In this document: positions 1-44,180 of the stretch, in pieces | Numbering within the stretch: position 1 is the stretch's first letter | Layout of the letters: every line of letters begins with the position of its first letter | Assembly (NCBI GenBank): GCA_035645255.1 | Contig: DASQMY010000428.1 | Span: 1 to 44,180, forward strand | Length of the DNA stretch: 44,180 nt | Source: Mycobacteriales bacterium | GTDB lineage: Bacteria > Actinomycetota > Actinomycetes > BP-191 | Reading direction: 5' to 3' | Translations under genes and position numbers: made by a program | The notes under the pieces: model-generated | Databases searched by the model: none | Told to the model about the DNA's origin: nothing | The model's input: the letters and a program-made list of their open reading frames with translations, nothing else

Positions 1-72
1 CCGCGAGCCGCCGGACGGGTGCTTCCGCCGGTGGCAGGTAGGCTTCCGCGAGGAGCCTTCCCACCGGGTGTA

Positions 73-88
73 TCGAACATATGTTCGA
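73..88. promoter_or_regulatory. LexA (SOS) box, perfect palindrome TCGAAC-ATAT-GTTCGA
   Basis: Exact match to the actinobacterial/mycobacterial SOS-box consensus TCGAAC-N4-GTTCGA. It lies in non-coding DNA between the left window edge and the YbaK-like CDS. Confidence 0.7.
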
Positions 89-188
89 ACACTGGGAACA
101 GTAAACCTCGCCGCCGACAAGGTCAACGCCCAGTCGGCGAACTGTGGAGAAACCTCGCGGACCGCCGCCGCGTGGCAGGCTTGCCGCC

Positions 189-671
189 ATGCATCCCAGC
201 GCCGAGCGCGTCCAGCAGGCACTCCGCGACGGCGGTGTGGACAGCGAGGTCGTCGAGCTCACCGACGCGGCCACCACCGCCGCACTGGCCGCCGCCGCGC
301 TCGGCGTGACCGTCGGTCAGATCGCCAACAGCCTGGTCTTCGTCGCCGACGGCGAGCCGGTGCTCGTCCTGACCAGCGGCGCCAACCGCGTCGACACCGG
401 CAAGGTCGCCGCCGTGCTGGGCAGCACGAAGGTGCGCCGGGCCGACGCCCACACGGTCCGTGCCGCCACCGGCTACCCGATCGGCGGCGTTGCCCCCGTC
501 GCGCACACGACACCGCTGCCGGTTCTCATCGACCGCGACCTCGAGCAGTACGACGAGATCTGGGCGGCCGGCGGCACGCCACACACCGTCTTCCGCTCGA
601 CGTATGGCGAGCTGACGCGACTCAGCGGCGCGCGCCCGGCCGACGTCCGCACCGACCAGACCCCCGGCTAG
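189..671 (+). CDS. YbaK/EbsC-type aminoacyl-tRNA deacylase domain protein
   Basis: ORF 144..671 trimmed to ATG 189 (160 aa). The sequence is YbaK/ProX-like (..ANSLVFV..GYPIGGVAP..). Codons are GC3-rich. Confidence 0.8.
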   Translation: MHPSAERVQQALRDGGVDSEVVELTDAATTAALAAAALGVTVGQIANSLVFVADGEPVLVLTSGANRVDTGKVAAVLGSTKVRRADAHTVRAATGYPIGGVAPVAHTTPLPVLIDRDLEQYDEIWAAGGTPHTVFRSTYGELTRLSGARPADVRTDQTPG

Positions 672-788
672 ATCAGGCTGGCGAGGCAGCGGGCAGCCGG
701 TCGCGCAGCGCGCGCGAGGTGTGTCGGATCACCTGTCGGGAGAGGATGCGGGAGGCGTCCTGATGCACCGCGACCGGAAGGCGACACC

Positions 789-1139
789 GTGGAGATCTGG
801 TTCAACCCGAGCTGCTCGAAGTGCCGCACGGCCAAGGAGATGCTCGACGAGGCGGGCACCGACTACACCGTGCGTCGCTACCTCGACGACCCGCCGACCG
901 CCGACGAGCTCGAGCTGACCCTCGCCAAGCTGGACCTGCAGCCGTGGGACATCGCCCGGATGGACGAGCAGCTGGCCAAGGACATCGACCTGGCCGGCCT
1001 CGAGCAGGACCGCGAGAAGTGGCTCAACGTCCTCGTCGCCAACCCGATCCTGATCCAGCGGCCGATCATCGTCGTCGACGAGAGCCGCGCCGTCGTCGGG
1101 CGTACGGACGACGCCGTCCGCTCGGTGCTGCCGAGGTGA
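789..1139 (+). CDS. ArsC/Spx/YfgD-family thioredoxin-fold reductase-like protein
   Basis: ORF 789..1139 with a GTG start and SD GGAAGG 7 nt upstream. The N-terminal WFNPSCSKCR motif is typical of the ArsC family. Its stop overlaps the next start (GTGA). Confidence 0.8.
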   Translation: MEIWFNPSCSKCRTAKEMLDEAGTDYTVRRYLDDPPTADELELTLAKLDLQPWDIARMDEQLAKDIDLAGLEQDREKWLNVLVANPILIQRPIIVVDESRAVVGRTDDAVRSVLPR

Positions 1140-1843
1140 GCGACGAGCAGCGCCGGGCGCTGGCGGTGGCCGCACACCCGGACGACATCGACTTCGGCGC
1201 GTCCGGCACGATCGCCCTCTGGGTCGAGCAGGGCTGGGACGTGCACTACGTCGTCGTCACCTCCGGCCAACGCGGGGTGCAGGACGTCGACCAGGACATC
1301 CACGAGTTCGGCCAGCTGCGCGAGGCCGAGCAGCGCGCCGCGGCGCAGGTCCTCGGCGTCACCGAGGTCCGTTTCCTCGGTTACATCGACAACGACGTCG
1401 TGCTCGACCACCGGCTGCGAAAGGACATCGCGCGCGAGTTCCGCCGCCACCGGCCGCACCGGCTGTTCGCGATGACGCCCGACCTGCTGCCGACCGACTT
1501 CTTCGTCAACCACCCCGACCACCGAGCAGTCGGTACGGCGACGCTCGACATCACGATGACCGGCGGCACCACCGCGGCGATCTACCCCGAGCTGATCCGT
1601 GACGAAGGCCTCCAGCCCTGGCGCGAGCTGGAGGAGACGTGGCTGATGGGGCCGGGCGGCGGCAGCACCGTCGTCGACATCACCAGCACGGTCGACCGGA
1701 GGTTCGAGGCGCTGCGCGCGCACAAGAGCCAGACCGGTGACTCCGACGTCGAGGCGTTCATCCGCCCGCGGCTGGCCGAGATCGGCCGGCCGCACGGATA
1801 CGCGTACGCCGAGTCGTTCCGCGTCATCAGCTACCGTCGCTGA
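1136..1843 (+). CDS. PIG-L/LmbE-family deacetylase
   Basis: Distal part of ORF 821..1843, with GTG 1136 overlapping the ArsC-family stop. Carries the AHPDDIDFG and HPDH motifs of LmbE-like zinc deacetylases. Confidence 0.85.
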   Translation: MSDEQRRALAVAAHPDDIDFGASGTIALWVEQGWDVHYVVVTSGQRGVQDVDQDIHEFGQLREAEQRAAAQVLGVTEVRFLGYIDNDVVLDHRLRKDIAREFRRHRPHRLFAMTPDLLPTDFFVNHPDHRAVGTATLDITMTGGTTAAIYPELIRDEGLQPWRELEETWLMGPGGGSTVVDITSTVDRRFEALRAHKSQTGDSDVEAFIRPRLAEIGRPHGYAYAESFRVISYRR

Positions 1844-1975
1844 CTGAGCTCCGCCCCTCAGCGATTCGTCGACCTGTGACCGATCGTGCCGGTCGCGCCA
1901 CGTTCAACCCGCCTCAGATCACCGGCCTCAACGGTCAGAAGTGGGCCAGCCACTGGCGTCCCGGTGGTTCCGACG

Positions 1976-2623
1976 TCAGCCGCCGGCGAACTCGCGGTCG
2001 AACGCGAACAGCCGCACTCCCGGCGAGAACGGCGCGGGCGTGCCGGTCAGCACGTGGGTCCCGACGGAGAACAGCACATCGTCCGGCGCGACGAACGCCT
2101 GCTCGGCGAAGCCGGACTCGGCGAACCAGCCGCGGATCGCCGGCGTGAGGTCGGGCGCGCCGCGGTGCCGCGTCCAGATGACCGTCGCGCCCGGTGCGCA
2201 CAGCGATGGCAGCGCGCGGACGGTCCGTTCGACATCGGCGTCCGGCACGTTGCCGAAGACACCGCACATCAGCAACATGTCCGCCGGCACCGCGCCGGCG
2301 TATGCGTCGCTGAGCCCGGCGTCCCCGGTGACGACGTGGACGCGGTCGAGCCCGGCGGCCGAGGCGGCCGCCCGCGCAGCAGCCGCGTTGTCCGCGTCGT
2401 ACTCGACGAGCACTGCAGACACGTCGTCGGCGCGAGGGTGCCCGGACAGCACGCCGATCGCGTCGTGCCCCTGGCCGGCGCAGGCGCTGACCAGCCGCAG
2501 CGGGCCGTCCGGCGCCCGGTCGAGGGCCGACGCCAAGGACTCCTGTACGACGGCCAGCCGGCGGCTCAGCGTCGACGTCGGGTCGGCGTACGGCGCGTGC
2601 CACGCCCGCCAGTCGGGGGTCAC
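1976..2623 (-). CDS. class I SAM-dependent methyltransferase
   Basis: ORF 1976..2623 (GTG start). The core is Rossmann-like (VSACAGQGHD .. VEYD .. LMCGVFGN). It lies 28 nt downstream of the SIMPL gene on the same strand. Confidence 0.7.
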   Translation of the reverse strand: MTPDWRAWHAPYADPTSTLSRRLAVVQESLASALDRAPDGPLRLVSACAGQGHDAIGVLSGHPRADDVSAVLVEYDADNAAAARAAASAAGLDRVHVVTGDAGLSDAYAGAVPADMLLMCGVFGNVPDADVERTVRALPSLCAPGATVIWTRHRGAPDLTPAIRGWFAESGFAEQAFVAPDDVLFSVGTHVLTGTPAPFSPGVRLFAFDREFAGG

Positions 2624-2651
2624 CGGCCCGCCCGCAGCGATGAACCAGGCG

Positions 2652-3305
2652 TCATGCGAGGGACCAGCGCACCGTCACGCCGACCCGGACGTCCTGGTCA
2701 CCCTCCTCGATCGGCGCCGCCCGCGCGTCGTGCTGAAGCGGCGCGTACTCCGTCCAGCCGCTCTCGAACGGCGCGACGCCGCCGGCGGAGTGCTCCACGA
2801 CCGAGTGCACCGCGGCGAGCCGGCGGTCGGCCAGCATGGCGTAGTGCGTGGCCTTGCTCCGCGCATCCTCGAACGCCAGCTCCCGCGCAGCCCGCTGCGC
2901 AGCTTCGGGGTCGTCCACCGACAGCGTCATCTGCTCGACGCGTACGGCGTCGCCGCCCGCCTCGACCGCGGCTGCGACCACCTCCCCGGCCGAGCCGACG
3001 TCCCGAACCCGCGCGGTGACCCGGACCGTCGCCTCGAAGCCGTGCGGCGCCGCGCCCTCCGGGCCGTGCTGCCACGCCTGCTCGACGCGCATCCCCGACG
3101 TGCGCAGGTCTCGGTCAGCAACGCCGGTTGCGCGCAAGGCGGCCGACACCGAGGTCGCGGCGGCAGACGCCCCGTCCAGCGCGGAGCGCACCGACTCTGC
3201 GAGCACGACCGCGGCCAGTCCGAGCAGCACGACGTCCGGTGCGACGCCGACGCGGCCCGTTCCGACGACTGTCACACCGGCCGGCAGGTCCTCGTCCGAC
3301 GGCAT
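2652..3305 (-). CDS. SIMPL/DUF541 domain protein
   Basis: ORF 2652..3419 trimmed to ATG 3305. The sequence is DUF541-like (VTVVGTGRVGVAPD.., ..DPEAAQRAARELAFEDARSKA..). Confidence 0.7.
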   Translation of the reverse strand: MPSDEDLPAGVTVVGTGRVGVAPDVVLLGLAAVVLAESVRSALDGASAAATSVSAALRATGVADRDLRTSGMRVEQAWQHGPEGAAPHGFEATVRVTARVRDVGSAGEVVAAAVEAGGDAVRVEQMTLSVDDPEAAQRAARELAFEDARSKATHYAMLADRRLAAVHSVVEHSAGGVAPFESGWTEYAPLQHDARAAPIEEGDQDVRVGVTVRWSLA

Positions 3306-3312
3306 GACGTGC

Positions 3313-3318
3313 AGCGTA
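3313..3318 (-). promoter_or_regulatory. -10 hexamer TACGCT, 7 nt upstream of the SIMPL ATG (leaderless start)
   Basis: The minus strand reads TACGCT-gcacgtc-ATG. TANNNT matches the actinobacterial -10 consensus, and there is no SD. Confidence 0.4.
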
Positions 3319-3343
3319 GTCCGGACCAGCCCCCGGCCCGCCC

Positions 3344-3349
3344 TAGACT
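3344..3349 (+). promoter_or_regulatory. -10 hexamer TAGACT, 6 nt upstream of the prenyl synthase GTG (leaderless start)
   Basis: The sequence reads TAGACT-ggcgcg-GTG(3356). This is TANNNT with canonical spacing to +1 and no SD. Confidence 0.45.
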
Positions 3350-3355
3350 GGCGCG

Positions 3356-4435
3356 GTGCCCGACGACCTGAGCGAGCTGCTCGACACCGCCGACCTGCGC
3401 GAGCGCGTGCACGACGCACTGGCCGCCTTCCTCGCCGGGCAGGTCGCCGATCTCGACGCGATCGGGGACGAGCTCGCGCCGGTCGGCGAGGCGCTGCAGG
3501 AGTTCGTGCTCGACGGCGGCAAGCGGGTGCGGCCGGCGTTCTGCTACTGGGGCTGGCGCGGCGCGGGCGGCGCCGACACCGACGGGATCGTCACCGCCGC
3601 CGGCGCGCTGGAGCTGGTGCACGCCGGCGCGCTGATCCACGACGACGTCATGGACGCCTCGGACACCCGGCGCGGGCGGCCGGCCGTGCACCGCCGCTTC
3701 GAGATGCTCCACCGCAAGGAGGGCTGGCACGGCGAGGCGGAGGCGTTCGGCACGTCGGCGGCGATCCTGCTCGGCGACCTCTGCCTGATCTGGGCCGACC
3801 AGATGCTGCTCGCGTCCGGGCTGCCCGGCGACACGCTCGTCCGCGGCCGGCCGACGTTCGACCTGATGCAGTCCGAGGTGATGGCCGGCCAGTACCTCGA
3901 CGTGCTCGAGCAGGCCCGCGGCGGTGCGAGCGTCGAGCGCGCGATGCGCGTCGCCCGCTACAAGACCGCGAAGTACACCATCGAGCGCCCGCTCCAGCTC
4001 GGCGCCAAGCTGGCCGGCGCCGACGCGCAGATCACCGCCGCCTACTCGGCGTACGGCGTGCCGCTCGGCGAGGCGTTCCAGCTGCGCGACGACGTGCTCG
4101 GGGTGTTCGGCGACCCGGCCGAGACCGGCAAGCCGGCCGGCGACGACCTGCGCGAGGGCAAGCGCACCGTGCTGCTGGCGATGGCCGCGCAGCGCGCCGA
4201 CGCACGGCAGGCCGCGGTGCTGGAAGCCGGCGTGGGAGACGCCGCACTGGACTCCGCAGGGGTCGACGAGATCCGGCAGGTCATCCAGCGGACCGGCGCA
4301 CTCGCCGAGGTCGAGCGGCTGGTCACGCTGCGGACCCAGGAGGCGACCGCGGCGCTGGAGACTGCCGCGCTGGACGCCGACGCGGCGGGCGTCCTGCGCC
4401 GCCTCGCGCACGCCGCGACGTCCCGCGTCGGCTAG
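3356..4435 (+). CDS. idsA: polyprenyl (geranylgeranyl) diphosphate synthase
   Basis: ORF 3356..4435. Both Asp-rich motifs are present (LIHDDVMDASDTRRG and FQLRDDVLGVFGD). Its position is equivalent to M. tuberculosis idsA2. Confidence 0.9.
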   Translation: MPDDLSELLDTADLRERVHDALAAFLAGQVADLDAIGDELAPVGEALQEFVLDGGKRVRPAFCYWGWRGAGGADTDGIVTAAGALELVHAGALIHDDVMDASDTRRGRPAVHRRFEMLHRKEGWHGEAEAFGTSAAILLGDLCLIWADQMLLASGLPGDTLVRGRPTFDLMQSEVMAGQYLDVLEQARGGASVERAMRVARYKTAKYTIERPLQLGAKLAGADAQITAAYSAYGVPLGEAFQLRDDVLGVFGDPAETGKPAGDDLREGKRTVLLAMAAQRADARQAAVLEAGVGDAALDSAGVDEIRQVIQRTGALAEVERLVTLRTQEATAALETAALDADAAGVLRRLAHAATSRVG

Positions 4436-4592
4436 CCACCACGCTCGCGGCTGGGCCATCCGGTCGAACGCGGAGGGCCACCCCGCCCAGCGCGAAGTCA
4501 CGCCGTACGGACGTTCCTGGAGCCCTGGCGGGCGTCGAAACACTCTCTGCCGCCGCAAGACGGCGCTTCCGCCCAGACCCCAGGGGGTCACC

Positions 4593-5183
4593 TTGAACGG
4601 CATCTTCTTCGTCCTGATGCGTCGTCTGGTCGTCAGCGACTCCGGGCCCCAGGCGTGGGTCCACCTGCTCCGCGACGCCGGCCTCGACGACTGCGTCTTC
4701 ACCGCCGAGCGCAGCTATCCCGACTCGTACGCCGCGCGGCTGCTCACCACCGCCGCCACCGCTGCAGGCGTTACGCAGGCCGAGCTGCTCGAGGCGTTCG
4801 GCCGGTTCGCCGCACCCGACCTGCTCCGTGAGCACCCGGAGCTCGTCCAGCCGGGCTGGACGACCCTCGAGTGCATCGAGCGCACCGCGCACGCCGCGCA
4901 GCAGCTGATGGGCAGCAGCGACCTCGTCGCCGCGCACCTGCCGGACGGCGAGCTCGTCGTCACGCTCACCCTGCCGCCGCACCTGTGCGCACTCGCCAAG
5001 GGCGTGCTGCTCGGCCTGGGCGACCACTACGGCCACGTCGTCCACGTCGCCGAGACCGGCTGCCAGGACGAGGGCCACCCGGGCTGCACGTTCGCGGTCC
5101 GCTCCAGCGTGCTGGTGAGCGGCCCGGCGACCCCCGAGGGCTGGATGGAGCTGATGGGCGCGCCGGTCATGTCGCTGAACTAG
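4593..5183 (+). CDS. H-NOX (heme NO-binding, HNOB) domain protein, stand-alone
   Basis: Distal part of ORF 3924..5183. A TTG start at 4593 has SD AGGGGG 5 nt upstream. (M)NGIFFVLM.. resembles the H-NOX N-terminus MKGI(I/V)F. Candidate proximal His lies in CIERTAHAAQQL. The C-terminal LAKGVLLGLGDHYG resembles sGC [16 protein letters not shown]. Confidence 0.65.
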   Translation: MNGIFFVLMRRLVVSDSGPQAWVHLLRDAGLDDCVFTAERSYPDSYAARLLTTAATAAGVTQAELLEAFGRFAAPDLLREHPELVQPGWTTLECIERTAHAAQQLMGSSDLVAAHLPDGELVVTLTLPPHLCALAKGVLLGLGDHYGHVVHVAETGCQDEGHPGCTFAVRSSVLVSGPATPEGWMELMGAPVMSLN

Positions 5184-5299
5184 CGGCGACGAGAGCTCCT
5201 GGACGCGCTTGCGCGCGGGGGCCGGCGGGTCAGGTGCCCTGGGCGGACATCTGGTCGGGAGGCGGTCACCGACGCACGACGCAGCGGACAGGGTACGAC

Positions 5300-5334
5300 G
5301 CGAGGAGGCAGCCGGGCGACCGGGGCCTCCTCGC
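5300..5334 (+). terminator. hairpin GCGAGGAGGC-N15-GCCTCCTCGC downstream of the H-NOX gene
   Basis: Perfect 10-bp inverted repeat followed by the T-containing tail TGTCGTGTGCGTGGTT. There is no clean U-tract. Confidence 0.35.
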
Positions 5335-5405
5335 TGTCGTGTGCGTGGTTGCCCGGGGGCTGACGCGGGCAGGAGGTCAACCGCCGACACTGGAGGAAAG
5401 TGCTG

Positions 5406-5615
5406 ATGGCAGACACCGGGCCACGCCCGAACGAGACCCCGGAGGCCGAGGGCTCGACGCCGATGACGCTGCACGAGCAGGGCGGTCCCAACACGGGCGA
5501 CCGGGCCGGCTCGGACCGCAAGCCGATGGTGCTGGGCCTCGGGCTGATGGGCGTCCTGGTCGTCGTGATGGTGATCGCCGTCGTGATCGGCGTGATCATG
5601 ACGATGTCCGGCTGA
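5406..5615 (+). CDS. small membrane protein (69 aa, single C-terminal TM helix)
   Basis: ORF 5400..5615. ATG 5406 lies 9 nt after GGAGG. Codons are strongly GC3-rich. The hydrophobic tail is MVLGLGLMGVLVVVMVIAVVIGVIM. Confidence 0.55.
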   Translation: MADTGPRPNETPEAEGSTPMTLHEQGGPNTGDRAGSDRKPMVLGLGLMGVLVVVMVIAVVIGVIMTMSG

Positions 5616-5670
5616 CCCGGCCGCTCCACCGCCGTCCCCAGTGGCGGAACGACGGTCCACGACCGCTCGT

Positions 5671-5676
5671 TAGACT
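5671..5676 (+). promoter_or_regulatory. -10 hexamer TAGACT, 8 nt upstream of TTG 5685
   Basis: The sequence reads TAGACT-ggcgcgcc-TTG. The same TAGACTGG word occurs upstream of idsA and of the kinase gene. Confidence 0.35.
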
Positions 5677-5684
5677 GGCGCGCC

Positions 5685-6629
5685 TTGCCCGCTCGCTCAC
5701 CGCAGAGGACCCCGTTGAACCGTCGCGACTTCCTCCGGATCGGTGCGCTCGCCCCGGTCGCCGTACCGCTGCTGGCGGGGTGCAGCGGCGGTAAGGACGG
5801 CCCGGCGGCGAAGAGCCCCGGCGCGACCACTGCCGCTACCGGCCGCTCGCTCGGAGACCTGGTCTCCGGCGGCGACGGCCAGCTGCAGATGGGTGACGCG
5901 CAGGGCGAGAACGTCGTCGGGGCCGACCGCATCGCGTTCGGCCTCCGCGCCCCGGACAAGACGGCGGTCACCGACGCCGACGTCACGGTGTACGCCGGTC
6001 GGGACGCCGGCCAGCCGCCGCTCGCCGAGGCGAAGGCGACCTGGGTGGCCGGCGAGCTCGCACCGATGGCGCTCTACGTCGCGAAGCTGCCGTTCGCGAC
6101 ACCGGGCGAGTGGCTGGTCGGCGTGAGGGCGAAGACGAAGGACGGCAAGACCTACAACGGCGGGCTGCGGCTCGAGGTCGCCGGGACGTCGCCGTCACCG
6201 ATGCCGGGCGACCGGGCGATCTCGACGCCGACCCCTACCACCGCACGGCCGATGGGCGCCGACCCGCTCTGCTCGGACGCACCGGTCTGCTCGATGCACG
6301 GCGTGTCGCTCGACAAGGCGCTCACCAACGGCAAGCCGACGGTCATCACCTTCGCCGCTCCGGCGTACTGCCAGAGCGAGACCTGCGGACCTGTGGTCGC
6401 CCTGGTGGAGGAGCAGGCCGCGCGCGTAGGCGGCAGGGCCAACTTCATCCACGTCGAGGCCTACGACAAGGACAAGGTCGGCGTGCTGGCCAAGCCGCTC
6501 GCCCAGTGGAAGTTCGTCATCGAGCCGTGGACCTACTTCATCGACGCCAAGGGCGTGGTGAAGAGCCGGCTGCCGGGGGCGTTCGGCGCAGCGGAGCTCG
6601 CCGAGCACGTCGCCGCCCTCGGGCTGTAG
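5685..6629 (+). CDS. Tat-signal lipoprotein with C-terminal thioredoxin-like domain
   Basis: ORF 5685..6629, with an alternative TTG start at 5715. It has a twin-arginine motif (NRRDFLRIG), a lipobox (LLAGCSG) and a Cys pair (YCQSETCGP) in a TlpA/redoxin-like C-terminal half. Confidence 0.75.
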   Translation: MPARSPQRTPLNRRDFLRIGALAPVAVPLLAGCSGGKDGPAAKSPGATTAATGRSLGDLVSGGDGQLQMGDAQGENVVGADRIAFGLRAPDKTAVTDADVTVYAGRDAGQPPLAEAKATWVAGELAPMALYVAKLPFATPGEWLVGVRAKTKDGKTYNGGLRLEVAGTSPSPMPGDRAISTPTPTTARPMGADPLCSDAPVCSMHGVSLDKALTNGKPTVITFAAPAYCQSETCGPVVALVEEQAARVGGRANFIHVEAYDKDKVGVLAKPLAQWKFVIEPWTYFIDAKGVVKSRLPGAFGAAELAEHVAALGL

Positions 6630-6670
6630 CCACGCCGCGCGGCGGAGTCGCGGAGCCGCCCGTGCGTGTT

Positions 6671-7837
6671 TCAGCCCTTGACGCACATGACCTGACGGAG
6701 CTCGGCGACGACGTCGACGAGGTCGGCCTGGTCGGCCATCACCTGCTCGATCCGCTTGTAGGCACCGGGTATCTCGTCGACCACACCCGCGTCCTTCCGG
6801 CACTCGACGCCGGCGGTCTGCTCGACCAGGTCCGCCGTCGTGAATGCCTTGCGCGCCTGGGTCCGGCTCATCCGGCGGCCCGCACCGTGCGACGCCGACT
6901 CGAACGACTCGGGGTTGCCCTTGCCGCGGACGATGTACGACCGGGTGCCCATCGAGCCGGGGATGATGCCCAGCTCGCCGTCGCCCGCGCGGATCGCGCC
7001 CTTGCGGGTGACGAGCACGTCGGCGCCGTAGTGGTGCTCCTCGGCCACGTAGTTGTGGTGGCAGGAGATCGGCTGCCCGAACTCCACCTGGCCGAAGTGC
7101 CGCCGTACGACGTCCCGGCAGAGCCGCAGCATCGTCACCCGGTTGGCCATCGCGTAGCGCTGCGCCCAGAACAGGTCGTGCCGGTACGCCGCCATCTGCG
7201 GCGTCCCCGACACGAACACCGCCAGGTCCCGGTCGGGCAGGTCGGCGTTGTGCGGCAGTGCCCGGGCGACCGAGATGTGGTGCTCGGCGAGCTCCTTGCC
7301 GACGTTGCGCGAGCCGGAGTGCAGCATCAGCCAGACGCGGTCGGACGCGTCGAGGCAGAGCTCGATGAAGTGGTTGCCGCCGCCGAGGGTGCCGACCTGC
7401 CGCATCGCCTTGTCCAACCGGCCGCGCACGCGGGCGGCGAGCGCGTCGAACTCGGACCACAGGTCGGCGTCCGCCACGCCGGCGGCCGGCTGGTCGTGCA
7501 TGGTGAAGCTGACCGGGATCGCCGCCTCGACGTCGGAGCGGATGCGGCTGAGGTCGTCGGGGAGGTCGTCGGCCCGCAGGTTGGTGCGCACCGCCGTCAT
7601 GCCGCAGCCGATGTCGACGCCGACCGCAGCGGGCGACACCGCGTCACGCATCGCGATCACCGACCCGACGGTCGCGCCCTTGCCGAGGTGCACGTCCGGC
7701 ATCACCGCGATGTGGTGGTAGGCCCACGGCAGTGCGGCGATGTTGCGCAGCTGGTCGAGCGCCTGCGGCTCCACCTCGTGCGCGCGCGTCCAGAGGCTGA
7801 TCGGCACGTGCCGGGTCTGCAGGGTGTCGATGGGCAT
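6671..7837 (-). CDS. rtcB: RNA 3'-phosphate ligase RtcB
   Basis: ORF 6671..7837. RtcB hallmarks are present (MPDVHLGKGATVGSV, GGGNHFIE, HSGSRNVG, SHGAGR). Confidence 0.9.
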   Translation of the reverse strand: MPIDTLQTRHVPISLWTRAHEVEPQALDQLRNIAALPWAYHHIAVMPDVHLGKGATVGSVIAMRDAVSPAAVGVDIGCGMTAVRTNLRADDLPDDLSRIRSDVEAAIPVSFTMHDQPAAGVADADLWSEFDALAARVRGRLDKAMRQVGTLGGGNHFIELCLDASDRVWLMLHSGSRNVGKELAEHHISVARALPHNADLPDRDLAVFVSGTPQMAAYRHDLFWAQRYAMANRVTMLRLCRDVVRRHFGQVEFGQPISCHHNYVAEEHHYGADVLVTRKGAIRAGDGELGIIPGSMGTRSYIVRGKGNPESFESASHGAGRRMSRTQARKAFTTADLVEQTAGVECRKDAGVVDEIPGAYKRIEQVMADQADLVDVVAELRQVMCVKG

Positions 7838-7894
7838 GTCAGGTCGCTTTCGGTACGTCGAGCAGGCGCGAGCGGGGGGCGGGCGCCGGGCCGG

Positions 7895-8404
7895 TCAGGC
7901 GGGGACCGGCTCAGCGGCCGCGAGGTAGGGCTGCCAGGCCGGCTCGACCCGGCCGATGGCGATGATCACCCACGCCGTGCCGTGCGGCGCGTAGGGCTGT
8001 CGCGGCAGCGTCCAGCCCAGCTCGGCCAGCGTGTGGTGCGCCTTGCGGTTGTTGCACCGGCCGCAGGCCGCCACGACGTTGTCCCAGCGGTCCTCGCCTC
8101 CCCGCGAGCGCGGGAGCACGTGGTCGACCGTCGACGCGTGGCCGCCGCAGTAGACGCAGCGCCCGCCGTCGCGCGCGAGCACCGCCTTGCGGCTCAGCGA
8201 CACGGTCGTCCGGTAGGGCACCTTGACGTAGTGGGTCAGGCGGATGACCGACGGGAGTGCGACGCTCATCCGCTCGGAGCGGTACTCCCCCGCCCCGTGC
8301 GAGACGACCACCGCCTTCTGCGACAGCACGAGGACCACGGCGCGGCGCAGCGGCACGACGCACAGCGGCTCGAACGTCGCGTTGAGCAGCAGTGCGCGCT
8401 GCAC
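7895..8404 (-). CDS. HNH endonuclease (about 170-aa bacterial family)
   Basis: ORF 7895..8461 trimmed to GTG 8404, with SD GGGAGG 7 nt upstream. The HNH core is RCVYCGG..DHVLPRSRGG..WDNVVAACGRCNNRK. It lies 57 nt upstream of rtcB on the same strand. Confidence 0.85.
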   Translation of the reverse strand: MQRALLLNATFEPLCVVPLRRAVVLVLSQKAVVVSHGAGEYRSERMSVALPSVIRLTHYVKVPYRTTVSLSRKAVLARDGGRCVYCGGHASTVDHVLPRSRGGEDRWDNVVAACGRCNNRKAHHTLAELGWTLPRQPYAPHGTAWVIIAIGRVEPAWQPYLAAAEPVPA

Positions 8405-8477
8405 GGACGTACCTCCCTGTCTGCCGGGCCGTCCAACGAATCGTGCCCTGGATCGGTGCATCGCGCGAGCACGACGA

Positions 8478-8508
8478 CGCCCGTCCGTGGAGTACCCACG
8501 AACGGGCG
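8478..8508 (-). terminator. hairpin downstream of thiE
   Basis: CGCCCGT..ACGGGCG (7 bp) plus an inner CGTGG/CCACG stem. It lies between the thiE stop and the HNH start. The U-tract is weak. Confidence 0.3.
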
Positions 8509-8536
8509 TGATCGTGCGCGCCGCAAACCGGCTTGC

Positions 8537-9208
8537 TCAACGCGTTTTCGCCGCGCCCGCCGGTGCTGCGCGCAGCGCGCGGGCGAACGCGGCCGCCGCG
8601 GCTCGCGGGTCCCCGGCCGCCGTGATCGCCCGTACGACGACGACGCGGCGGGCACCGGCGGCCAGGACCTGGTCCAGGTTGCCGAGGTCGATCCCGCCGA
8701 TCGCGAACCACGGCCGCGCGCCGGGGTCGGTCGGCGGCGCGACCCGTGCGGCGTACGCCGTCAGCGCGAGGCCCGGCGCGGGCCGGCCGGGCTTGGTCGG
8801 CGTCGGCCACGTCGGCCCGACGCAGAAGTAGTCGACGCCTGGCGCGACCGCGGCCGCCGACACCTCGGCCTCGGCGTGCGTCGACAGCCCGATCAGCACG
8901 TCACCGCCCACCAGCTCGCGGGCGATGGGCACCGGCAGGTCGCCCTGTCCCAGGTGCAGCACGTGGGGCCGCACGGCGTACGCCACGTCGGCCCGGTCGT
9001 TGACCGAGAACAGCCGGCCGTGTCGCCGGCACGCGTCCTGGAACACGCCGGCGAGCTCGATCTCCTCGGCCGCCTCGAGCGACTTGTCGCGCAGCTGCAC
9101 GACGTCGACGCCGCCGGCCAGCACGGCGTCCAGGAACTCGGTGAGGTCACCCTGCTGCTTGCGCGCGTCGGTGCACAGGTAGAGCCGGGCGTCGGCCAGC
9201 TCACCCAC
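8537..9208 (-). CDS. thiE: thiamine-phosphate synthase
   Basis: ORF 8537..9319 trimmed to GTG 9208, which overlaps the thiS stop by 8 nt. The sequence is ThiE-like ([32 protein letters not shown]). Confidence 0.9.
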
Positions 9209-9404
9209 CGGCGACGGCCCGGACCAGCTCGACCACGTCGCCGTCGGCGAGCACCGCGGACTCGACCTCGTGCCGCAGCAGCGCGGTGCCGTTGTGCTCG
9301 ACCACGACCCAGCCGACACCGAGACCGAGCGACTCGAGAAGCTGCCGGACCGTCGTCGCGTCGGCGAGCTCGCGCGGCTCGCCGTTGACCCTGACCGAGA
9401 TCAC
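9201..9404 (-). CDS. thiS: sulfur-carrier protein ThiS
   Basis: ORF 9201..9404 (67 aa). It has a ubiquitin-like ThiS sequence ending in ..VAGG. It begins 4 nt after the stop of the upstream Rv2175c-like gene. Confidence 0.85.
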
Positions 9405-9408
9405 CGGC

Positions 9409-9771
9409 TCAGAACGCTTCCGCCTGGGCGCGGCGCTTGACCTCGGTGCCGCGGTTCTCCACCAGTGCCTGGATCGGCGAGCCGGGGAGTGAGTCGTCCG
9501 GGGTGTAGAGCCAGCGGATCGCCTCCGCGTCGGCGAACTTGTTGTCGCGGAGCAGGTTGATGGTGCCGGTGAGGCCCTTGACGATGTGGTCCTCGTCGAC
9601 GAAGAGCGCCGGGATCATAAGCGGCTGGCCCTCCCCGGCGCGGACCGCGAGCAGCTTGCCCTCGCGGAGCAGCTGCCGCACCTTCGTGACGTCGACGCCG
9701 AGCCGATCGGCCACGTCCGGCACCGTGAGCCAGTCGCGGACCAGCCCGGTCAGGTCGTTCGCCGTGCCCAC
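9409..9771 (-). CDS. Rv2175c-like winged-HTH DNA-binding protein
   Basis: ORF 9409..9828 trimmed to GTG 9771, with SD GAGGAGG upstream. It is clearly similar to M. tuberculosis Rv2175c (..VSKVRQLLREG.L.AVR.., ..RWL(F/Y)TPD.SL.., ..RRAQA.A(F/Y)). Confidence 0.85.
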   Translation of the reverse strand: MGTANDLTGLVRDWLTVPDVADRLGVDVTKVRQLLREGKLLAVRAGEGQPLMIPALFVDEDHIVKGLTGTINLLRDNKFADAEAIRWLYTPDDSLPGSPIQALVENRGTEVKRRAQAEAF

Positions 9772-9891
9772 TGCCGCCTCCTCGATACGCCGACCTTCGC
9801 GCCAAGCCTGCCACGAAGCAGGCCGCAATTTCGCAGCGGGCGAGTGTGCGGTCGCCTAGTGTCGGGCCGATCTCCGAGGAATCGAGGCGGC

Positions 9892-10425
9892 ATGTACGAG
9901 GGCACGCTGGTGCGGCTGCGCACGATGGAGCCGAGCGACGCCGAGCGGCTGCTGACGTGGATCAACGACCCGGACGTGACCGAGCACCTGGCCGTCCGCT
10001 ACCCGATGTCGCTAGCCAACGAGGTCGACTGGGTCGAGACCAACAAGACCGTCAACTACGGCAACGCCGTCTTCGCGGTCGAGACGATCGCTGAGGGCAG
10101 GCACATCGGCGGCGTGGACATCCGCACCGGATCCGGCCCGGAGAACCGCAAGGGCGAGCTGGGGCTGATGGTCGGCGACAAGTCGGTCTGGGGCGGCGGC
10201 TACGGCACCGACCTGGTCCGCACCGCGTGCCGCTTCGGCTTCGACGAGATGAACCTCAACCGGGTCGAGCTGTGGGTGCACGGCAGCAACGAGCGGGCGA
10301 TCGGCGTGTACGAGCGGGTCGGCTTCGTCCGCGAGGGTGCCGCCCGGCAGGGTTGGTACAAGCGCGGGCAGTACCACGACCTGGTGCTGATGGGACTGCT
10401 CCGCGACGAGTTCAAGCCCGCCTAG
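9892..10425 (+). CDS. GNAT-family N-acetyltransferase (RimJ/RimL-like)
   Basis: Distal part of ORF 9586..10425 from ATG 9892, with SD GAGGCGG. It carries a GNAT core (..WGGGYGTDLVRTACRFGFDEMNLNRVELWV...N.RAIGVYERVGF). Confidence 0.85.
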   Translation: MYEGTLVRLRTMEPSDAERLLTWINDPDVTEHLAVRYPMSLANEVDWVETNKTVNYGNAVFAVETIAEGRHIGGVDIRTGSGPENRKGELGLMVGDKSVWGGGYGTDLVRTACRFGFDEMNLNRVELWVHGSNERAIGVYERVGFVREGAARQGWYKRGQYHDLVLMGLLRDEFKPA

Positions 10426-11285
10426 GTCGGCAGGTCCGCCGACAGCTCGGCGATCTCGGCGTCGGTGAGCCGCACATCGGCGGCAGCGGCGCTGCTCACG
10501 GCGGTCTCCGGCCGGCTGCATCCCGGGATCGGGATGACGACCGGCGCGAGCGCCAGCTCCCACGCGAGGCAGACCTGCTGCGCCGACAGGCCATGGGCCG
10601 CGCCGATCTCGGCGAGCCTCGCGAAGCGCCCGCCGAGCTGCGCAGCCTTCCCGATGCCGCCGAGCGGGCTCCACGGCAGGAAGGCGATGCCCCGCTCGGC
10701 GCACAGCCGCAGCTCGCGGTATGACGACGTGAACCGCGGCGAGAACTCGTTCTGCACGGCGGCGAGCGGCACGATCGACGCCGCCAGCTCGATCTGCTCC
10801 GGGTCGGCGTTCGAGATGCCGACCGCACGGACCTTGCCCGCGTCGAGAAGCTCCTTCAGCGCGCCGATCGTCTCCTCGTAGGACACCTTGTCGTCCGGCC
10901 GGTGGTGCTGGTAGAGCCCGATCGACTCGACGCCGAGTGCCTTGAGGCTGCGGTCGCACGCCGCCTTGAGGTAATCGGGCCGGCCGTCGTGTCCCCAGCC
11001 GCCGCCCGGCGTACGGGTGCTGCCGCCCTTGGTGGCGACCAGGACGCTGTCCCGGTCGCCGCCCCACTGGCTCAGCGCGTCCGCGACGATCCGCTCGTTG
11101 TGCCCCATGTCGTCCGGGTCCGGCGTGTAGGCGTCAGCGGTGTCGATCAGCCGCACGCCGGCGTCGAGCGCCGCGTGGATCGTGCGGATCGCCTGCTCGT
11201 ACGACGGGTGTCCCTCGACGGAGAACTCCATCGCGCCGAGGCCGATCGCGCTGACGTCGACTCCGGCGATGGTGCGTGTATGCAC
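10422..11285 (-). CDS. aldo/keto reductase
   Basis: ORF 10422..11285 with a GTG start and SD AAGGAG 5 nt upstream. AKR motifs are present (IDTADAY, GLYQHHRPD, GISN). Its stop shares the tetranucleotide CTAG with the convergent GNAT stop. Confidence 0.9.
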   Translation of the reverse strand: MHTRTIAGVDVSAIGLGAMEFSVEGHPSYEQAIRTIHAALDAGVRLIDTADAYTPDPDDMGHNERIVADALSQWGGDRDSVLVATKGGSTRTPGGGWGHDGRPDYLKAACDRSLKALGVESIGLYQHHRPDDKVSYEETIGALKELLDAGKVRAVGISNADPEQIELAASIVPLAAVQNEFSPRFTSSYRELRLCAERGIAFLPWSPLGGIGKAAQLGGRFARLAEIGAAHGLSAQQVCLAWELALAPVVIPIPGCSRPETAVSSAAAADVRLTDAEIAELSADLPT

Positions 11286-11356
11286 TCGCTCTCCTTCGGT
11301 GGGCGCTGCGGCGGCAACCCGGCCCTACCCCAGCCCACCGAACGACACGCGGTTTC

Positions 11357-11394
11357 GGCACCGTTCTTCGCGGAATGCCGCGAAGTACGGTGCC
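11357..11394 (-). terminator. long hairpin GGCACCGT-TC-TTCGCGG AATG CCGCGAA-GT-ACGGTGCC
   Basis: A 15-bp interrupted stem between the YafY-like stop (11413) and the AKR start (11285). There is no U-tract. Confidence 0.35.
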
Positions 11395-11412
11395 GACACC
11401 GCGTTGGGTGGG

Positions 11413-12362
11413 TCACTCGGCGTACAGCGCGGCAAGCTCTGCGCCGATCCGCGCGAGCTCCGCGCGCACCTCCGGCGGTTCGACGACTTTGACGAGCGAG
11501 CCCCAGCCGGCGAGCTGCTCGGCGATCGCGCGCGGCATCTGCGCCGCGACCCGCACGCGGGCGCGGCCGCCGTCGACCGCCCCGTCCTCCTCGAGGTGCC
11601 GCCCGAAGATGTCGCGCAGCACCTGCACGTACCGCGGTGCGACCAGGACGGTGGCCCACACGAGCGAGCGGCGCTGCTCCATCTCGCCTACGACGCGCTG
11701 CCACTGCGCGCCGAGGTCGAGGTCGGCGGGTCGCTCGAACCGCTCGCCCGTCAGCTCGGCGTCGGTGACGCGGTCGACGCGGAACGTGCGCCGGCCCTTG
11801 TCCGTGCCGGCGACGAGGTACCAGACGTCGTCCTTGTCGGCCAGGCCCCACGGCTCGACCAGCCGGTCGATGCGGCCGCCGCGGCTCACGTAGCCGAGCC
11901 GCACTCGGCGCCGCCGGACCACCGCGGTCTGCAGCAGGTCGACGGACGCCGGCCGCTCCGGGTCCCTTTCGCCCCACGCGGTGGGGTCCACCACGACGGC
12001 GTCCGCTGCTGCCTGCGCGTCGGCCCGGAACGTGTCCGGGAGCGCGCGCACCAGCTTGCGCAGCGCGGCTCGGGCGGCCGGAACGGTCGACGCCGCCGGG
12101 CCGAGCAGCAGGAACACCGCCTGCGCCTCCGCCTCGGTGAGTCCGGTCAGGTCGGTCCGTGCACCGCCGACGAGCTGCCAGCCTCCGCCGCGGCCGGCTG
12201 CGGGTAGACCGGCACGCCGGCTGCCGAGAGCGCCTCGAGGTCGCGCCGCGCGGTGGCGACGGACACCTCGAGCTCGCTGGCCAGCTCGGCCGCGGTGATG
12301 TGACCGCGCTGCTGCATCAGCAGCAGTGTCGCCACCAGCCGGTCCGCTCTACATGCTTCCAA
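11413..12362 (-). pseudogene. YafY-family (HTH + WYL) transcriptional regulator, interrupted by a 1-bp deletion
   Basis: ORF 12147..12362 encodes the HTH (RADRLVATLLLMQQRGHITAAELASELEVS..RDLEALSAAGVPVYPQP). The conserved continuation RGGGWQLVGGARTDLTGLTEAEAQAVFLLLGP.. and the WYL part (ORF 11413..12117) are in the next frame. The junction lies at about 12193-12196. Confidence 0.7.
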
Positions 12363-12384
12363 GTCTCGCAGAGAACGTGCTCAG

Positions 12385-12760
12385 TCGATGAGCACTTTGC
12401 CGGAGACGACGTCGAGTTCCGCGTCGGCAACCACCAGCACGAGGTCGGGATCATCGACAGCCGGTTCTCGCCCCAGGCGTGACGAGCGGCAGCCCGGCCG
12501 GCGTGATCCTCAACTGGCACGTCGACGACTTCGCCGCCACCCTCGACCGGCTCGTCGAGCTCGGTGCTACGCAGCACGACCCGATCACCGAGCGCGGTGC
12601 GGGGTTCGTGACCGCCTCGGTCGTCGACCCGTTCGGCAATGTGCTCAGGGTCATGGCTAACCCGCACTACCTGGAGATGCTCGCCGCCGGCCCCGCTGAC
12701 CGCGCCGGGCGCCGGACCGGCGTACCGCAGTACCGCACCGCCACCCCCGCCACCTCCTGA
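12385..12760 (+). pseudogene. VOC/glyoxalase-family gene remnant (5'-truncated and frameshifted)
   Basis: One frame gives ..VDEHFAGDDVEFRVGNHQHEVGIIDSRFSPQA* (end of ORF 12159..12482). The next frame gives TSGSPAGVILNWHVDDFAATLDRLVELGATQHDPITERGAGFVTASVVDPFGNVLRVMANP (ORF 12479..12760). About 30 N-terminal residues of a VOC fold have no room before the divergent YafY start. Confidence 0.5.
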
Positions 12761-12767
12761 CCGGAGA

Positions 12768-12810
12768 TGCACCCTGCATGTCAGGTGCCTGGCCAGAGAT
12801 GCAGGGTGCA
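12768..12810. repeat. perfect 12-bp inverted repeat TGCACCCTGCAT-N19-ATGCAGGGTGCA
   Basis: Read directly from the sequence. It lies between the convergent VOC remnant and thiH. It could be a terminator stem or a protein-binding palindrome. Confidence 0.5.
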
Positions 12811-12905
12811 ACTCGGTGGGCCCTCGGTGGCGCGCGGGCTGGGTGTGGTGCACGACCAGAGACGGCGGTGGTACGGCGGGCCGAGCCGGGGGGCGCGGGG
12901 CAGCG

Positions 12906-14036
12906 CTACGGCGCGACGAGCGGGAAGGCGTCCTTCCAGACCGGCTCGTAGCCCGCCGCCTCGAGCATCGCGGCGACCTCGGCCGGCGAGCGCTCGTCGG
13001 AGATCGCGAACTGCTCCTGGCTCTCCCCCGGCGTCGCGTAGCCGCCCGGCTCGGTCGACGAGCCGGCACTCATGTGCGTCACCGCGATCCGCACCAGCCC
13101 GTCCCTGAGTACGGCGGGCTCCCGGGTCGACAGGACGATGCCGGCGTCCGGCTCGGCGAGCCGCAGGGCGGCGAGCGACTGCACGTAGGAGGTGTCGTCG
13201 ACAGGCACGACCGGCTGGAAGCCCGACGCACACGGCTTGATCCGCGGCAGCGCGACGGTCACCTCGGTGCGCCAGTAGCACCGCACCAGGAACGACGCAT
13301 GCGCGGCGACCGCGAGCACGTCGGCCCGCCAGTCGCCCGCCAGCCCGAGCAGCGCTCCGATCCCGAGCCGCCGGACGCCCGCCTCGGCCGCCCGCTCGGT
13401 CGATGCCAGCCGCCGGTCGAAGTCGCGCTTCCACCCGGCGACGTGCACCTCGGCGTACCGCGTCCGGTCGTAGGTCTCCTGGTAGTGCACGACGCCCTCG
13501 ACGCCGGCGGCGACGAGGCGGGTGTAGGTGTCGTCGCTCCAGGTCTGCGTCTCTACGGAAAGCGACGGCACCACCGGCGCCAGCCGGTCGACGACCTCCA
13601 CGAGGTAGTCGGCCGAGACCGCGAGCCGGTGCTCGCCGGCCACCAGCAGCAGGTGCCGGAACCCCCGGTCCACCAGGATCTGCGCCTCCGCCGCGACCTC
13701 GTCCCGCGTCAGCGTCCGCCGGACGACGTCCAGGTCCTTCGCGAAGCCGCAGTAGGTGCAGGTCGACAGGCACTCGTTGGAGACGTAGAGCGGCGCGAAC
13801 AGCCGGACGGCGCGGCCGAACCGCTGCAGCGTCGCCTCGCGCGCGGCGTGCGCCAACTCCTCCAGCCGCCCCGCAGCCGCCGGTGACAGCAGGGCCGCCA
13901 GGTCGCGCAGGTCACGGTGCTCAGCGCCGAGAGCCCGGTCGACGTCGGCGTCCGTGGCTCTGAGCGAGTACGCCGACAGGCCGGCCAGGTCGAGGCCGGC
14001 CAGCTCCGCCGCGAACAGCCCGGCGGCCGCGCTCAC
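12906..14036 (-). CDS. thiH: 2-iminoacetate synthase (tyrosine lyase) ThiH, radical SAM
   Basis: ORF 12906..14369 trimmed to GTG 14036, which forms a GTGA overlap with the thiG stop (377 aa). The CxxxCxxC cluster lies in [16 protein letters not shown]. The sequence is ThiH-like throughout. Confidence 0.85.
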
Positions 14037-14839
14037 TGCGCCGGCTCGAGCGGCGCGAAGCCGGTGCCGCCGAGGAAGCCCGTCAGCGGCGACGACGCCT
14101 CCGCGACCTCGCGTACGGCGCCGCGTCCCGCCAGGTAGCCCAGCCGGCCCGCCTCGGTCGCCAGCGCGAACGCGCGCGCCATGGCGACCGGGTCGCGGGC
14201 GATCGCGATCGCCGTGTTGACCAGGACGGCGTCCGCGCCGACCTCCATCGCCTCGGCGGCGTCGCTCGGGACGCCGAGGCCTGCGTCGACGACGACCGGC
14301 ACGCCGGCCTGCTCGACGATGATCTCGACGGCGTCGCGGGTGCGCAGCCCCTTGTTGGACCCGATCCACGAGCCCAGCGGCATCACCGTCGCGCAGCCCG
14401 CCTCCTCCAGGCGCCGGCAGAGCACCGGGTCGGCCGAGCAGTACGGCAGCACGGTGAAGCCGTCCGCGACGAGCAGCTCCGCGGCGCGCAACGTCTCGAT
14501 CGGGTCGGGCGCGAGGTGCCGCGGGTCGGGCGTCACCTCGAGCTTCACGAAGTCCGGCATGCCGCCCGCGCGGGCGAGCCGCGCCAGCCGCACCGCCTCG
14601 TCCGCGGTGGTCGCGCCGGAGGTGTTGGGCAGCAGCAGGAACCGCGCCGGGTCGACGTAGTCGAGGATGTCGCCCTCACCGGTCCGGCTCAGGTCCACGC
14701 GGCGCAGCGCGACGGTGACGATCTGCGCGCCGGACGCCTCGAGCGCCGAGCGCATCACCGCGTGCGACGCGAACTTGCCGGTGCCGACGAGCAGCCGCGA
14801 CGTGAACGTGCGGCCGCCGATGACGAGCGGGTCGGTCAT
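14033..14839 (-). CDS. thiG: thiazole synthase
   Basis: ORF 14033..14839. The sequence is ThiG-like (LVGTGKF.., ..LLPNTSG.., ..[12 protein letters not shown].., VLVNTAIA). Confidence 0.9.
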
Positions 14840-14842
14840 GTC

Positions 14843-14951
14843 GGTCGTCTCCCCTCGCCGGCATTACCCGGATCGGGTGGTGCGGGTCGCCGGCGCGGTG
14901 TGCCGGCCTCTCAGCCCGATTGCCTCGAGCTCCCCGGTGGATGGGTGTACG
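14843..14951 (-). promoter_or_regulatory. TPP (THI-box) riboswitch in the thiG leader
   Basis: The minus strand reads ..GGGGAGC..GGGCTGAGAGG..ACCC..CACCCGATCCGGGTAATGCCGGCGAGGGGAGACGACCGAC-ATG. The conserved CUGAGA and CUGAUCCGGGUAAUGCCGGCG.AGGGA cores are present, and the 3' arm overlaps the SD. Confidence 0.85.
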
Positions 14952-14957
14952 CCGACG

Positions 14958-14963
14958 AGTCTA
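14958..14963 (-). promoter_or_regulatory. -10 hexamer TAGACT just upstream of the TPP riboswitch
   Basis: The minus strand reads GGGAC-TAGACT-cgtcggc-G.. immediately 5' of the riboswitch. Confidence 0.4.
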
Positions 14964-14990
14964 GTCCCGCCCGCCTGCGCCCCACGCGGA

Positions 14991-15326
14991 TCAGATGCCC
15001 GGGTCGGCCAGCCGCAGCGAGTTGAGCATCGTCTCGGCCGCGTCGATCTGGCTGACCACGGCGGCGAGCGACGGCGCGACGGCGACGTCCTGGTCGGCGT
15101 ACATGAAGATGTTGAGCACCTCGTTGGCGCCGACGCGCAGCCCGCGCGCCAGGCAGTACTCGCCGAGCGCGAACTCCCACGAGACGACCGCGCCGGACTC
15201 GTCGTCCGCGACGTGGCAGTAGTAGGTGAGGTAGCGGTTGCCGTGCAGCGCGTAGTGGTGGACTCCGCCGCGCCCCGCTGACTGGTAGACGAACCCGATC
15301 GACTCCAGATCGTCGCTGAACGCCAC
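14991..15326 (-). CDS. hypothetical protein (111 aa)
   Basis: ORF 14991..15326 with a GTG start and GAGG upstream. Codons are strongly GC3-rich. I recognise no family. Confidence 0.55.
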   Translation of the reverse strand: MAFSDDLESIGFVYQSAGRGGVHHYALHGNRYLTYYCHVADDESGAVVSWEFALGEYCLARGLRVGANEVLNIFMYADQDVAVAPSLAAVVSQIDAAETMLNSLRLADPGI

Positions 15327-15447
15327 GCCGCCTCGCTCTCCGCTGTCCCGGCGACCACCTCCGGCCGCCGTCCCATCCTGCCTGCAACGGGCGCAGGACG
15401 GTCTAGTTGGAGAGACCCGTTCGTCACCTCTGCCCCAATAGCATCAC

Positions 15448-15476
15448 TTGTCACATCAGTCACGGACCTCTACCGT
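15448..15476 (+). promoter_or_regulatory. sigma-70-type promoter candidate TTGTCA-N17-TACCGT
   Basis: Sits in a locally AT-richer stretch, about 80 nt upstream of the LysM/SLT ATG (15559). Confidence 0.35.
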
Positions 15477-15558
15477 GCGTGTTCGTGGCAGGGGAAGGCC
15501 GCGACACGCGCTCCAGCACGGTGCCTTGCCGTGCCGCGGACCAAGTGAAGGCTGTGCC

Positions 15559-16452
15559 ATGACCGGTCTCCCGGCCACGACCGACCACCTCCCCCGCCGC
15601 TTCGGCGGAGTCGTCCGCGCCGTCGCCGTACCGCTGCTGCTGGCCCTCGTCGTGTCGGCCGGCGCCACCGGCACCGTGCGCATCAAGCGGGGCGACACGC
15701 TCTGGTCGCTCGCGCAGCGGCACGGCACGACGGTCCAGGCGCTGCGCGAGCTCAACGGGATCCCGGGTAACAGCACCCTGATCATCGCCGGGCGGCTGCT
15801 GAAGGTGCCGGCGAAGACGGCCAAGCCGGCCGCACCGGCACCGAGGACGCATACCGTCAACCGCTACCACACCGTCGTCCGCGGCGACTCGCTGATCGCC
15901 ATCGCCCGCCGCTACGGCAAGACGCCGAAATGGGTCTCCGCCAAGAACAACCTGCCCGCGTCCGGCGTCGTTCTGCTCGGCGCCCGCCTCATCGTCGGCA
16001 CCGCGCCCGGTACGGCGGCGCGCGAGGCGGCGCGGCCGCCCGCCCGCGAGGTCTCCCGGGACCGGGTGAAGGCGCTGATCCGCGCCGAGGCGCGCCGCGC
16101 CCGCGTCGACCCGGAGCTCGCGCTCGCGCTCGCCTACCTCGAGTCCGGCTTCCAGCAGCGGGTCGTCTCGCACGCCGGCGCCATCGGCGTGATGCAGGTG
16201 ATGCCGGAGACCGGCAAGTGGGTCGGCAGGTACCTCGTCGGCCGCCCGCTCGACCTGCACGACGTCGAGGACAACGTCGTCGCCGGCGTCCGCTACATCG
16301 CAATGCTGATCCGCATCACCGGCAAGCACTCGAAGGCGCTGGCGGGCTACTACCAGGGCCTGGCGTCGATCCAGCGCAACGGCTTCTACGCCGAGACCAA
16401 GCGGTACGTCGCCAACATCCTCGCCATCCAGCGGCGGTTCGAGCAGGGGTGA
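15559..16452 (+). CDS. secreted LysM-repeat lytic transglycosylase (SLT domain)
   Basis: ORF 15448..16452 trimmed to ATG 15559. It has a signal/TM segment, two LysM repeats (IKRGDTLWSLAQRHG.., VVRGDSLIAIARRYG..) and an SLT catalytic region (YLESGFQQ..AIGVMQVMP). Confidence 0.85.
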   Translation: MTGLPATTDHLPRRFGGVVRAVAVPLLLALVVSAGATGTVRIKRGDTLWSLAQRHGTTVQALRELNGIPGNSTLIIAGRLLKVPAKTAKPAAPAPRTHTVNRYHTVVRGDSLIAIARRYGKTPKWVSAKNNLPASGVVLLGARLIVGTAPGTAAREAARPPAREVSRDRVKALIRAEARRARVDPELALALAYLESGFQQRVVSHAGAIGVMQVMPETGKWVGRYLVGRPLDLHDVEDNVVAGVRYIAMLIRITGKHSKALAGYYQGLASIQRNGFYAETKRYVANILAIQRRFEQG

Positions 16453-16466
16453 CCGTGGTCGCGCCG

Positions 16467-16472
16467 TAGACT
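16467..16472 (+). promoter_or_regulatory. -10 hexamer TAGACT, 8 nt upstream of the kinase GTG
   Basis: The sequence reads TAGACT-gggggccc-GTG(16481). Confidence 0.35.
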
Positions 16473-16480
16473 GGGGGCCC

Positions 16481-18439
16481 GTGGACACCGCAACTGCCGA
16501 CCCCCTCATCGGCGATATCCTCGACGGTCGCTACCGAGTCGACGCTCGGGTGGCCCGTGGCGGCATGGCCACCGTCTACACCGGTTTCGACATCAGGCTC
16601 GACCGGGTCGTCGCGGTCAAGGTGATGCACGCGACGCTCGCCGACGACGACGACTTCGTCGCCAGGTTCCACCGCGAGGCGCGCGCCGCAGCCATGCTCT
16701 CCCACCACAACGTCGTCGCGATCTACGACCAGGGCGAGGACACCGGCCGGGTCTTCCTGGTGATGGAGCACGTCAGCGGCGGCACGCTGCGCGACCGGAT
16801 GCGGGTCGAGGGCCGGCTCTCGCCGGTGGCCGCGCTCGGGGTCATGGAGCCGGTGCTGCAGGCGCTGTCGGCGGCGCACGCGGCCGGGCTGGTCCACCGC
16901 GACGTCAAGCCGGAGAACATCCTCATCACGCCCGGCGGCGCGGTGAAGGTAGCCGACTTCGGCCTCGCCCGCGCGGTGGAGTCGAGCGCCATGACCACCA
17001 CCGGGCTGCTGATCGGCACGGTGTCCTACCTCGCCCCGGAGCAGGTGGTCACCGGCCGCGCCGACATGCGCAGCGACGTCTACGCCGCCGGCATCGTGCT
17101 GTTCGAGATGCTGACCGGCGCGCCGCCGTTCGACGGCGAGACGCCGCTGTCGGTCGCCTACCAGCACGTCAACGACACCGTGCCGCGGCCGTCGAGCGTG
17201 CTGGCCGGCGTGCCCCGCGAGCTGGACGACATCGTGGCGACCGCGACCAACCGCGACCCCGCCGAGCGGCCGGCCGACGCGCGCGAGCTGCTCGCCGCCG
17301 TACGCCGCGCCCAGCTCTCGCTCGACACCGGGCACGAGACGGCGCCGCTCCGGCCGCTGGCCGACGTGCCGACCATCGTGACGCCGCGGACCCGCCGCAC
17401 CCAGCGCGGGACCCCGACCGCGCTGCTCCCGCAGGCGGCTCGGCCGCCGGCGCCGCCGCTGCCGACCGCACACCATCCGGTACGCCGGCGCCGCCGGCCG
17501 TCCGCAGCGACGGTCATCATGCTGGTGCTCGCGCTGCTCCTCGGTGCCGCGGCGCTGGTCGGCTGGCAGCTCGGCAACGACGACGAGACCACTGCCACGC
17601 CGAGCAGGCTGGTCGCGATGCCGAAGCTCGACGGCAGGACGCAGCACGAGGCCGAGGCGCTGCTCGCGGGGCTGCAGATCCGCCCCGACAACATCAAGGT
17701 CGTCGGGTTCTTCCACGAGGACGTGCCCAAGGACGTCGTCTACGACCAGTCGCCCAAGGTCGCCGACCAGCTCGACCCGGCCACGGCCAAGGTGCAGCTC
17801 GTCGTCTCCAAGGGCAAGGACCGCGTCAAGGTGCCGACGCTCACCGGGCTGACCAGGGCCGAGGCGGTCAAGACGCTCAAGGACGCCCGGCTGCGCGAGG
17901 GCGAGATCTTCCTGCGCTACAGCGAGACCGTCCCGGAGGGGACGGTGATCGCCACGGACCCGGTGCAGGGCGTGCTGATCCGGCCCAAGCCCGGCACCGT
18001 CGTCAAGCCGGGCGAGAAGGTCGAGTTCGTCGTCAGCCGCGGCCGCAAGCCGATCAAGGTGCCCGACGTGGTCGGCGCCAAGGCCGACGCCGCCGAGAAG
18101 CGGCTCGAGGGCCTCGGACTGGTGGTGAACGACACCGAGGAGCCGTCGGAGACCGTCACGGCGGGCGTCGTGATCAGCCAGCGGCCGGACAGCGGCACGC
18201 TGTTCAAGGGCGACGCCGTCTCGCTCGTCGTGTCCAAGGGCCCGCCTATGCGGCAGCTGCCCAACCTGGTCGGGCAGCGGCGCGAGGTCGCCGACCGGGT
18301 GCTGCGCGGCCTGGGCCTCATCCCGCTGTTCCGCGACTTCGAAGGCGAGGACGACGGCGGGGAGGTCGTCTTCCGGCAGGAGCCCGGCGCCGGGCAGCTG
18401 GCGGCCAAGGGCAGTGTCATCACCCTGTTCATGGTCTGA
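16481..18439 (+). CDS. Ser/Thr protein kinase with TM segment and four PASTA-like repeats
   Basis: ORF 16481..18439. Hanks motifs are present (VAVKV, HRDVKPEN, DFG, APE). A TM helix spans about residues 345-365. The extracellular part has repeated PASTA-like units (..VPTLTGLTRAEAVKTLKDARL.., ..VPDVVGAKADAAEKRLEGLGL.., ..LPNLVGQRREVADRVLRGLGL..). Confidence 0.9.
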   Translation: MDTATADPLIGDILDGRYRVDARVARGGMATVYTGFDIRLDRVVAVKVMHATLADDDDFVARFHREARAAAMLSHHNVVAIYDQGEDTGRVFLVMEHVSGGTLRDRMRVEGRLSPVAALGVMEPVLQALSAAHAAGLVHRDVKPENILITPGGAVKVADFGLARAVESSAMTTTGLLIGTVSYLAPEQVVTGRADMRSDVYAAGIVLFEMLTGAPPFDGETPLSVAYQHVNDTVPRPSSVLAGVPRELDDIVATATNRDPAERPADARELLAAVRRAQLSLDTGHETAPLRPLADVPTIVTPRTRRTQRGTPTALLPQAARPPAPPLPTAHHPVRRRRRPSAATVIMLVLALLLGAAALVGWQLGNDDETTATPSRLVAMPKLDGRTQHEAEALLAGLQIRPDNIKVVGFFHEDVPKDVVYDQSPKVADQLDPATAKVQLVVSKGKDRVKVPTLTGLTRAEAVKTLKDARLREGEIFLRYSETVPEGTVIATDPVQGVLIRPKPGTVVKPGEKVEFVVSRGRKPIKVPDVVGAKADAAEKRLEGLGLVVNDTEEPSETVTAGVVISQRPDSGTLFKGDAVSLVVSKGPPMRQLPNLVGQRREVADRVLRGLGLIPLFRDFEGEDDGGEVVFRQEPGAGQLAAKGSVITLFMV

Positions 18440-19311
18440 TGCCGCCGCGCAAGCTCTCCCCGGTGGGGGCGCACGTCCTCGTCGCCGGCGGCCTGGCCAG
18501 GACCGGCCTGGCCTACGCCCGCGAGATCGGCGCGGAGGCGGTCCAGGTGTTCGTGTCCAACCCGCGCGGCTGGGCGCAGGCCAAGGGTGACCCCGGGCAG
18601 GACGACGCGTTCGTCAGCGGCTGCGCCGACGCCAAGCTGCCCGTCTTCGTCCACGCGCCCTACCTGGTCAACTTCGGCTCGCCCACCGCGGCCACCCTCG
18701 ACGGCTCGGTGGCCGCGGTGCAGCACTCGCTCGAGCGCGGCCGGGCGCTGTGCGCCCGCGGCGTGGTCGTGCACGCCGGGTCGCAGGTCGCCGGCGGCGG
18801 GTACGACGACGCGCTGCGCCAGGTGCGCGAACGGCTGCGCCCGCTGCTGGACGAGCTGACCGACGACTCCCCCGACCTGCTGATCGAGCTGACCGCCGGC
18901 GGCCGCGGCGCGCTCGCCGGCACGCCGGACCAGCTGCCGGCGTACCTGGACGCCCTGGACTGGCACCCCAAGGTCGGCGTCTGCGTCGACACCTGCCACG
19001 CCATGGCGGCAGGGCACGATTTGGCCGCCCCGGGCGGGATGCGGCGGCTGCTGAGCGCTGTCGCGAAGGCAGCCGGCCGCGGCCGGCTGCGGCTGGTGCA
19101 CGCCAACGACTCCCGTGACCCGGTCGGCTCCGCGCGCGATCGGCACGCCTCGATCGGCCTCGGCACGATCGGGGAGGCGGCGTTCGCCGAGCTGTTCGTG
19201 CACCCGGCGACCAAGGGCGTGCCGGTGCTGATCGAGACGGCCGGCGAGCGCGCCGACCACGTCCGCGACCTCACGGTCCTCAAGCGGCTGCGGGACCAGG
19301 CGCTGCGCTGA
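18439..19311 (+). CDS. nfo: endonuclease IV (AP endonuclease family 2)
   Basis: ORF 18439..19311, with its ATG overlapping the kinase stop (TGATG). The sequence is Nfo/End-like (..VHAPYLVNF.., VVHAG.., CVDTCH.., HANDS). Confidence 0.85.
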   Translation: MPPRKLSPVGAHVLVAGGLARTGLAYAREIGAEAVQVFVSNPRGWAQAKGDPGQDDAFVSGCADAKLPVFVHAPYLVNFGSPTAATLDGSVAAVQHSLERGRALCARGVVVHAGSQVAGGGYDDALRQVRERLRPLLDELTDDSPDLLIELTAGGRGALAGTPDQLPAYLDALDWHPKVGVCVDTCHAMAAGHDLAAPGGMRRLLSAVAKAAGRGRLRLVHANDSRDPVGSARDRHASIGLGTIGEAAFAELFVHPATKGVPVLIETAGERADHVRDLTVLKRLRDQALR

Positions 19312-19510
19312 GCGGCAGCCCGGTGACGGCGACTCATCCGTTCTGGTGATGAGAGTTGCGGTGTACGGCGTCTGGCGGCCGGGTTGGTTACGGAGAGTAT
19401 TTGTCCATTCACCGCACGACGGCGACGGGGTGAACACGACACATGTACCGGATCTACGACAGCACGACCCGAGCTCCTGCCGCCCGCGCGGCCGAAGGCG
19501 TGAAGTGGGG

Positions 19511-21600
19511 ATGACCGCTCAAGATCCAGCCCGATCTACCGACGCGGCCGACAGGAGGCGCATGAGGCTCCGCCGCCCGCGGGCGCTCGACGTCTTCGTC
19601 GCCGCAGTCAACAGCCTCGGTATCGGCCTGCTGGTCGCGTTCGTCGCCGGGATCGACTTGGCGGCGCTACGCGCGTCCGCGCCGTCGTACCTGCTGCTCT
19701 TCGTGATCCTCGTGTTCGGGGAGCTCGACCGATCGTGGTCGCCCGGGGCGACACCGAGAGCGAAGAGGTGTCGATCTCCAGCACTTTCCGCATGGTGCTC
19801 GTCATGGTCGCGCCGCTCGGTTTCGCGCTGGTCGCGCAGGCCGTGGCGGTCCTCTGCCGACGACGTGCGCCGCCGCGCGCCGCCGTACAAGGCGGCGTTC
19901 AACGTCGCGCAGTACACGCTCACCCTGACCGCCGCGCGCGTCGTCTACGCGGCGACCAGCGGCCGCTCGATCCTCTCCGACACTGCGCCGTTCGAGGCGC
20001 GCGACTTGCTGCCGGCACTCCTCGGCGGTCTGGCCTTCCTGCTGGTCAACAACGGCCTGCTCTCGATCGTGATGGCGCTTGCCAGCGGCACCCGGATCCG
20101 CGCGATGGTGCTGGAGGAGGCGCGCTTCCTCGTGACCAGCGCGATCGTGCTGTCGCTCGCCCCGGTCGTCACCGCGGCGATCTCGTTCTCGATCTGGCTG
20201 ATCCCGCTGCTGCTGCTGCCGATCATCGCGGTGCACAAGGCCGCCGGACTCTCCATCCGCGCGAACGGCAGGCGCTGCACGACGCGCTGACCGGCCTGCC
20301 CAACCGCGCGATGCTCGCGCTGCGGATGCAGCGGGCGCTCGCCGCGTCCGGCCGGCCGACGCCGACTGTCGCCGTCATGATCGTCGACCTCGACCACTTC
20401 AAGGAGATCAACGACACCCTCGGCCACCACGTCGGGGACGAGCTGATCACGGCGGTCGCGGCGCGCCTCGGCGGCGCGGTGCGCGCCGATGACACTGTGG
20501 CTCGCCTGGGGGCGACGAGTTCGCCGTGCTGGCGCCGGGTGTCGACGCCGCCGAGATGGTCCTGCTCGCGGAGCGCATGACCAAGGCGCTCGACGACCCG
20601 TTCACCGTCCAAGGGGTGCGGATCGACGTGCAGGCGAGCATCGGCCTCGCGCTCTCACCGGAGCACGGCAGCGACGGAGAGACGCTGCTGCAGCGGGCCG
20701 ACGTCGCGCTGTACACCGCGAAGGAGCGCCGCGGCTGCCACGCGATCTACCAGCCGGAGAACGACGGGCACACACCCGAGCGGCTGGCGCTGCTCGGCGA
20801 CCTCCGCCGCGGGATCGACGCGCACGAGCTCGTCGTCCACTACCAGCCCAAGTGCGACAGCCGGACCGGCCAGATCGTCGGCGTCGAGGCGCTGGTGCGC
20901 TGGCAGCACCCGAAGCACGGGCTGCTGATGCCGGACGAGTTCATCCCGACCGCGGAGAACACCTGGACTGATCGAGCCGCTGATGATGGAGGTGCTGCGG
21001 CAGTCGATCACCGACTCGAAGCGGTGGAGCGACGCCGGCATCAACCTGAACGTCGCCGTCAACCTGTCGGTGCGGCACCTGACCAACCTCGACCTGCCGG
21101 GGCAGATCGCCGAGATACTGGCCGAGCACGACGTGCCGTCCAGCGTGCTGACGCTCGAGGTCACCGAGAGCACGATCATGGCCGACCCGACGCGAGCGGT
21201 AACCGTGCTGGCGATCCTCCGCGAGCAGGGCATCTCGCTGGCGATCGACGACTTCGGCACCGGCTACTCGTCGCTGTCCTACCTGCGCCGGCTGGCAGTC
21301 GACGAGCTGAAGATCGACCGCTCGTTCGTCAGCCGGATGGCCACCGACGAGCACGACGCGGTGATCGTGCGCTCGACCATCGAGCTCGGCCACAACCTCG
21401 GGCCGCGGGTCGTCGCCGAGGACGTCGAGACCGAGGAGATCTGGCGCCGGCTGCTGCCGCTCGGCTGTGACGTCGTCCAGGGCTACTACATCAGCCATCC
21501 GGTGCCCGCTGCCGAGCTCGAGCGTGTTCGCGCTGCCCGGCGCGACCGTCGGCACGTCGGGCGCGCTGACCCCCGAGCGATGCGATCGGAGCGTGCGTAG
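19511..21600 (+). pseudogene. membrane-sensor GGDEF-EAL (diguanylate cyclase/phosphodiesterase) gene with five single-base indels
   Basis: The homologous, GC3-rich reading runs through ORFs 19346..20290, 19735..20580, 20526..21470 and 20983..21600. Frame changes occur at about 19730, about 19855, about 20250-20262, 20508-20512 (inside the GGDEF codons) and 20964. The motifs ARLG|[13 protein letters not shown] and [10 protein letters not shown] are recognisable. Confidence 0.8.
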
Positions 21601-21602
21601 CC

Positions 21603-22089
21603 GTGCTGGTCGGAGTGCTCGTCGTCCTCAGCGTCCCGCTGCTGGGCGGCCGGCTCGGCTCCCGCTCGCGCTCGGCTCGTAGGTCCTCGTCATCTCGGTG
21701 ATCCCGGACGAACCGCCGGTCGTGCTCGCCGCGATCCACGGGGTGAGCTACCTGCTCGCCGGGACGTTCGTCTGGCTCAACCGGGCGGTGCCTGGAGTAC
21801 CCGTGGCGCTGCGCCGGGCGGGTCTGCCGCTCACCGAGGACGAGCTCTCCAACTCCGTTGTCATCGACGACGCACTGCCCCCTGGCTCGGCGACGTGTTC
21901 GCCGTCCCGGCGAGCATGCCGCTCGCCAACGTGTTCAGCATCGGCGACATCATCATGGCGGCCGCGGCGGCGTACGCCGTCCATCGCGTGTGCGGCACCC
22001 GGCTGGTACGGCGACGCACGACTGCGGCGGCCGCCGAGCCCGCGGCCGCGGCCAGTCACTCCGGACCTTCGCCCGGCAGCTCCTGGTAG
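21603..22089 (+). pseudogene. DUF5317-like membrane protein gene remnant (two frameshifts plus an in-frame TAG)
   Basis: Pieces: VLVGVLVVLSVPLLGGRLGS (from GTG 21603); ..LALGS*VLVISVIPDEPPVVLAAIHGVSYLLAGTFVWLN.. (frame of ORF 21698, TAG at 21680-21682); WLGDVFAVPASMPLANVFSIGDIIMAAAAAYAV (ORF 21895..22089). The family call is from memory of DUF5317 sequences. Confidence 0.45.
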
Positions 22090-22703
22090 GAGTAGCGCTG
22101 CTCGGTCCACGGGTCGGCGGCGTTGTGGTAGCCGCGCTCCTCCCAGAAGCCGCGCCGGTCCCGGGTCATGTACTCCACGCCGCGCGCCCACTTCGGGCCC
22201 TTCCACGCGTAGAGGTGCGGTACGACGAGCCGCACCGGGAAGCCGTGGTCGGGTGTGAGCGGCGCGCCGTTGTGGTGGGTGGCGAACAGCGCGCCCGCGG
22301 CGGCGAAGTCGGCGAGCCGCATGTTGGCCGAGTAGCCGTACTCCGCCCAGACCATGACGTGCGTCGCGTCCGGGGCGGGCGGCGCCAGCTCGAGGACCGC
22401 GCTGGTCGCCACGCCGGCCCAGTCGTTGTCGAGCGTGGAGAACTTGGTGACGCAGTGGAAGTCGGAGTGCGTCCGCGCCACGGGGAGCGCGGTGAACTCG
22501 GCCCAGCTCAGCGTCCGCTCGGTCGCCGTTGCGCCGAAGACGCGGAAGTCCCACCGCTCGGGCCGGAACTTCGGGACCGGCCCGTAGTGCAGCACCGGCC
22601 AGCCGCGCGGGATGTACTGGCCGGGCGGCAGGCGCGTCTCCGGCAAGGACACTCCTTCGGCGGTCGGCGGCACGGCCGGCCGGCCGCCCGCTGATCCTCC
22701 CAC
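22056..22703 (-). CDS. molybdopterin-dependent (sulfite-oxidase-family) oxidoreductase, short form
   Basis: ORF 22056..22703, start uncertain (alternative GTG at 22652). The sequence resembles the Oxidored_molyb domain (..HCVTKFS.., ..GFPVRLVVPHLYAWKGPKW..). Confidence 0.8.
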   Translation of the reverse strand: MGGSAGGRPAVPPTAEGVSLPETRLPPGQYIPRGWPVLHYGPVPKFRPERWDFRVFGATATERTLSWAEFTALPVARTHSDFHCVTKFSTLDNDWAGVATSAVLELAPPAPDATHVMVWAEYGYSANMRLADFAAAGALFATHHNGAPLTPDHGFPVRLVVPHLYAWKGPKWARGVEYMTRDRRGFWEERGYHNAADPWTEQRYSYQELPGEGPE

Positions 22704-22727
22704 TGCGGCGGGCGGGTGACGAAAGCG

Positions 22728-22759
22728 GACGACCCGGCCGCAGGTGCGGCCGGGTCGTC
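22728..22759 (-). terminator. perfect 14-bp hairpin GACGACCCGGCCGC-AGGT-GCGGCCGGGTCGTC
   Basis: Lies 21 nt downstream of the DUF2382 gene stop. On the minus strand it is followed by CGCTTTCG. Confidence 0.5.
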
Positions 22760-22779
22760 GTCGGGCTACGTGCAGCCGG

Positions 22780-23190
22780 TCAGTGGTCGACCCCGCCCAC
22801 GTCGCCCTCGGTCTCGATCTCGACCCGCTCGCGGCGCAGGTCGGCCTCGACCACGTGCTCCTCGGTCGTCGTCTGCTTGCGGATGATCACGCGCTCGCGC
22901 ACGACCAGCCGCTTCTCGACGAAGATCCGCTCCTCGAACACCGGGACCGAGATCGACCCGTCGGGCAGCGTCTCCACCTGGCCGGAGTCGCCGTCGGCGA
23001 TCTCCGTCGAGCGCTCGACGTCGGCGTGCTCGACCCCGCGCGGGACGACCTCCCGGTGCTGGTCGATGTCGACCTCCTTGTGCGCCCGCACCCGGCCCAC
23101 CTCGTGCACCTCGGTCGCGACCGCGAGCTCCTCCTCCGACCGGATGACCTCGAGGTCGTCGCGGGTGTCGGCGCCGCGGCTAGCCGTCAT
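22780..23190 (-). CDS. DUF2382 (YsnF/AvaK) domain protein
   Basis: ORF 22780..23202 with ATG at 23190. It carries the typical RSEEEL.V...V..G.VR..K motif. Its start overlaps the upstream gene's stop by 11 nt. Confidence 0.8.
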   Translation of the reverse strand: MTASRGADTRDDLEVIRSEEELAVATEVHEVGRVRAHKEVDIDQHREVVPRGVEHADVERSTEIADGDSGQVETLPDGSISVPVFEERIFVEKRLVVRERVIIRKQTTTEEHVVEADLRRERVEIETEGDVGGVDH

Positions 23191-24031
23191 GGCTGCTGCC
23201 ACGTCGGGTGCGGTCGGAGACGTCCTGCGTCTCGTCGAAGTCGCGCGCCCGACCCGTCACCGAACCGGGTCCGGTGACGCCGCGCATGCCCTCGTCGGAG
23301 CGCATGGTCGTCGTCTCGGTCCGCGTGGTGTAGGTGTCGGTGTCGATGCCGCCGTTGCGGGTGTAGCTGTCGGTGCGACCGATCGCCCCGTCCCGGGTGC
23401 CGGCGATGAGCTCGTCGGCCTTGCGGTGGTAGCGCGACCCGAGCCGGCCGAACGCCCAACCGGTCAGCAGCAGCAGCGCGACAGCGCCGAGGGCGCCGGC
23501 GATGCCGAGCGGGCCGAACGCGTCGGAGTCGGTGAGGTCACCGAGCCGCACGCCGACGCCGCCGTCCGTCGCCTCGTTGCCGAGGCCGAGACCGGCGGCG
23601 CTGAGACCCGCCAGGGCGAGCACGTACAGCACCGCGGTCAGGATGCCGTTGCGGCCGCCGTCGTAGCGGGCCATCCGGCCGGCCACCCAGGCGCCGAACG
23701 CGGTCGACAGCAGCGCGATGAGCAGCGCCGTGATCGCCGCCCCCGTCGCGAGCGCCGTCTCGTCCTGTGCCCCGGCGGTGTCCGCCACGTCGTCGCCGTA
23801 CCGCAGGAGTCCTGCGGCGGCGAGCAGGCCGCCCAGCAGCACCGACATGCCCAGGGCGGCGAGCGTGCCGGCGACCGCCGCCGGGACGTCGATGCCGCCA
23901 AAGCGACGGTGCGCCTCGCGTACGCCGACGTCGTTGCCGCCGCGACGGACACGTACGTCGGCACCGCGGGTCTCGACCGGTCGGCTTCCTACGCCGGACC
24001 GCTCGAACCGGTCCTCGTTGTCTCTGTCCAT
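23180..24031 (-). CDS. membrane protein (4 predicted TM helices, charged Gly/Thr/Arg-rich tails)
   Basis: ORF 23180..24406 trimmed to ATG 24031, with SD GGAGG 5 nt upstream. Four hydrophobic segments are visible. It is sandwiched between two DUF2382 genes. Confidence 0.65.
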   Translation of the reverse strand: MDRDNEDRFERSGVGSRPVETRGADVRVRRGGNDVGVREAHRRFGGIDVPAAVAGTLAALGMSVLLGGLLAAAGLLRYGDDVADTAGAQDETALATGAAITALLIALLSTAFGAWVAGRMARYDGGRNGILTAVLYVLALAGLSAAGLGLGNEATDGGVGVRLGDLTDSDAFGPLGIAGALGAVALLLLTGWAFGRLGSRYHRKADELIAGTRDGAIGRTDSYTRNGGIDTDTYTTRTETTTMRSDEGMRGVTGPGSVTGRARDFDETQDVSDRTRRGSSHDG

Positions 24032-24108
24032 GTGCACCTCCGGTGCGCTGTGCCGCCGAAGGGGCGCTCCCGTGCGGGTGCGCCCCTTCGTCGGCCTCTG
24101 GTTGCCTC

Positions 24109-24891
24109 CTAGCGACGAGTCACGCCGGACTCGTCGTCCACCTCTACCCGCTCCTTGCGGAGGTCGGCAGAGATCTGCTCCTCCTCGGTGACGCGCTCCT
24201 TGTCGAGCCGGATCCGCTCCTTGGGAACGACCTCGGTCTCGGCCACCGCGCGCTCCTCGTGCACGGTCACCTCGAACTCGTTCTCGGTGATCTCCGGGCC
24301 GTCCATCGCGTCGCCGATGTTGCCCGAGTCGACTGCCTCGCGCTGGACCGTGACCCGCTCCTTGGTCACCGGGACGGTCTGCGTGACGCGCTCGTTCTCG
24401 ACCCACTTGCGCAGCCGCACGCGGCCGGCCTCGTGCTGGGTCTTGCCGACGCGCAGCTCCTCCTCGGAGCGGGTCATCGCGTTGTCGTGACCGCTGGTGG
24501 TGCGGCTCTTCTGCTGCGTGTCGCCGGTGTAGGCGGTGCCGCCCTCCGGCAGGCCCGAGTCGGAGCGCGACTCGGAGTAGTTCATGCCGTAGTGACGGTA
24601 GAGGTCCGCCTCCTCCTGCTGCGACAGCGCGCCGTCCGGCTCAGCGGTCGGTGCACCCTTCACCTGCTCCTTGGAGAACTGCAGGCGGACGTCGTCGCCC
24701 TGGCTGGAGGCGCCGGTGATCGGGACGAAGCTGACCTTGGAGCCGAACATGCCGGTCGAGACCGCCAGCCACTCCGGCTTGCCGGTCTCCTCGTCGAGGT
24801 AGATGTCGTCGATCTTGCCGATCTTGTCGCCGTCGGCGTCGTACGCCGTCTGACCGATCCAGTTGCGCATCTGCTGTGTGTCGACAGTCAT
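24109..24891 (-). CDS. PRC-barrel + DUF2382 (YsnF-like) stress protein
   Basis: The C-terminal 260 codons of ORF 24109..26214, with ATG 24891 and SD GGAAGGAG 5 nt upstream. It has an N-terminal PRC barrel (..DADGDKIGKIDDIYLDEETGKPEWLAV..) and a DUF2382 repeat (RSEEELRVGKTQHEAGRVRLRKWV..). Confidence 0.85.
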   Translation of the reverse strand: MTVDTQQMRNWIGQTAYDADGDKIGKIDDIYLDEETGKPEWLAVSTGMFGSKVSFVPITGASSQGDDVRLQFSKEQVKGAPTAEPDGALSQQEEADLYRHYGMNYSESRSDSGLPEGGTAYTGDTQQKSRTTSGHDNAMTRSEEELRVGKTQHEAGRVRLRKWVENERVTQTVPVTKERVTVQREAVDSGNIGDAMDGPEITENEFEVTVHEERAVAETEVVPKERIRLDKERVTEEEQISADLRKERVEVDDESGVTRR

Positions 24892-24946
24892 GCCGACTCC
24901 TTCCGGGGGTCTGTGTACGACTCGCGTCCTGTCCGTCCACGCCGTC

Positions 24947-24974
24947 CCGGTCTGCGGTTGCAGACCCGGTTTTT
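24947..24974 (+). terminator. intrinsic-terminator-like hairpin + T5 on the + strand
   Basis: CCGGTCTGC-GGTT-GCAGACC(C)GG followed by TTTTT. A T5 run is rare in this sequence. No + strand gene lies upstream of it. Confidence 0.4.
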
Positions 24975-25030
24975 CCGTGGGTGGCGACCGCGGAGACGAG
25001 TCCTGGGTCAGGAAGACTCGCAACAGCCAC

Positions 25031-25057
25031 ATACCAGGCCGGGGCGTGGTGAAAACC
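25031..25057 (-). promoter_or_regulatory. SigF/SigB-type promoter candidate GGTTT-N16/17-(T)GGTAT for the stress operon
   Basis: The minus strand reads GGGTTTTCACCACGCCCCGGCCTGGTATG, about 140 nt upstream of ATG 24891. It has one mismatch to the GGGTAT -10. Confidence 0.25.
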
Positions 25058-25146
25058 CGCTCTTCCGCTGAAGGAAGTGACCTCTCACCTCGCGGCGTTA
25101 CCTCGCCGAGACCGGTTTGGTTTCGCGGCCGGTGAGCGGCGTGCGC

Positions 25147-25152
25147 TACCCT
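25147..25152 (+). promoter_or_regulatory. -10 hexamer TACCCT, 6 nt upstream of the leader-peptide ATG
   Basis: The sequence reads TACCCT-gcgcgc-ATG(25159). This is TANNNT with canonical leaderless spacing, and no SD precedes the ATG. Confidence 0.4.
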
Positions 25153-25158
25153 GCGCGC

Positions 25159-25236
25159 ATGACTTCGCACGCGGCGACCTTTTGGTATGCGTACCGCCCG
25201 GGATCTCCCGGTGCGGGTGCGCACGCTGCCGCGTAG
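25159..25236 (+). CDS. 25-codon leader peptide MTSHAATFWYAYRPGSPGAGAHAAA (aromatic-codon run)
   Basis: Read by hand, since it is below the ORF-track cutoff. Codons 8-12 are TTT TGG TAT GCG TAC. It lies 73 nt upstream of the DAHP synthase and stops at TAG 25234-25236. Confidence 0.55.
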   Translation: MTSHAATFWYAYRPGSPGAGAHAAA

Positions 25237-25301
25237 CGAGACCCCACCGACACTCAGCCCCGGGCCAACTGCCCGGGGCTGCTTGGTCTGCCCCGGAAGG
25301 A
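25196..25301 (+). promoter_or_regulatory. candidate attenuator RNA with four segments and mutually exclusive pairings
   Basis: A is GCCCGGG (25196-25202). B is CAGCCCCGGG (25255-25264). C is CCCGGGGCTG (25272-25281). D is GCCCCGG (25290-25296), overlapping SD GGAAGGA (25295-25301). A:B is 7 bp, B:C is 10 bp and C:D is 7 bp. Confidence 0.4.
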
Positions 25302-25308
25302 ACTGAAG

Positions 25309-26340
25309 ATGGTCGTCGTCATGCGTCCCGACGCACCCGCTGACGAGGTGGCCGGCGTGGTCTCGCTGGTCGAGACCGCCGGCGGCTCGGCGTTCGTGAG
25401 CCGTGGCGTGTCCCGGACCATCATCGGTCTGGTCGGGGACGTCGCGCAGTTCCAGTCGCTCAACCTGGCCAGCCTGCCCGGCGTCACCGAGGTCATCCGG
25501 ATCTCCAAGCCGTACAAGCTCGTCTCCCGTGAGCACCACCCGGAGACGTCGACGATCGTGGTCGGCGGCGTGCCGATCGGGCCGTCGACGTTCACGCTGA
25601 TCGCCGGCCCGTGCGCGGTCGAGACCGCCGACCAGACGCTGGCCGCCGCCCAGATGGCCAAGCGTGCCGGCGCGACCCTGCTCCGCGGCGGCGCGTTCAA
25701 GCCGCGGACGTCGCCGTACGCCTTCCAGGGGCTGGGCGAGGCCGGGCTGAAGATCCTCGCCGACGTGCGGTCCGAGACCGGGCTTCCGGTCGTCACCGAG
25801 GTGGTCGAGGCGCGCGACGTCGAGCTCGTCGCGTCGTACGCCGACATGCTGCAGGTCGGCACGCGCAACATGCAGAACTTCTCGCTGCTGCAGGCGGTCG
25901 GCTCCACCGACAAGCCGGTGATGCTCAAGCGCGGTCTGTCCGCGACGCTCGAGGAGTGGCTGATGGCCGCCGAGTACATAGCGCAGCGCGGCAACCTGCA
26001 GGTCGTGCTGTGCGAGCGAGGTATCCGGTCGTTCGACCCGTCGACCCGCAACACCCTCGACATCTCGGCGGTGCCGATGGTGCGGTCGATGAGCCATCTG
26101 CCGATCGTCGTCGACCCGTCGCACTCCGCGGGGCGCAAGGACCTCGTCGTGCCACTCGCCCGCGCCGCGATGGCCGTCGGCGCGGACGCGGTGATGGTGG
26201 ACGTGCACCCGCACCCGGAGACCGCCCTGTGCGACGGTCCGCAGGCGCTGACCGAGGTCGACCTCGTCGAGCTGAGCGAGGCGGTGCGGACGATACCGGT
26301 GATTTTGGGCCGTACGTCCCCGGAGATCTCGGTGCGCTGA
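25309..26340 (+). CDS. 3-deoxy-7-phosphoheptulonate (DAHP) synthase, type I-beta with N-terminal ferredoxin-like regulatory domain
   Basis: ORF 25309..26340. The N-terminus MVVVMRPDA..TIIGLVGD..KPYKLVSRE resembles the Thermotoga-type FL domain. The catalytic core shows IAGPCAVE, LRGGAFKPRTSPY.FQG, KRG and ERG. Confidence 0.9.
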   Translation: MVVVMRPDAPADEVAGVVSLVETAGGSAFVSRGVSRTIIGLVGDVAQFQSLNLASLPGVTEVIRISKPYKLVSREHHPETSTIVVGGVPIGPSTFTLIAGPCAVETADQTLAAAQMAKRAGATLLRGGAFKPRTSPYAFQGLGEAGLKILADVRSETGLPVVTEVVEARDVELVASYADMLQVGTRNMQNFSLLQAVGSTDKPVMLKRGLSATLEEWLMAAEYIAQRGNLQVVLCERGIRSFDPSTRNTLDISAVPMVRSMSHLPIVVDPSHSAGRKDLVVPLARAAMAVGADAVMVDVHPHPETALCDGPQALTEVDLVELSEAVRTIPVILGRTSPEISVR

Positions 26341-26443
26341 GAAAATTCAGTCCGTTTCGGCAACGCACCGCCCCGCGCCGGCGTCTCATGCAGCAGTTGG
26401 CGGCGCACGGATGTGCCGCCCGGGGCGGGCGGGGGAACACGTC

Positions 26444-27847
26444 ATGTCAGTGTCTGACGCATGCGCGCAAACAGGTTCGGACGGCATCGGGCTGAGCCGC
26501 CGGGCGTTCATCGGCGGAGTCGGCGGCGCCGCAGCGCTCGCGGCCGTCACGACCGCCTGGCCGGCTGCTGCGGCGACGAGCAGCGGCGGTTGGGGTGGCG
26601 GCAGTCCGGCCACCGCGAGCTACGACGTCACCGTAGCGACCGGCTGGCTGCGCGCGCTGTACGAGGTCGTGCGCACCGAAGGGCTGACCCCGCCGGCAGC
26701 CGCCCGCGCGTACGCCTACTGCTCGGTCGCGATGTACGAGTCGGTGGTCGACGGCATGCCGGCGCACCGATCGCTCGCCGGCCAGCTCACCGGCATGCCG
26801 GACATGCCGCGGCCGGTCAAGAACGCCAAGTACGACTGGCCGACCGCCCTGTCGACCGCCGTTGCCACCGTGGCCGGCGCGGTCTTCGCAGCCGCGACTG
26901 CGCCGTCGCGCGACGCGATCGCCGCGCACCATGCGCAGACGCTGGCCGCGCGCCGCTCGGTGCGGGTGCCGGCGGCCGTGCTCGACGCCTCGCAGGCGCA
27001 TGGCCGGCGGGTCGGCGCGGCGATAGCCGAGTGGGCGGCCCTGGACGGCTACGCCGGCATCCGCGGCCGCGCCTACGCGCCGCCGGTCGGCCCCGACAAG
27101 TGGGTGCCGACCCATCCGAACTTCGGTATGGCGATCGAGCCGTACTGGGCGGAGGTGCGGCCGTTCGTCCTCGCCACGTGCGACGAGTGCCCGCCGGACC
27201 CCCAGCCCGCGCCGTACTCCGAGGACCCGGCGTCGGCGTTCTTCGCGCAGGCGAAGACGGTCTACGACCAGGTCGTGCTGCACAACACCGACGAGACCCG
27301 CGGAATCGCCCGGTTCTGGACGGACAACCCGCTGCTGTCGGGCCTGCCGGCCGGCCACTGGCTGCTGATCGTGACCCAGTTCGCCGAGCAGCATGCACTC
27401 AACCTGGCGGAGCTGGTCGAGGCGTACGCACGCGCCGGCGTCACGCTCGCCGACGCGTTCCTTTCCTGCTGGACGGAGAAGTACCGCACCAACCTGCTGC
27501 GCCCGTCGACCTACGTCCGCCGGCACATCGACGCCGCCTGGGTGACCTGGGTCAACACGCCGCAGTTCCCGGAGTACACCTCCGGCCACTCGGTCGCCTC
27601 GAACGCGGTCGCGACCGTGCTGACCGATCTGCTCGGTGAGCGGCCGTTCGTCGACAAGCACGTGGCGTCCGGTCTGACGACCGTCACGCAGCGGTCGTTC
27701 ACGTCGTTCCGCGAGGCCGCGGCGGAGGCCGCGAAGTCGCGGCTCTACGGCGGAATCCACTACCCCATGGGCATCGCGATGGGGCTCACCCAGGGCGACC
27801 GCGTCGGCGCGGTCGTCGTCGCTCGGCTGCACACCCGCAAGGACTGA
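26444..27847 (+). CDS. Tat-secreted PAP2-superfamily / vanadium-haloperoxidase-like protein
   Basis: ORF 26411..27847 trimmed to ATG 26444. It has a twin-arginine signal (SRRAFIGG) and PAP2 motifs KYRTNLLRP, SGHS and SRLYGGIH. Confidence 0.8.
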   Translation: MSVSDACAQTGSDGIGLSRRAFIGGVGGAAALAAVTTAWPAAAATSSGGWGGGSPATASYDVTVATGWLRALYEVVRTEGLTPPAAARAYAYCSVAMYESVVDGMPAHRSLAGQLTGMPDMPRPVKNAKYDWPTALSTAVATVAGAVFAAATAPSRDAIAAHHAQTLAARRSVRVPAAVLDASQAHGRRVGAAIAEWAALDGYAGIRGRAYAPPVGPDKWVPTHPNFGMAIEPYWAEVRPFVLATCDECPPDPQPAPYSEDPASAFFAQAKTVYDQVVLHNTDETRGIARFWTDNPLLSGLPAGHWLLIVTQFAEQHALNLAELVEAYARAGVTLADAFLSCWTEKYRTNLLRPSTYVRRHIDAAWVTWVNTPQFPEYTSGHSVASNAVATVLTDLLGERPFVDKHVASGLTTVTQRSFTSFREAAAEAAKSRLYGGIHYPMGIAMGLTQGDRVGAVVVARLHTRKD

Positions 27848-27914
27848 CACCTGCAGTACCGGCTGCGCGGCGACCGCCGCGGGCTCGATGCACCACGCCC
27901 TGGAGGGGGACTTC

Positions 27915-28661
27915 ATGTTCAACAGCACCATGAGCCGCCGGCTCGCCACCGCTGCGATCGCCGCGCCGGTAACCGTCGCGCTGCTCGCCGCACCGGCCAG
28001 CGCCGGCTCGTCGTTCTACTCGCGCACGACGGGCAAGACCGCCAGTGCCAACTGGATCCAGGTGGACCACGACGCCGCCGGCAACCCGATCCCGCGCGGC
28101 ACCGTCCCCGTGACCGGCAACGTGCACGTCGGCAGCCTGTCCGTGTACGAGATCTCCAGGGGCAACCCCGAGGTGTACGGCGAGATCGTCGACTTCGACT
28201 GCGAGCCGGGCTTCCTCCCGCAGGGCGGCGGTGGGCACGGGTTCGCCAAGCCCGAGCCGGAGCCCGACCCCAACTGCACCGCTCTGGGCGTCCGGTTCAT
28301 CCAGCGGCTGATCCTCGAGAAGCCCGGCGACGGCGTCGTCATCGACCGCAAGCTCGGCTTCGCCTCGGTGAACGGACAGCTCGAGCTCGGCGGGCACGCC
28401 GGCGTCGTCGGGCGGCCGCGGATCGACACGACGTGGACCGGAATCGGTGACGTGCGCCGGGAGAGCTACGAGTACAGCTACTCCGAGGGCGGCACGACCA
28501 GCACGTTCTCGTCGACGTCGAGCGTCCGCAGCGCGACGATGGGCGGCGTGATGGGCCCGATGGCGTGGATCCAGGCGTCCTGCGAATCGCCGAGCCCACT
28601 CGGCTGCTCGGGCGGCACCATCAGCAACTTCAAGGACGTCGAGCGGTCGCGCACCAAGTAG
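27915..28661 (+). CDS. secreted hypothetical protein
   Basis: ORF 27888..28661 trimmed to ATG 27915, with SD GGAGGGGG upstream. It has a signal peptide (..AAPVTVALLAAPASA) and four Cys. I recognise no family. Confidence 0.6.
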   Translation: MFNSTMSRRLATAAIAAPVTVALLAAPASAGSSFYSRTTGKTASANWIQVDHDAAGNPIPRGTVPVTGNVHVGSLSVYEISRGNPEVYGEIVDFDCEPGFLPQGGGGHGFAKPEPEPDPNCTALGVRFIQRLILEKPGDGVVIDRKLGFASVNGQLELGGHAGVVGRPRIDTTWTGIGDVRRESYEYSYSEGGTTSTFSSTSSVRSATMGGVMGPMAWIQASCESPSPLGCSGGTISNFKDVERSRTK

Positions 28662-28700
28662 AGCGCGGCGGGCGGGACCCCTCCGGGCGTCCGCCGACCT

Positions 28701-28731
28701 GCGGGTGCCGGCTCATCGAGCCGGCACCCGC
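28701..28731. terminator. perfect 14-bp hairpin GCGGGTGCCGGCTC-ATC-GAGCCGGCACCCGC between convergent genes
   Basis: Read directly. It lies 40 nt after the secreted-protein stop and 125 nt after the ltaE stop. Confidence 0.5.
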
Positions 28732-28855
28732 TGCCGTTCCGACGTGCGGACGCATCAGCACTGTCGGCCAGGCAGAACCCTTGCGCCGCAGGGCATTCCG
28801 GCGGCCTGATCGACGACGCCGCGGCGGCAGGGTGACCATGCCGTCGCTCCGCAAG

Positions 28856-29905
<1,050 letters not shown>

Positions 29906-29943
29906 TCAGGGGACGCCCACCGTAACGCCCGCCGTTCGCCCGG

Positions 29944-30678
29944 TCAGCCGCTGTCCGCGACGACCTGCCCGTCGGCCAGCTCGATGACCCGGTCGGCGAG
30001 CTCGATCAGCTGCGGGTCGTGGGTGGAGACGACCACCGTCACCCCCTGCGCCACGAGCAGCTCGCGCAGCAGCGTCATGATGTGCAGCCCGGTCGCCGAG
30101 TCGAGCTGCCCGGTCGGCTCGTCGGCCAGCAGCAGCCGCGGCCGGCCGGCCAGCGCGCGGGCGATCGCGACGCGCTGTTGCTCGCCGCCGGACAGCTCGT
30201 TCGGCCGCAGGTCGGCGCGGTCCTCCAGCCCGACCATCGCGAGCAGCGCCCGGACCCGTTCGGCCCGCTCGCCCGGCTCCGTCCGGGTCAGCCGGAGCGG
30301 CACCCCGACGTTCTCCGCGGCCGTCAGGATCGGGATGAGCCCGAACGACTGGAAGACGAAGCCGACCGACCCGCGCCGCATCGCGAGCAGCTCGTCGCGG
30401 CCCATCGCGGTCACCTCGCTGCCGCCGACCCACACCCGGCCGGACGTCACCTCGTCCAGCCCGCCGACGAGGTTGAGCAGCGTGGTCTTCCCGGAGCCGG
30501 ACCGGCCGTGCAGCGCGACGAGCCGCTGCTGGTCGACCGAGAGGGTGACGTCCCTGACGGCATGCACTGTCGAGTCGCCGAGCTGGTAGTCCTTGCACAG
30601 CGCCTCGGTCCGCAGCGCCTCGCCGGCCAGTGGATCGTCGTACAGCCGTGCTGCCGGCACTGCTGCGAAGTCACGCAC
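29944..30678 (-). CDS. ABC transporter ATP-binding protein (MacB/LolD-like), second ATPase
   Basis: ORF 29944..30867 trimmed to GTG 30678, overlapping the upstream stop by 8 nt. Walker A is GRSGSGKTT, the signature is LSGGEQQRVAIARAL and Walker B is LLLADEPTG. Confidence 0.85.
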   Translation of the reverse strand: MRDFAAVPAARLYDDPLAGEALRTEALCKDYQLGDSTVHAVRDVTLSVDQQRLVALHGRSGSGKTTLLNLVGGLDEVTSGRVWVGGSEVTAMGRDELLAMRRGSVGFVFQSFGLIPILTAAENVGVPLRLTRTEPGERAERVRALLAMVGLEDRADLRPNELSGGEQQRVAIARALAGRPRLLLADEPTGQLDSATGLHIMTLLRELLVAQGVTVVVSTHDPQLIELADRVIELADGQVVADSG

Positions 30679-31642
30679 GCCGGCCGCCGTCCGGCCGGCC
30701 GCTCCGGTCGTCGGACCAGATCCCGATGTGGTCCGGCTCGAGCGCGAGCCGGACGCGGCGCTCGAGCTCGAGCGCGTCGAGATACTCGCGCGGCAGCTGC
30801 ACCCGACCGGCCCGGTCGAGCACGGCGAACTCCTCGGCCACGAACCGCACCTCGCCCTCGTGGTCATGGGCGCGCCGGAAGGTCTCCGTGCTCGTCCGGC
30901 CGTCGCGCATCGCCACCGTCCGGTCCACCTGGGTCGCCACCAGAGGATCGTGGGTGACCACGACGATCGTCACGCCGAGGTCGGCGCTGACGGTGCGCAT
31001 GGCCGTGAAGACCTCCTGCGAGGTACGGGTGTCCAGCTCCCCGGTCGGCTCGTCGGCGAAGACACAGGCCGGCTCCCCGGCCAGCGCGATCGCGATCGCC
31101 ACCCGTTGCTGCTCCCCGCCGGACATCCGGTCCGGTCGGTGGTCCGCGCGGTGGCCGACGCCGAGCAGGTCGAGCAGCTCGCGAGCGCGCGGCCGGCGCT
31201 TGCGGCGCGGCACACCGGCGAGCGACATCGGCAGCTCGACGTTCTCCGCGGCGGTCAGGTAGGGCAGGTGGTTGCGTGCGGTCTGCTGCCAGACGAAGCC
31301 GACCTGCGAGCGCCGGTAGCGGGTCCGCTCGCCGCCGCTCATGCCGACCAGGTCGTAGGAGCCGACCCGCGCCGCTCCGGCGGTCGGCTCGTCGAGCCCG
31401 GACAGGATGTTCAGCAGCGTCGACTTGCCGCTCCCGGACGCACCGACGATCGCCATCAGCTCGCCCGGCTCGACGAGCAGGTCGAGCCCCTGCAGCGCGA
31501 CGACCTCGACCCCGCCGGTCTTGTAGATCTTGACCAGGTTGTCGCACACGATGTCCGCACCCGCGCCGTACGCCGACTGCGCCGGCTGCTCGGGCTGCTC
31601 GGGCTCCGGCTGCGATCCGAGGACGTCGAAGTCGAGGGTCAT
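30671..31642 (-). CDS. ABC transporter ATP-binding protein (MacB/LolD-like) with about 70-aa C-terminal extension, first ATPase
   Basis: ORF 30671..31642, with an ATGA overlap with the permease stop. Walker A is GASGSGKST, the signature is MSGGEQQRVAIAIAL and Walker B is VFADEPTG. Confidence 0.85.
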   Translation of the reverse strand: MTLDFDVLGSQPEPEQPEQPAQSAYGAGADIVCDNLVKIYKTGGVEVVALQGLDLLVEPGELMAIVGASGSGKSTLLNILSGLDEPTAGAARVGSYDLVGMSGGERTRYRRSQVGFVWQQTARNHLPYLTAAENVELPMSLAGVPRRKRRPRARELLDLLGVGHRADHRPDRMSGGEQQRVAIAIALAGEPACVFADEPTGELDTRTSQEVFTAMRTVSADLGVTIVVVTHDPLVATQVDRTVAMRDGRTSTETFRRAHDHEGEVRFVAEEFAVLDRAGRVQLPREYLDALELERRVRLALEPDHIGIWSDDRSGRPDGGRRA

Positions 31643-34443
31643 CGCTCTCCTACTCGCAACGTGGCGGTGATGTCGGTACGGCGGGTGATCGCGCTGGACA
31701 CCGCGATCGCGGCGACCACGACGACGACGAGAGCTGCCGCGACGGCCGCCAGTGCGGCCGGGTCGACGGACGGCACGACCCGCTGCAGCGAGCCGGTCAG
31801 CCGGCCGACGCCGAGCCGCGGCGTGACGAGCGCGGCGGTCCCGACGCCGAGGAGCGCGCCCAGCACACCCGCTACGGCCACCATCGGCGCGAGCTCCGCG
31901 ACGACGAGCCCATCGGCCTGCCGGTCGGCGAGCCCGAGCGTGCGGAGGAACGCGAGGTCCTTCGCCCGGGCGCGGGCGGTGAGCGTCGTACCGACGACGA
32001 TGCCGAGCGCGGCGTACAGCGCGGACACGATCAGCGCGGTCGTGAAGGCGCCGACGGTGCCGGACACCAGCGGCGCGCTCCGCGCGCTCGCGTACTGCGT
32101 GGCCCGGGACGCGACCACGGCGGCAGGTGACCGCGTGCGCGCCGCAGCGGCGACGGCGGACTCGGCGCCGTCGTCGGCCCGCACGTAGAGCCTGGTGGTC
32201 CGGGTCGGCACCCGCTCGGCGAGCTTGACCAGCGGGAGGACGGCGAAAGCGCGGCCGGGGGCGACTCCGGCCAGCCGCTCCCGCAGCCCGACGACGACTC
32301 CGGGCACCGGCCGGCCACCGACCTGCACGGCGACCGGATCACCGACGCCCAGCCCCTCCGCTGCGGCGAACTGCTGCGACAGCAGCATCGGCACCCGGGC
32401 GGCGCGGTCGCCCGGACCGGCGAGGAAGGACCGCGGCAGCGGAGTGTCCAGCGGAGTGCCGCGGACGACCGCCTGGTACGCCGGCGCGTCGATGGCGACC
32501 ACGATGATCGGCCGGCTCGCCACGCCGCGCCCCGCGGCGGCGCGCTGCTCGACGTACGACCTGGCGGTGGCGCGCACGCCGGGCACGTCGGCGACGTCGA
32601 ACTGCTCACCGAGCGACGCCGGCGTCGGTGCGTCGATCCGGTGGTCGGCCCCGACCTGCTGCCACACCTCGCTGCGCTGCGCCGACGTCACGGTGTCCCT
32701 GACCACGGAGGCGAACGTCGCCAGGGCGACCGCCAGCAGCAGCACCAGAAGCGGCACCGCCGTCACCGCCGGCGCGCGCGCCACCCGGCTGAGCGCCAGG
32801 AAGGGCACGGCGCCGCGGCGGCGCGCCGACAGCCGCGCCAGCACCCGGAGCGGTGCAGGGTAGGCCCGCAGGGCGACGAGTCCGGCGGCCAGCCCGAGCA
32901 GGAGCGGCACGGCGGCCAGGTAGACGTCGAACCCGGCGTCGGCGCGCGCGCTGCTCTGCGCATCGAGCCCGCGGCGACGCAGCGCCAGGAGGCCGGCGAC
33001 GGCGACGAGCACGACGAGCCCTTCGAGCACCAGCCGGCGGGGCGAGAGGCCGCCGGCGACGAGGTCACCGCGGTCCAGCGCGGTCAGCTGCCGGCGCGCA
33101 TGGGGTACGACGGCCGCCGTCACGACGAGGGCGGCGCAGGCGCCGAAGGTCAGCGCGAGCGCGAGCGACTGGCCGGCCGACCCGCCGGGCACCAGCCGGC
33201 TCGCGGCGAGGAACCCCACCAGCGCGGCGGGCAGGCAGAGCGCCGCAGCCTCGACGAGGTGACCGGTGACGACTTGCGCCGGTGAGCCGCCGCGGCCGCG
33301 GACCAGCGCGAGCGCCGAGCGCCGCCGCTCCGCCGACAGCAGGGCCACCAGCGCGAGCACGGTGAGCGCGACGCCGAGCAGCCCGATGAAGACGACCCCG
33401 GTCACGGAGCGGGCGAAGGAGAGCTCGACCCGCAGCCGGTCGAGCACCGTCAGCAGCCCCGTCCGGGTGCTGGTCTGCTGCAGCCGGGAGTCGCCGGAGG
33501 ACGGCGTGGTGGTCCGCAGCTCGACGACGTCGCCGTGCAGCGAGTCGATGTCGTCGCCGTCCACCCGCTGCGGGTCCACCTCGTATCGCCACAGATACTT
33601 GAAGGCGAGCTGCGGCATCGCGGCGCGCACGTCGGCGTAGCCCGTCGGCTCGAACAGCCCGAACCCGAACACCAGGAGGCGGTCGCCCCGCTCCACCTCG
33701 AGCGGCCGCAGCAGCGACGGGTCGGCGGTCCAGAACCGGTCGGCCGGGTCGACCGGCTGGAAGACGCCGGCCAGCCGGACGACCGTGGGCGAGTCGACCT
33801 GGTGCAGCGTGACGCTCAGGCGCGTCACCTGGTCCTCGTTGTCCGGCGTCAGCACCAACGACTCGCCGACCCGCATGTCGAGCAGCCGCGCGCTGTCGGC
33901 GGACAACGCGATCTCGACGACCGCCGCCGCCGACTCCGCCCCGGCGCTGCCCGCGACAGTCATGCTGTCGTCGGTCGGCTGCGGCGGGCGGCCGTCGACG
34001 TACCGGATCCGCTCGCCCGCACCGAGCTGGCTGCGCAGCGTGAGGTAGCGCTGGTACGGCGGCTTGCGCCTGCCCGGCAGCGACTGGAGGTCGTGCCGGG
34101 CGCTGTCGATGACCAGGTGCCGCTGCACCAGCTTCGAGCGCAGCCCGGCCGGCACCACCTCGAGGTCGCGCCGGCTGCGCTCCGCGACGCGCGCCAGCGG
34201 GTCGGCCGGGCCGCCCGGCTCGATCCAGTCGATGGTGTCGAGCTGCAGCTCGCGGCCCGCGGGTCCACCGTCGCCCAGCGCGGCGCGCAGCCCCCGGTCG
34301 GCCATGGCGTCGAGGCGGCGCGGCGCACCGGCGACGAATATCGCCGTGAGGCCGACGAGGACGACGACGGTCAGCCGCACCGCCAGGTCACGACGCGTCG
34401 CTCTCAGCACCGCGAGCCAGCCGACCGGCGCGCCGCCCCTCAC
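31639..34443 (-). CDS. ABC transporter permease, double FtsX domain (934 aa)
   Basis: ORF 31639..34443, with a GTGA overlap with the upstream permease. There are two FtsX-type TM bundles (about aa 330-440 and 800-934), each preceded by a large extracytoplasmic region. Confidence 0.85.
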   Translation of the reverse strand: MRGGAPVGWLAVLRATRRDLAVRLTVVVLVGLTAIFVAGAPRRLDAMADRGLRAALGDGGPAGRELQLDTIDWIEPGGPADPLARVAERSRRDLEVVPAGLRSKLVQRHLVIDSARHDLQSLPGRRKPPYQRYLTLRSQLGAGERIRYVDGRPPQPTDDSMTVAGSAGAESAAAVVEIALSADSARLLDMRVGESLVLTPDNEDQVTRLSVTLHQVDSPTVVRLAGVFQPVDPADRFWTADPSLLRPLEVERGDRLLVFGFGLFEPTGYADVRAAMPQLAFKYLWRYEVDPQRVDGDDIDSLHGDVVELRTTTPSSGDSRLQQTSTRTGLLTVLDRLRVELSFARSVTGVVFIGLLGVALTVLALVALLSAERRRSALALVRGRGGSPAQVVTGHLVEAAALCLPAALVGFLAASRLVPGGSAGQSLALALTFGACAALVVTAAVVPHARRQLTALDRGDLVAGGLSPRRLVLEGLVVLVAVAGLLALRRRGLDAQSSARADAGFDVYLAAVPLLLGLAAGLVALRAYPAPLRVLARLSARRRGAVPFLALSRVARAPAVTAVPLLVLLLAVALATFASVVRDTVTSAQRSEVWQQVGADHRIDAPTPASLGEQFDVADVPGVRATARSYVEQRAAAGRGVASRPIIVVAIDAPAYQAVVRGTPLDTPLPRSFLAGPGDRAARVPMLLSQQFAAAEGLGVGDPVAVQVGGRPVPGVVVGLRERLAGVAPGRAFAVLPLVKLAERVPTRTTRLYVRADDGAESAVAAAARTRSPAAVVASRATQYASARSAPLVSGTVGAFTTALIVSALYAALGIVVGTTLTARARAKDLAFLRTLGLADRQADGLVVAELAPMVAVAGVLGALLGVGTAALVTPRLGVGRLTGSLQRVVPSVDPAALAAVAAALVVVVVAAIAVSSAITRRTDITATLRVGER

Positions 34444-37400
34444 GTGTCACCGCCGGTCCGCAGCAGCGAGCCGACCCTTGCCTCGCGCATGGCGAGCCCG
34501 CTCACCAGCACCGCGGCCGCCGCCGCGAGCACGATCACCAGCTCGAGCATCCCGACCACGCGCCACGGCACGTCGATCCGGACAGCCGGCACCGACGCCG
34601 CTCCGGAGCCGGTCAGCACGAACGCCGGCACGACGACCCTCGTCAACACCACACCGAGAGCCGTGCCGCCGAGCAGGCTGAGTCCGATCAGCAGTGACTG
34701 CTCGACCGCGAGCCCGCCGGCCAGCTGGCGGGAGGAGACGCCGAGCGCCCGGAGCAGGGCGAGCTCGGACAGCCGCTGCCGGAGCGCGACCGCGACGCTC
34801 ACCGCGAACCCGACTGCCGCGAACAGCGCGGCGGCGACGAGCGCCATCGCCAGACCGCCGACCACACCGACCGCGGTCGGGTTGCGACTCAGCCGACGAC
34901 CCTCGGTGACGCGGTCCAGCACCGCCGGGCCCGGCGCCGGCAGCTGCTCGGTCAGTGCCGCGGCGGCCGCCGCCTCGGCGCCTTCGTCGGTGGCCAGCCA
35001 CCACTCCTTCGGGGTGAGCACTGCGCCGGTCTCGGCGTACTGCAGCTCGGCCAGCTCGGCGAGGTCGACGACCAGGCCAGGGCTGCCGCCGTCCAGCGTC
35101 GGCACGTCGCGCAGCGCGCCGACGATCCGGACGTCGCGCCGCTTGCCGGCGATGTCGAGCGGCACGATCCCGCCGACCTCGCGGCGGGTCATCTCGAGCA
35201 GCCGGTCCATCGCGAGAGCGCGCAGCGGCTGCTCCGGCCTCGGCGGGGAGGCGAAGACGCGGTACGTCGACAGCGTGCGCGGCGGCGCGCCGCCACCGGT
35301 CCTGACCTTGACGACCAGCCGGCCGCTCTCCGGCGTCACCGCGCGCACCGCAGGCTGCGCGAACGCGTCCTGGAGGACGTCCGCCGTACCGGACCAGGTC
35401 ACGTCGTCGGTGACGACGTCGCGCCAGTCGTCACCGTCCGCCGCGTCGCTCGCCTGGACGGCGATGCTGACCAGCAGCTCGTCCGGCTCGACGCGCGCGG
35501 TGGGCAGCGCGAGCTCGAGTCCGGCCAGCTGCAGCGGGTAGTGGGCCGCACCGGTCGACACGGTGGCGACGGCGCCGCCGGCGGCCGGTGCGGCGGGGAG
35601 CCGGTAGCGCCCGCCGCCCGCGTCGCGGACGATCGCGGACACGGCGACGTCCTCCGCCCCGCCGACGACGACCCGCAGCCGGCGCGGCTGCCCCGGCAGG
35701 GCTGCGGCCCGCGGCGACGCGGCCGGCTCACTGAGGCCGGCGGCCAGCTCGGCGAGGCTGCGGTCGGCAAGGTCGTCCCGCAGGCGCAGCACCGACGCGG
35801 CCGTGGCGGAGTCGAGCGCGATCACCCCGGCGTTGTCGCGCGGGGAGACGTGCACCTGGTCGCGCACGACCGGCATCAGCGCGCGCACCCCCGCGACGGT
35901 GTCCGGGCGGCCGGGCACGTCGGCGGTCGGGGCCGGCGGCCCGGCGCCGAGCACGACGCGGACGTCCGCGCCGACGGCGTAGTCGGCGCGGTCCTGCTGC
36001 GACTGCCGCCAGGTGCTGGTGTAGCCGATCGCGAAGACCCCGATCGCCAGGGCGAGGGTCAGCAGCAGTGCCGGCCTGCTGTAGTGGCTCGGGCGCCGCG
36101 CCAGCTGCCAGGCGCCCAGTGGTCCGGGCAGGCCGCGCCGGCCGGTCGCCCACCGATCGGCTGCTCGCGCCAGCACCGGCACGAGGCGGAGCACCAGCAG
36201 TGCGCCGGCGAGCAGGCCGACGGCCGGTGCGGCGACGAGCAGCGGGTCGACGCCGAGCACTCCGATCGACGTCTCGGTGAGCCCCGACCCGTACCGGCGC
36301 AGCTGCCAGAGCAGCAGCACGCCGAGCGCCACGACCACCAGGTCGAGGCGGACCCGGGACACCAGCGCCCGCAGCGGGGCGCGGCCACGCTCCCGCCGCG
36401 CCACGGCGTACGTGCGCGCGTTGAGGATCGCCGGGACGACGAGTGCTGTCGCGCACACGGCGGCGGTGAGCCCGGCGGTGCCGAACGACCTGGCGTCGAT
36501 GTGCGGCTGCAGCGGCAGCCCGATGTCGGCGACCGGGCCGGTCCGCTCGAGTGCGCCGACCAGGACGAGCGCGACGAGCGGACCGAGCAGCGTCGCCGGT
36601 ACGACGACGACGGCCGCTTCGAGCGCAGCCACGACGCCCACCTGGCCGGCCGACGCGCCCCTCGCCCGCAGGAGTGCGGTCTCGACGTGCCGCGACTCCA
36701 GGATGAGACCGGTGGCCAGCAGCATCGCGTACGCCGCGAGCACTGCCACCTGCGCGGTCGGGACGAACATCGCCCCGCGACTGACGAGGAGCGAGCGCTG
36801 CGCCGGGCGCAGCAGGCCGGGCAGCCCGGTGGCGACGCTGAGGTTCGCCCCGCCGCCGGCCCGGCGCACGGCGCCGGGGAGTGCGCCGACGCGCGCGGCG
36901 AGGGCGCCGAGATCGGCGACGTCGACCGCGTCGGCGGCCGGGCGGCTCCGCCAGTAGGCGCTGGCGCCGCGTGCCGCGAGCGGCCCGGTGAACGCGCGCT
37001 CCGCTACGAAGAACGGACCGTAGGTGGTGAAGGAGCCGGTCTCGACACCCTCGGTCTCCAGGGGGCTGTCCCACCACATCACCGAGCGCGTGTCGCGCGC
37101 CCGGTAGGTGCCCGCTATCCGGACCTCGACCGGCGCTCCGTCGAGGCGCGGGCGCACCGTCAGCGTGTCGCCGGCGGCGAGCCGCAGCGTGGCCGCGACC
37201 CGGTCGCTCACCACGGCCTCGACCGGTCCGTCGCCCGCCGCCACGGCCGGCCACGCCCCGGTCAGCAGGTCGGCCTGCTCGGCCAGCCGGTCGGCGAACG
37301 CGAGGACGGCCAGCCGCGGCTGCTCGCCAGCGGGTGTGCCCGGCAGCTCGAAGCTCTGCGACAGCGCCGACCGGTAGGTCGTCGCCTCGGTGCCGGTCAG

Positions 37401-37691
37401 CGCGCCGCCCAGCGCCGCGGTCACCGTGCGGTTGGCCGCGGCATAGGTCTGCTCGTCGTAGCGCCCGCTCACCTGTACGCCGACGGTGCGCACCGGCGCG
37501 TCGGCCAGTGCGCGCTGGAGCCCACCCGACGCGACCGCCGACGCGTAGACCGGCCCGGCCACGACGATCGCCGACGCCAGCAGCACGATGACGACCGCCG
37601 CGAGCAACGCGAGCGGGTCGGCGGCGACGCGGCGGCGGATGATCCGGAGCGCGGCACCGAGGACGACCCGCGGCACCCGCCCTCCCGCCAT
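34440..37691 (-). CDS. ABC transporter permease, double FtsX domain (1083 aa)
   Basis: ORF 34440..37691, with ATG 12 nt after the class II DAHP synthase stop. There are two FtsX-type TM bundles (..LLRARGASAGQV.., ..LLRALGVSSRQL..). Confidence 0.85.
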   Translation of the reverse strand: MAGGRVPRVVLGAALRIIRRRVAADPLALLAAVVIVLLASAIVVAGPVYASAVASGGLQRALADAPVRTVGVQVSGRYDEQTYAAANRTVTAALGGALTGTEATTYRSALSQSFELPGTPAGEQPRLAVLAFADRLAEQADLLTGAWPAVAAGDGPVEAVVSDRVAATLRLAAGDTLTVRPRLDGAPVEVRIAGTYRARDTRSVMWWDSPLETEGVETGSFTTYGPFFVAERAFTGPLAARGASAYWRSRPAADAVDVADLGALAARVGALPGAVRRAGGGANLSVATGLPGLLRPAQRSLLVSRGAMFVPTAQVAVLAAYAMLLATGLILESRHVETALLRARGASAGQVGVVAALEAAVVVVPATLLGPLVALVLVGALERTGPVADIGLPLQPHIDARSFGTAGLTAAVCATALVVPAILNARTYAVARRERGRAPLRALVSRVRLDLVVVALGVLLLWQLRRYGSGLTETSIGVLGVDPLLVAAPAVGLLAGALLVLRLVPVLARAADRWATGRRGLPGPLGAWQLARRPSHYSRPALLLTLALAIGVFAIGYTSTWRQSQQDRADYAVGADVRVVLGAGPPAPTADVPGRPDTVAGVRALMPVVRDQVHVSPRDNAGVIALDSATAASVLRLRDDLADRSLAELAAGLSEPAASPRAAALPGQPRRLRVVVGGAEDVAVSAIVRDAGGGRYRLPAAPAAGGAVATVSTGAAHYPLQLAGLELALPTARVEPDELLVSIAVQASDAADGDDWRDVVTDDVTWSGTADVLQDAFAQPAVRAVTPESGRLVVKVRTGGGAPPRTLSTYRVFASPPRPEQPLRALAMDRLLEMTRREVGGIVPLDIAGKRRDVRIVGALRDVPTLDGGSPGLVVDLAELAELQYAETGAVLTPKEWWLATDEGAEAAAAAALTEQLPAPGPAVLDRVTEGRRLSRNPTAVGVVGGLAMALVAAALFAAVGFAVSVAVALRQRLSELALLRALGVSSRQLAGGLAVEQSLLIGLSLLGGTALGVVLTRVVVPAFVLTGSGAASVPAVRIDVPWRVVGMLELVIVLAAAAAVLVSGLAMREARVGSLLRTGGDT

Positions 37692-37703
37692 CGCCCGGAC
37701 CGG

Positions 37704-39041
37704 CTAGCGCTGCAGCATCTCGGCGACGAGGAACGCTAGCTCGAGGCTCTGGCTGGTGTTGAGCCGCGGGTCGCACGCCGTCTCGTAGCGGCCGGCCAGG
37801 TCGGCCTCGCTGATCTGCTCCGCGCCGCCGATGCACTCCGTGACGTCGTCGCCGGTCAGCTCGACGTGCACGCCACCGGGCCAGGTGCCCAGGCCCCGGT
37901 GCACCTCGAAGAAGCCGGTCACCTCGTCCAGCACCCGGTCGAAGGACCGCGTCTTGTAGCCGTTGGCCGACTCGAACGTGTTGCCGTGCATGGGATCACA
38001 CGCCCACACGACGCTCGCGCCGCTCTCCCGGACGTCGTCCACCACCGGCGGCAGCAGGTCGCGCACCCGGTCCGCGCCGAAGCGCGTGATCAGGGTGAGC
38101 CGCCCGGGCACGTTGTCCGGGTTGAGCCGCTCGCAGAGCGCCCGCGCGTCCTTGCCGGTGGCGCCCGCCCCGAGCTTGACGCCGACCGGGTTGGTCAGCC
38201 GGGAGAGCAGCTCGATGTGCGCGCCGTCGAGGTCGCGGGTGCGCTCGCCGATCCACAGCATGTGCCCGCTGGTGCCGAGGATGTCGCCGGTCGAGTCGTC
38301 GCGTCGGACGAGTGCCGCCTCGTAGTCGAGGAGCAGCGCCTCGTGGCTGACGTAGAGCTCGATCTCGTGCGCGGTCGGCATGGTGTCGACGTTGATCCCA
38401 CAGGCGCGCATGAACCCCAGCGCGCGGTCGATGTCGCCGGCGAGCCGCTCGTAGCGCACGCCCGCCGAGCTGCGGAGCACGAAGTCCTTGTTCCAGGCGT
38501 GCACCCGGTGCAGGTCGGCGAAGCCGCCCGTCGCGTAGGCGCGCAGCAGGTTGAGCGTCGAAGCCGCCTGGTGGTAGGTCCGCATCAGGCGGCGCGGATC
38601 CGGCGTACGCGCCTCGAGGGTGCGCGCCAGGTCGTTGACCGCGTCCCCGCGGTACGACGGCAGCTCGACGCCGTCGACCAGCTCGGTCGCTGCGCTGCGC
38701 GGCTTGGCGAACTGCCCGGCGATCCGGCCGACCTTGACGACCGGCAGCGCCGCGCCGTACGTCAGCACGATAGCCATCTGCAGCAGCGTCTTGAGCTTGT
38801 CGCGGATCTGGTTGGCGTTGAAGGCGGCGAACGTCTCGGCACAGTCGCCGCCCTGCAGCAGGAACGCCTCACCGCGGGAGACCGCGGCCAGCCGCGCGGT
38901 CAGCGTGCGGCACTCGCCGGCGAAGACGAGCGGCGGTACGCCGGACAGCTCGGCCGTCACGGCTGCCAGGGCCTCTTGGTCCGGCCAGCCCGGCTGCTGC
39001 GCCGCGGGGAGTGAGCGCCAGCGCTCGAGGTGAACAGTCAC
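37704..39041 (-). CDS. aroG: DAHP synthase, class II (M. tuberculosis AroG type)
   Basis: ORF 37704..39041 (445 aa, GTG start). The sequence is class II DAHPS throughout (..LLQGGDCAE.F.., ..GR.AGQFAKPRS.., ..WIGERTR.., ..DPMHGNT..). Confidence 0.9.
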   Translation of the reverse strand: MTVHLERWRSLPAAQQPGWPDQEALAAVTAELSGVPPLVFAGECRTLTARLAAVSRGEAFLLQGGDCAETFAAFNANQIRDKLKTLLQMAIVLTYGAALPVVKVGRIAGQFAKPRSAATELVDGVELPSYRGDAVNDLARTLEARTPDPRRLMRTYHQAASTLNLLRAYATGGFADLHRVHAWNKDFVLRSSAGVRYERLAGDIDRALGFMRACGINVDTMPTAHEIELYVSHEALLLDYEAALVRRDDSTGDILGTSGHMLWIGERTRDLDGAHIELLSRLTNPVGVKLGAGATGKDARALCERLNPDNVPGRLTLITRFGADRVRDLLPPVVDDVRESGASVVWACDPMHGNTFESANGYKTRSFDRVLDEVTGFFEVHRGLGTWPGGVHVELTGDDVTECIGGAEQISEADLAGRYETACDPRLNTSQSLELAFLVAEMLQR

Positions 39042-39184
39042 GATCCAAGACTACCGGCGGCCGGGTTCGCCGAAAGCGGTAGCCATTCGCCGATCGGTGG
39101 GTGAGGGTCGGACCGGCGGCATACCGATCCGGCGCGCTGCCAGTACGGTGCAGTCGGCGCGGGTGTCGCAACCACGGAGGGTGC

Positions 39185-40555
39185 ATGGAGCTCACGTTCC
39201 CCACGGGATTCGTGTGGGGCGCCGCTACGGCGGCGTACCAGGTCGAAGGTGGTGCGCGGGACGGCGGCCGCGGTCCGTCGATCTGGGACACGTTCGCGCA
39301 CACCCCGGGAAAGGTGCGAAACGGCGACACCGGCGACACCGCGGCCGACCACTACCACCGGTGGGCCGAGGACCTCGAGCTGATGGCCGGGCTCGGCCTC
39401 AAGGGCTACCGCTTCTCGGTTGCCTGGCCGCGGGTGCAACCGGCCGGCAGCGGTGCGGTCAACCAGCAGGGCCTCGACTTCTACCAGCGACTGGTCGACG
39501 GCCTGCTGGAGCACGGGATCGCACCGGCGCTGACGCTCTACCACTGGGACCTGCCGCAGCCCCTGCAGGACGCCGGCGGCTGGCAGTCCCGCGACACGGC
39601 CGAGCGCTTCGTCGAGTACGCCGGCATCGTCCGCGCGGCACTCGGCGACCGGGTGAGCATGTGGACGACGCTCAACGAGCCGTGGGTGTCGGCGTTCCTC
39701 GGCTACGGGCTCGGCAACCACGCGCCCGGCGTCGCCGACCGCGCCGGCTCGCTGGTCGCCGCGCACCACCTGCTACTGGCGCACGGGCTCGCCGTGCCGG
39801 TGCTGCGGGCCGGCCCCGGCACTCCACAGGTCAGCATCACGCTGAACCTCTACCCGGTCTCCCCCGCGACCGACTCCGCTGCCGACCAGGAGACCGCTCG
39901 GCGGGTCGACGGCCTGCAGAACCGGATCTTCCTCGACCCGCTGCTGCGCGGCCGCTACGCCGACGACGTCCGCGCCGACATCGACGAGGTGGCCGGACTC
40001 GGTCACGTCCGCGACGGCGACGAGGCGGCCATCGGCGCGCCGATCGACGTCCTCGGCGTCAACTACTACACCCCGATGACGGTGCGGGCCGGCCCGCCGT
40101 CCGACGCACCGACCCAGTACCCCGGAGCGGATGCGGTCACGGTGCTCGACGGCAGCAGGGTCACCGCGATGGGCTGGGACGTCGACGCGCGCGGGCTGCA
40201 CGCTGTGCTCACCAGGGTGCACCGCGAGTACCCCGGCACAGCCCTGGTCATCACGGAGAACGGCGCGGCGTTCGACGACTACGGCGACCCCGAGGGCGAG
40301 GTCAACGACCCCGAGCGGATCCGCTACCTCGACGAGCACGTGCGCGCCGCACACCAGGCGATCGCCGAGGGCGTCGACCTGCGCGGCTACTACCTCTGGT
40401 CGCTGCTGGACAACTTCGAGTGGGCGGAGGGCTACGCCAAGCGCTTCGGCATCGTCTTCGTCGACTTCCCGACGCAGCGGCGGATCCCGAAGGACAGCGC
40501 CGCCTGGTACGCCGGTGTGATCGCCCGCAACGGGCTCGTGGACCCGGACCTTTAG
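39185..40555 (+). CDS. GH1 beta-glucosidase
   Basis: ORF 39101..40555 trimmed to ATG 39185, with SD GGAGGG upstream. GH1 motifs are present: [20 protein letters not shown] (acid/base) and ITENGAA (nucleophile). Confidence 0.9.
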
Positions 40556-40568
40556 CGAAGGCGGCGAC

Positions 40569-41642
40569 GTGCCAGCAGACGACGACAGGAGCACCGCGCC
40601 GGCCCCGCCCCGAACGCGGCCGGTGGCCCCGATGGACGCGCTCGGCCCGCCGACGCTCGACGCCGTCGCCGCTCTGGCGGGCGTCTCGCGGGCGACCGTC
40701 TCGCGGGTCGTCAACGACTCGCCCAAGGTCAGCCCGTCCGCGCGCGAGGCGGTGCAGGCGGCGGTGGCCCTCACCGGCTACCGGCCGAACCGGGCTGCCC
40801 GCAGCCTGGTCACCAGGCGCAGCGACTCGGTGGCACTCGTGGTGTCCGAACCGGACGAGCGGGTCTTCGGCGACCCGTTCTTCGGCCGGATGGTCCGCGG
40901 CGTCAGCCAGGCGTTCGCCGACACGCCGCTGCAGCTCATCCTGCTGATGGGGCAGTCGCCGCAGGAGCGGGCGCGGCTCGGCCACTACCTGCGCGGCGGC
41001 CACGTCGACGGAGTGCTGCTGATCTCGCTGCACGGCGACGACCCGCTCGCCAAGCACGTCATCCAGGCCGGGCTCCCGGCGGTCATCGGCGGCCGGCCGC
41101 CGAGGTCGGCGGCGGTCAGCTACGTCGACGCGGACAACGAGGTGGGCGCGCACGAGGCGGTCTGCCACCTGGTCGCCAGCGGCCGCCGGCGGATCGCCAC
41201 CATCACCGGCCCGGCCGACATGTCGGCCGGCGTCGACCGCCTCCGCGGCTACGACCGGGCGCTGCGCGAGTCGGAGCTCCCGCGGGACGCCGCCCTGGTC
41301 GTGACCGGCGACTTCACCGAGGCGTCCGGCGACCAGGCGGTGCGCGAGCTGCTGGCGCGCACACCCGACGTCGACGCGGTCTTCGCGGCGTCGGATCTCA
41401 TGGCGGTCGGCGCGCTGCGCGCGCTGCGCGCGGCGGGGCGCCGGGTGCCAGGCGACGTGGCGCTCGTCGGCTTCGACGACTCGATCCGGTTCACCGAGCC
41501 GGCCCTGACGACGGTGCGCCAGCCGATCGAGGCGATGGGCGCCGCCATGGGTCGCATCCTCATCGACGAGCTGGACGACCGGTCGCGGCCGCGCTCGACC
41601 GTCGTACTCCCCACCGAGCTGGTGGTGCGCGACTCCAGCTGA
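40569..41642 (+). CDS. LacI-family transcriptional regulator
   Basis: ORF 40569..41642, with an alternative start at ATG 40632. The HTH is TLDAVAALAGVSRATVSRVVN and a periplasmic-binding-protein-like core follows. It lies 13 nt after the beta-glucosidase. Confidence 0.85.
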   Translation: MPADDDRSTAPAPPRTRPVAPMDALGPPTLDAVAALAGVSRATVSRVVNDSPKVSPSAREAVQAAVALTGYRPNRAARSLVTRRSDSVALVVSEPDERVFGDPFFGRMVRGVSQAFADTPLQLILLMGQSPQERARLGHYLRGGHVDGVLLISLHGDDPLAKHVIQAGLPAVIGGRPPRSAAVSYVDADNEVGAHEAVCHLVASGRRRIATITGPADMSAGVDRLRGYDRALRESELPRDAALVVTGDFTEASGDQAVRELLARTPDVDAVFAASDLMAVGALRALRAAGRRVPGDVALVGFDDSIRFTEPALTTVRQPIEAMGAAMGRILIDELDDRSRPRSTVVLPTELVVRDSS

Positions 41643-41644
41643 GC

Positions 41645-42670
41645 TCAGCCGAAGAAGACCTCGGTCTCCTGGTAGCGCTCGATCGGCACGGTCTTGAGCG
41701 TCCCGACCGCCTCGGCGAGCGGCGCGAGGACGATGTCGGTGCCGCGCAGCGCGGCCATCATCCCCCAGCTGCCCTCGTGCACCGCGTCGATGGCGCCCAG
41801 TCCGAAGCGGGTCGCGAGCACCCGGTCGAACGCCGTCGGCGTGCCCCCGCGCTGGATGTGGCCGAGCACGGTGTGCCGCGCTTCCTTGCCGGTGCGCTGG
41901 CCGATCTCCTGCTCCAGCGTGGCGCCGATGCCCTGCAGCCGGACGTGCCCGAACGCGTCGAGCTCGCCCTCCTTGGTCGCCATGGTGCCCTCCTTGGGCA
42001 CGGCGCCCTCGGCGACGACGACGATCGGCGCGTAGTTGGTCTTGAAGCGGTGGTCGATGTACTCGCAGACCCTGTCGATGTCGAACGGCTGCTCCGGGAT
42101 CAGGATGACGTTGGCGCCACCGGCGATCCCGGCGTGCAGGGCGATCCAGCCGGCGTGCCGCCCCATCACCTCGACGATCAGCGCGCGGTGGTGCGACTCG
42201 GCGGTGGTGTGCAGCCGGTCGATCGCCTCCATCGCGATGTTGACAGCGGTGTCGAACCCGAACGTGTAGTCGGTCGCGTTGAGGTCGTTGTCGATCGTCT
42301 TCGGTACGCCGACGACGTGCACGCCCTCGGCGTGCAGCTTGTTCGCGACGCCTAGGGTGTCCTCGCCGCCGATCGCGACGAGCGCGTCGATGCCCTGGTC
42401 GGCGAGGTTCTTCTTGATCCGCTCGACGCCGTCGTCGATCTTGAACGGGTTGGTGCGCGACGAGCCGAGGATCGTGCCGCCGCGGGGCAGGATGCCGCGC
42501 ACGGACGCAACGGTGAGCGGGATCGTCTGGCCCTCGAGCGGGCCGCGCCACCCGTCGCGAAAGCCGACGATCTCGTGGCCGTAGACGTCCGTCCCCTTGC
42601 GGACGACGGCGCGGATCACCGCGTTGAGTCCGGGGCAGTCGCCGCCTCCGGTCAGGACTCCGATGCGCAA
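41645..42670 (-). CDS. pfkA: ATP-dependent 6-phosphofructokinase
   Basis: ORF 41645..42670 with a TTG start and GGAGG 8 nt upstream. PFK motifs are present (TGGGDCPGLNAVIR, IGGEDT, PKTIDND, MGR.AG). Confidence 0.9.
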   Translation of the reverse strand: MRIGVLTGGGDCPGLNAVIRAVVRKGTDVYGHEIVGFRDGWRGPLEGQTIPLTVASVRGILPRGGTILGSSRTNPFKIDDGVERIKKNLADQGIDALVAIGGEDTLGVANKLHAEGVHVVGVPKTIDNDLNATDYTFGFDTAVNIAMEAIDRLHTTAESHHRALIVEVMGRHAGWIALHAGIAGGANVILIPEQPFDIDRVCEYIDHRFKTNYAPIVVVAEGAVPKEGTMATKEGELDAFGHVRLQGIGATLEQEIGQRTGKEARHTVLGHIQRGGTPTAFDRVLATRFGLGAIDAVHEGSWGMMAALRGTDIVLAPLAEAVGTLKTVPIERYQETEVFFG

Positions 42671-42785
42671 TGTGCTCGCCTCCAGTAGGACTGCCTGAAA
42701 CCGGTTCCAACTCTAGCGCGCGCCGCACCGCGTCTGCACCGCCCCACGGGTCAAGATCGGCGCCGGTCCGGTCGACGTTCCAGGG

Positions 42786-43832
42786 GTGATCCGCGTCCTG
42801 GCCCGACCCCGCCGCGCCGCGCTGTCGGTCGTCTGCGCGCTGGTCGCCGGCGTGCTGCTGCCGACCGGCGCGCGAGCCGACGACGCGCCGGTACCGGTCG
42901 GTCGGATCGCCGAGGCGCTCGCGGACGCGACCCGGGAGGCCGAGCGGGCCGCCGACGACGTGATGCAGTCGGTCGCCCGGGCGATCGACGCCCGCCGGCA
43001 GGTCGACGCGGCCGCGGACCGGTACGCCGACGCGCAGGAGGCGCTCGGCGACCGGCTCCGCGACATCTACATCAACGGACCGCGCGACCCGGTGACGGCG
43101 ATGCTGCTCGGCGGCGACGGTCGCCGGCTGTCGGTGCTGGCCAACGTCCAGCGGGACGGCGTCCGGTCCGACGAGCAGCTGGTCCGCGAGCTGCGGGCCG
43201 AGGGTGCCGCGGTGCAGAAGCTGCGGGAGCAGGTGGCCGCCGGCCGCGGCGAGACCCTGGCCCGCGCCCGACGGGTCTACGCCTTGCAGGACAAGGCGCG
43301 CCGGCTGCTCACGCAGGCGGAAGCGGCGTTCGTCGCAGACGAGGTGGTGCTCGCCGAGATTACTGTGCACCGCCTGGTGCTCGACACGCAGTCGCGCGAG
43401 GTGAGCGTCGCCGTACAGCCGATCCAGCCGGCCGTCAACGTGCGCGGCCGGCGCGCCGCGACCGCCGAGGCGCCGGTGATCGCGGCGATCGAGGCGGCCG
43501 GGTCGGCGTTCCCGCCCGGGTACCGGGCGACCGGCCGGGTGTTCACCGGCGAGGCGTCCTGGTACGGCCCGGGCTTCGTGGGCCGGCCGACGGCGAGCGG
43601 CGCGCCGTACGACCCGGAGCGGTTCACCGCCGCGATGCTGCTCGTGCCGCTCGGCACGGTCGTCCGGGTCAGCACCGCCGACGGCCGCGCGGTCACCGTC
43701 CTGGTCAACGACCGCGGCCCGTACGCCGGCGGCTCGGACCGCATCCTCGACATGTCGGCAGCCGGCGCCCGGGTGCTCGGCTACACCGGCGTCAAGCAGG
43801 TACGCATCGAGGTCCTCGAACCGCTCGGCTGA
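42786..43832 (+). CDS. secreted RlpA-like (double-psi beta-barrel) protein with coiled-coil N-terminal region
   Basis: ORF 42786..43832. It has a signal peptide and an Ala/Arg/Glu-rich helical region. The C-terminal DPBB domain reads GEASWYGPGF.GRPTASG..YD..TAA...PLGT.V.V.....GR.V.V.VNDRGPY. Confidence 0.8.
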   Translation: MIRVLARPRRAALSVVCALVAGVLLPTGARADDAPVPVGRIAEALADATREAERAADDVMQSVARAIDARRQVDAAADRYADAQEALGDRLRDIYINGPRDPVTAMLLGGDGRRLSVLANVQRDGVRSDEQLVRELRAEGAAVQKLREQVAAGRGETLARARRVYALQDKARRLLTQAEAAFVADEVVLAEITVHRLVLDTQSREVSVAVQPIQPAVNVRGRRAATAEAPVIAAIEAAGSAFPPGYRATGRVFTGEASWYGPGFVGRPTASGAPYDPERFTAAMLLVPLGTVVRVSTADGRAVTVLVNDRGPYAGGSDRILDMSAAGARVLGYTGVKQVRIEVLEPLG

Positions 43833-43877
43833 CCGGACGGTGCCGAAACAATGCCAACTCCGCGCGGTCGGCCCCAA

Positions 43878-43883
43878 TAGGGT
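43878..43883 (+). promoter_or_regulatory. -10 hexamer TAGGGT, 6 nt upstream of the DUF1028 ATG (leaderless start)
   Basis: The sequence reads TAGGGT-cggtcc-ATG(43890), with no SD. Confidence 0.35.
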
Positions 43884-43889
43884 CGGTCC

Positions 43890-44180
43890 ATGACCTTCTC
43901 GATCGTCGCCCGGTCGCCTGACGGCAGCGAGCTCGGCGTGGCCGTCGCGTCCAAGTTCCTCGCCGTCGGCAACGCCGTCCCGGCCGCCGAGGCCGGTGTC
44001 GGCGCGATCGCGACGCAGTCGTACGCGAACCTGGCCTACCGCCCCGACGGCCTGGCGCTGCTCCGCGACGGCTGCACCGCAGCCGAGGTGGTCGGCCGGC
44101 TGACCGCCGCCGACGAGCAGCACGCCAAGCGGCAGGTCGGTGTCGTCGCGGCGACCGGCGACGGCGCGTCGTACACGGGC
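43890..44180 (+). CDS. DUF1028 (Ntn-hydrolase-like) family protein, 3'-truncated by the window end
   Basis: Open frame from ATG 43890 to the window end. It is absent from the ORF track because it has no stop. MTFSIVARSPDGSELGVAVASKFLAVG..GAIATQS.. is typical of DUF1028. Confidence 0.8.
   Translation, partial: MTFSIVARSPDGSELGVAVASKFLAVGNAVPAAEAGVGAIATQSYANLAYRPDGLALLRDGCTAAEVVGRLTAADEQHAKRQVGVVAATGDGASYTG

Follow-up and report, generated by a model that had tools for sequence, protein, structure and literature searches.

The classical enterobacterial attenuators, trpL-trpEDCBA, pheL-pheA and pheM-pheST, are associated with the work of Yanofsky and are represented in Rfam by the Trp_leader and Phe_leader models. 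In Streptomyces and Corynebacterium leaderless leader peptides have been described, namely trpL, leuL, ilvL, alaL and thrL (PMC8079986, PMC1262725). Among the systems closest to the one analysed here is aroR-aroF of Corynebacterium glutamicum, a transcription attenuator with a Phe-Tyr-Phe leader (Mentz et al. 2013, PMC4046766; Neshat et al. 2014, J Biotechnol 190:55, via PMC11802643), which is reported to respond to Phe and not to Tyr. These accounts confirm what the initial annotation of our locus had stated, that an aromatic leader precedes aroF in this species. Outside Corynebacterium, a DAHP synthase (DAHPS) leader of the kind described below is not mentioned in PMC1262725, PMC8079986, PMC4833913 or the other literature hits.

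Here we analysed a stretch of 44,180 nt (the window) from contig DASQMY010000428.1 (GCA_035645255.1), part of the metagenome-assembled genome of a Mycobacteriales bacterium, together with the orthologous DAHPS loci of about 80 Actinomycetota species and of 9 close relatives of this genome. All parts of the element and its gene lie on the forward (+) strand. The element found 5' of the DAHPS gene is conserved, has apparently not been catalogued, and probably belongs to the textbook attenuators that act through ribosome stalling.

A probably leaderless ORF with aromatic codons precedes a DAHP synthase gene

The downstream gene (25309-26340) encodes a protein of 343 aa with PF18152 (DAHP_snth_FXD) at residues 1-67 and PF00793 (DAHP_synth_1) at residues 93-326, and thus carries an N-terminal ferredoxin-like (FL) domain fused to a DAHP_synth_1 barrel. 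It aligned over its full length to the DAHPS of Thermotoga maritima (1RZM/3PG9, E 3e-108), its best solved relatives. On these Pfam and structure-based matches, the regulated enzyme is a type I-beta DAHP synthase with an FL regulatory domain.

Upstream of this gene, TACCCT (25147-25152) reads as a -10 hexamer of the TANNNT type without a clear -35, and 6 nt 3' of it the ATG at 25159 opens an ORF of 25 codons, MTSHAATFWYAYRPGSPGAGAHAAA, which ends at TAG 25234-25236 (25159-25236 with the stop). No purine-rich Shine-Dalgarno (SD) sequence precedes this ATG, and from this arrangement we infer a leaderless transcript. Codons 8-12 (25180-25194) are TTT TGG TAT GCG TAC, specifying Phe-Trp-Tyr-Ala-Tyr. 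The ORF, its coordinates, the FWYAY codons, the TANNNT spacing and the lack of an SD were all as the initial annotation had described them. A sigma-70 consensus scan called no promoter at the locus. When both strands of the 44-kb window were searched for short ORFs that start 5-8 nt after a TANNNT and in which 3 or more of 5 residues are aromatic, the FWYAY leader was the only one recovered, and no further attenuator-like leaderless ORF was found within the window.

The remark that TTT and TAT are rare in the surrounding genes was borne out by the codon counts of the window (TTT 8 vs TTC 245; TAT 5 vs TAC 203), and it turned out to describe a conserved property of the whole family. In the leaders UUU makes up 61% of the Phe codons and UAU 59% of the Tyr codons, while in the adjacent DAHPS genes each accounts for 1% (Fisher p of about 1e-46 for Phe and about 1e-34 for Tyr). 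Both codons are read by G:U wobble.

The leader recurs across Actinomycetota

The proposal that this ORF is a leader with regulatory aromatic codons, and the expectation that short F/W/Y ORFs would recur 5' of orthologous genes, both held up: a short leaderless ORF with an aromatic cluster lies 5' of the FL-domain DAHPS gene in about 60 of 80 Actinomycetota species, among them Streptosporangiales, Frankiales, Mycobacteriales, Propionibacteriales and other orders, and in 9/9 close relatives, leaving about 20 of the 80 orthologues without a counterpart. Phe, Trp and Tyr are all present in 45/60 leaders. When 4 or more of 6 residues were required to be aromatic, short upstream ORFs were found in 43/81 orthologous upstream regions, against 0/81 on the reverse strand, 1/405 in shuffled sequences and 0/726 in other pieces. 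A TANNNT hexamer stands 6-9 nt 5' of the leader start (ATG or GTG) in 58/60 orthologues, where 1.4% would be expected from background, and in the remaining 2 it precedes an alternative start.

A covariance model of the element (R1) matched the window once, at 25144-25306 (54.7 bits, E 2e-11), and found the element in 9/9 held-out relatives; in loci whose DAHPS gene has no leader it found no full-length element. At one leader-free locus, L061, R1 matched the terminator hairpin alone. Searches of Rfam with the window and 16 orthologous loci gave no match at the gathering score, and those with the window at E up to 10 gave chance-level matches only.

Beyond its aromatic residues the leader peptide differs between clades (RPG, GDGP, DQPG, PDRDSRSG, SPGHG), while an RNA hairpin containing CCGGG is kept across clades in different reading frames; in the 3' half of the ORF synonymous positions are invariant where they are paired, which implies constraint on the RNA. 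These patterns point to selection at the RNA level on the non-aromatic part of the leader. They also bear on a function of the peptide itself, either as a TnaC-like arrest peptide sensing free aromatic amino acids in the ribosomal tunnel or as a stable micropeptide. Within clades the peptide is indeed conserved beyond its aromatic residues (e.g. FWFWYGYRPGxRTVARQTLR), and Pro-Gly often follows the aromatic cluster. However, the non-aromatic part is wholly different from clade to clade while the hairpin and CCGGG persist in other frames, the invariant synonymous positions are the paired ones, no linked gene serves modification or export, and the element always lies 5' of DAHPS, all of which makes a peptide-level function very improbable.

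The hairpin downstream of the leader is probably a transcription terminator

The initial annotation had marked four GC-rich segments, A to D, and these, the SD and the DAHPS ATG (25309) were all correctly located. Segments B (CAGCCCCGGG, 25255-25264) and C (CCCGGGGCTG, 25272-25281) form 10 bp, or 11 bp with the pair 25265:25271, around the loop CAACU. The resulting hairpin, CAGCCCCGGGC CAACU GCCCGGGGCUG (25255-25281), has a folding energy of -25.5 kcal/mol (z -4.8), within a leader whose folding as a whole gives z = -6.0. In the orthologues the equivalent hairpin, GCCCCGGG...CCCGGGGC, is near-invariant, lies 3' of the leader stop and is followed by a U-rich tail; it is the sole element that is nearly invariant across all 60+9 orthologues, and the base of its stem has undergone compensatory AU/GC/CG/UA changes among the 60. 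From positions -2 to +6 relative to the stem end the orthologous tails contain 50-72% U, compared with 18% overall. Close relatives read GCCCGGGGUUUUUU(U) here, and canonical tails of U6-7, UUUUUU(U), are found in six loci (L082, L085-L089).

Since the hairpin is near-invariant in the 60+9 orthologues and carries a U-rich tail, we read B:C as probably a conserved intrinsic terminator and hence as the OFF structure; its U-tract is weak in the window. This reverses the earlier assignment of B:C to the ON conformer, which finds no support in such a hairpin. The window tail, CUUGGUCUG (25282-25290), has 4 U in 9 nt with no run longer than 2, and that of relative L081, CUUCGUCUG, is also weak. Mycobacterial RNA polymerase has been reported to require a U-tract, and with so weak a tract termination may therefore be inefficient in this genome. 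A terminator consensus scan did not call B:C, its sole match being an unrelated hairpin at 24949-24966. RNAalifold, run on the 60-sequence MAFFT alignment, recovered the terminator alone, the other helices requiring explicit structures.

The distance from the terminator to the DAHPS ATG is 27 nt, too short to hold an internal promoter, and contains no TANNNT, so transcription of DAHPS must pass through the terminator.

We also considered the hairpin as a terminator of the upstream gene. This was rejected: the gene upstream of the leader is divergent, and the hairpin always lies 3' of the leader's own promoter.

Occlusion of the DAHPS Shine-Dalgarno is not conserved

The annotation had favoured translational over transcriptional attenuation: in replete cells A:B and C:D would form and C:D would hide the SD, whereas a ribosome stalled over A would let B:C form and leave the SD free. 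All four segments and their pairings exist. Segment D (GCCCCGG, 25290-25296) can pair with 25273-25279, and C:D, of 7 bp, forms a hairpin of -16.1 kcal/mol (z -2.7). Enforcing A:B places C:D in the minimum-energy fold, this enforced state costs only 8 kcal/mol relative to the MFE (-79.4 vs -87.8), the U-tract of the window is weak, and one engineering paper calls aroR a 'translational regulatory leader peptide' (PMC7356990).

However, C:D overlaps only 2/7 bases of the SD (GGAAGGA, 25295-25301, as read in the sequence), which has a P(unpaired) of 0.70 in the full ensemble and is about equally accessible with C free or paired (0.67 vs 0.62 in the window; 0.44 vs 0.52 family-wide). D is missing from L081, a relative with a 96%-identical DAHPS, the region shows no conservation in A2, and the spacer between terminator and SD ranges from 19 to 100 nt across the family without conservation. 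Neither in the window nor in the family-wide test did we find a conserved helix occluding the DAHPS SD or start. Together with the U-rich tail on B:C in the orthologues, these results leave both the hiding of the SD by C:D and the preference for translational control unsupported, and we regard translational attenuation as unlikely; the pairing of D is best seen as incidental. The expected conservation of stems upstream of orthologues was thus found for the terminator hairpin and not for segment D or the occlusion of the SD. The sign of the earlier scheme is also wrong for the hairpin as we read it, since a stalled ribosome covering A would favour the terminator of a biosynthetic gene.

Sequestration of the SD by the 3' arm of the terminator was tested family-wide and rejected on SD accessibility.

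A candidate antiterminator follows the aromatic codons

Segment A (GCCCGGG, 25196-25202) is a near-copy of the 3' arm of the terminator and pairs with 25259-25265 in a duplex of -17.5 kcal/mol. The length of 7 bp given for A:B is correct, but the pairing extends one nt past B as originally delimited. Since CCCGGG is self-complementary, many alternative pairings are possible among the GC-rich segments. In 92% of the 60 orthologues the 12-mer that best complements the 5' arm of the terminator falls within -6 to +12 nt of the aromatic cluster, whereas a uniform null predicts 26%. Segment A varies by clade in step with the terminator (GGACCC / GGGUCC vs GGCCC / GGGCC); its core columns in A:B are otherwise near-invariant, the covariation amounting to a single change, made by the GDGP clade as a whole (GGACCC/GGGUCC).

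Two further helices involve the same region. P1 (25188-25223; 5' arm 25188-25202, 3' arm 25207-25223) is a hairpin within the leader ORF of -26.1 kcal/mol (z -4.4), whose 5' arm overlaps the Tyr codons and segment A. A hairpin abuts the aromatic codons in every clade, with differing sequences, and we propose that P1 would act as an anti-antiterminator and possibly as a pause hairpin. P2 (25209-25249) pairs 25209-25218 with 25241-25249 and encloses an inner hairpin (25220-25226 with 25231-25238) in which the stop codon lies. The 5' strand of P2 is also used by P1, and in the antiterminated conformer P2 stacks beneath A:B. Its pairs show compensatory types (e.g. CG 30 / GC 14 / UA 9 / UG 9), and these are still seen when the alignment has been fitted to the other structure alone. 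Across the family 72-75% of terminator-state pairs are paired, compared with 34-52% when the partner is slid, and for antiterminator-state pairs the values are 68% and 28-44%. Cross-species duplex energies, an alignment-free measure, were -19.9 for native A:B vs -18.5 for cross pairs and -16.8 vs -13.5 for P2, modest differences on which we do not rely.

The conformer combining A:B and P2 (25194-25266) has an energy of -39.7 kcal/mol (z -3.0), and when a ribosome mask is placed on F8, W9 or Y10 it is the MFE structure before the 3' arm of the terminator is made. In this modelling A:B plus P2 is likely to be the antiterminator that excludes the terminator. Stalling on Tyr 12 would instead place the ribosome over A, which predicts termination. 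The suggestion that mutually exclusive hairpins lie between this ORF and DAHPS is in this respect supported: the parts of the proposed switch exist, are conserved and positionally fixed, and their pairings exclude each other.

The equilibrium ribosome-mask simulation did not separate the states. The 5' arm of the terminator was predicted to pair upstream alike in all three conditions, at 0.85 with the ribosome stalled, 0.79 with it at the stop and 0.71 without a ribosome, and we keep this as evidence against the model; the switch would have to be kinetic. The same result favours a constitutive 5' element with no aromatic sensing, for example a stabilising hairpin, a small RNA that ends at a terminator of its own, or a site of Rho-dependent polarity, as do the roughly 20 of 80 orthologues that do without the element. 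Such an element, however, leaves unexplained why F/W/Y codons and the rare UUU and UAU are enriched before the first gene of the aromatic pathway, and why the terminator mimic occupies a fixed position after the aromatic codons, and we consider it improbable.

Proposed mechanism and significance

From the modelling and the conservation described above, we consider it probable that the element is a classical ribosome-mediated transcription attenuator sensing charged aromatic tRNAs. Transcription would start at or beside the A of ATG 25159 and yield a leaderless mRNA, whose 25-codon leader would be translated by a 70S ribosome while RNA polymerase advances. In replete cells, with Phe-, Trp- and Tyr-tRNAs charged, the ribosome would reach the TAG at 25234, segment A would be held in P1, the terminator (25255-25265 : 25271-25281) would form and most transcripts would stop before DAHPS (OFF). 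In starved cells, with charged aromatic tRNA scarce, the ribosome would stall on TTT, TGG or TAT (25180-25188) and melt the base of P1; P2 would arise from the freed 3' arm of P1 and 25241-25249, segment A would pair with the 5' arm of the terminator (25259-25265) and, with the terminator blocked, DAHPS would be transcribed (ON).

A broader reading is that one leader integrates the supply of Phe, Trp and Tyr, tuned by its rarest codons, UUU and UAU, and that it belongs to an ancient, order-spanning RNA family of Actinomycetota that has given way, in repeated losses, to a leaderless DAHPS mRNA. We put this forward tentatively, giving it somewhat less than an even chance.

DAHP synthase sets the entry of carbon into the shikimate pathway, and an attenuator atop the allosteric FL domain would add a second layer of control, reading tRNA charging and not the free amino acid. 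The element is present in about three quarters of the sampled orthologues, in several actinobacterial orders that include the antibiotic-producing Streptosporangiales; being absent from Rfam and from the literature searched, it is a candidate for a new family of cis-regulatory RNA. Its deletion is an obvious strain-engineering target for aromatic compounds, as with aroR in C. glutamicum, and its extreme rare-codon bias offers a clean natural test of how codon choice tunes the sensitivity of an attenuator in high-GC bacteria.

Comparison with known systems

C. glutamicum AroF is a type I-alpha DAHPS. The element shares with aroR-aroF an actinobacterial short ORF with consecutive aromatic codons directly 5' of a DAHPS gene, and the direction of control we propose is the same, in that stalling raises downstream transcription. 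Unlike AroF, the enzyme analysed here is of type I-beta with an FL domain, a different Pfam architecture (FXD + DAHP_synth_1), and unlike aroR the present leaders almost always include Trp as well.

With trpL, pheL and pheM the element has in common an ORF of regulatory codons, a hairpin overlapping them, a candidate alternative antiterminator and a hairpin, here probably an intrinsic terminator, at 8-30 nt from the stop codon of the leader. It differs from these enterobacterial attenuators in its leaderless transcript and its leader without an SD, in the proposed sensing of three amino acids by one leader, and in controlling the entry enzyme of the common pathway and not a terminal branch. 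Nor does it match the Rfam models, Phe_leader and Trp_leader included. The stem of its terminator hairpin is very GC-rich, and its U-tract is weak in the window.

The leaders of Streptomyces and Corynebacterium are similar in their TANNNT promoter, their leaderless ORF, their hairpins sometimes without a clear U-tract and their occurrence in high-GC Actinomycetota, but have another set of codons and another downstream gene, an aromatic or DAHPS leader being absent from PMC8079986 and PMC1262725. Finally, the T. maritima-type DAHPS (1RZM, 3PG9) has the same enzyme architecture and is subject to aromatic feedback at the same step; there, however, control through the FL domain is inhibition at the protein level, whereas what we propose here would act on the synthesis of the mRNA.

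Leader ORF and gene in the window

The contig comes from a metagenome-assembled Mycobacteriales bacterium, and the gene under study (25309..26340, plus strand) encodes a 343-aa type I-beta DAHP synthase (DAHPS) with a ferredoxin-like N-terminal domain (PF18152 plus PF00793), alignable over its full length to the Thermotoga maritima enzyme (1RZM/3PG9). The features from which the initial annotation had built an aromatic amino acid attenuator were all present: a -10 type hexamer, TACCCT (25147-25152, plus strand), 6 nt before an ATG at 25159 for which no SD was found in the window sequence; a plus-strand leader ORF of 25 codons, MTSHAATFWYAYRPGSPGAGAHAAA, running from this ATG to TAG 25234-25236, with codons 8-12 reading TTT TGG TAT GCG TAC; the GC-rich segments A (25196-25202), B (25255-25264), C (25272-25281) and D (25290-25296); and the SD GGAAGGA 5' of the DAHPS ATG at 25309. 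The rarity claimed for TTT and TAT was equally clear, with 8 TTT versus 245 TTC and 5 TAT versus 203 TAC in the window genes. Across both strands of the 44 kb, this was the sole short ORF with both an aromatic cluster and a TANNNT spaced as for a leaderless transcript. The whole leader region folds with a z of -6.0 against shuffles; the B:C hairpin folds at -25.5 kcal/mol and a hairpin internal to the leader at -26.1 kcal/mol.

The divergent upstream gene (24640-24891, minus strand) is an 84-aa PRC-barrel ORF, while the product called in a 96%-related contig (L081:1-283, minus strand) has 260 aa with PRC and DUF2382 domains; the window ORF may be frameshifted or truncated, or may have been called differently. 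Between the start of the PRC-barrel gene (24891) and the leader promoter, this divergent intergenic region holds a terminator-like hairpin, GGTCTGCGGTTGCAGACC followed by CGGTTTTTCC (24949-24975, plus strand), and no plus-strand gene obviously ends there in the window.

Leader conservation across orthologues

Conservation was assessed in 80 species, each represented by a single orthologous locus, with DAHPS identities of 68-78%. A short ORF with a dense F/W/Y cluster lies 60-200 nt upstream in about 60 of the 80 (for instance MRQQFWFWFGYRPGSRTVARQTLR, MRTAFWFWYGDGPVGRTVRHQVLR, MRNVVYFFWFDQPGRLVCQTLR, VLQSWYAYPTRDSRSGAV and MQQRTYLFGRLPGVPGQLAD), and the element is present in 9/9 closer relatives (DAHPS 86-96% identical). 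Phe, Trp and Tyr occur together in 45/60 leaders. Upstream ORFs with at least four aromatics in six residues were found in 43 of 81 upstream regions, against 0/81 on the opposite strand, 1/405 in shuffles and 0/726 in other pieces. A TANNNT, often gCTAnnnT, precedes the ATG or GTG leader start by 6-9 nt in 58/60 (1.4% expected), and in the other two it lies before an alternative start; the leaderless geometry is therefore conserved.

About 20 of the 80 loci carry no leader ORF or terminator, and their DAHPS start codon lies 6-8 nt after a TANNNT, so the DAHPS mRNA itself is likely leaderless (L003, L015, L028, L030, L035, L042, L047, L055, L057, L058, L063, L073 and L079 are listed as such). 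This suggests that the whole attenuator cassette has been repeatedly gained or lost between promoter and gene. In one close relative (L086:1245-1948, minus strand) a type II DAHP synthase gene (PF01474) is convergent to the type I-beta gene that follows the leader, with an overlap at the end of the latter; two DAHPS classes are thus carried side by side.

Codon usage separates leaders from genes: UUU makes up 61% of Phe codons and UAU 59% of Tyr codons in the family leaders, versus 1% each in the adjacent DAHPS genes (p about 1e-46 and 1e-34, respectively). The aromatic codons of L081 show a single change, the synonymous TTT to TTC. A leader acting as a specific arrest peptide or functional micropeptide is argued against by the non-aromatic part of the peptide, which differs completely between clades (RPG, GDGP, DQPG, PDRDSRSG), whereas a CCGGG-containing hairpin is kept across clades in different reading frames and, within clades, the paired 3' half shows no variation at synonymous positions. 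Selection therefore appears to act on the aromatic codons and the RNA.

The predicted terminator hairpin and the SD

The most conserved feature of the region is the B:C stem (GCCCCGGG...CCCGGGGC), which in the family follows the leader stop codon at a distance of 8-30 nt (median 15) and shows compensatory AU, GC, CG and UA changes at its base. Its 3' tail is U-rich, U accounting for 50-72% of residues from -2 to +6 relative to the end of the stem versus 18% overall, and reads GCCCGGGGUUUUUU(U)CGUG in close relatives; by these sequence criteria B:C and its tail form a predicted intrinsic terminator. The window's own U-tract is poor, a weak point of the model. The stretch from terminator to DAHPS start is unconserved (19-100 nt in the family); in the window its 27 nt contain no promoter-like hexamer, and DAHPS must therefore be transcribed through the hairpin.

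The initial annotation was right in kind, an attenuator, and wrong in mechanism: it had taken B:C as the ON conformer, with C:D occluding the DAHPS SD in the OFF state. The conserved stem and U-rich tail mark B:C as the probable terminator, and SD occlusion was rejected because D is absent in L081, C:D contacts only two SD bases, and predicted SD accessibility is unchanged (terminator formed 0.62 versus open 0.67 in the window; 0.52 versus 0.44 family-wide).

Several further features surround the terminator. Its 3' flank GCUCCUUU resembles an anti-SD, and in 19/60 orthologues (e.g. L022, L046, L080, L001) pairing with the DAHPS SD is predicted (P above 0.3, terminator open); such pairing by the 3' arm or flank is not seen in the window and is too inconsistent for a family feature. 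A CCGG or CAGG(G) motif directly 3' of the U-tail (TTTCCGG, TTCCGGG, TTCAGGG) recurs in many Streptosporangiales and Nocardioides orthologues (alignment A1, columns about 200-210; e.g. L039, L045, L046, L021, L075, L007). R1, the covariance model of the element, also matches the hairpin on the opposite strand (25256-25280 in the window, and many loci), a consequence of its almost palindromic stem and of the A-rich and U-rich sequence on either side. Where a convergent gene lies close by, the hairpin could thus function bidirectionally.

Alternative structures and proposed mechanism

Every clade has a stable hairpin, P1 (25188-25223, plus strand, in the window), immediately adjacent to the aromatic codons or overlapping them; its sequence differs from clade to clade. 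Its 5' arm contains segment A, a near-copy of the terminator 3' arm (GCCCGGGAUCU versus GCCCGGGGCUG in the window, GGACCC/GGACCC in the GDGP clade, GGCCC/GGCCC in the YRPG clade), and between clades the two vary in step. In 92% of orthologues, against 26% expected, the best 12-mer complementary to the terminator 5' arm falls -6 to +12 nt from the aromatic cluster. The P1 3' arm has an alternative partner just past the stop codon, forming the helix P2 (25209-25218 with 25241-25249, plus strand), which stacks under A:B.

The conservation of the stems, proposed earlier as a check, was examined for both structures. On the MAFFT alignment P0/P1/terminator is 72% paired versus 35-51% with the partner slid, and A:B/P2 68% versus 28-43%; both covariation scores exceed all 500 shuffles. 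R1 was built from the terminator-state structure only, so its alignment is not fitted to A:B/P2, which there again reaches 68% versus 28-44% slid, with P2 showing compensatory pair types (e.g. CG 30, GC 14, UA 9, UG 9). Searching with R1 recovered the element in 9/9 held-out relatives and, in the window, as a single copy; no full-length element was found in the leader-less DAHPS loci, among which L061 matched at the terminator hairpin only. An alignment-free energy test of the pairings was only modestly positive, and since CCCGGG is palindromic, promiscuous pairing is possible.

From these structures we infer ribosome-mediated switching. Under replete conditions the ribosome would reach TAG, A would be kept in P1, and the terminator would form and stop transcription. 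Under starvation, a ribosome stalled on TTT, TGG or TAT would melt the P1 base, and P2 and A:B would form and pre-empt the terminator. With a ribosome mask on F8, W9 or Y10, A:B plus P2 is the predicted minimum-energy fold (-39.7 kcal/mol) as long as the 3' arm has not been made; a stall at the last Tyr codon would cover A, and no antitermination is predicted. In an equilibrium simulation, the stalled, at-stop and no-ribosome states could not be told apart.

Relation to known systems

No Rfam family matches the element, and no mention of it was found in two surveys of actinobacterial attenuators or other searchable literature. The type of control proposed here, attenuation of transcription through a leader peptide, is a textbook one, and its nearest specific counterpart is aroR-aroF of C. 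glutamicum, which the initial annotation had already named as belonging to a different DAHPS class: PMC4046766 and PMC11802643 (citing Neshat 2014) describe a leader with Phe-Tyr-Phe in front of a DAHPS gene, with read-through increased under Phe limitation. Both systems place an aromatic leader 5' of a DAHPS gene; the present element differs in preceding another DAHPS class and in leaders that nearly always include Trp.
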